DNA of 32,000 nucleotides. Source: Acaryochloris marina MBIC11017. GTDB taxonomy: Bacteria > Cyanobacteriota > Cyanobacteriia > Thermosynechococcales > Thermosynechococcaceae. The number at the start of each line of letters is the position of its first letter. The first letter of the stretch is position 1. A program made the position numbers and the translations under genes. The DNA lies in NCBI RefSeq assembly GCF_000018105.1, contig NC_009925.1, forward strand, positions 60,001 to 92,000, written 5' to 3'. The notes under the pieces were generated by a model. The model saw nothing but the letters and a program-made list of their open reading frames with translations, did no database searches and was not told where the DNA came from. Positions 1 through 32,000 of this stretch are shown in pieces.

Positions 1-293
1 CAGTATGGCCGAGGTGGGACAGGCTTGGCAAAATGGCTATGCTGAGCGATTGATGAGAACGATAAAAGAAGAAGAGGTCGATTTATCAGACTATCGAAAT
101 TTTACTGAAGCGTATGAGCACATTGAGCAGTTTCTAGAAGATGTGTATATGCATAAGCGGATTCATTCATCACTGGGGTATTTGACACCCTGTGAATATG
201 AGCAGCAGTGGAGACAACAGAACAATCACTATTGTATGAATAAGGAGGATAGCGCTTAATTCATCTATTGCCCTGTCCGAATATAGGGGTTCA
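1..293 (+). mobile_element. 3' end of an rve (DDE integrase-core) type insertion sequence, IS3-like, truncated by the window edge
   Basis: It contains the C-terminal part of a DDE/rve transposase ORF (stop at 257-259). The sequence ends ...ggggttCA at 293, consistent with the TG...CA termini of IS3-type elements. The left end lies outside the window, so the inverted repeat cannot be verified and the exact right boundary (260-295) is uncertain. Confidence 0.5.
2..259 (+). CDS. transposase, C-terminal fragment of the rve integrase-core domain (partial, 5' end outside window)
   Basis: The frame is open to the window start. The translation ...GQAWQNGYAERLMRTIKEEEV...RIHSSLGYLTPCEYE matches the conserved end of retroviral-integrase-like transposases: the catalytic-E region (NG.AER) and the terminal H..LGY.TP.E(F/Y)E motif. 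Confidence 0.7.
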   Translation, partial: SMAEVGQAWQNGYAERLMRTIKEEEVDLSDYRNFTEAYEHIEQFLEDVYMHKRIHSSLGYLTPCEYEQQWRQQNNHYCMNKEDSA

Positions 294-294
294 C

Positions 295-432
295 TTCAAT
301 CCTCATGAAGGCGAGCAGTGCGATCGCTGCGGGTATCGTCAATATTGCAGTGCTCAACCCCCCAACCCTGAACCGCTTCCACAAACAGCCAAACCACCGC
401 GAAAGGTCCAACTGGCTCTACCACTCCCTTAA
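295..432 (+). pseudogene. 3' remnant of a PD-(D/E)XK (Cas4/RecB-type) nuclease gene, cut off by the IS at its 5' side
   Basis: The frame translates to FNPHEGEQCDRCGYRQYCSAQPPNPEPLPQTAKPPRKVQLALPLP*. It carries a C-X2-C-X5-C motif (codons 319-348), typical of the C-terminal Fe-S cysteine cluster of Cas4/AddB-like nucleases. There is no start codon or N-terminal domain, and it directly abuts the IS end. Confidence 0.4.
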
Positions 433-626
433 TCACACGCAAAATTGACTGACAGTCTGCTCAAAATAAAACTGACGGCAGATTAGCAAATCAACATCCC
501 GTATTTCTTTGAGCTTAGATATTGCTGGCCTCTAATATTACCGTTTAACAAACCACCATAAAAACAGATTGTTATCTGCCATTTCGATGATGTAATTCGC
601 ATCGATTCAAAATGTATTTGGCACCA

Positions 627-977
627 TTATTCAGGAATGTTAAAAGCTTGGGATAGCGTTCCCAGTTTTGTGAGATTGTCTCGGGTGTAATGATTTCGTA
701 TTCCGAGGCTTCGAGCGATGTCGTGTAAAAGTACGACCCGTGCAATGTCAAAAGTGATGTCAGATTCGTGGATCATATAGAGCAAGTGTTCGAGAGCAAT
801 ACCGAATTCGTTATGAGACAGATGATCCACGATCGTATCGCGTCCATCCAGTAGGCCCACTTGCATAAATGTCTCATGACTGGGGTCGCGCTGATGCAAT
901 TCATAGATTTGGCGATGTGCAATCTCTGCGCACTGTTCGATTGCACGAACTACTTCTTTGTAGTCAATTAGGGCCAT
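627..977 (-). CDS. small cytoplasmic protein, MafI-like polymorphic-toxin immunity family (tentative)
   Basis: 116-aa ORF with an ATG start. The core segment HLSHNEFGIALEHLLYMIHESDITFDIARVVLLHDIARSLGI fits the pattern I remember for MafI immunity proteins (..NE.G.A.E.L...L.E.D..is......l..la..lg.). There is no signal peptide or TM segment. The family call is from memory and has not been searched. Confidence 0.45.
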   Translation of the reverse strand: MALIDYKEVVRAIEQCAEIAHRQIYELHQRDPSHETFMQVGLLDGRDTIVDHLSHNEFGIALEHLLYMIHESDITFDIARVVLLHDIARSLGIRNHYTRDNLTKLGTLSQAFNIPE

Positions 978-997
978 TGATAACTGCTTGTGAGAAA

Positions 998-1004
998 TTC
1001 AGGT
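998..1004. repeat. target-site duplication (left copy) of the IS256-family element: ttcaggt
   Basis: The identical 7-mer ttcaggt directly flanks both ends of the element (998-1004 and 2352-2358). Confidence 0.75.
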
Positions 1005-1030
1005 GAGAGTGTTTAGATTTTTGTGTAAGC
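1005..1030. repeat. IS256-family terminal inverted repeat (end distal to the transposase start)
   Basis: 22/26 match to the reverse complement of 2326-2351. The inner 12 nt (ttttgtgtaagc) are identical. Confidence 0.85.
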
Positions 1031-1040
1031 AGCAGTGTAT

Positions 1041-2291
1041 TCAATAGTTGAATCGTGTTGGGAACAGAATAGCAAAATGGGACAGCGCCGCCTTCCAATT
1101 CAGAATTGGTCTGGTCCATCGCTTCGAAATATTCCTCATCGCTAGAAACATCAATTTGTAGACAGACTCTTCATTAGGGAAAACCGCTTTGGTCTTAATC
1201 ACCTTTCTCAGTGAGCGGTTGAGCGACTCAATGGCATTGGTGGTGTAGATAACCTTACGGATGGCCATTGGGTATTGAAACAACGGGGCAACATTATCCC
1301 AATGTCGTATCCAGATTTGGCTAATGCCAGGATACGTCTCGTCCCATTTATGGGCAAATGCATCCAACGCAGCCTCAGACTCTTCCAAAGTGGCCGCTTG
1401 GTAAATGGGCTTGAGGTCTGCAGCTACGGCTCGACTTTCCTTCCACGGCACATGGCGAAGGCTATTACGAATAAGATGGACAATACAAACCTGCACCTGG
1501 GTCTGAGGGTAGACCGACTCAATCGCTTGAGGAAAACCTTTGAGTCCATCACAGCAAGCAATCAAGATATCCTGAGTTCCTCGATTTTTAAGGTCTGTGA
1601 GCACCGAAAGCCAGAATTTTGCTCCCTCTCGTTCAGCGGCTCCTATCCATAATCCCAACAGTTCCTTGTTGCCCTCCACAGTCACTGCCAAAGCGACATA
1701 GACAGCTCGCTTGCTGACTTGACCATTGACTTTGATGTTCACATACAGCGCATCAAGATAGACAATCGGATACACCTCATCCAGCGGCCTTGAACGCCAG
1801 TCTTTGACCTCTTCCATGACGCTATTGGTGACGTCACTAATCAGAGCTTCAGAGATATTGGCCCCATACAGCTCCACCAATTGGGCTCGAATATCACGGG
1901 TGGTCATGCCCCGAGCATATAAGGCGATGATTTTCTCATCGAGCCCTGCGATGCGTCGCTGGCCTTTAGGCACCAGGACAGGCTCAAACTCGCCGCAACG
2001 GTCACGAGGAATCGATAGGTCCATCTCTCCTTGTTCAGACTGGACGGTCTTTTTCGAGTAACCATTGCGACTATTTCTGGGGCCATTAGAATTCTCATCA
2101 CCTGACTGATCGTTGGAGGATTGCTGCAGGTGATGAGTCAATTCACCTGCAAGGGCTCGTTCCACTAGGCGTTTGCTGAGTCGTTTAAGCAGTCCTGATT
2201 CGCCCAGAATATCTTCCGGTTGAGGGTTCTCTCCGATGAGTTCATCTAACAGTTCATCGACTCGATTGGGAGCTTTTTTCTTTCTAGACAT
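1041..2291 (-). CDS. IS256-family (Mutator-type) transposase
   Basis: 416 aa. The N-terminus ...LDELIGENPQPEDILGESGLLKRLSKRLVERALAGELTHHL and the core ...YPIVYLDALYVNIK...LIACCDGLKGFPQAIESVYPQTQVQVCIVHLIRNSL...IYTTNAIESLNRSLRKV are classic IS256 transposase motifs. Confidence 0.95.
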   Translation of the reverse strand: MSRKKKAPNRVDELLDELIGENPQPEDILGESGLLKRLSKRLVERALAGELTHHLQQSSNDQSGDENSNGPRNSRNGYSKKTVQSEQGEMDLSIPRDRCGEFEPVLVPKGQRRIAGLDEKIIALYARGMTTRDIRAQLVELYGANISEALISDVTNSVMEEVKDWRSRPLDEVYPIVYLDALYVNIKVNGQVSKRAVYVALAVTVEGNKELLGLWIGAAEREGAKFWLSVLTDLKNRGTQDILIACCDGLKGFPQAIESVYPQTQVQVCIVHLIRNSLRHVPWKESRAVAADLKPIYQAATLEESEAALDAFAHKWDETYPGISQIWIRHWDNVAPLFQYPMAIRKVIYTTNAIESLNRSLRKVIKTKAVFPNEESVYKLMFLAMRNISKRWTRPILNWKAALSHFAILFPTRFNY

Positions 2292-2325
2292 CGTACGGTC
2301 TCCTGATGTGTTTGGATCCTAGACC

Positions 2326-2351
2326 GCTTACACAAAACTCTGAACAGTCCC
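2326..2351. repeat. IS256-family terminal inverted repeat (end proximal to the transposase start)
   Basis: Partner of the repeat at 1005-1030. Confidence 0.85.
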
Positions 2352-2358
2352 TTCAGGT
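2352..2358. repeat. target-site duplication (right copy) of the IS256-family element: ttcaggt
   Basis: Identical to 998-1004. Confidence 0.75.
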
Positions 2359-2477
2359 TAAATCTAATTCTCTTCCGGTAACAATCAAATGAGTACTTCT
2401 CAAATTTGGACTTTCATCTACACTTTCGGATTTTGAGCTATTCCTATTCTGGTCCACAACTGAGTAATTCCTAACTC

Positions 2478-2795
2478 TCACTCTGAATAGTGAATGGCCA
2501 ACCATATCGTTTCCTGGGTGGGGTCCGTCCAATCTACTCGATGCTTTTGATGGGCAGGGATATTAATATAGCTACCTTCATTCAGCTCGACAGACTCGCC
2601 ACCTTCAAAAACAAGTCTAGCTGCTCCCTTGAGTACCATCACCCATTCATTTAAATCTTGGTCATACCATTGCCCTGCCTCAGTCTTATGCCCTTTAGAG
2701 ATAATTCGCTCGACCTTGACCCCATCATTGCTGATCAAAGTTTCAAAGACCTCTTGCTCAAGATTATCGGGTAACTCAGCAAAGATATTATTCAT
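2478..2795 (-). CDS. small single-domain cupin protein (105 aa)
   Basis: Translation from the internal ATG is MNNIFAELPDN...VERIISKGHKTEAGQWYDQDLNEWVMVLKGAARLVFEGG...INIPAHQKHRVDWT...WLAIHY, which is typical of the short cupin_2-like family. The longer ORF to 2927 would overlap the upstream gene by more than 100 nt and adds no recognisable sequence. Confidence 0.8.
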   Translation of the reverse strand: MNNIFAELPDNLEQEVFETLISNDGVKVERIISKGHKTEAGQWYDQDLNEWVMVLKGAARLVFEGGESVELNEGSYINIPAHQKHRVDWTDPTQETIWLAIHYSE

Positions 2796-2814
2796 AGCCA
2801 GTTCACCAATGCTT

Positions 2815-3252
2815 TTAGAATCCCAGTAATTCAGCAAATTTAAACACCCATTGGCCCCGTCCTTCAGCCCAATAAATCCCGAACTGAGCGACCAAAGAAT
2901 AGGCAACTGCAAACTGAGCCAGTGCAAATCCTGCCAGAGTAAACTGGCTGAGGCTGATTAATCCCACGCCCACCTGCGAAATGCAGATTACACCATAGCC
3001 AAACTGCCCAATCGCAATCACCCCTTTCGCCAACACTGGTCTTCGATTCGGGCGGTACTTGAATGCAATATGCACAAGCGGCAAACCAGCAATCATCAGA
3101 GATGATTTATACTCAAAACCCCATCCATCCCAAGAGGTTCGGGCTGGATAGGGTGCCCCACATTGGGGACAAGTCAATGCCTGTTCAGAGATTTGAGCTT
3201 GGCACTCACGACAAGGTTTCATGAAAAGGGAGAATGCCTCAATCCTGGCCAT
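2815..3252 (-). CDS. zinc-ribbon domain membrane protein with a C-terminal hydrophobic QF-repeat region
   Basis: The N-terminus has C-x2-C...C-x2-C (CRECQAQISEQALTCPQCG). It is followed by hydrophobic segments with a degenerate repeat (AIGQFGYG / ISQVGVG / LSQFTLAG / LAQFAVAY / VAQFGIYW). The start could instead be the ATG at 3222 (MKPCREC). Confidence 0.65.
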   Translation of the reverse strand: MARIEAFSLFMKPCRECQAQISEQALTCPQCGAPYPARTSWDGWGFEYKSSLMIAGLPLVHIAFKYRPNRRPVLAKGVIAIGQFGYGVICISQVGVGLISLSQFTLAGFALAQFAVAYSLVAQFGIYWAEGRGQWVFKFAELLGF

Positions 3253-3307
3253 TGATTAACGAGGTTGCACACAACCTTACCAAAATTGAGTCTTCCAACC
3301 CATAACC

Positions 3308-5101
3308 CTAACGCTTGGCGAGCTTTTTCTTTTCTAGTTTTCGTAGACGTACCGATTCAGGAGTGACCTCCACTAGTTCATCTGGACCGATATATTCCAG
3401 CGCCCGCTCTAGGCTCATATCAACCGGTGCTTGCAGCTGTACTAGCTCATCGCCCGTTGAACTACGGTGATTGGTGAGGTGCTTGGTTTTGCAAACGTTG
3501 AGATCCAGATTCTGAGGACGGTTATGCTCACCCACAATCATGCCTTTGTAGACTTTGACCCCCGGCTCAATAAAGAAAGAGCCTCGATCTTCCGCATTCT
3601 TAAGGGCATAGAACGTAGCCGTTCCTTCCTCAAAGGCAATAATTACCCCATTCCGTCGAGACGAAATATCCCCAGCCATCTCTCGGTACTCCAAGAAGCT
3701 GTGGTTCATAATGCCATCGCCTCGGGTTAGGCGCATAAACTCGCCTCTAAAACCAATCAAGCCTCGGGCTGGAATCACAAATTCGAGTTGGGTGCGGCCA
3801 TTGCTCACCTGCATATCCTGCATTTCGCCCCGGCGTTGTCCCAAGCGCTCAATACAGCCCCCCACAGCCTCTTCAGGAACATCTAGCACCAAATACTCAT
3901 AGGGTTCACAGGGCTGACCATTCACTTCCCGATAAATCACCTGAGGTTGGGATACTTGAAACTCATACCCTTCTCGGCGCATGGTTTCAATCAAAATGCC
4001 CAAGTGCAATTCACCTCGGCCGGAAACAGCAAATCGATCGGGGGAATCCGTTTCTTCGACCCGCAGCGCGACGTTGGTTTCCAGCTCACGCATCAAGCGA
4101 TCGCGAATTTGTCTTGAGGTGACAAAGTCTCCTTCCTGACCCGCAAATGGCGAGTCGTTGACGCAGAAAGTCATTTGCAGGGTAGGTTCATCCACCTTAA
4201 TTAGGGGAAGGGCTTGGGGTTCGTTGGGACAGGTAATGGTTTCGCCGATATTGGCATTGGCAAACCCTGCGATCGCAACCAGGTTACCGGCAGAAGCAGT
4301 CGCTAACTCAACTCTCTGTAGACCTTCAAACCCCATCAACTTGCTGACTTTGGCTTTGACCATCTCGCCATGTTCATTGATTAAGGCAGCCTGCTGTCCC
4401 ATATTGATCGTGCCATTGTGAATTTTGCCAATCACAATCCGGCCTAGATAATCGGAATAGTCCAGGGTGGTGACCTGTAGCTGTAAGGGCTTCTCAGGAT
4501 CACCAACTGGGGGTGGAACATGGTGGAGGAATGACTCAAACAGTGGTTTCATATCCTCGCCAGGGGCGTCTAAATCTTCCTTGGCATAGCCATCCAAGCC
4601 AGAGGCAAATAGATAAGGGAAATCGCACTGATCATCATCCGCTCCCAGTTCTATAAATAGATCAAGGACCTTGTCTACTGCACCATGAGGATCCGCTTGG
4701 GGACGGTCAATTTTATTCACGAGAACAATCGGCCGTAAACCCTTTTCCAAGGCTTTTTTCAATACAAACCGCGTTTGGGGCATAGGGCCTTCGTTGGCAT
4801 CCACAATCAGCAGACAGCCATCCACCATGCCTAACACCCGTTCCACTTCCCCGCCAAAGTCAGCGTGTCCTGGGGTATCAACAATATTAATCAGGGTCTC
4901 TTTGTAGGTAACCGCCGTATTCTTGGACAAAATGGTAATACCCCGTTCCCGCTCTAAATCGTTAGAGTCCATGACGCAATCGGGAACATCCTCTCCTTCA
5001 CGGAAGGTGCCGGCTTGCTTCAGTAGGGCATCAACGAGGGTCGTTTTGCCGTGATCAACGTGGGCAATAATGGCGACGTTACGAATCGGAAGGAGCGTCA
5101 T
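3308..5101 (-). CDS. typA: translational GTPase TypA/BipA
   Basis: [22 protein letters not shown] (G1), [14 protein letters not shown] (G3) and NKID (G4) are present, and the length (about 597 aa) and the C-terminal ...LRK..L......KR tail are typical of BipA. The ATG at 5101 is preferred over the TTG at 5113. Confidence 0.95.
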
Positions 5102-5310
5102 ACTAGGTTCCAAAGATACAGATGTTGGATCAACTTCGGTTTTGCAAATCTGAAAGAATACTTTCGGCCAGACTCGGAAAAACTTTAATTTTATTTAACA
5201 ATTTTAGACTGATTCTGCCCAAATCAGTGGAGTGATGATCAAGTCACCCCAGTAAAAGGCGCTATAAAAGGTGATGAAGAGGGTAGAAATGGGCAGTCTA
5301 GAGGCAGTGA

Positions 5311-8300
5311 GTGATGGCTATTCGTTCTGTGAATTCTTCAACCACCTCAAGCGTTACCCCTGCCGAACTGACCTTGTTTAATCGGCTGACAACGCCTGTC
5401 TGGATCTTTGATATTGAGCAGATGCGGATGTGGTGGGCAAATACGGCTGCCCTTGAGTTGTGGAATGCTGAAAGTTTAGAAGAACTGCTTAATCGAGATT
5501 GGAGTGATTATTCAGAAGCAACCGAGATTCGATTACAGTCCTATCTGAATAAATTTCGACAGGGAGACTCTGTCACGGAGCAGTGGACTTTTTACCCCAA
5601 AGGGGGTGCTGCGGTTTCTGTTCGCTGTATTTTTTCAGGCATTACAATCGAATCTGGCCGCCTGGCAATGCTATCCGAAGGGATCTCTGACGCATTGGAG
5701 CAGGTGGATGTCGATAGTCTCTGTTCCTTAGAAGCCTTGCGACATACCACCGTCATGATCTCCCTTTACGATCTGGAGGGGCATGCGATTCTTCAAAATC
5801 CTGCGGCCTTGCAATGCTATGGAGATGAGGTCCGCCTTGGATCAGAACAGACGTTCAACCGTCGTTTTAAGGATCCCAACCTTGCCCATCAAGCCCTGTC
5901 CGCAGTTAAAGCGGAAGAGGTTTTCAGTGTTGAAGTTCAGGTTCAAACCCTTCAGGGGATGGAGTGGCATGGTATTGATGTGCGCGGCACGCAAAATCCA
6001 CGCACGGGAGAGCTAGCCATTCTCGTCAACGAGCACAATATTAGCGATCGTAAACGAGCAGAAATCGCCCTTAACCAGCTATTACGCCAAGAACAACAGC
6101 GAACCTTTGAGCAGCTCCAACAAACCCAAACGGATTTGCATGAGTCTCAGCGTTTGTTGCAATTGATTTTGGATACGATTCCCCAATCTATCTTTTGGAA
6201 AGATCGCCAGTCCACCTATCTTGGGTGCAACCTTGCCTTTGCCAAAGATGCAGGACTATCGGCTCCCCACCAGATTGTGGGATTGACAGATTATGACTTG
6301 CCTTGGTTAAAGGAAGAAGCCGATTGGTACCGACAATGCGATCGCAAGATCATGGAGACGGTTGAGCCAGAGGATCGAATCGTCGAGACCCAAATCCAAG
6401 CCGATGGTCGGCAAATTTGGGTAGAGACCAGCAAACTCCCCTTACTCAATAGCGAGCAAGAAGTCGTTGGCATTCTGGGACTTTACGAAGACATCACAGA
6501 ACGTGAACAATCCAAAGAAGCCTTACAACTGGTTTTAGAAGGGACGGCCACAAAGGTAGGGGAAGCCTTCTTTCGCACTTGCACCCGAGCCTTAGCCGAT
6601 ACCTTAAATGTCCGCTATGCCATGATTACTGAGCTTGTCGGTATCGCGAAAGATCGAGTCCACACCCTGGCCTTCTGGCAAGGGGATACCTTTGGCGAGA
6701 ATTTTGAATACCCCCTAGAAGATACTCCCTGCAAAGATGTGATTGCCGGAGAAGCTTGCATCTACAAAGATTCGGTGCAGCAGCATTTTCCCAATGACGC
6801 TGATCTTGTGACCCTGGAAGCAGAAAGCTATTTTGGCATTCCAATTTTGAACCCTTCCGGTCAAATCTTGGGTCACATCGCTGTGATAGATACCGCTCCA
6901 CTCAAAGACATATCCCAGTTTGAGATGATCTTGCAGATTTTTGCAGCCCGAGCAGCGGCAGAAATCGAACGCCAGCAAGCACAACAAGCCCTCGAACGAC
7001 AGCTCTACCATGCCAATCTCCTGGGCCAAATTACCCGCGACATACGTCAAAGCTTAGATGCCCAAAAGATCCTCGACACCGCTGTCCGTCACATTGGCAA
7101 AATATTCAAAGTCAGTCGTTGTCATATTCATACCTATACTCGCAATCCCACCCCTCGACTCAAGGTCGTCGCCGAGTATTTAGCAGCAGACATGCCATCC
7201 CTTTTAGGACAAGATATTCCCGTCCTGAATACCCCCTACATTCAACAACTATTGTCTGTTGATCAAGCACTTCCTTCTACCCATGTGGCCACGGATACGA
7301 CCCTGCATGAATTGCGGCCGCTCCTTACCGAAGCTGGGTTACTTTCCATCTTGTCGATTCGAACGTCCTACTTAGATGAAGCCAATGGTGTCATTGTCCT
7401 CAGCCAATGCGATCGCACACGAGATTGGACCGCCGAAGAAATCAGTCTACTAGAAACCGTCGCCGGTCAGGTGGGCATCGCCCTGGCTCAAGCGAATTTA
7501 CTCGATCGGGAAAAACATCAACGGCAACAGTTGATTCTTCATTACCAACAGCTACAGCAGGAAATTAAAGAGCGCCAACAGGCAGAACAGGAGCTAGAAC
7601 TCGCCAAATATAGTCTCGACAAAGCCAAAGATAGTATTTACCTTCTAGACTCCACCGGAAAATTTCTCTATGCCAATGACCGAGCCTGCCATCAATTAGA
7701 GTATTCTCCAACCGAAATTTTAACGAAGCGGTTTGGGGATATTGCCCCTTGGATCACCCCCCAGAAACTTAAGTTGCTATTGAAAGAAATTAAGGACAAT
7801 CAATCCATTACTTTAGAGGGAGTTCACAGAACCAAATCGGGTCAGATTATCCCAGTAGAAATTACCTCCACTTACTTTCAATTTCAAGGAGAAGATCGCT
7901 TTAGTGCGGTCTCTCGCGATATCACGGAACGAAAACAAGCTGCCCTTGCCTTAGAACGGCAAATTCAGAGAGAAACCCTGTTAAGAAAGCTCACTGCCGA
8001 CATTCGTCAGAGTCTCGACACCCAAAAAATCTTCACCACCGCCGTACAAATGATCGGCGAAGTATTCAATGTCAGTCGCTGCCATATCCATAGCTATACA
8101 TTGGGTCCTGTAGAGGAATTTCCAATTGTCGCTGAATACCTACAGCCAGGCTGTGATTCCATGTGGGGCACCACCATACAGGCCTATCAGCTTGCCCATA
8201 TCCAACAGATGCTCTCCCAGGAAAAAGCGCTACTGACGCCTAATGTTTATACCGATCCCCTCATTTACCCTTCCCTAGAAAATCGCTCTATTCAGCTCAA

Positions 8301-10041
8301 ATCTATCCTTGCCGTTCGCACCTCCTATCAAGGGCAACCCAACGGCGCGATTGTGCTGCAGCATTGTCAAAAAAACTTGAATCGTCAAGGCTTTTTGCAA
8401 CTCCCTATTGCCGAGCAGAATGACATGCTGCGCCGATGGACCGCCGATGAAGTTGAACTCATCGAAGCCTTGGCCAACCAAGTGGGTATTGCCTTGGCCC
8501 ATGCCAAATTATTGGAGCAAGAAAAACAGCAAAGTCACAAGCTATCTGAGCAAAATCATGAATTATTAGTGGCTAAACGAGAAGCCGAATTTGCGAACCA
8601 AGCCAAAAGTGAATTCCTCGCCAATATGAGCCATGAACTGCGCACTCCTTTGAATGGCATTTTGGGGTATGCCCAAATTCTACAGAGATCTGCATCCCTT
8701 AGCCCAAAGGACCACAAGGGGATCCAAGTGATGCACCAATGTGGGCAGCATTTGCTAACCCTAATTGAAGATTTATTAGACCTCTCTAAAATTGAAGCGC
8801 AACGCATGGAGTTGCATCCTGATTCTTTCCATTTTCATGAGTTTCTGACTGGTATCTCTGAACTCTGCACAATTAAGGCACAGCAGAAAGGACTTGAGCT
8901 GATCACCCAGTTTGCATCCAATCTACCCCAAGGCATTTATGCAGATGAACAACGATTACGGCAAATTTTGCTCAATATTCTCGGGAATGCGGTGAAATTC
9001 ACCGATAGCGGAAATGTAACCTTCAAAGTGGCAATAGCCCCCGATCCCCTTCCACCTATCAGTCAAAAAGACGATCTTCCCCATGGAGAAACCATTCAAT
9101 CAATTGTTTTCCAAGTCAGTGACACCGGGATTGGCATTGTAGCTCAGGAACTCTCCAAAATATTCCTCCCCTTTGAACAAGCGGGCCATCCGGATCGATA
9201 CCATCAAGGCACAGGATTAGGTTTAGCGATTAGCCATAACTTGACCGCCATGATGGGCGGCAAATTATCGGTTATCAGCCAACCCAACGAAGGCAGTGTC
9301 TTTTCTTTTACCCTCGCTCTGCCAGTAGTGCAACCCGACACCCTAACTTCGGCATTTGAAACCTATGAAAACATCACGGGCTACTGTGGACAGCCCCGCA
9401 CCATCTTGATCATCGACGATCATTTGGATACTTGTGCTGGAATGATTGAGTTACTCAATGACTTAGGTTTTAAGACTTTGACGGCCATTGACGGTCAAGC
9501 GGGAATTAAAGTTGCCTTGGATAACCCACCAGATTTGGTAATTTCTGATCTAATGATGCCCCATATGGATGGCTGTGCTTTGACCGAAGCCCTCCGACAA
9601 CAGCCGTCTACAGCAGATATTCCCGTGATCATGTCTTCAGCCAGTGCTTATGGACCGGATCAATCCCGTAGTTTAGCTGCAGGTTGCAACGACTTTATTG
9701 CCAAGCCCTTACAGATGAGTGAGTTAATCCAAAAATTGCAGCATCACTTAAACCTAAAATGGGTGACGACAGATAACGTCCCTAAGAATGAATTATCAAC
9801 AAAGAGTCCTATTTCGCCTTCCAAGGAACCGAAGGTAGTCTGTCCACCTCCGGTAGCATTGGAAAAACTATTGACTATGGCAAATAAAGGGAGTGTTTTT
9901 GAAATTATTGATGAAATATCCAATATTCAGGCAGCTCATTCACAATACAAAGGTTTTTGCCAGAAAATTATGGATTGGGCTGAAAAATTTGAAATCACTA
10001 AAATCCAAGACTTTTTACATCACAAACTGAATAGAATCTAG
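5311..10041 (+). CDS. multi-sensor hybrid histidine kinase (PAS-PAS-PAS-GAF-GAF-PAS-GAF-HisKA-HATPase-REC plus a C-terminal helical tail)
   Basis: The H-box [19 protein letters not shown] has its predicted phospho-His at codon 1108 (8632-8634). The N/G boxes [18 protein letters not shown] and GTGLGLAIS are present. The REC domain ILIIDDH...[14 protein letters not shown] has its Asp at codon 1413 (9547-9549). The PAS-like blocks include [27 protein letters not shown] and [26 protein letters not shown]. There are three GAF-like blocks. The start is GTG at 5311 or the adjacent ATG at 5314. Confidence 0.9.
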
Positions 10042-10242
10042 TCGATTCTTGCCTATAATTTTCGAGTATTTTTTCTGGAAGACATGTTCAAAGCCCAGTC
10101 AATCTACCTTCAGAAATCATGGGCTCCTTACCCCTCAAGTACTGGGAGAATAAAGGGTCAGGGATATACTAGAAATACTCAACAGGTGTAGTAGAAGATT
10201 TCTAAAATTCAAAATCAGACACATTGAAATATGTTTATTTAA

Positions 10243-10254
10243 ACAGTTAACTGT
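10243..10254. promoter_or_regulatory. 12-bp perfect palindrome acagttaactgt upstream of the REC-GGDEF gene
   Basis: A perfect palindrome seen directly in the sequence, about 135 nt upstream of the ATG at 10390 in a 306-bp AT-rich spacer. Confidence 0.2.
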
Positions 10255-10389
10255 AAATTTAAGTATTCTTGCGGATTTTGTTCGTTCCATTACCCTTCAC
10301 AATGGAAAAGTCAAACTATCCTGTTTTTGATATAAATTTATCTGGATGTGCCGTTAGCCTCCACTAGTCCAGTCTTACTTAGCAAGGCG

Positions 10390-11421
10390 ATGCCTGATTC
10401 CCCCAAACCTTCAAATATTCTCATCGTCGATGATGTGCCAACGAATCTCACCATTTTGGCTCAGACACTCAGAGATCAGGGGTTTACAGTTTGGGTCGCC
10501 ACTAGTGGGAATGCTGCCTTAAAGCAGTTAGCTCATGGTTTACCTGATCTGATTTTGTTAGATATCCAAATGCCGGGAATGAATGGCTTGGAAACTTGTG
10601 CAAAATTAAAAGCCGATCTTCGTACCCAGGATATTCCCGTTATTTTCATGTCTGCTCTAAGTGAGCAGGCGAATAAAGTTGAGGGATTGTCCTTAGGAGC
10701 GGTTGATTACATCACCAAGCCTTTCCAGGAAGCCGAAGTCCTCGCCAGAGTGAAAGTGCATTTGAGCATTCGAGAGCTGACGCAGAATCTGCAGCGGGAA
10801 ATTGAAGAGCGTAAACGAGTTGAAGCAGAACTCGCAAAGGCAAATGCCTCTTTGCATCGCCTAGCCCACATTGATGGCTTAACTCAAGTGGCCAACCGCT
10901 ATCGGTTTGATCAAGATATGGAGCAAGTTTGGCGGCGATTACAACGTGATCATGAACCCTTATCGCTCATTTTATGCGACGTTGATTATTTCAAATTGTT
11001 TAACGATCACTATGGTCATCAGGTTGGAGATGACTGCTTAAGGCAAGTCGCCCTTGCCATCCAAAAGGCCGTTCATCGCCCGGACGATCTGGTTGCTCGC
11101 TATGGGGGCGAAGAATTTGCGATCGTTTTGCCTTCAACCCATGCCCAAGGCGCAGAACAAGTTGCCCTGGGCATTCTCAGTAAGATTGCAGAACTCAACA
11201 TTCCCCATGAGTTTTCCACTGTTAGCCCTCAAATCACCCTAAGTTTAGGAATTGCCACCGTTATTCCTAAATCTGAGCAGTCGTTGGATGGCTTAATTGA
11301 ATTAACAGACAAAGCGCTATATCGGGCTAAGGAAGAAGGTAGAAATACTTATTGTCACCATGACTGTTCACAATCCCCTCCCTCTCTAAGCTGCTCGCCA
11401 TCTCCCCTATCCCTCCATTAG
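10390..11421 (+). CDS. response regulator with a REC domain and an active-type GGDEF diguanylate cyclase domain
   Basis: REC: NILIVDDVPTN...DLILLDIQMPGMNG...ITKPF. A coiled-coil linker follows. GGDEF: DGLTQVANRYRF...LCDVDYFKLFNDHYGHQVGDDCL...RPDDLVARYGGEEFAIVL, with GGEEF at 11104-11118 and an RxxD (RPDD) exactly five residues upstream, the I-site position. It ends with KALYRAKEEGRN. The ORF track starts at GTG 10348. I prefer the ATG at 10390 (MPDSPKPSNILIVDD). Confidence 0.9.
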   Translation: MPDSPKPSNILIVDDVPTNLTILAQTLRDQGFTVWVATSGNAALKQLAHGLPDLILLDIQMPGMNGLETCAKLKADLRTQDIPVIFMSALSEQANKVEGLSLGAVDYITKPFQEAEVLARVKVHLSIRELTQNLQREIEERKRVEAELAKANASLHRLAHIDGLTQVANRYRFDQDMEQVWRRLQRDHEPLSLILCDVDYFKLFNDHYGHQVGDDCLRQVALAIQKAVHRPDDLVARYGGEEFAIVLPSTHAQGAEQVALGILSKIAELNIPHEFSTVSPQITLSLGIATVIPKSEQSLDGLIELTDKALYRAKEEGRNTYCHHDCSQSPPSLSCSPSPLSLH

Positions 11422-11534
11422 GAGCAGTATTCTGTGAAGGCGAGCTGACCGCCAAAAATATGTTCAGATAGGTAAAGCCTAAACCTGGTGCCCAGCAAGG
11501 TGTATCTTAGGTGAGATCTTTCTTTTTGCGTTTC

Positions 11535-11972
11535 ATGGTGATTGTGCATGAAATTCTTGATCTTGAAACCGATCAAGGGATTGGCATTTATAATCTTTCC
11601 CCTCAAATTCAAGAGTTTATTGCTGCTAGCTCAATTCGAAATGGCCAAGTTTTAATCTGTTCTCGGCATACCACTACGTCTTTAGCCATTAACGAGTATG
11701 AAGAACGATTATTAGAGGACATTAAAGTCTATTTGCACAAGCTGGCTCCAGCGAACCAACGATACCTGCATAATGATCTACATTTGCGGGATGTCCCCGA
11801 AGATGAGCCAGAAAATGCGCATTCTCACCTGATGGCGATCACGCTTTCTTCCAGTGAAGTGGCGCCTATTGTCGAGGGCCAATTAGCTTTAGGGACTTAT
11901 CAATCGGTCCTGTTGTTTGAGCTGGATGGCCCTCGACAAAGAACGGTCTTTCTTCAACTATCTGGAGAGTAG
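11535..11972 (+). CDS. YjbQ/UPF0047 family protein (secondary thiamine-phosphate synthase-like)
   Basis: CSRHTTTSLAINEYEERLLEDI...NAHSHLMAITLSSSEVAPIVEGQLALGTYQSVLLFELDGPRQRTV matches the conserved HTT.(S/A)L.INE, NA.(S/A)HL and LGTWQ-like motifs of UPF0047. The start is uncertain (ATG 11535 versus GTG 11511). Confidence 0.8.
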   Translation: MVIVHEILDLETDQGIGIYNLSPQIQEFIAASSIRNGQVLICSRHTTTSLAINEYEERLLEDIKVYLHKLAPANQRYLHNDLHLRDVPEDEPENAHSHLMAITLSSSEVAPIVEGQLALGTYQSVLLFELDGPRQRTVFLQLSGE

Positions 11973-11989
11973 GCAGCGAAACAAAGGGG

Positions 11990-13042
11990 TTACTGCCATC
12001 CTGCTCGATCTGCTATTTTGGTTGCTTCTGGATTATTACGTCCATAGGCACTGACGTTGATGGTGTCGGATTTAAATTCGCCATACTCTTTTAAAGCGGG
12101 TGATTCTTCAACCCCAATCACTGCCGGATATTCGTTATTTGCTTCGGCAAACACTTTCTGGGCCTCAGGACTGGTGAGGTACTCCATAAATGCGATCGCA
12201 TTTTCCTTATTAGGTGCATTGGCGACTACGCCAGCCCCACTGATATTGACATGAGTTCCTCTGTCATCCTGGTTAGGGAAAAAGACTCCCACCTTCTCAG
12301 TAATGGCTCTATTCTTAGAATTCTTGGATTGAGCTAAACGGGCCACATAATAGTGATTCACAATAGCTACATCACATTGACCAGCTGCCACCGCTTTAAT
12401 TTGGTCAACGTCTCCTCCTTTGGGAGGACGAGCAAAGTTGGCGACTAAATTTTTGGCCCATTGTTCGGTTTCCGTTTCCCCTTTTGATTCAATAAAGGAT
12501 CCTAGAAGGGATTGATTATAAATATTGTTGGAACTACGAACGCAAACTCTACCTTTCCAAGCAGGTTCTGCCAATGCCTCATAGGTGGAGAGTTCTTCTG
12601 GCTTTACCTTTGCTTTGTTGTATACCAACATCCTCACCCGCCGAGTCAGACCAAACCAAAGACCATCCGGGTGACGGAGATTCTCTGGAATTTTATCTTT
12701 CAGCTGGTTAGAAGAAATTGATTGCAATAAGTTGGCCTGTTCCGCCCGCCATAATCGACCTGCATCAACCGTAATCAACACATCCGCTTGGGGATTGCTG
12801 GCCTCGTTTTTGATTCGCTCAAGTAGCTCATTATCCTTACTTTCTAGTAACTTAACCTCAATTCCCGTTTGCTTGGTGAAGTCTTGATATAAGGCCTGAT
12901 CCGTATCATAGTGTCGGGCAGAATACACCCTCACTATCTTGCCTTCACCATCCGTTTGAGTGTTAGTACATCCACTTGCAACAGCGATAGAGAAAAAGCT
13001 CACTGAAGTAATCAGAGCGATTTTAGAGAGATTGAAGACCAT
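11990..13042 (-). CDS. futA: Fe(III) ABC-transporter periplasmic substrate-binding lipoprotein, FutA/IdiA family
   Basis: It has a lipobox (AVASGC). VYSARHYDTDQALYQDF...ADVLITVDAGRLWRAEQANLLQ...IPENLRHPDGLWFGLT...GTHVNISGAGV...NNEYPA...GWQ* closely resembles cyanobacterial FutA/IdiA proteins as I remember them. Confidence 0.85.
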   Translation of the reverse strand: MVFNLSKIALITSVSFFSIAVASGCTNTQTDGEGKIVRVYSARHYDTDQALYQDFTKQTGIEVKLLESKDNELLERIKNEASNPQADVLITVDAGRLWRAEQANLLQSISSNQLKDKIPENLRHPDGLWFGLTRRVRMLVYNKAKVKPEELSTYEALAEPAWKGRVCVRSSNNIYNQSLLGSFIESKGETETEQWAKNLVANFARPPKGGDVDQIKAVAAGQCDVAIVNHYYVARLAQSKNSKNRAITEKVGVFFPNQDDRGTHVNISGAGVVANAPNKENAIAFMEYLTSPEAQKVFAEANNEYPAVIGVEESPALKEYGEFKSDTINVSAYGRNNPEATKIADRAGWQ

Positions 13043-13057
13043 CTTAAATTCAACGCA

Positions 13058-13085
13058 CTAATGAAAACTATTCTTAATTTATCAG
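13058..13085 (-). promoter_or_regulatory. AT-rich Fur-box-like sequence just upstream of the futA-like gene (speculative)
   Basis: Read in the gene direction it is ctGATAAATTAAGAATAGTTTTCATTAg, 16-43 nt upstream of the ATG. It contains GATAAT-like hexamers, but its match to the 19-bp Fur consensus is only loose. Confidence 0.2.
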
Positions 13086-13286
13086 ACCAGTCTTCAAGCT
13101 ATCGAAGTCTACCAACCTCTGTCAAGCAGGCAAATGCAAGATTGTACCCTGATGGCTCTTCTCACATCAGAGTTCAATCAAGCTGGCACTATCTAACCAC
13201 ATTGAGAAAAATTTTGAATATTCGCTACCACTCTGCTCAGATATCAAGATAAGATTGGCAATCAAATATGAATTTAAAAATCGTTT

Positions 13287-13321
13287 AAATCTAATTTTTA
13301 TATTCCTAAAAAATTAGATTT
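13287..13321. promoter_or_regulatory. 13-bp perfect inverted repeat (aaatctaattttt N9 aaaaattagattt) in the divergent futA / secreted-protein intergenic region
   Basis: The arms at 13287-13299 and 13309-13321 are exact reverse complements. It sits in a 427-bp AT-rich spacer between two divergently transcribed genes. Confidence 0.3.
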
Positions 13322-13481
13322 TTATACTCTCATAAAAAATTATTCAAACGGCAACAAATATATCTAAAAACAACTATCTAGCTAAATTATGTATTTCTAC
13401 TGAGGTCAATAAACCTATTCCAAAATGTAAAATAAGAGTAACAGAATGAGCAGTATTCACCATTTTTAGTTGCGTCAAAGA

Positions 13482-13811
13482 ATGAATAAAAAGCTAGCAG
13501 TTTTAACAGCAATATTCGCCTCCTCTATATCTACAGCTGTTTCGGCGCAAATTGCTCAAGTATCAAATATTCGCCCCCTCGACAAACCAGGGCTATATAT
13601 GGCCAGCGGTGTTTTGCAATATCCTGATGGAGATGCACTACAAGCAGATTTTAGAGTGTATTGTCCGACGAGCATGATACGACCCACAAATTATCAACTA
13701 TTCGATAAATTGGGACATGCCAAACAACAAGGTTCATGGTGGCAAACTGCTTTCCAGCCCAAATATGCATCAGAGTTTACACTTATTAGATCAGTTTGTG
13801 GTGGCGACTAG
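13482..13811 (+). CDS. small secreted protein of unknown function
   Basis: It has a Sec-type signal peptide, MNKKLAVLTAIFASSISTAVSA|Q. The mature part is about 87 aa with 2 Cys. I recognise no motif. The ATG at 13482 is preferred over the TTG at 13470. Confidence 0.5.
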   Translation: MNKKLAVLTAIFASSISTAVSAQIAQVSNIRPLDKPGLYMASGVLQYPDGDALQADFRVYCPTSMIRPTNYQLFDKLGHAKQQGSWWQTAFQPKYASEFTLIRSVCGGD

Positions 13812-13898
13812 ACCTAAGTTATCTAGGTAAATTCCCCTTATTCAAGATTAGTTAAACTGATGCACCTAAGAGTATCCTTTTGAAGGACAAACAGGGAA

Positions 13899-15623
13899 CT
13901 AAATCTTTTTATCATCTGGGTGAGCAGACTTTGTATTTGCAGCAGCATGAGTGTCTGAAGCGTTTTCTTTTAGAGACTGCTGCTGCAACCAAACGTTTAA
14001 ATTTTGAGAAAGTAGCGTAAAAGAAGTCACTAACTCTTCAGGTAGATCTAGGGGTAGCTTGCCGGATCGCACATGTAGATCCCTTTGAGGAAAAGGAATC
14101 TCAATCTCTCGATGACGCAGAATGGTCTCAATGCGAAAATTAAGATCGCTCTTGATGGCAAATTGCTTTTCAGGCTCATCAATCCAAACCAATAGCAAGA
14201 AATTCAGAGAATTATCCCCAAACTCAGTGAAAAATACCCGAGGGGGTGGATCTTTGCGAACCGAACTATACTCAGCAACCGCATCCATCAAAGCTTCTCG
14301 TACCTTTTTGGGGTTGGTCCCATAGGCCACTCCCACTGGAATTTGTAACCGCGAGACAGAAGAACCATGGTCCCAATTAACCACTTCAGATTCTAAAAAC
14401 TCTGAATTAGGGACAATAATCGAAACTTGATCTAGGGTGCGAATCTCTGTACTCCGAACATTGATTCGTTCTACTGTGCCCTGATAATCTCCGACCTTCA
14501 CAAAGTCCCCCACCTTAATGGGTTGCTCAAAAATCAGGACCATACCACTAATAAAGTTTTTGGCAAATCCTTGCAGTCCTAAACCAATCCCCACACCAAG
14601 GACACTCGCAAATACAGCTAAGGAACTCAGATCAAAGCCCCAAAGCTGAAATAGCACCATTGCTCCGATGAACAGCAAGACATAGTTAGCCACAAAGGCC
14701 ACGGCTTCTTGGGCTCCGCGATTCAGTCCAGTGGCTCCTAATACCCGTGATCTCAACAAATGCTGCACGGTTTTAGTCAGGTTCATTAGCCCCGCCAGTA
14801 GAAGTAGAAGCAGAGCAACATCTACAACAGAGTAGGACTTTCCACCTGCCGGAATAAACGGAGTGGAGAAGGTTTGAATCAGAGTGTTGATGATTAAATA
14901 GATGCCATTGCGGGTCCAGGGAAATAGACCACAAACAAAGCCAATCGTGCCCACCCACAGCACGATCCGCAAACAGTAGAAAATGGCTTTGAGGAGAAAT
15001 CTAAGGCTTTGAGGCTGTTCACCCGTCGTTGGATCGACCGTTGCCCGAGGTAAAAGTTTGAATAACTTCTGGCGCCAAAACCACCCTATCCCCCAGTGAG
15101 CGATCAGTGCCAACAACAAACATAGAGCGCCAATAGCCACTAATCGCCCAGGATTGGCCCGTTCATCTTGCCCTCGATTAATTGCTCGCTGCAATTTCTT
15201 TTGCCAAGTTCTAGCGGTCACTTCTGGAGAAGACAACTCTGCATCCTGACTATTCACGGTCAACAAATACAAGGGTTGTTTCGCACCGACTTCGACTTTC
15301 AGCACGGGTAGGTCTTTAGAGAAATCAACAATAACCTCTGCCTTTGTCGAGGTATTCACCAGGGTTTGTAAGCTTTGGTTGACCGTTCTAGCTCTATCTT
15401 CAGCCGGGAATTCTTTCGACGAACTTAATTCAAATAACGGAATGCCATCCACTTCCACCGTCTCTGACTCAAGGGTTTGAGCCACAACGACATCCCTACT
15501 GGGATGACTTAAGAGAATTAAGCTTGCCGTAATCAGGGCAAGACAGCACCAACGCCACCAGCGCCGATCAGAAAAATCCCTAATGGCCAAAACTCCCCAG
15601 GCGAATAATCGGTTGATGATCAT
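13899..15623 (-). CDS. mechanosensitive ion channel family protein (MscS-like, with a large N-terminal extension)
   Basis: The MscS core is ...FAKNFISGMVLIFEQPIKVGDFVKVGDYQGTVERINVRSTEIRTLDQVSIIVPNSEFLESEVVNW. Multiple TM helices lie upstream, along with an N-terminal signal/anchor and a soluble domain. Confidence 0.9.
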   Translation of the reverse strand: MIINRLFAWGVLAIRDFSDRRWWRWCCLALITASLILLSHPSRDVVVAQTLESETVEVDGIPLFELSSSKEFPAEDRARTVNQSLQTLVNTSTKAEVIVDFSKDLPVLKVEVGAKQPLYLLTVNSQDAELSSPEVTARTWQKKLQRAINRGQDERANPGRLVAIGALCLLLALIAHWGIGWFWRQKLFKLLPRATVDPTTGEQPQSLRFLLKAIFYCLRIVLWVGTIGFVCGLFPWTRNGIYLIINTLIQTFSTPFIPAGGKSYSVVDVALLLLLLAGLMNLTKTVQHLLRSRVLGATGLNRGAQEAVAFVANYVLLFIGAMVLFQLWGFDLSSLAVFASVLGVGIGLGLQGFAKNFISGMVLIFEQPIKVGDFVKVGDYQGTVERINVRSTEIRTLDQVSIIVPNSEFLESEVVNWDHGSSVSRLQIPVGVAYGTNPKKVREALMDAVAEYSSVRKDPPPRVFFTEFGDNSLNFLLLVWIDEPEKQFAIKSDLNFRIETILRHREIEIPFPQRDLHVRSGKLPLDLPEELVTSFTLLSQNLNVWLQQQSLKENASDTHAAANTKSAHPDDKKI

Positions 15624-15662
15624 AGCAGCCGTATCTATTGCAAAGGGTTATTGTAACGAGGA

Positions 15663-18600
15663 TTAGAATTGAATGCGATATTCCAACACACCGACGGCTT
15701 CGCCTTCAGAACTGATGGAGGACCGAGCCCTAATTTGATTGTTGATCTCGTAACTCAAGTTAAATAGAGTCGGTTCATCTACCCCTGTCAATATTTGGAG
15801 AACCGATGCAGAGAAGCGATCGGTAATGTCAAATCCTAATTCAGCTCCAAAGGCTAGTACAGCGCTTTGGTTATTGTTCTGATTAGGGAGCAAAACAGGA
15901 AAGGCTCGGAAACTAGCGCGACTTCCCAGAGCATCGTTCAGAGCTTGCTGCACACTGGAGAAAGCTGCGGAGCTGGCAATATTGGCAGCAGCTTGGGTCG
16001 CTTGCCCATCCTGTAGCGACCGTTCCAAGCCACCCCCCAGTAGAGCAATAATTTGGGGATTGGTGCGGCTAGGACGGCTGCTTAAGGTCACGACTTTGTC
16101 AAAGTTAGCGAGGAGTTCGCTGGCCCGTCCATCCACCGTGGCATTCACTTTCACGGATTGGACTGCACCAATGGCACTAGAGGGGACTTCAGCAAACTCA
16201 TTCAAGTCAGTGGTCGTCGCCCTTACCACCTCAGTCACAGTGGTTTTCATACCAATATTGAGATAGGGGTCTAAGCCAAATTGCGAGTCAAAGCTGGCAT
16301 AGTTCTCCCGTCTAGGATCAACACTAAAGAGGGTGGTGGCCAGATTAATGGAGCCTTTACGGAAGCGAACCACACCATCCGCTAAAGGTTGATCCACTTG
16401 TCCATTGATGGTCAGGTCACCGTTCGCGATAAAACTAAGGACGGGCGGTTGAGAGATTTTGACATTATCGCCAATTTGAACCACTAAATTATTGAATTTA
16501 ATCGGATTGTCTACACCCGGCTGAGACACGGTTCCAGGGGCAGAACTATCAGCTCCACTTGCATTGGCTAATTTGACCTTGCCGTTACTAAGCTGTAGTT
16601 TGCCGCTGATCCGAGGTTGTAAAGCACTTCCCTTGACGACAATGGCTCCATTCACGCCTCCCTGATAGAGTTCCTGCACATTGAGATCTAAATCTTCTAA
16701 TTTGACGGCTAAGGCCTGTTGGTTCGACCCTTGGAAAATGGGCAGACTTCCAGTGGTTTCTAGCTGGCCATCATCGATCTTGGCCGTTAAGCGAGGAATG
16801 GTCACTAGGTTACTATCAAATTTGATCAAGCCATTCAAATTGGTGAGGGGCTGTTTCAGGGCCGCAGCCTGAAGTTTGGCATCTTGGAATCGGATGCTAC
16901 CGTCCACAATAGGCTGATCAATCGTGCCCTTGACATTGACATCTAGAGCGCCATTACCGCCTTCCCAGGTGACTTGGTCTGTAAATAAGCTCAGGAGGGA
17001 TAAGCCATCATTTCGAATACTTGCTGTGAGGGAGACCTGATCCGTCGCTGGCTTTACTGTTGAGAAAACCGGTACAAAGGGGACTTCCCCCTTTAGGACC
17101 AAGGGTTGGGAGTTATTAATCCGAGCCTGACTATCAATCTTGAGGAGCGCTTGTTTATAGCTCAAGGTGGTTTGAGCACTATTAATAACGGCATCGTCCA
17201 ACCGCCCTTCTACTAGCTCAAACTGACCTTCTAGCTGAGGGTCTTCCAAGTTTCCAGCCAAATTGAGGGTGCCATTTAATTTGCCGGTGACGGTGACAGG
17301 TAAATCCAAGAAGGGGTTAATGGGTTCAACGGAAATATTTTGCAGCCGCAGTCGCCCCGACTGATAAGAACTGCCTAGCTGCCCTTGAAAAGCCAATAGA
17401 CTCTCACCCGTTTTGACACGCAGGGGCTGTAAACTGAGCAGGCCATCTTCCAGTTCGCCTTTAACCACGAGTTGATCTATGCCAGACAACCCCAACTTAA
17501 AATCTTGTCCCCGAATATCGAAATCAGCATTCACCCCAGTTTTGACGGATCCTGCAAAGTCTATTTGTCCGCCAAATTGCCCCGTTAGGCCATCTAAGGC
17601 GAACAGACTTTGCTCCTGTTGATTCGCTTGGAGAATGGCTAACTGCCGAATTTCAGAAAAACGGCGCAGTTGAGACAGTAATGGGCCATTTACGCCAACC
17701 GGAATGGTTTGCAAATCTGCTGCTGTTCCATAGGTTTTAGGCTGCTGGGGGGATCCGATATTTGCAAAATCGATAGACTCATACAACGCCACAACATCAG
17801 CAATATTGCCTTTCGTAATCGCTAAGTCACCTGAGTACTGCGGATTATCACTGGCAATAAATTTCGCATTTAATACATACTGACTTTCATCCTTGAGCAA
17901 TGTCCCCTGATCTAAATTAGCGATTCCATCTCGATAACGAATCTTGCCCGTTAGGGTTTTAGCTTGAATCTGGTTAAGGGCCGGTTGATCAACGGCAAAG
18001 CTACCCTCTAGGGTTTGCTGTTTCAGGTTGGCTAGGAACTGACCCGATGCAGTCCCAGAGACCGTTCCTAACCCTAAATTAGCGATGGAACCTAAATTCA
18101 AGGGTTGTAGGGGAAATTGTTTGACTTCTGCCCGGAGGATATTGCCTTGGGTTGTCCCTTGGGCGATGGCCTGATCTCTGCGAATCAGAAAAGAGTTGGG
18201 CAAGAATTGAGAGTTGAGAGAAACATCGATGCGATCTCGTTCTCCTCCCACCTTCATTTCAACCCCTGGGCCAAAGGCCAAGTCCCCTTTCATTACCGGT
18301 TCAAACCGAAACTGAAACAACGCTAAGTCTTCTAGCTGTAAAGTCGCCACTAAATTGGGGGCTTCGGGGGTTCCGGTAATGCGGCCTATCAAGTCGGCCT
18401 GCCCGGTCAAGGGAATTGCTGTGGGTCCCAAGGCTGCTAGGGTTCGTAAATCATAATTATCAGCCTTGATGTTCAGATCCATCGCGGTGATCTGGGGACC
18501 TTGAGGAGACTGTAAATTAGCATCAATGGTACCATCGGCTCGAAACCCCTTAGCCGTCGCCGACTGCACCACAATCTGACGCCCCGTCCATCGGAATCGA

Positions 18601-20873
18601 GCATCTAACGGCTGTTCTAGCAGGGATAATCCCTGGGAAAAATTAACTTGGCCTTGAGCCCGCAGGGTGTTAGGGCTGAGGGCTGCAATGGGGCCATTGA
18701 GGGCAATATTTCCACTCAAAGCGCCTTTTAATTCGGGGGCAAAGTTGGATAGCTTAATGCCCGCCAATCTGACATCCGCTTTCAGATCAGTTTGATCAAA
18801 ATACCCATCCAGCCGAGCGGTTCCACCAGCCACTTGGGCCACAACATTGTCTAACCGAGTAATTCCTTTTCGTAAGCGCATCTCACCATTGGTGGGATAT
18901 GTGGCACGGGGCGCTTGAAAAGCAATTTGGGTGCGTAGATCTTCGGGTTGCCCCCGAACCTGGGTCTGAGCGTTGATGGGGCCAATCGTTAAACCCGAGG
19001 GTACGTCGTATAGGGATGCGATCGCATCCCCAGGCAACCCAACAACATCTACATCCGCCGCTAGGTCTGCCCCCGGTAAAAGGTTATAGCGGGCCGTTCC
19101 CGTAATCTCGCCCCCAGCCTCAGGCACTGCCAAAATACGGCTAACATTCAGGGACGGATTATCTAAAATGAATTGGGCCTTGATCGTCTCAAAGGGCACC
19201 CGGTCAATCTTCGTACCAGAGGCCATCACAACTTCCCCGGCAATAAAGGGACGATCAATCGGACCCGTAATCCGAATCTCCGGAAGACTCACCTCCCCAG
19301 CAATGGGCACCGGCAATGCGGGCACCTCCATGGTGGTCAGAGCCGTATTAACATCCAGTCCAGGAACCTGGGCAGAAAGGCTATAACCCCGATCAATATC
19401 AATCGAACCTTTGGCGGCAACGGGAACTTGGTCATATCGAGCCGTCACCCCTTCTAGGGTGGCAGTTAATCCCCGTAAACGAATAAATCCATTGGCATCA
19501 TAGAAAGACTTGGGCAAGCCGATCAGTTGAGCATCAATATCCTTCATGCGGGCAGTGCCTCGCATACTGGGCCGTTTAGCTTGATCTAGATACAACGTGA
19601 CGTTGGCATCGACCTGACCCGAACGAATGGCTACAGGTGTTTGAAACGCCCGATCAAAAATAGGTGCAGAAACATTCTGGGCCAATACCGAAACTTTAAT
19701 TTTGCTTAAATCGAGGGTTGTTTCCCCCTTGGTCCGCAGTCGGCCCCCACTGGCAATGGTGCCTCGGGCCTCAAACTGGAGGAGTTCTTCATCCTTTAGA
19801 AATTTTAGAGTGCCATTTGTACGACGCAGTTGCTGACGTTGCGATCGCCCATTTTGAAACAGTAAATTTTCAGGTACATAAAGATCCGCAGATCGGAATT
19901 GGGCTTCTCCCCCCACCTTGGGGAGTTGCTGATTGGGAGAATACTCAACATCCAACTCTCCCTGAAATTCCTCCGCCTTTACCCAAATATTCTGTTCAGG
20001 AACGCGAATATCAGCATCTTTGACTTCTGTTGTCCCAGTCAATTGAATGGGTTCTTGAGGTTGATAGGTTAGCTGGAAATCCCCATCCACTTCTCCCGAT
20101 CGAATTTGAATGGGAATCTCTGTGGGCACAAACCCCATAAGTGGAGTTATTTGAACCTGTTTGGCCTTGACATCTAACTTTAGGGATTGACTAGGCTGCA
20201 ACCACTCCCCTTTCAGCCTCGCTTTACCACCAGAATCTAAAGTGCCATTCCCTTCAACTTTCAGCTTCTCATTGTTGTCATGGAGCGTTAGAACACCCTT
20301 TAAATTCCTCAGGGTCCGAGCCTCCGCTCCATAAGGATCAATAACCGCTTCTCCCCCATCGACACTTAGGGAATCAAGCTGAATCTTGACCAATCCCTCA
20401 GAATCCTCCTGAGTGAGAGTGGTTGAAATCCATTCTCCATCTTCTGTTTGGTCAAGATACAATTCTGCATCCACCAAAGTCACATCTAAATTAAGAGTCC
20501 GGGTCCAGAGGGCTTTCCAAACATCAAACTGAACATTAACGGTTTGAACCTTGCCTGCATCCTTATCTTCAATGGTGCGACCGTTGCTTGAATAAGTATG
20601 AGCAGGTACTGAAGATGGCCCAAACTGCAGTCCCGTCAGGGAATAGCTTTGCACATCACCTAATAGCACTGGGCGATTCAGAGACTTTGTCAGTTCTTTG
20701 GCAATCTGGGGAGCAAGTTCATTATTTATAAAGCCTAGGATTCGCCAACCGCCCCAAATTAAGATCCCGAGAAGAATAAGGGCTGTACCTATCACTGGGC
20801 GACTAAATAAAATCAGCCAGAGGCGGCGGGATGGGCGTGGAGCTTGCTCTCCACCAGATGGTTCTTGAGGCAT
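15663..20873 (-). CDS. tamB: translocation and assembly module protein TamB homologue (DUF490 C-terminus; cyanobacterial counterpart of plant TIC236)
   Basis: 1736 aa. It has an N-terminal membrane anchor (LWLILFSRPVIGTALILLGILIWGGW) and a long beta-rich body of repetitive G-x-(L/V)-x-(L/V) motifs. The C-terminus ...LAFGAELGFDITDRFSASVLQ...VGVLEYRIQF is typical of TamB/DUF490. It ends 39 nt upstream of the mscS-like gene on the same strand. Confidence 0.85.
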   Translation of the reverse strand: MPQEPSGGEQAPRPSRRLWLILFSRPVIGTALILLGILIWGGWRILGFINNELAPQIAKELTKSLNRPVLLGDVQSYSLTGLQFGPSSVPAHTYSSNGRTIEDKDAGKVQTVNVQFDVWKALWTRTLNLDVTLVDAELYLDQTEDGEWISTTLTQEDSEGLVKIQLDSLSVDGGEAVIDPYGAEARTLRNLKGVLTLHDNNEKLKVEGNGTLDSGGKARLKGEWLQPSQSLKLDVKAKQVQITPLMGFVPTEIPIQIRSGEVDGDFQLTYQPQEPIQLTGTTEVKDADIRVPEQNIWVKAEEFQGELDVEYSPNQQLPKVGGEAQFRSADLYVPENLLFQNGRSQRQQLRRTNGTLKFLKDEELLQFEARGTIASGGRLRTKGETTLDLSKIKVSVLAQNVSAPIFDRAFQTPVAIRSGQVDANVTLYLDQAKRPSMRGTARMKDIDAQLIGLPKSFYDANGFIRLRGLTATLEGVTARYDQVPVAAKGSIDIDRGYSLSAQVPGLDVNTALTTMEVPALPVPIAGEVSLPEIRITGPIDRPFIAGEVVMASGTKIDRVPFETIKAQFILDNPSLNVSRILAVPEAGGEITGTARYNLLPGADLAADVDVVGLPGDAIASLYDVPSGLTIGPINAQTQVRGQPEDLRTQIAFQAPRATYPTNGEMRLRKGITRLDNVVAQVAGGTARLDGYFDQTDLKADVRLAGIKLSNFAPELKGALSGNIALNGPIAALSPNTLRAQGQVNFSQGLSLLEQPLDARFRWTGRQIVVQSATAKGFRADGTIDANLQSPQGPQITAMDLNIKADNYDLRTLAALGPTAIPLTGQADLIGRITGTPEAPNLVATLQLEDLALFQFRFEPVMKGDLAFGPGVEMKVGGERDRIDVSLNSQFLPNSFLIRRDQAIAQGTTQGNILRAEVKQFPLQPLNLGSIANLGLGTVSGTASGQFLANLKQQTLEGSFAVDQPALNQIQAKTLTGKIRYRDGIANLDQGTLLKDESQYVLNAKFIASDNPQYSGDLAITKGNIADVVALYESIDFANIGSPQQPKTYGTAADLQTIPVGVNGPLLSQLRRFSEIRQLAILQANQQEQSLFALDGLTGQFGGQIDFAGSVKTGVNADFDIRGQDFKLGLSGIDQLVVKGELEDGLLSLQPLRVKTGESLLAFQGQLGSSYQSGRLRLQNISVEPINPFLDLPVTVTGKLNGTLNLAGNLEDPQLEGQFELVEGRLDDAVINSAQTTLSYKQALLKIDSQARINNSQPLVLKGEVPFVPVFSTVKPATDQVSLTASIRNDGLSLLSLFTDQVTWEGGNGALDVNVKGTIDQPIVDGSIRFQDAKLQAAALKQPLTNLNGLIKFDSNLVTIPRLTAKIDDGQLETTGSLPIFQGSNQQALAVKLEDLDLNVQELYQGGVNGAIVVKGSALQPRISGKLQLSNGKVKLANASGADSSAPGTVSQPGVDNPIKFNNLVVQIGDNVKISQPPVLSFIANGDLTINGQVDQPLADGVVRFRKGSINLATTLFSVDPRRENYASFDSQFGLDPYLNIGMKTTVTEVVRATTTDLNEFAEVPSSAIGAVQSVKVNATVDGRASELLANFDKVVTLSSRPSRTNPQIIALLGGGLERSLQDGQATQAAANIASSAAFSSVQQALNDALGSRASFRAFPVLLPNQNNNQSAVLAFGAELGFDITDRFSASVLQILTGVDEPTLFNLSYEINNQIRARSSISSEGEAVGVLEYRIQF

Positions 20874-21208
20874 GAGTTATAAGCTGCCGACTAAATCAAA
20901 AAGTTACGGTTGCACGACTCAATGGATGTAATGCAGATTACCACCCAGATGGCCTTAGAGGACGAAACCTAAATTACAAATCCCCTCATGAAACTAAAAT
21001 CATCCTGTTCTTATGAGATTAGGCTGATGGTGAAATTAATACATCTATCTGAAGAGAGACATTAGGTATTTTATACAAAGTTTAGAAGATATTACTTCTG
21101 TATCTTTATATATTTCCTTCTAAACGCATTAGTAACCGATCAGGGTATTTACTAGATATTTCAATTAACTTTCGTTAAAACTTGAACATTATTTTAGTAG
21201 TTCGCTGA

Positions 21209-21232
21209 TGAGTCGTTGTAGATGACGACTCA
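21209..21232 (+). promoter_or_regulatory. 8-bp-stem hairpin (tgagtcgt-tgtagatg-acgactca) about 90 nt upstream of the TPS exoprotein gene
   Basis: The stem is a perfect 8-bp pairing of 21209-21216 with 21225-21232. The 10-mer acgactcaat of the 3' arm recurs at 20914-20923 in the same intergenic region. Confidence 0.3.
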
Positions 21233-21322
21233 ATAGAACTACCTCATCCAATGTGTCAGTCAAAAAGCCCTCTTTATTGTCTTCATAGTGTTAGAACCCC
21301 AAAATTTATAGGTGGGTGAAGT

Positions 21323-23506
21323 ATGAATAGCAAAGCCACCTTTCTCCAAGCAGCCATAATTTGGACGTGTCTCTTCTCGCCGACCTTAGCCCAAATCACC
21401 TCAGATGGGACGACAGGAAGCATCGTCAACCAAAACAACTCAAGATTTCAAATTGAGGGAGGGGTAACTAGAGGGAACACCCTGTTTCACAGTTTCGAGA
21501 AATTTAGTATCCCCACAAACAATCAAGCCTACTTTACTAATCCCAGTGGGATCAACTTGATATTGTCTCGTGTAACGGGTAAAGGAATATCAAATATAAA
21601 TGGCACTTTGGGGGTTGAGGGAGGTGCTGATTTATTTTTAATGAATCCAAATGGAATTATCTTTGGCCCTAATGCGTCACTAGATTTGAATGGTTCGTTT
21701 TTGGCCACCACTGGTAGCAGTTTTGTATTTGAGGATGGTAAGACTTTTAGTGCCACTAACCCTACATCCGTTCCAAATTTCAAGGTTAGTGTTCCACTAG
21801 GGATTCAATTTGGGAATGTCGCTGCAGAAATCAAGGTTCAAGCACGAAGTGGAATCAGTTATAGTCCTTATAAATCTTACTTTGAGTGTGATTGTGGCCT
21901 ATCAATCAATTCCGGCAACACAATTTCCTTTCTTAGTGGAGACTTTACTTCTGAACGAGGGGTTATAAATGCTCCAAATGGAAATATTGAAATTGGTAGT
22001 GTGGATGCTGATAGTTTTGTGAATTTAAATCCATTTACTAGTGGTTGGTCATTGGGATACTCAAAAGTAAATAGCTTCAAAGATATATCTTTATCAGGTG
22101 GGTATATTTATAATTCAAATTACTCTGGCAAAGCTGGCAATAGGATTAGATTCTATTCAAGGAAACAAATCATTCGAGATAAAGCACTAATCAAGACATT
22201 TTCTTATAACAATGGAATTAGAGGAAAAGTACTTATTAATGCAGCGGAATCTGTAAGCATATCAAGTGGTGGAAAAATTATTTCATGGTCAGGAGATTTT
22301 TTAGGAAGTGATCAGAGTATTGGTGGGGATATAGAGATCAATACAGGCTCATTATCTATATCAAATCTAGGGATAATATTTACCGACAGTGTCAATCAAT
22401 CAACTGGAGGGAATATAAATATTCAGTCTAAAGATCTGAAGTTAACTAATGGAGGTAGAATTAAAACTATTGCCTTGGATTCTGGTAGTGCTGGAAATAT
22501 TAATATCCAAGTCTCAGATAGCACTAATATCTCTGGAAAGGATGGGTATTTTGATACTCACTTTAATAATAAAATATATGTTGATAGTGGAATTTCTTCA
22601 ACTTCATATGGGGTGGGAAAAACTGGAAATTTATCCTTGTCCACAAAAGATATAGAAATTAGTAACGGAGCTGGAATAGGTGTATTAGGGCTTGGGAATG
22701 GTCCTACAGGCTTTCTCAATATAAAAGGGGAGAATTTAACTCTTAATAATAATGCCTATATTTCAATGAAGGTAACGAATAATAAACTTGGCAACTTGAA
22801 TATTGATATGAGCAATCTTCTTTTAATGAATAATCAGAGTAAAATCACCTACGAAGCAGAAGGACTTGGTATTGGAGGAAAAGCAAGCATTAGTGCACCT
22901 ATGATTGTTGCATTTCCTAATGAGAATAGTGACATCATCTTAGATGCTCCTATGGCAGATACTTCAATCAATGCTAAAGAAGTATTAGGTTTCACAAAAA
23001 ACTCCAAACCAACTAAGATGAGTGATATTGTCGTTAACTCGGAAGATGATCGTGAGTTAGTAGGAGAATATGGGCGGACTTCTAGGTTAAAAGTATCTGA
23101 ATATAGAGAAGCTCCGGTTCAACCACAGAGAATCGTTAAAGGATGTCGCCCTGGTCAAGCTTTAGGGAACGGACATTTTGCCTATAAAGGCAAAGGTGGA
23201 TTACCTCCTAATCCATATCAGAACCGAACTATGCCAGCCGTTTGGCAAGATCTACGATTGCATGATTTAGAATCAAATTCAGTTAATAAGTACATAAAAC
23301 TATCTCATCAGATATCTAAAGCGATTAGGGACGAAAATAAGCATCAAACGCCAAGAGAATCAGTTGTTGAAAAAAATATTGTTGCTGAGGAAGAAATTAT
23401 TGAAGCGAAAGGCTGGATTGAAGATAAGAAAGGGCAGATAATTCTGACTTCTTCTCCAAAAAAGAATGTCGTCACCGCCAATTATCAACCGACAGCAACT
23501 TGTTAA
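21323..23506 (+). CDS. two-partner-secretion family exoprotein (filamentous-haemagglutinin N-terminal / haemagglutination-activity domain protein), short form
   Basis: Signal peptide MNSKATFLQAAIIWTCLFSPTLA|Q. The TPS domain is ITSDGTTG...GNTLFHSFEKFSIPTNNQAYFTNPSGINLILSRVTGKGISNINGTL...DLFLMNPNGIIFGPNASLDLNGSFLATT. The body has beta-helix-like repeats (GGNINIQSKDLKLTNGG, SAGNINIQVSDSTNISG, TGNLSLSTKDIEISNGAG). The C-terminal module is C...GKGGLPPNP...AVWQDLR...IIEAKGWIEDKKGQIILTS...C*. Confidence 0.85.
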   Translation: MNSKATFLQAAIIWTCLFSPTLAQITSDGTTGSIVNQNNSRFQIEGGVTRGNTLFHSFEKFSIPTNNQAYFTNPSGINLILSRVTGKGISNINGTLGVEGGADLFLMNPNGIIFGPNASLDLNGSFLATTGSSFVFEDGKTFSATNPTSVPNFKVSVPLGIQFGNVAAEIKVQARSGISYSPYKSYFECDCGLSINSGNTISFLSGDFTSERGVINAPNGNIEIGSVDADSFVNLNPFTSGWSLGYSKVNSFKDISLSGGYIYNSNYSGKAGNRIRFYSRKQIIRDKALIKTFSYNNGIRGKVLINAAESVSISSGGKIISWSGDFLGSDQSIGGDIEINTGSLSISNLGIIFTDSVNQSTGGNINIQSKDLKLTNGGRIKTIALDSGSAGNINIQVSDSTNISGKDGYFDTHFNNKIYVDSGISSTSYGVGKTGNLSLSTKDIEISNGAGIGVLGLGNGPTGFLNIKGENLTLNNNAYISMKVTNNKLGNLNIDMSNLLLMNNQSKITYEAEGLGIGGKASISAPMIVAFPNENSDIILDAPMADTSINAKEVLGFTKNSKPTKMSDIVVNSEDDRELVGEYGRTSRLKVSEYREAPVQPQRIVKGCRPGQALGNGHFAYKGKGGLPPNPYQNRTMPAVWQDLRLHDLESNSVNKYIKLSHQISKAIRDENKHQTPRESVVEKNIVAEEEIIEAKGWIEDKKGQIILTSSPKKNVVTANYQPTATC

Positions 23507-23716
23507 TGCAGAGTTTTCACTTTTTCTGAGGCTTGCCAACAGTTAAGATATGTAAAAACGGGAGTAAATGTTGATCCCACTCCTGAAATATCTACAGAAT
23601 AGCAACTCCATATTCCAGATTTGCATGCTGACCAAGCACCTTAATCTCTTTTCCCATCTGAGAATTTTGCTGTTTGCTCCTTCCCCGTTGTCCGCAGACC
23701 GTAAAGCAGGAAAATT

Positions 23717-24205
23717 ATGAACAAGACTGTTTTGTGCATCCCAACAGCGTTAGCATGGATGTTGCTTCTCTCTCCAGGCCAAGCCCAACAAGCACCTATA
23801 AAATCAATCTCAGCGCAACGACAGAACTCTGCCTTAGCCACACACACCAGCAGAACTCAAAAATTACAGGCAAAGAAGAACTGCCATACAAATCAACCCT
23901 CGGTATACCGTCCCAGCAATCCTATCCGTACCATCCAATCCCCCACACCTCAACAGCAGCGACCAGTCAGAACTGCGGTCTGGCAAGATTTACGATCGCC
24001 TGGTTCCACTTCATCCTCCATTGACCTTCATGAGTCAGAATTATCCAATACTGCTGCCCGGAGCTACCAAACAACATTGCCTAAACGCCCCGTTATTGTA
24101 GAAGCCCAAGGTTGGACTCGGGACAAGCAAGGCCGCGTCTTCTTAACTTCAAGGTTCTCTAGATTTAGAAAGAATAGAGCTGTTCCATCCAATGGGGAAT
24201 GTTGA
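23717..24205 (+). CDS. secreted 162-aa protein consisting of a signal peptide plus a paralogue of the C-terminal module of the upstream TPS exoprotein
   Basis: AGGA lies 8 nt upstream of the ATG. The signal peptide is MNKTVLCIPTALAWMLLLSPGQA|Q. It then reads C(56)-x33-WQDLR ... VIVEAQGWTRDKQGRVFLTS ... C(162)*, colinear with residues 608-727 of the 727-aa protein. Confidence 0.65.
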   Translation: MNKTVLCIPTALAWMLLLSPGQAQQAPIKSISAQRQNSALATHTSRTQKLQAKKNCHTNQPSVYRPSNPIRTIQSPTPQQQRPVRTAVWQDLRSPGSTSSSIDLHESELSNTAARSYQTTLPKRPVIVEAQGWTRDKQGRVFLTSRFSRFRKNRAVPSNGEC

Positions 24206-24448
24206 CCACAGCAACTTTTTTAGGTGTATCAAGGCTAGACAACAAATAGACTTTTCCTGTATTGGGCCAACCCAGGCAGAAGGCCGTATTAATCGAGCCT
24301 TTGCCTGGGTTTTAGTATGTTTAGTCCTCTTTTCCTAATCAGATGGGTGGTCTCATTCATGTTTGTAAATCAGGACCAGAGAAAGTTCCTGGGTTTGCAG
24401 GTAACAAGCAATGCAAACTATAGATGCAGAAGCATTCTGGTTTCAGAC

Positions 24449-25570
24449 ATGACCAATCCTCTATCAGACCCTTTGCAGCAAGGTTACGTTGATTATTTTT
24501 ATGACCAAGCAGGCAGCTCTCCTGGAACCCTGACGATTGACGAAGATGCTTCACCCACTCGGATTGTTGTCATCGATTACAACCCACATCAAGCCCGCCG
24601 GATCATCGTTGAACAACCTGAAGAAAGTGCAGATTATCTGACCACAGAAACCGTTTCTTGGATTGATGTTCAGGGACTAGGGGATGAGGATATTCTGCGC
24701 CGATTAGGACAAACTTTCGATCTGCATCCCTTGGTTTTGGAAGATGTGGTGAATGTACCTCAACGCCAAAAAGTTGAGGATTTCGATGATCAGCTTTTAA
24801 TTATTGCCCGTATGGTTCTTCCTCACCCTGAAGGCGTCGGGTTTGTAAGTGAACAAGTCAGCTTTATCTTGCATCAGCAAGCATTATTGACGATTCAAGA
24901 AGAGCCTTTCCATGATTCATTTGGGCCAGTTCGCAAGCGAATTCGATTGCAGAAGGGATTGATGCGAAAAATGGGGGCTGACTTTCTCACCTATGCCCTC
25001 TTAGACGCCATTATTGATGGTTTCTTCCCGGTGCTAGAACTTTACGGAGAGCGGTTAGAAACCTTAGAAGATGAAATACTCGACAATCCCACGCGAGAGA
25101 CCCTCAACCAAGTTCACTCTCTCAAACGTGAGTTGATGAATCTACGACGACTGAGTTGGTCACAACGGGATGCTTTATCTGCCCTCCTACGGGAAGATAG
25201 CCCCCTAATCAGCCAAGAGGTAAAAGTGTATCTAAGGGACTGTTACGACCATTCCATCCAGATCTTAGACATGGTTGAAACATATCGAGATTTCGCGGCC
25301 AGTCTGATGGATGTTTATCTATCTTCTGTGAGCAATAAAATGAACGAAGTGATGAAAGTCCTCACGGTCATCTCAACAATCTTTATTCCCTTAACCTTTA
25401 TTTCAGGGCTCTATGGCATGAACTTTAACCCTCAAGTTTCCCCTTTTAACATGCCTGAGTTGAGCTGGTACTGGGGATATCCTGCGGTCATCGCTACCAT
25501 GTTGCTGATTTCGGGAAGTCTAAGCTATTTATTTTGGCGTCGCGGTTGGTTTAGCAAGGTATCACCTTGA
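24449..25570 (+). CDS. corA: CorA-family magnesium/cobalt transporter
   Basis: The C-terminal TM pair carries the signature YGMNF (GMN motif) followed by ...WYWGYP. The soluble N-terminal domain includes WIDVQGLGDEDILRRLGQTFDLHPLVLEDV. The ATG at 24449 (MTNPLSDP...) is preferred. The 44 codons upstream in the ORF track look non-coding. Confidence 0.9.
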   Translation: MTNPLSDPLQQGYVDYFYDQAGSSPGTLTIDEDASPTRIVVIDYNPHQARRIIVEQPEESADYLTTETVSWIDVQGLGDEDILRRLGQTFDLHPLVLEDVVNVPQRQKVEDFDDQLLIIARMVLPHPEGVGFVSEQVSFILHQQALLTIQEEPFHDSFGPVRKRIRLQKGLMRKMGADFLTYALLDAIIDGFFPVLELYGERLETLEDEILDNPTRETLNQVHSLKRELMNLRRLSWSQRDALSALLREDSPLISQEVKVYLRDCYDHSIQILDMVETYRDFAASLMDVYLSSVSNKMNEVMKVLTVISTIFIPLTFISGLYGMNFNPQVSPFNMPELSWYWGYPAVIATMLLISGSLSYLFWRRGWFSKVSP

Positions 25571-25673
25571 GTGCTCCACAATATTTCCTAGAGATTCAAA
25601 GGATTGATCAATCGCAACTGTTATTTATGGTGAGGCGACGTCTTAATATAGAAGCGATATTTCCTAAATTCAG

Positions 25674-26513
25674 ATGCCTATCTTAGTTGTTCTCGCCCTA
25701 CTTATCGCCCTGATTGCTATCCTATTTGCGTTGCAAAATGCTTATTCGGTTCCGGTCAGCTTTTTAATTTGGCGATTTGACGGTTCTTTAGCCCTTATTC
25801 TCCTGCTAACGCTAACCTTAGGGGTGATTATCGGCTTGTTGGTCACAACTCCCACCATCATTAAACGGGGGTGGGTTTCTTCTCGCCAGAAGCGGCAACT
25901 AAGTCAGCTAGAAGAAGACTATCAAGGGCAAGCGCAAGATGCATCTAGCCAGAAGAAAAAGCTTGATTTGATGCATTCGGCCCAGATGCATCTATTTTCA
26001 GCTCTTAGATTAACGGAACCCAAAACTGGACTATTGGAATATCAACTGCTGGATCAGGTTCTCACCCATACCTTGAATAACTTGAACCCTGATTCGGCCT
26101 GGCATCGCTCGATCTGCTTATTTGTGATGGATATTGATGATGCCCCTAGTTCTAATGATGGCAAAGCCAGAGCGGTTTGGCCGATCATTACTGATCGGAT
26201 ACAGCGTCAGCTTTCTCCACGCAGCTGGCTTCATTTTGATGGTGGCCATCGTTTGTATTGCGTCACCCTAGGAATGGCCATTGAAGCAGCGGCTGACTAC
26301 GGAGAATTTCTATCCACAACTTTAGATGCCCCCTTACAGCTCGTGGATGCGTCAGAGATCTCTGTGAGCTTGAAGATTGGGGGTGCGATCGCAAGAAACA
26401 ACACCACCGTTACCAGTCAACAGCTTATTTCCCAAGCCGAGCAAATGCTAGAGAAATCAAGTCTTTGGGGACGGAGTCGCTTTCGCATGGTGGAGGCAGG
26501 TGCTTCTTCTTAG
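25674..26513 (+). CDS. membrane protein with an N-terminal LapA/DUF1049-like domain and a C-terminal degenerate GGDEF-like domain
   Basis: The N-terminus MPILVVLALLIALIAILFALQN...VSFLIWRFDGSLALILLLTLTLGVIIGLL has the two-TM LapA_dom pattern. The C-terminus aligns by eye to GGDEF. EPKTGLLEYQ aligns with DPLTGL.NRR. ICLFVMDIDD aligns with the DID.FK block. HFDGGHRLYCVTL aligns with RYGGEEFvviL, with GGHRL at 26241-26255. VSLKIGGAI aligns with vTiSiGva, and AEQMLEKSSLWGRSRF aligns with AD.ALY.AK..GRN. Confidence 0.6.
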   Translation: MPILVVLALLIALIAILFALQNAYSVPVSFLIWRFDGSLALILLLTLTLGVIIGLLVTTPTIIKRGWVSSRQKRQLSQLEEDYQGQAQDASSQKKKLDLMHSAQMHLFSALRLTEPKTGLLEYQLLDQVLTHTLNNLNPDSAWHRSICLFVMDIDDAPSSNDGKARAVWPIITDRIQRQLSPRSWLHFDGGHRLYCVTLGMAIEAAADYGEFLSTTLDAPLQLVDASEISVSLKIGGAIARNNTTVTSQQLISQAEQMLEKSSLWGRSRFRMVEAGASS

Positions 26514-26571
26514 TCGACAGCCTTTCAGATAGCTCTATATTTTTAACCCATAACCTGCTTCCAAAACACCT

Positions 26572-26574
26572 TCA
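26572..26574. repeat. IS5-family target-site duplication, left copy (tca)
   Basis: tca immediately precedes the left inverted repeat and immediately follows the right one (27473-27475). This fits the TNA duplications of small IS5-family elements. Confidence 0.6.
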
Positions 26575-27472
26575 GAGGCTGTTTGAGAAGTGAGTAAAGC
26601 TCTCAAGGTACTAATCTGTCAATACACAAACATTGGACAGGACCTAGAGAGCAATGCCTACAGCATATGATAGCGACCTCACCACCCTCCAATGGGAATT
26701 ACTTGAGCCCTTGATTCCTGCTGCTAAACCTGGAGGTAGACCTCGCACCACTGATATGCTCAGTGTTCTCAATGCCATTTTTTATCTTGTGGTTACGGGT
26801 TGTCAGTGGAGACAACTACCCCATGATTTTCCCTGTTGGTCAACGGTCTATAGCTATTTTCGAAGGTGGCGCGATGATGGGACTTGGGTCCACATCAATG
26901 AACATCTGCGCATGCAAGAGCGGGTGAGTGAAGACCGTCATCCAAGTCCCAGTGCCGCCATCTGCGATGCTCAATCGGTTAAAGTCGGCAATCCTCGGTG
27001 TCACTCGATTGGGTTTGATGGTGGGAAAATGGTCAAAGGTCGTAAACGTCATGTGCTCGTTGATACTTTAGGGCTGGTTTTGATGGTGATGGTCACTGCT
27101 GCCAATATCTCTGACCAACGAGGGGCCAAAATACTGTTTTGGAAAGCTCGACGCCAAGGTGCGAGTTTGTCCCGTCTAGTTCGCATATGGGCCGATGCTG
27201 GCTATCAAGGACAAGCTTTGATGAAGTGGGTAATGGACCGTTTTCAATATGTCTTGGAAGTAGTCAAACGCTCAGATAATCTTGCGGGGTTTCAGGTTGT
27301 TTCCAAACGATGGATTGTAGAACGGACGTTTGGATGGTTGTTGTGGTCTCGACGTCTTAATAAAGATTATGAGGTGCTGACCAGAACAGCTGAAGCGCTC
27401 GCATATGTGGCGATGATTCGACTCATGGTTCGAAGGCTAGCGCAGGAGCACTAAAACTTCTCAAACAGCCTC
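26575..27472 (+). mobile_element. intact IS5-family insertion sequence (898 bp)
   Basis: The 16-bp terminal inverted repeats are perfect: gaggctgtttgagaag (26575-26590) and cttctcaaacagcctc (27457-27472). It has a single 266-aa DDE transposase ORF and a 3-bp tca direct repeat. Confidence 0.9.
26654..27454 (+). CDS. IS5-family DDE transposase (DUF4096 N-terminal plus DDE_Tnp_1-like)
   Basis: DLTTLQWELLEPLIPAAKPGGRPRTTDMLSVLNAIFYLVVTGCQWRQLPHDFPCWSTVYSYFRRWRDDGTW, followed by ...ICDAQSVK...GKMVKGRKRHVLVDTLGLVL...WADAGYQG...RWIVERTFGWL...RRLNKDYE. These are hallmark motifs of this transposase group. Confidence 0.95.
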   Translation: MPTAYDSDLTTLQWELLEPLIPAAKPGGRPRTTDMLSVLNAIFYLVVTGCQWRQLPHDFPCWSTVYSYFRRWRDDGTWVHINEHLRMQERVSEDRHPSPSAAICDAQSVKVGNPRCHSIGFDGGKMVKGRKRHVLVDTLGLVLMVMVTAANISDQRGAKILFWKARRQGASLSRLVRIWADAGYQGQALMKWVMDRFQYVLEVVKRSDNLAGFQVVSKRWIVERTFGWLLWSRRLNKDYEVLTRTAEALAYVAMIRLMVRRLAQEH

Positions 27473-27475
27473 TCA
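27473..27475. repeat. IS5-family target-site duplication, right copy (tca)
   Basis: Matches 26572-26574. Confidence 0.6.
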
Positions 27476-27744
27476 TTACTCCCCTAGCCGCCCCATCCTC
27501 TTTTACTGAAAATGGCAAGAATTGTTTCAGTTAAGGGGGACACCTGTTTTATTTCTTAGAATAGGGAGTATAAATCTTTCCCCAAACATTTTTTAGTTAT
27601 AGGTCTCGCAGACTTCAAGCATCTCGCTTGGACAGTTTTTTTGTAGGTATTTATTCTTAGCACTGTAATAGAACTAGAAACACCTGTTGCTCACAGTCAG
27701 GGGCAGATTTTCTGCACCTAAGATTTAAGAAATTAGGTTTAATT

Positions 27745-28260
27745 ATGCTTATCACTTCTCACCGTTCCTGGCTTTTTCCCACTCTATTAATAACCGTTCT
27801 TTTATCAGTAGGTAGCGGGCAAGGCAGCTATGCTAAACCCCATACTCATCCATCTCCATTAGAAAACATTGCCCTTTCCAGAGAAGATCAATCGCAAATT
27901 TTATTCTCAACAGGAATTCAGAAAGCCTTGAATGGAGATTATGTCCACGCCATTCAAGACTATGACCAAGCCCTACAGCTCGCCCCCAGTAATTCAGAAG
28001 TCTATTACAACCGAGGCGTTGCCTATTTTTCCATTAATCGACCACAAAGCGCCCTTCGTGACTTTAGCCAAGCCATTGCTCTACAGCCCAATATGGCCGA
28101 AGCCTATGGCAATCGAGGCTTGATTCGCCAAACCTTGGGTGACCGTAAAGGGGCTATCGCTGATTACCAACAGGCTAAGCAGCTGTTTCAAAAAAGTGGG
28201 AACCAGCCTGCAGCAGAGCAAATGGAGCATTGGATCGATCAGCAAGGGACACCTCAATAG
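27745..28260 (+). CDS. secreted tetratricopeptide-repeat (TPR) protein
   Basis: It has a signal peptide (LFPTLLITVLLSVGSGQGSYA). Three consecutive TPR units follow (ALNGDYVHAIQDYDQALQLAPSNSEVYYNRGVAY..., ...ALRDFSQAIALQPNMAEAYGNRGLI..., ...GAIADYQQAKQLF). Confidence 0.8.
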   Translation: MLITSHRSWLFPTLLITVLLSVGSGQGSYAKPHTHPSPLENIALSREDQSQILFSTGIQKALNGDYVHAIQDYDQALQLAPSNSEVYYNRGVAYFSINRPQSALRDFSQAIALQPNMAEAYGNRGLIRQTLGDRKGAIADYQQAKQLFQKSGNQPAAEQMEHWIDQQGTPQ

Positions 28261-28340
28261 CTTGATTGGGCCAGGGGCAGTATTTGCACCAGGTTACAGT
28301 AGATCTATCCTGGATTTACTCAACAGCCTTATGATCACCT

Positions 28341-29213
28341 ATGGCCTTTAATTTACCTAAACGTCAGACTTCGGGTTCTGTCGTCTGTTTTTCTTGTCAG
28401 AAACTGGTTTCTATTGAACAAGAAGAATGCCCACAATGTGGTCAGGTGAATCCCGGCTTATGGGGATATGCACGTCCCATTCGCAGAGTAGGGGCCGATT
28501 TTGGTTTTATCAAAATTGTGATCATCGGGTGTATTGCCCTTTATTTGATCACACTATTATTTGATCTTCCTGGCATTCGGTCAGAAGGAGTTATGAACCT
28601 TTTAATGCCGAGTTCCTATAGTTTGCTAATTTTCGGCTCTACGGGTTCCGTTCCCATCTTTGAATGGGGTCGATGGTGGACGGTACTTAGTTCGGGTTGG
28701 CTCCATGGGGGGCTGTGGCATTTAGGGTTCAATATGGCCTGGTTAAACTATCTTTCACCAATGGTGGCAAAGGGGTATGGGGCGGGTCGATTAGTGAGTA
28801 TCTATACATTCACAACCCTAACCAGCTCATTACTCACCAGTTTTGTCGCTCAGTATTGGACTTCTTTGCCACCATCGTTTAGGGGATCAAACTTCAGTGT
28901 CGGTGCTTCTGGCGGCGTTTTTGGCCTTCTGGGAGCACTGGTGATTTATGGCCAACGGGCTCATAAACGACAGGTTTTGCAACAAGCCCTGACGTTAACC
29001 ATTATTTCGTTTGTACTGTCAGCCTTTGTTGGCAGAGTAGACAATTGGGGACATTTAGGCGGATTTATAGGTGGGTATCTAATCGGACTAACCTCGTGGT
29101 TTAACCCCAATCAACCTCAGAGTCTTTACCATCTGGGAATTGCCATTGGCGCATTGGTGGTGACCTTTGTCAGTATCATTCTGTCTCCTGTTCATGCACT
29201 GTTGATTGGATAA
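28341..29213 (+). CDS. rhomboid-family intramembrane serine protease with an N-terminal zinc ribbon
   Basis: The N-terminus is C-x2-C...C-x2-C (CFSCQKLVSIEQEECPQCG). The rhomboid motifs are WWTVLSSGWLHGGLWHLGFNM, the catalytic GASGGVFGL and the downstream HLGGFIGG. Confidence 0.85.
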   Translation: MAFNLPKRQTSGSVVCFSCQKLVSIEQEECPQCGQVNPGLWGYARPIRRVGADFGFIKIVIIGCIALYLITLLFDLPGIRSEGVMNLLMPSSYSLLIFGSTGSVPIFEWGRWWTVLSSGWLHGGLWHLGFNMAWLNYLSPMVAKGYGAGRLVSIYTFTTLTSSLLTSFVAQYWTSLPPSFRGSNFSVGASGGVFGLLGALVIYGQRAHKRQVLQQALTLTIISFVLSAFVGRVDNWGHLGGFIGGYLIGLTSWFNPNQPQSLYHLGIAIGALVVTFVSIILSPVHALLIG

Positions 29214-29383
29214 ACCGTTTGTGCCAGAAAATTTAATTCGACAATTACCCTTTTAAAAAATTTTGACGATTTAGGTTTCTTGCTTCAAGTTGAAAAAAAG
29301 AAAAAACATAAATTAGCCTTAATCCATCTTCTATTCAATAGAGAAACGCATATTTTTTACTAAATTATTTATAGAAATCAATA

Positions 29384-29400
29384 TATACTGGATCAGTATA
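29384..29400. promoter_or_regulatory. palindrome tatactg-gat-cagtata upstream of the phosphohexomutase gene
   Basis: 7-bp perfect arms with a 3-nt spacer, within a 400-bp very AT-rich spacer about 250 nt upstream of the CDS. Confidence 0.2.
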
Positions 29401-29646
29401 AAAAACTTAAAAGCTCCTCCTTAAAATAAGAAGATATATCCCTTTCTGGTATTGCACGGATAAAAATCTAGGGGTTCAAAACCTCTCAAATCTGGGAATC
29501 TTGTTTCATGCAGAATTTGAGATCATACTTGCTTCTCTCTCGCTGCCTAAACCTGTTCGTTCTCGACTATTAATCAAAGCTGTATATTTTACGGGGGATC
29601 ATTTTCTCGGGGCATGATGGGGGTTGTACTGAACTTGCGATCGCAT

Positions 29647-31185
29647 ATGACCCTGACCGCATTTAACTGGCCTCAACTTCAGAATGGTTCAGATATTCGA
29701 GGCGTTGCATTAGAGGGGGTTGAAGGGGAAGCCGTAAACCTAACCCCAGAGATCGCCCAGATCCTAGGAATGGCTTTTGTCCATTGGCTCTCCCAAACTC
29801 TGAATAAATCTACTAGTGAACTAACCGTTGGTGTGGGTCGAGATAGCCGCATTTCTGGCCCCACTTTGATGGACGCTGTTCTGGCCGGAATTACCAAAAT
29901 GGGGAGTAACGGCTATAACTTTGGGTTAGCCTCCACCCCAGCCATGTTTAAAAGCACGGTTACCGATGGCTTTAACTGTGATGGGGCTATTATGCTAACC
30001 GCCAGTCATTTGCCCTTTAATCGCAATGGCCTCAAGTTCTTTACCGCCCAAGGGGGCCTAGGCAAAGGCGATATCACCCAAATCCTCAGTCTGGCTGCTG
30101 AGCAGACATTTGAAAAAGCTGCAGATCCGGGTCAGGTGTCTGAGCATAACTTTATTGGCGTGTACGCAGCAGAACTCGTCAGCCAGATTCGCGCAGCCGT
30201 TAATCATCCAGATCAGTTTGAGCAACCCTTGCAAGGGCTCCACATTGTGGTCGATGCTGGCAATGGAGCTGGAGGGTTTTATGCGGAGCAAGTCTTAAAG
30301 CCCCTGGGAGCAGATATAACGGGCAGTCAATTCTTAGACCCAGATGGCACGTTCCCCAACCATATTCCAAATCCTGAGAACAAAGAAGCAATGGCGGCCA
30401 TTTGCCAAGCCGTAACAGAACAGCAGGCTGACTTTGGCATTATTTTCGATACAGATGTTGATCGGGCTGCTGCTGTCGATCATTTGGGTCAAGACCTCAA
30501 TCGCAATCGGCTAATTGCCTTGATCTCTGCTGTGGTATTGAGAGAACATCCGGGCTCCACCATTGTTACGGATTCCATTACCTCCGATGGGCTCTCCCAA
30601 TTTATTGGAGATGAGTTAGGCGGCGTCCATCATCGGTTTAAGCGGGGCTACAAAAATGTGATCAATGAGTCCGTTCGCTTAAACCAATCTGGTCAAGAAT
30701 CTTGGTTAGCCATTGAGACCTCCGGTCACGGGGCGATGAAGGAGAACTATTTTCTGGATGATGGGGCTTATTTGATCAGTAAACTGCTTGTCGAACTGGC
30801 TAAGTCTAAGATGGCAGGTCGCAACATCACGGACTTGATCGCCAACCTCACAGAACCTCAGGAAAGTGAAGAATATCGCATCAAGATCCAGACGGATGAT
30901 TTTAAAGCCCATGGCAACTCGGTGATTTCTAAGTTAGAAGAATTTGCTGGTCAACAAACAGACTGGCAGATCGTTCCCAATAACTATGAAGGGATTCGGA
31001 TCGCCTTAAACTCGCCCTCAGAGCAAGGCTGGTTGTTACTGCGATTATCACTCCACGATCCCGTTTTACCTCTAAATATTGAATCCAATGTAGAGGGAGG
31101 TGTGGCCAGTATTTCGGCTAAACTCACTTCCTTTTTCCAAAGTATCGATGGACTGAACTTGCCTCCAGAGCTTATCAGTTCCTAG
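29647..31185 (+). CDS. phosphomannomutase/phosphoglucomutase family (alpha-D-phosphohexomutase)
   Basis: The active-site loop is MLTASHLPFNRNG, the metal-binding loop is FDTDVDRAA, and the sugar/phosphate-binding regions are ETSGHGA and RLSLHDP. The start could be ATG 29647 (MTLTAFNW...) or ATG 29614, and I prefer 29647. Confidence 0.85.
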   Translation: MTLTAFNWPQLQNGSDIRGVALEGVEGEAVNLTPEIAQILGMAFVHWLSQTLNKSTSELTVGVGRDSRISGPTLMDAVLAGITKMGSNGYNFGLASTPAMFKSTVTDGFNCDGAIMLTASHLPFNRNGLKFFTAQGGLGKGDITQILSLAAEQTFEKAADPGQVSEHNFIGVYAAELVSQIRAAVNHPDQFEQPLQGLHIVVDAGNGAGGFYAEQVLKPLGADITGSQFLDPDGTFPNHIPNPENKEAMAAICQAVTEQQADFGIIFDTDVDRAAAVDHLGQDLNRNRLIALISAVVLREHPGSTIVTDSITSDGLSQFIGDELGGVHHRFKRGYKNVINESVRLNQSGQESWLAIETSGHGAMKENYFLDDGAYLISKLLVELAKSKMAGRNITDLIANLTEPQESEEYRIKIQTDDFKAHGNSVISKLEEFAGQQTDWQIVPNNYEGIRIALNSPSEQGWLLLRLSLHDPVLPLNIESNVEGGVASISAKLTSFFQSIDGLNLPPELISS

Positions 31186-31199
31186 AAACTGGCAGCTTC

Positions 31200-32000
31200 C
31201 TAGACCTGGGGGGTAGAAGGGCATTGTTCCGTCTGTACAGCTTCTATTTTTAAAACCGTGATCGGTGCAGGCAAGCTACCTTCTTTCAACTGGAAGGCCA
31301 AGTTTTTTGCCGTCTCCAAATCAAAGTTGCCAGTAATGACCGCAGCTCCCCCAGAAATCCCTGTTTTAGCAAACTGAGAGGAAACAGTTGCTTCACTTAA
31401 TAGTTGATCGTCCAGAAAAAAGCCGATGGGTCGCTGGGTACCAGCCATTTTCTGAGTGATTTGCTCAAATTGTTCAGCACCTTGGGCATCAAACCGGAGC
31501 GTGACATCCCAAAGATGCCCCACAGAAGCAATCTGGTACGATGCATCAATCAAATTCTTATCGGTTAACACGGGCGGGCCATATAGTTTTTTGTAGATCT
31601 GGGCTAGCTGCTTTTCAATTTGACGGAGATCGGATGACTTTGCGTCCAATTTAGGTTGAAGCTCTATCTTTTGAAGTATCAGGGATTCGGTTTGAGGAGT
31701 CGTTGGATTGTGTAGACGAAACGTTAAATGAGATCGCTGAGTGATTCGCTGCAAAGCTTGGCGTTGATCCAGCTGACTAGGCAGCTGAATTAAAAATTGA
31801 TCGGGGGGCAGGGGGATAAAACCAACCGATACCTGTCCCAGATTCAACAATCGCTCCCTTAAAACCGTTTGAACTTGGTCAAAGGCTTGCTCACGAGATA
31901 TCTTGTCTTCGTAGGCTTCTCCCATTCGAAGCGTAAGTTCAGTGCCTTGAAAGGGGCATAGTTGTGTAGAAGAAACGGTTGGAGGGATAGAAATCGGAAA
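31200..32000 (-). CDS. SecD P1-head-domain-like protein lacking the SecD transmembrane bundle (partial, 5' end probably outside window)
   Basis: ...VTLRFDAQGAEQFEQITQKMAGTQRPIGFFLDDQLLSEATVSSQFAKTGISGGAAVITGNFDLETAKNLAFQLKEGSLPAPITVLKIE resembles the periplasmic P1 head of SecD (IvLDg.viSaP.v...I.gG.a.ItG.fs..EA..LA..L..GaLP.P). The frame stays open upstream of the ATG at 31925 to the window end, with no stop in 31926-32000. The stop codon is 14 nt from the convergent PMM stop. Confidence 0.6.
   Translation of the reverse strand, partial: FPISIPPTVSSTQLCPFQGTELTLRMGEAYEDKISREQAFDQVQTVLRERLLNLGQVSVGFIPLPPDQFLIQLPSQLDQRQALQRITQRSHLTFRLHNPTTPQTESLILQKIELQPKLDAKSSDLRQIEKQLAQIYKKLYGPPVLTDKNLIDASYQIASVGHLWDVTLRFDAQGAEQFEQITQKMAGTQRPIGFFLDDQLLSEATVSSQFAKTGISGGAAVITGNFDLETAKNLAFQLKEGSLPAPITVLKIEAVQTEQCPSTPQV

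What the first reader, a model, noticed from the sequence alone, without database searches (positions are those of the whole stretch)
23144..24205. A Cys-bounded C-terminal module of the TPS exoprotein recurs as a stand-alone secreted mini-protein encoded immediately downstream
Seen in sequence:
- The last 120 aa of the 727-aa TPS protein and residues 56-162 of the next ORF are colinear.
- Both begin with a Cys, have W-Q-D-L-R with the Trp at exactly position 34 counted from that Cys (PAVWQDLRL / TAVWQDLRS), and share (I/V)(I/V)EA(K/Q)GW..DK.G...LTS.
- In both, the very last residue is a Cys (...PTATC*, ...SNGEC*).
- The signal peptides are also alike (..CLFSPTLAQ / ..LLLSPGQAQ).
- The short motif is conserved at the DNA level: 23237-23261 versus 23975-23999 match at about 20 of 25 nt.
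- Composition differs sharply. The mini gene is G+C-rich (35/60 in 23941-24000), while the TPS gene body is very AT-rich (16-17/60 in the lines I counted).

Established knowledge: in classical two-partner secretion the N-terminal TPS domain is the export signal. I know of no described function for this cyanobacterial-type C-terminal tail (GGLPPNP ... W.D.R ... EAqGW...G...LT).

Inference: the tail is an autonomous, probably disulfide-closed domain. The mini-protein could be a competitor or plug, a chaperone-like partner or an anchoring adaptor for the same receptor or transporter. It could also be the in-frame relic of a resident paralogue whose beta-helix was deleted. The intact signal peptide, intact frame and retained terminal Cys argue against simple decay.
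Basis: partly seen in the sequence, partly recalled or inferred. Interest (0 to 1): 0.72.

Follow-up and report, generated by a model that had tools for sequence, protein, structure and literature searches.

The report
Stand-alone copy of a secretion-protein tail
A small conserved exported protein of the cyanobacterium Acaryochloris marina is an ancient cut-down version (signal peptide plus cysteine-bracketed tail) of a large two-partner-secretion surface protein; that tail is a widespread, unnamed end-piece of cyanobacterial proteins of this class and probably acts as an anchor or docking piece.

Summary
The window is Acaryochloris marina MBIC11017: TPS protein AM1_0075 (21323-23506) and the 162-aa ORF AM1_0077 (23717-24205). 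Their Cys-to-Cys modules are homologous (BLASTP E=3e-9), and so are their signal peptides.

The tail is not local. A profile search found it at the extreme C-terminus of 172 protein clusters, mostly TPS-domain proteins of cyanobacteria. All 151 hits carrying the EAxGW motif have one Cys about 28 residues after the Trp. Pfam, NCBIfam and PDB sequences do not cover it.

AlphaFold2 models the tail as disordered apart from one beta-hairpin, so it is not a globular domain.

The mini gene is real: intact in all 10 homologues (34-99% identity), both Cys invariant, dN/dS 0.12-0.28. It does not depend on its neighbour. The TPS gene is 5'-deleted, almost wholly deleted or absent in related genomes that keep the mini gene.

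The origin is an old in-frame internal deletion of a TpsA gene, later domesticated.

The closest known thing is the disulfide-bonded C-terminal anchor of HMW1/HxuA. The function (anchor or docking piece; mini as decoy or occupant of the same partner) is inferred, not shown.

Elsewhere, exported TPR-CHAT proteases are encoded immediately downstream of tail-bearing TPS genes.

The parts
21323..23506 (+). TpsA-type exoprotein gene (AM1_0075, 727 aa): signal peptide, TPS domain, beta-helix and C-terminal tail.
   Evidence: Pfam TPS PF05860 at E=3.4e-57, residues 23-273. NCBIfam TIGR01901. AF2 models a beta-helix over residues 25-572 with pLDDT above 90. Foldseek's best hits are EtpA, HxuA, HMW1, FHA and HpmA. 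Exact match to ABW25163.1. GC3 is 0.28.
21323..21394 (+). Signal peptide of the TPS protein (MNSKATFLQAAIIWTCLFSPTLAQ).
   Evidence: Read from the sequence. It shares 9/24 residues with the mini signal peptide; non-clade TPS signal peptides share at most 7/24.
23144..23506 (+). Cys608-Cys727 tail module of the TPS protein (plus stop codon).
   Evidence: Modelled as disordered apart from the hairpin.
23177..23215 (+). Motif 1, F..Y.GKGGLPPNP (family consensus F..TGRGGLP..P). Absent from the mini protein.
   Evidence: F, G, GG and two P are invariant or nearly invariant in alignments A4 and A6. The mini aligns here with gaps or unrelated residues.
23237..23260 (+). Motif 2, AVWQDLRL (family consensus VW.D.R).
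23396..23452 (+). Motif 3, IIEAKGWIEDKKGQIILTS: the only confidently modelled element, a beta-hairpin.
   Evidence: Strands 697-700 and 706-709 in the full-length model. In the tail-only model the hairpin blocks (residues 141-160) have pLDDT 84-91. E, A, W and G are invariant.
23532..23716 (+). Region upstream of the mini gene that stays alignable even in a genome with no TPS gene; a likely own promoter and 5' region.
   Evidence: blastn: window 23532-24205 aligns to L001 9786-10474 at 65% identity, starting 26 nt after the TPS stop codon. No strong consensus promoter or terminator was found.
23717..24205 (+). Mini-protein gene (AM1_0077, 162 aa): signal peptide, linker and degenerate tail module.
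   Evidence: Nine homologues at 34-99% identity. Invariant C56, AVWQDLRS, EAQGW.RD..GR..LT and C162. dN/dS 0.12-0.28. Exact match to ABW25165.1, annotated 'hypothetical protein'. GC3 0.44.
23717..23788 (+). Signal peptide of the mini protein (MNKTVLCIPTALAWMLLLSPGQAQ).
   Evidence: 14/24 residues identical to the signal peptide of the orthologous TPS protein in L004 (P0014). It shares 9-10/24 with the other three clade TPS proteins and at most 7/24 with 40 other TPS signal peptides.
23882..24202 (+). Cys56-Cys162 module of the mini protein.
23975..23998 (+). Motif 2 in the mini protein, AVWQDLRS (invariant in all 10 mini homologues).
24092..24151 (+). Motif 3 in the mini protein, VIVEAQGWTRDKQGRVFLTS (hairpin motif).
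   Evidence: Assigned by homology to the modelled hairpin.

Best explanation
SHOWN.
- AM1_0075 is a TpsA-type beta-helix exoprotein. Its last ~120 residues belong to a cyanobacteria-wide, unnamed C-terminal tail family.
- The tail is a largely disordered stretch bracketed by two conserved cysteines. It carries three short motifs: F..TGRGGLP..P, VW.D.R, and the beta-hairpin IVEAQGW..D..G.V.LT.
- AM1_0077 is an old in-frame internal-deletion derivative of such a TpsA. The clade-specific signal peptide is joined to the tail; the TPS domain, the beta-helix and the GRGGLP motif are lost.
- The derivative has been domesticated. Purifying selection keeps it in Acaryochloris lineages whether or not the neighbouring TPS gene survives.

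INFERRED, tail.
- The tail is the functional counterpart of the HMW1/HxuA C-terminal anchor.
- The C-terminus is the last part to leave the periplasm. The two consecutive Cys are oxidised there.
- The closed loop with its hairpin cannot follow the beta-helix through the TpsB pore, or it is held by a periplasmic partner.
- The exoprotein therefore stays tethered until it is released. Candidate partners are TpsB POTRA domains or the exported TPR-CHAT protease encoded next to most tail-bearing TPS genes.

INFERRED, mini.
- The mini protein is exported by Sec into the periplasm.
- It displays the same W-D-R motif, hairpin and Cys pair but has no passenger.
- It therefore most likely occupies or competes for the tail-binding partner, acting as a decoy or regulator of tethering or release for whichever tail-bearing TpsA proteins the cell makes. 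These include plasmid-borne ones.
For: Homology and family:
- BLASTP E=3e-9 between the two proteins.
- The profile search found 172 cluster representatives, with the module always at the extreme C-terminus. 43 of 52 long hits carry Pfam TPS.
- Cys pair: 151/151 for the second Cys and 138/151 for the first, with fixed spacing after EAQGW.
- No Pfam, NCBIfam or PDB sequence match.

Structure:
- The beta-helix is confident. The tail has pLDDT 31-44 apart from the hairpin.
- This matches HxuA, whose 66 C-terminal residues are invisible in the crystal (PMC5422565).

Mini is a real, selected gene:
-.
- It is present alone in L001/L013, L014, L015, L017 and L005/6.

Origin:
- The signal-peptide similarity is specific to clade TPS proteins.
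- The closest non-mini tails are Acaryochloris TPS tails.
- Deletion series at the same locus: L007 lacks window 21321-22942; L005/6 lack 21199-23381.
- Other shortened forms exist: a 324-aa TPS-domain+tail protein in Calothrix (L028), the 200-aa P0017, and the 168-aa P0126 (signal peptide + tail) 75 nt downstream of another tail-ending gene.
- The mini has native GC3 (0.41-0.47). All Acaryochloris TPS genes, plasmid-borne ones included, have 0.26-0.30. The mini is therefore not a recent copy of its neighbour.

Partners exist:
- 13 TPR-CHAT proteins sit immediately downstream of TPS+tail genes, and all have signal-peptide-like N-termini.
- A TpsB lies next to one tail gene.
- Acaryochloris 'Moss Beach' plasmid pMB08 carries TPS+tail, ShlB and CHAT in a row. 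The same strain has the mini gene.
Against: - No experiment or expression data for either protein was found.
- There is no sequence similarity to the HxuA or HMW1 C-termini.
- The HMW1 disulfide loop is, from my memory of Buscher et al. 2006 and not checked here, only about ten residues. Here the loop is about 105-120 residues.
- A disordered disulfide-closed loop is topologically a hairpin and might still pass a TpsB pore.
- No TpsB or CHAT gene lies in this window.
- The mini lacks the GRGGLP motif, so it may not bind the same partner.
- The AF2 models rest on only 43-47 sequences, so a fold-upon-binding structure would be missed.
Confidence: 0.5

Rival explanations
1. The tail is mainly a recognition or cleavage module for the exported TPR-CHAT (caspase-like) protease. 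TPR repeats bind the disordered tail, and CHAT cuts after a conserved basic or acidic residue (GR|GG or W.D.R) to mature or release the exoprotein. The mini is then a decoy substrate or inhibitor, or a second substrate that yields a small disulfide-closed peptide.
For: - TPR-CHAT genes lie immediately downstream and on the same strand in 13 of the 20 non-Acaryochloris loci examined.
- All 13 have signal-peptide-like N-termini.
- The same cassette is on an Acaryochloris plasmid.
- The tail is disordered with short invariant motifs, which is typical of TPR ligands and protease sites.
- The mini keeps W-D-R invariant.
Against: - No CHAT gene lies near AM1_0075/0077 or near any mini locus.
- The mini lacks GRGGLP.
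- CHAT specificity is unknown, and no cleavage data were found. Literature searches for the CHAT-TPS link returned nothing.
- Gene adjacency alone does not show a substrate relationship.
Confidence: 0.2
2. AM1_0075 and AM1_0077 form a dedicated two-gene unit. This is the first reader's reading: the mini is a plug, chaperone or adaptor specific to the exoprotein encoded just upstream.
For: - Same strand, 210-nt spacing and homologous tails.
- The same order is found in L004.
- A second, independent case exists of a tail-ending gene followed by a signal-peptide+tail gene, on the 929-bp contig L012.
Against: - The mini is retained, under purifying selection, where the TPS gene has lost its 5' 540 codons (CCMEE 5410 type, L007). 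It is also retained where all but about 125 bp of the TPS gene is gone (L005/6), where there is no TPS gene (L001/L013), and in unrelated contexts (L014, L015, L017).
- The mini has its own conserved upstream region.
- Between the same two genomes, synonymous divergence of the TPS gene (dS 0.85) differs from that of the mini (0.28) and CorA (0.36). Composition differs too. The two genes have separate histories.
Confidence: 0.08
3. The mini ORF is a functionless relic of a deleted TpsA that has not yet decayed.
For: - Relics of this kind do form at this locus: a 179-aa tail-only ORF without a signal peptide in CCMEE 5410, and a 125-bp stump in L005/6.
- No expression or peptide evidence was found.
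Against: - dN/dS is 0.12-0.28 over dS from 0.28 to saturation.
- Length (155-166 aa), signal peptide, both Cys and two motifs are kept down to 34% identity and across four genomic contexts.
- Composition has fully ameliorated to the genome.
Confidence: 0.05
4. The tail and the mini act outside the cell. The two Cys form intermolecular disulfides, or the hairpin extends a beta-sheet. Either would link beta-helix proteins to each other or to a surface layer, with the mini as a secreted cap or cross-linker.
For: - There are exactly two conserved Cys per tail, and a lone beta-hairpin suited to strand addition.
- Tail-bearing TPS genes often occur in tandem arrays (L019, L021, L028, L029, L035).
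Against: - The mini has no TPS domain, so it has no evident route across the outer membrane.
- Consecutive Cys exported by Sec are normally joined intramolecularly (established knowledge of DsbA-type oxidation).
- There is no evidence of polymers.
Confidence: 0.07

Closest known systems
C-terminal disulfide-bonded anchor domain of the TpsA proteins HMW1 and HxuA of Haemophilus influenzae (Buscher et al. 2006, as summarised in PMC5422565)
   Same: It lies at the extreme C-terminus of a TpsA beta-helix protein. It has a conserved Cys pair. It is not part of the folded passenger: HxuA's last 66 residues are invisible in the crystal, and here the tail has pLDDT 31-44. It is the last part of the protein to leave the periplasm.
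   Different: There is no detectable sequence similarity. The loop here is about 105-120 residues and carries three cyanobacteria-specific motifs. The family is associated with TPR-CHAT, CHASE2 and DUF928 genes. Nothing equivalent to a stand-alone, signal-peptide-bearing copy is mentioned in the TPS review read (PMC5422565) or turned up in my searches. Disulfide formation and tethering are untested here.
FhaB C-terminal prodomain of Bordetella (periplasmically retained, later degraded). Cited from my own knowledge; not checked with the tools.
   Same: A C-terminal TpsA region that stays in the periplasm and controls maturation or release of the passenger.
   Different: The FhaB prodomain is about 1,200 residues, has no Cys-pair logic and is unrelated in sequence. 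It was not tested here.
Cyanobacterial 'filamentous hemagglutinin N-terminal domain-containing protein' / ShlB-family TpsB / TPR-CHAT gene cassettes (as annotated in RefSeq)
   Same: AM1_0075 has the same TPS domain, beta-helix and tail as the first gene of these cassettes.
   Different: AM1_0075 and AM1_0077 sit in the chromosome between tamB and corA, with no TpsB or CHAT gene in the 32-kb window.

Membership tests
TpsA exoprotein of two-partner (type Vb) secretion: applies to AM1_0075 | N-terminal TPS secretion domain after a Sec signal peptide | tested here: met
   PF05860 at E=3.4e-57, residues 23-273. TIGR01901 at E=6e-26.
TpsA exoprotein of two-partner (type Vb) secretion: applies to AM1_0075 | Right-handed beta-helix passenger resembling solved TpsA structures | tested here: met
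   The AF2 model has mean pLDDT 80.8, with the helix over residues 25-572. Foldseek top hits are EtpA, HxuA, HMW1, FHA and HpmA at E from 6e-9 to 1e-4.
TpsA exoprotein of two-partner (type Vb) secretion: applies to AM1_0075 | Cognate TpsB (ShlB/FhaC-type Omp85) transporter encoded alongside | tested here: not met
   No ShlB or POTRA_2 protein is among the window ORFs scanned. ShlB genes do exist on Acaryochloris plasmids, so a transporter encoded elsewhere is possible.
TpsA exoprotein: applies to the mini protein AM1_0077 | TPS secretion domain | tested here: not met
   No Pfam or NCBIfam hit. No match to the local TPS-domain HMM. The mini is a derivative of a TpsA, not a TpsA.
HMW1/HxuA-type C-terminal disulfide anchor of TpsA | Located at the extreme C-terminus of a TpsA | tested here: met
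   In all full-length hits the module ends 0-40 residues (60 in one hit) from the C-terminus.
HMW1/HxuA-type C-terminal disulfide anchor of TpsA | Conserved pair of cysteines | tested here: met
   151/151 hits have the second Cys and 138/151 have the first. Those lacking the first are mostly N-terminally cut fragments. Both are invariant in A1, A2, A4 and A6.
HMW1/HxuA-type C-terminal disulfide anchor of TpsA | Sequence relatedness to the HMW1/HxuA C-termini | tested here: not met
   A profile of 43 tails searched against all PDB chain sequences gave no TpsA hit at E<=10. Whether the deposited HxuA chains include the C-terminal 66 residues was not checked. This means analogy at most, not homology.
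HMW1/HxuA-type C-terminal disulfide anchor of TpsA | Disulfide actually formed; C-terminus retained in the periplasm or TpsB pore; exoprotein tethered to the cell | not testable with these tools
   Needs redox gels, fractionation and Cys mutants.
Cyanobacterial TPS C-terminal tail family (unnamed; defined here by profiles A2/A4): applies to the mini protein | VW.D.R motif, EAQGW..D..G.V.LT hairpin motif, and a Cys pair with the second Cys about 28 residues after the Trp | tested here: met
   The local tail HMM hits the window mini at E=4.6e-16.
Cyanobacterial TPS C-terminal tail family (unnamed): applies to the mini protein | F..TGRGGLP..P motif between the first Cys and the Trp | tested here: not met
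   All mini homologues have unrelated or gapped sequence here, whereas F, G, GG and two P are at least 90% conserved in TPS tails. The mini is a degenerate member.
Pseudogene or decaying relic: applies to the mini ORF | Frameshifts or stops in relatives, or dN/dS near 1 | tested here: not met
   All 10 homologues are intact. dN/dS is 0.12-0.28.

The most novel reading that the evidence does not exclude
The Cys-bracketed tail is the common docking and cleavage handle of a cyanobacteria-wide envelope system. In it, periplasmic TPR-CHAT (caspase-like) proteases control the tethering and release of TPS-exported beta-helix surface proteins. Acaryochloris has evolved a free, passenger-less tail (AM1_0077) as a soluble decoy or regulator of that system. 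This would be the first stand-alone TpsA anchor module and a natural tool for probing how TpsA C-termini are held at the transporter.
Probability: 0.15. Interest if true: 0.7.

Novelty: new variant of a known kind. Interest (0 to 1): 0.45.

Why it matters
How TpsA proteins are kept on the cell or released from it is known for only a few pathogens (HMW1, HxuA, FhaB).

This work adds three things:
- A large, unannotated cyanobacterial tail family with the same logic: an extreme C-terminal position and an invariant Cys pair. It could be given a domain model.
- A consistent link between that family and exported TPR-CHAT proteases.
- A naturally occurring tail-only protein under purifying selection.

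If the anchor/decoy reading holds, AM1_0077 gives a simple genetic and biochemical handle on tethering in a phylum where TPS biology is essentially unstudied.

If it does not hold, the result is still a clean example of gene miniaturisation: an in-frame internal deletion followed by domestication, documented by a deletion series among sister strains.

Tried and rejected
- Chance similarity: rejected.
- Known-family assignment of the tail or the mini: nothing in Pfam-A, NCBIfam or PDB sequences. The only mini hit was BamI at E=0.18, taken as noise.
- Globular-domain idea: two AF2 runs (tail plus 60 upstream residues with 43 sequences; full length with 47 sequences) show disorder apart from one hairpin. 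I therefore ran no fold search on the tail alone.
- Operon or terminator signals between the two genes: nothing above shuffle expectation.
- Literature: no paper links CHAT, DUF928 or CHASE2 with cyanobacterial TPS proteins, or mentions AM1_0075/0077. Hits to those strings were unrelated.
- Expression evidence: the supplements of three A. marina transcriptome papers held nothing searchable for these genes.
- Extending the second 'tail gene + signal-peptide/tail mini' case (L012, a 929-bp contig): a metagenome scan with P0126 found only ordinary full-length TPS+tail genes. That case rests on one short contig.
- P0017 (200 aa; signal peptide + 60 aa of TPS domain + tail, next to tamB in L011) looked like a caught-in-the-act internal deletion. 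Its tail is identical to that of a longer TPS gene fragment (contig-cut at its 5' end) from a MAG with the same contig-naming style (L016). An assembly collapse cannot be excluded.
The 8-sequence alignment was used instead.
- The plasmid-borne paralogue P0018 could be read only on 2-kb contigs. The MBIC11017 plasmids are not in the plasmid collection. The related pREC4 locus shows no TpsB, CHAT or mini neighbour.
- TamB adjacency as functional: not conserved. It is absent in L001, L013, L014, L015 and L017, so I treat it as coincidental.

Full report
**1. What is in the window**

Exact-sequence look-up identifies the window as Acaryochloris marina MBIC11017.
- The 727-aa protein is AM1_0075 (ABW25163.1, 'Haemagglutination activity domain protein').
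- The 162-aa protein is AM1_0077 (ABW25165.1, 'hypothetical protein').

The local gene order, is:
- an MscS-type channel gene (-)
- tamB (15663-20873, -)
- AM1_0075 (21323-23506, +)
- AM1_0077 (23717-24205, +)
- corA (24317-25570, +)
- a LapA-domain gene
- an IS4/5-family transposase
- a TPR gene
- a rhomboid gene
- a phosphoglucomutase gene

No TpsB-type (ShlB/POTRA_2) or CHAT gene is in the 32 kb.

**2.

- BLASTP of the two proteins gives E=3e-9 over PNP...AVWQDLR...EA(K/Q)GW...LTS. A second, weaker segment covers the signal peptides.
- Both modules start at a Cys (608 and 56) and end at the terminal Cys. Trp is residue 34 from the first Cys in both.
- The AVWQDLR codons match at 21/25 nt.
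- The exact '34' is a coincidence of this pair. Several mini orthologues have a 2-residue deletion there.

**3. The tail is a large unnamed family**

I built a profile from the Cys-to-Cys modules of both protein classes (A2). I searched it against 1.84 billion cluster representatives.
- 172 hits had E<=1e-3. In nearly all of them the match sits at the very C-terminus of 600-1600-aa proteins, or in fragments of such proteins.
- Of 52 long hits, 43 carry the Pfam TPS domain. The others are N-terminally cut, or are four low-complexity false positives.
- The named source genomes and MAGs are all cyanobacteria: Acaryochloris, Nostoc, Calothrix, Coleofasciculus, Symploca, Phormidium, Phormidesmis, Aphanothece, Xenococcaceae and Elainellaceae.
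- The family consensus is C......S.F..TGRGGLP..P.....VW.D.R, then a variable low-complexity linker, then IVEAQGW..D..G.V.LTA..P...P......C.
- Every one of the 151 hits with the EAxGW motif has exactly one Cys after it, usually 29 residues after the Trp. 138 have exactly one Cys 42-90 residues before it. The exceptions are mostly N-terminally truncated fragments.
- Pfam-A, NCBIfam and a profile search of all PDB sequences give nothing for the tail.

**4. Structure**

- Full-length AM1_0075 was modelled with a 47-sequence alignment. It gives a confident TPS domain and beta-helix over residues 25-572 (pLDDT mostly above 90).
- Residues 576-727 have pLDDT 31-44. The exception is a two-stranded hairpin at 697-709.
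- A separate run on the last 180 residues gave the same picture, with hairpin pLDDT 84-91.
- Foldseek places the helix with EtpA, HxuA, HMW1, FHA and HpmA.
- The tail is therefore a disordered, motif-bearing extension bracketed by two Cys. In these models it is not an autonomous globular domain.

**5. The mini gene is real and selected**

- Nine homologues at 34-99% identity were found. All are 157-163 aa and come from Acaryochloris isolates and MAGs. The profile search added two more, of 166 aa and 155 aa (P0016, P0023).
- C56, AVWQDLRS, EAQGW.RD..GR..LT and C162 are invariant, and a signal peptide is present in all.
- Nei-Gojobori dN/dS is 0.12-0.28 for every pair whose dS is not saturated.
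- The mini has lost the F..TGRGGLP motif.

**6. The adjacency is not conserved**

| Locus | Arrangement |
|---|---|
| L004 | tamB, TPS (768 aa), mini, corA |
| L007-L010 (CCMEE 5410 type, seen in 16 samples) | Window 21321-22942 is replaced by a 133-nt element with inverted-repeat ends. A 179-aa tail-only ORF without a signal peptide remains, then the mini. |
| L005/L006 | Window 21199-23381 is missing. Only about the last 125 bp of the TPS gene remain upstream of the mini. |
| L001/L013 | The mini sits upstream of corA with no tamB or TPS gene. DNA similarity to the window starts 26 nt after the TPS stop codon. |
| L014, L015 (=L002), L017 | The mini is in three unrelated contexts, with no tail or TPS gene within 6 kb. 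|

- The MAG that holds L017 has a TPS+tail gene on another contig (L016).
- The TPS gene also has a different history from its flanks. For window versus L007, dS is 0.85 for the TPS tail, 0.28 for the mini and 0.36 for corA.
- All Acaryochloris TPS genes, plasmid-borne ones included, have GC3 of 0.26-0.30. The mini and its neighbours have 0.41-0.47, with one mini at 0.34.

**7. Origin**

- The mini signal peptide shares 14/24 residues with that of the L004 TPS orthologue and 9-10/24 with the three other clade TPS proteins. It shares at most 7/24 with 40 other TPS signal peptides aligned at the cleavage site.
- The closest non-mini relatives of its tail are Acaryochloris TPS tails.
- Both ends of the mini therefore derive from a clade TpsA. 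The simplest route is an in-frame internal deletion that removed the TPS domain and the beta-helix.
- Shortened derivatives of several sizes exist elsewhere:
  - a 324-aa TPS-domain+tail protein after a 1037-aa TPS protein in Calothrix NIES-267 (L028)
  - a 669-aa segment with only a partial TPS-domain match (L041)
  - the 200-aa P0017, which may be an assembly artefact
  - the 168-aa P0126 (signal peptide + tail), 75 nt downstream of another tail-ending gene on a 929-bp contig
- Native composition and deep divergence show the event is old.

**8. Context of the family elsewhere**

- In 13 of the 20 non-Acaryochloris loci, the gene immediately downstream of the TPS+tail gene, on the same strand, encodes a TPR-CHAT protein of about 800-975 aa. 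CHASE2 and DUF928 genes recur nearby.
- All 13 CHAT proteins begin with a signal-peptide-like segment.
- A ShlB-type TpsB sits between a tail ORF and CHAT in L024.
- In Acaryochloris 'Moss Beach' plasmid pMB08 the order is TPS+tail (whose TPS domain starts mid-way, directly downstream of an IS630 transposase gene), ShlB, CHAT. That strain also has the mini gene.

**9. Mechanism**

- Established knowledge: some TpsA proteins (HMW1, HxuA) remain attached through a small C-terminal periplasmic piece. Its disulfide locks the C-terminus at the TpsB. HxuA's last 66 residues are disordered in the crystal (PMC5422565).
- The cyanobacterial tail shares the position, the Cys pair and the disorder, but not the sequence.
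- I therefore read it as an analogous anchor or docking module. Either it jams at the TpsB, or it is held, and perhaps cut, by the exported TPR-CHAT.
- The mini is exported by its signal peptide and has no TPS domain to take it across the outer membrane. It would present the W-D-R motif, the hairpin and the Cys pair in the periplasm. Most plausibly it occupies the same partner.
- These steps are inference. None is shown.

**10. Verdict**

It is right on the separable Cys-bounded module, on the deletion origin and on 'not decay'. It is wrong on a folded domain and on a dedicated pairing with the upstream gene. It also overlooked the HMW1/HxuA precedent.
- Novelty: a new variant of a known kind. 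It comprises an unannotated family of TpsA C-terminal Cys-pair tails and a domesticated stand-alone copy.
- Interest is moderate at 0.45. It would be higher if the CHAT-controlled tethering and decoy reading proves true.

Noticed in passing
L007 9674-9806 (Acaryochloris sp. CCMEE 5410 type; corresponds to the junction between window 21320 and 22943): A 133-nt insert bounded by 39-nt imperfect inverted repeats sits exactly where the 5' 1.6 kb of the TPS gene is missing. It looks like a MITE-like element associated with the deletion. No other copy is present in the window or in the fetched loci.
   Followed up: partly
window 26654-27454: An IS4/5-family DDE transposase gene (DUF4096 + DDE_Tnp_1) lies between the LapA-domain gene and the TPR gene. 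It is absent at that position in the syntenic loci L004, L005 and L007, so it is a strain-specific insertion.
   Followed up: partly
window 1041-2291: A Mutator-family transposase gene on the minus strand.
   Followed up: no
window 21845-22316: The central beta-helix part of the TPS gene cannot be aligned at DNA level with the orthologue in L004, although both flanks align at about 78%. This is a variable cassette. The TPS gene as a whole also shows roughly 2-3 times the synonymous divergence of its neighbours.
   Followed up: partly
L018-L037 and L046 (other cyanobacteria; Acaryochloris 'Moss Beach' plasmid pMB08): There is a recurrent cassette: one or more TPS+tail genes in tandem, followed by an exported TPR-CHAT protease. 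A ShlB-type TpsB and CHASE2 or DUF928 genes are often nearby. I found no paper describing this association.
   Followed up: partly
L043/L044 and L045 9001-10629: A. marina carries further tail-bearing TPS genes on plasmids. They are P0018 (ABW32808.1), on a 177-kb record that I take to be a plasmid, and a 542-aa paralogue on pREC4 of MBIC10699. Both have the same low GC3 (0.26-0.28) as the chromosomal copy. The family looks mobile in this genus.
   Followed up: partly
window 23674-24024: A 116-aa ORF in another frame overlaps the mini gene and has no support. It is most likely spurious.
   Followed up: no
window 24317-25570: The corA ORF is 417 aa here, against 403 aa and 373 aa for the gene calls in L007 and in L004/L005. 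The conserved part starts near window 24449, so the annotated start is probably too far upstream.
   Followed up: no
window 13001-13500: A low-GC stretch (0.32) lies just after the end of the solute-binding-protein gene (11990-13042), upstream of the short ORF at 13470-13811. It was not examined.
   Followed up: no
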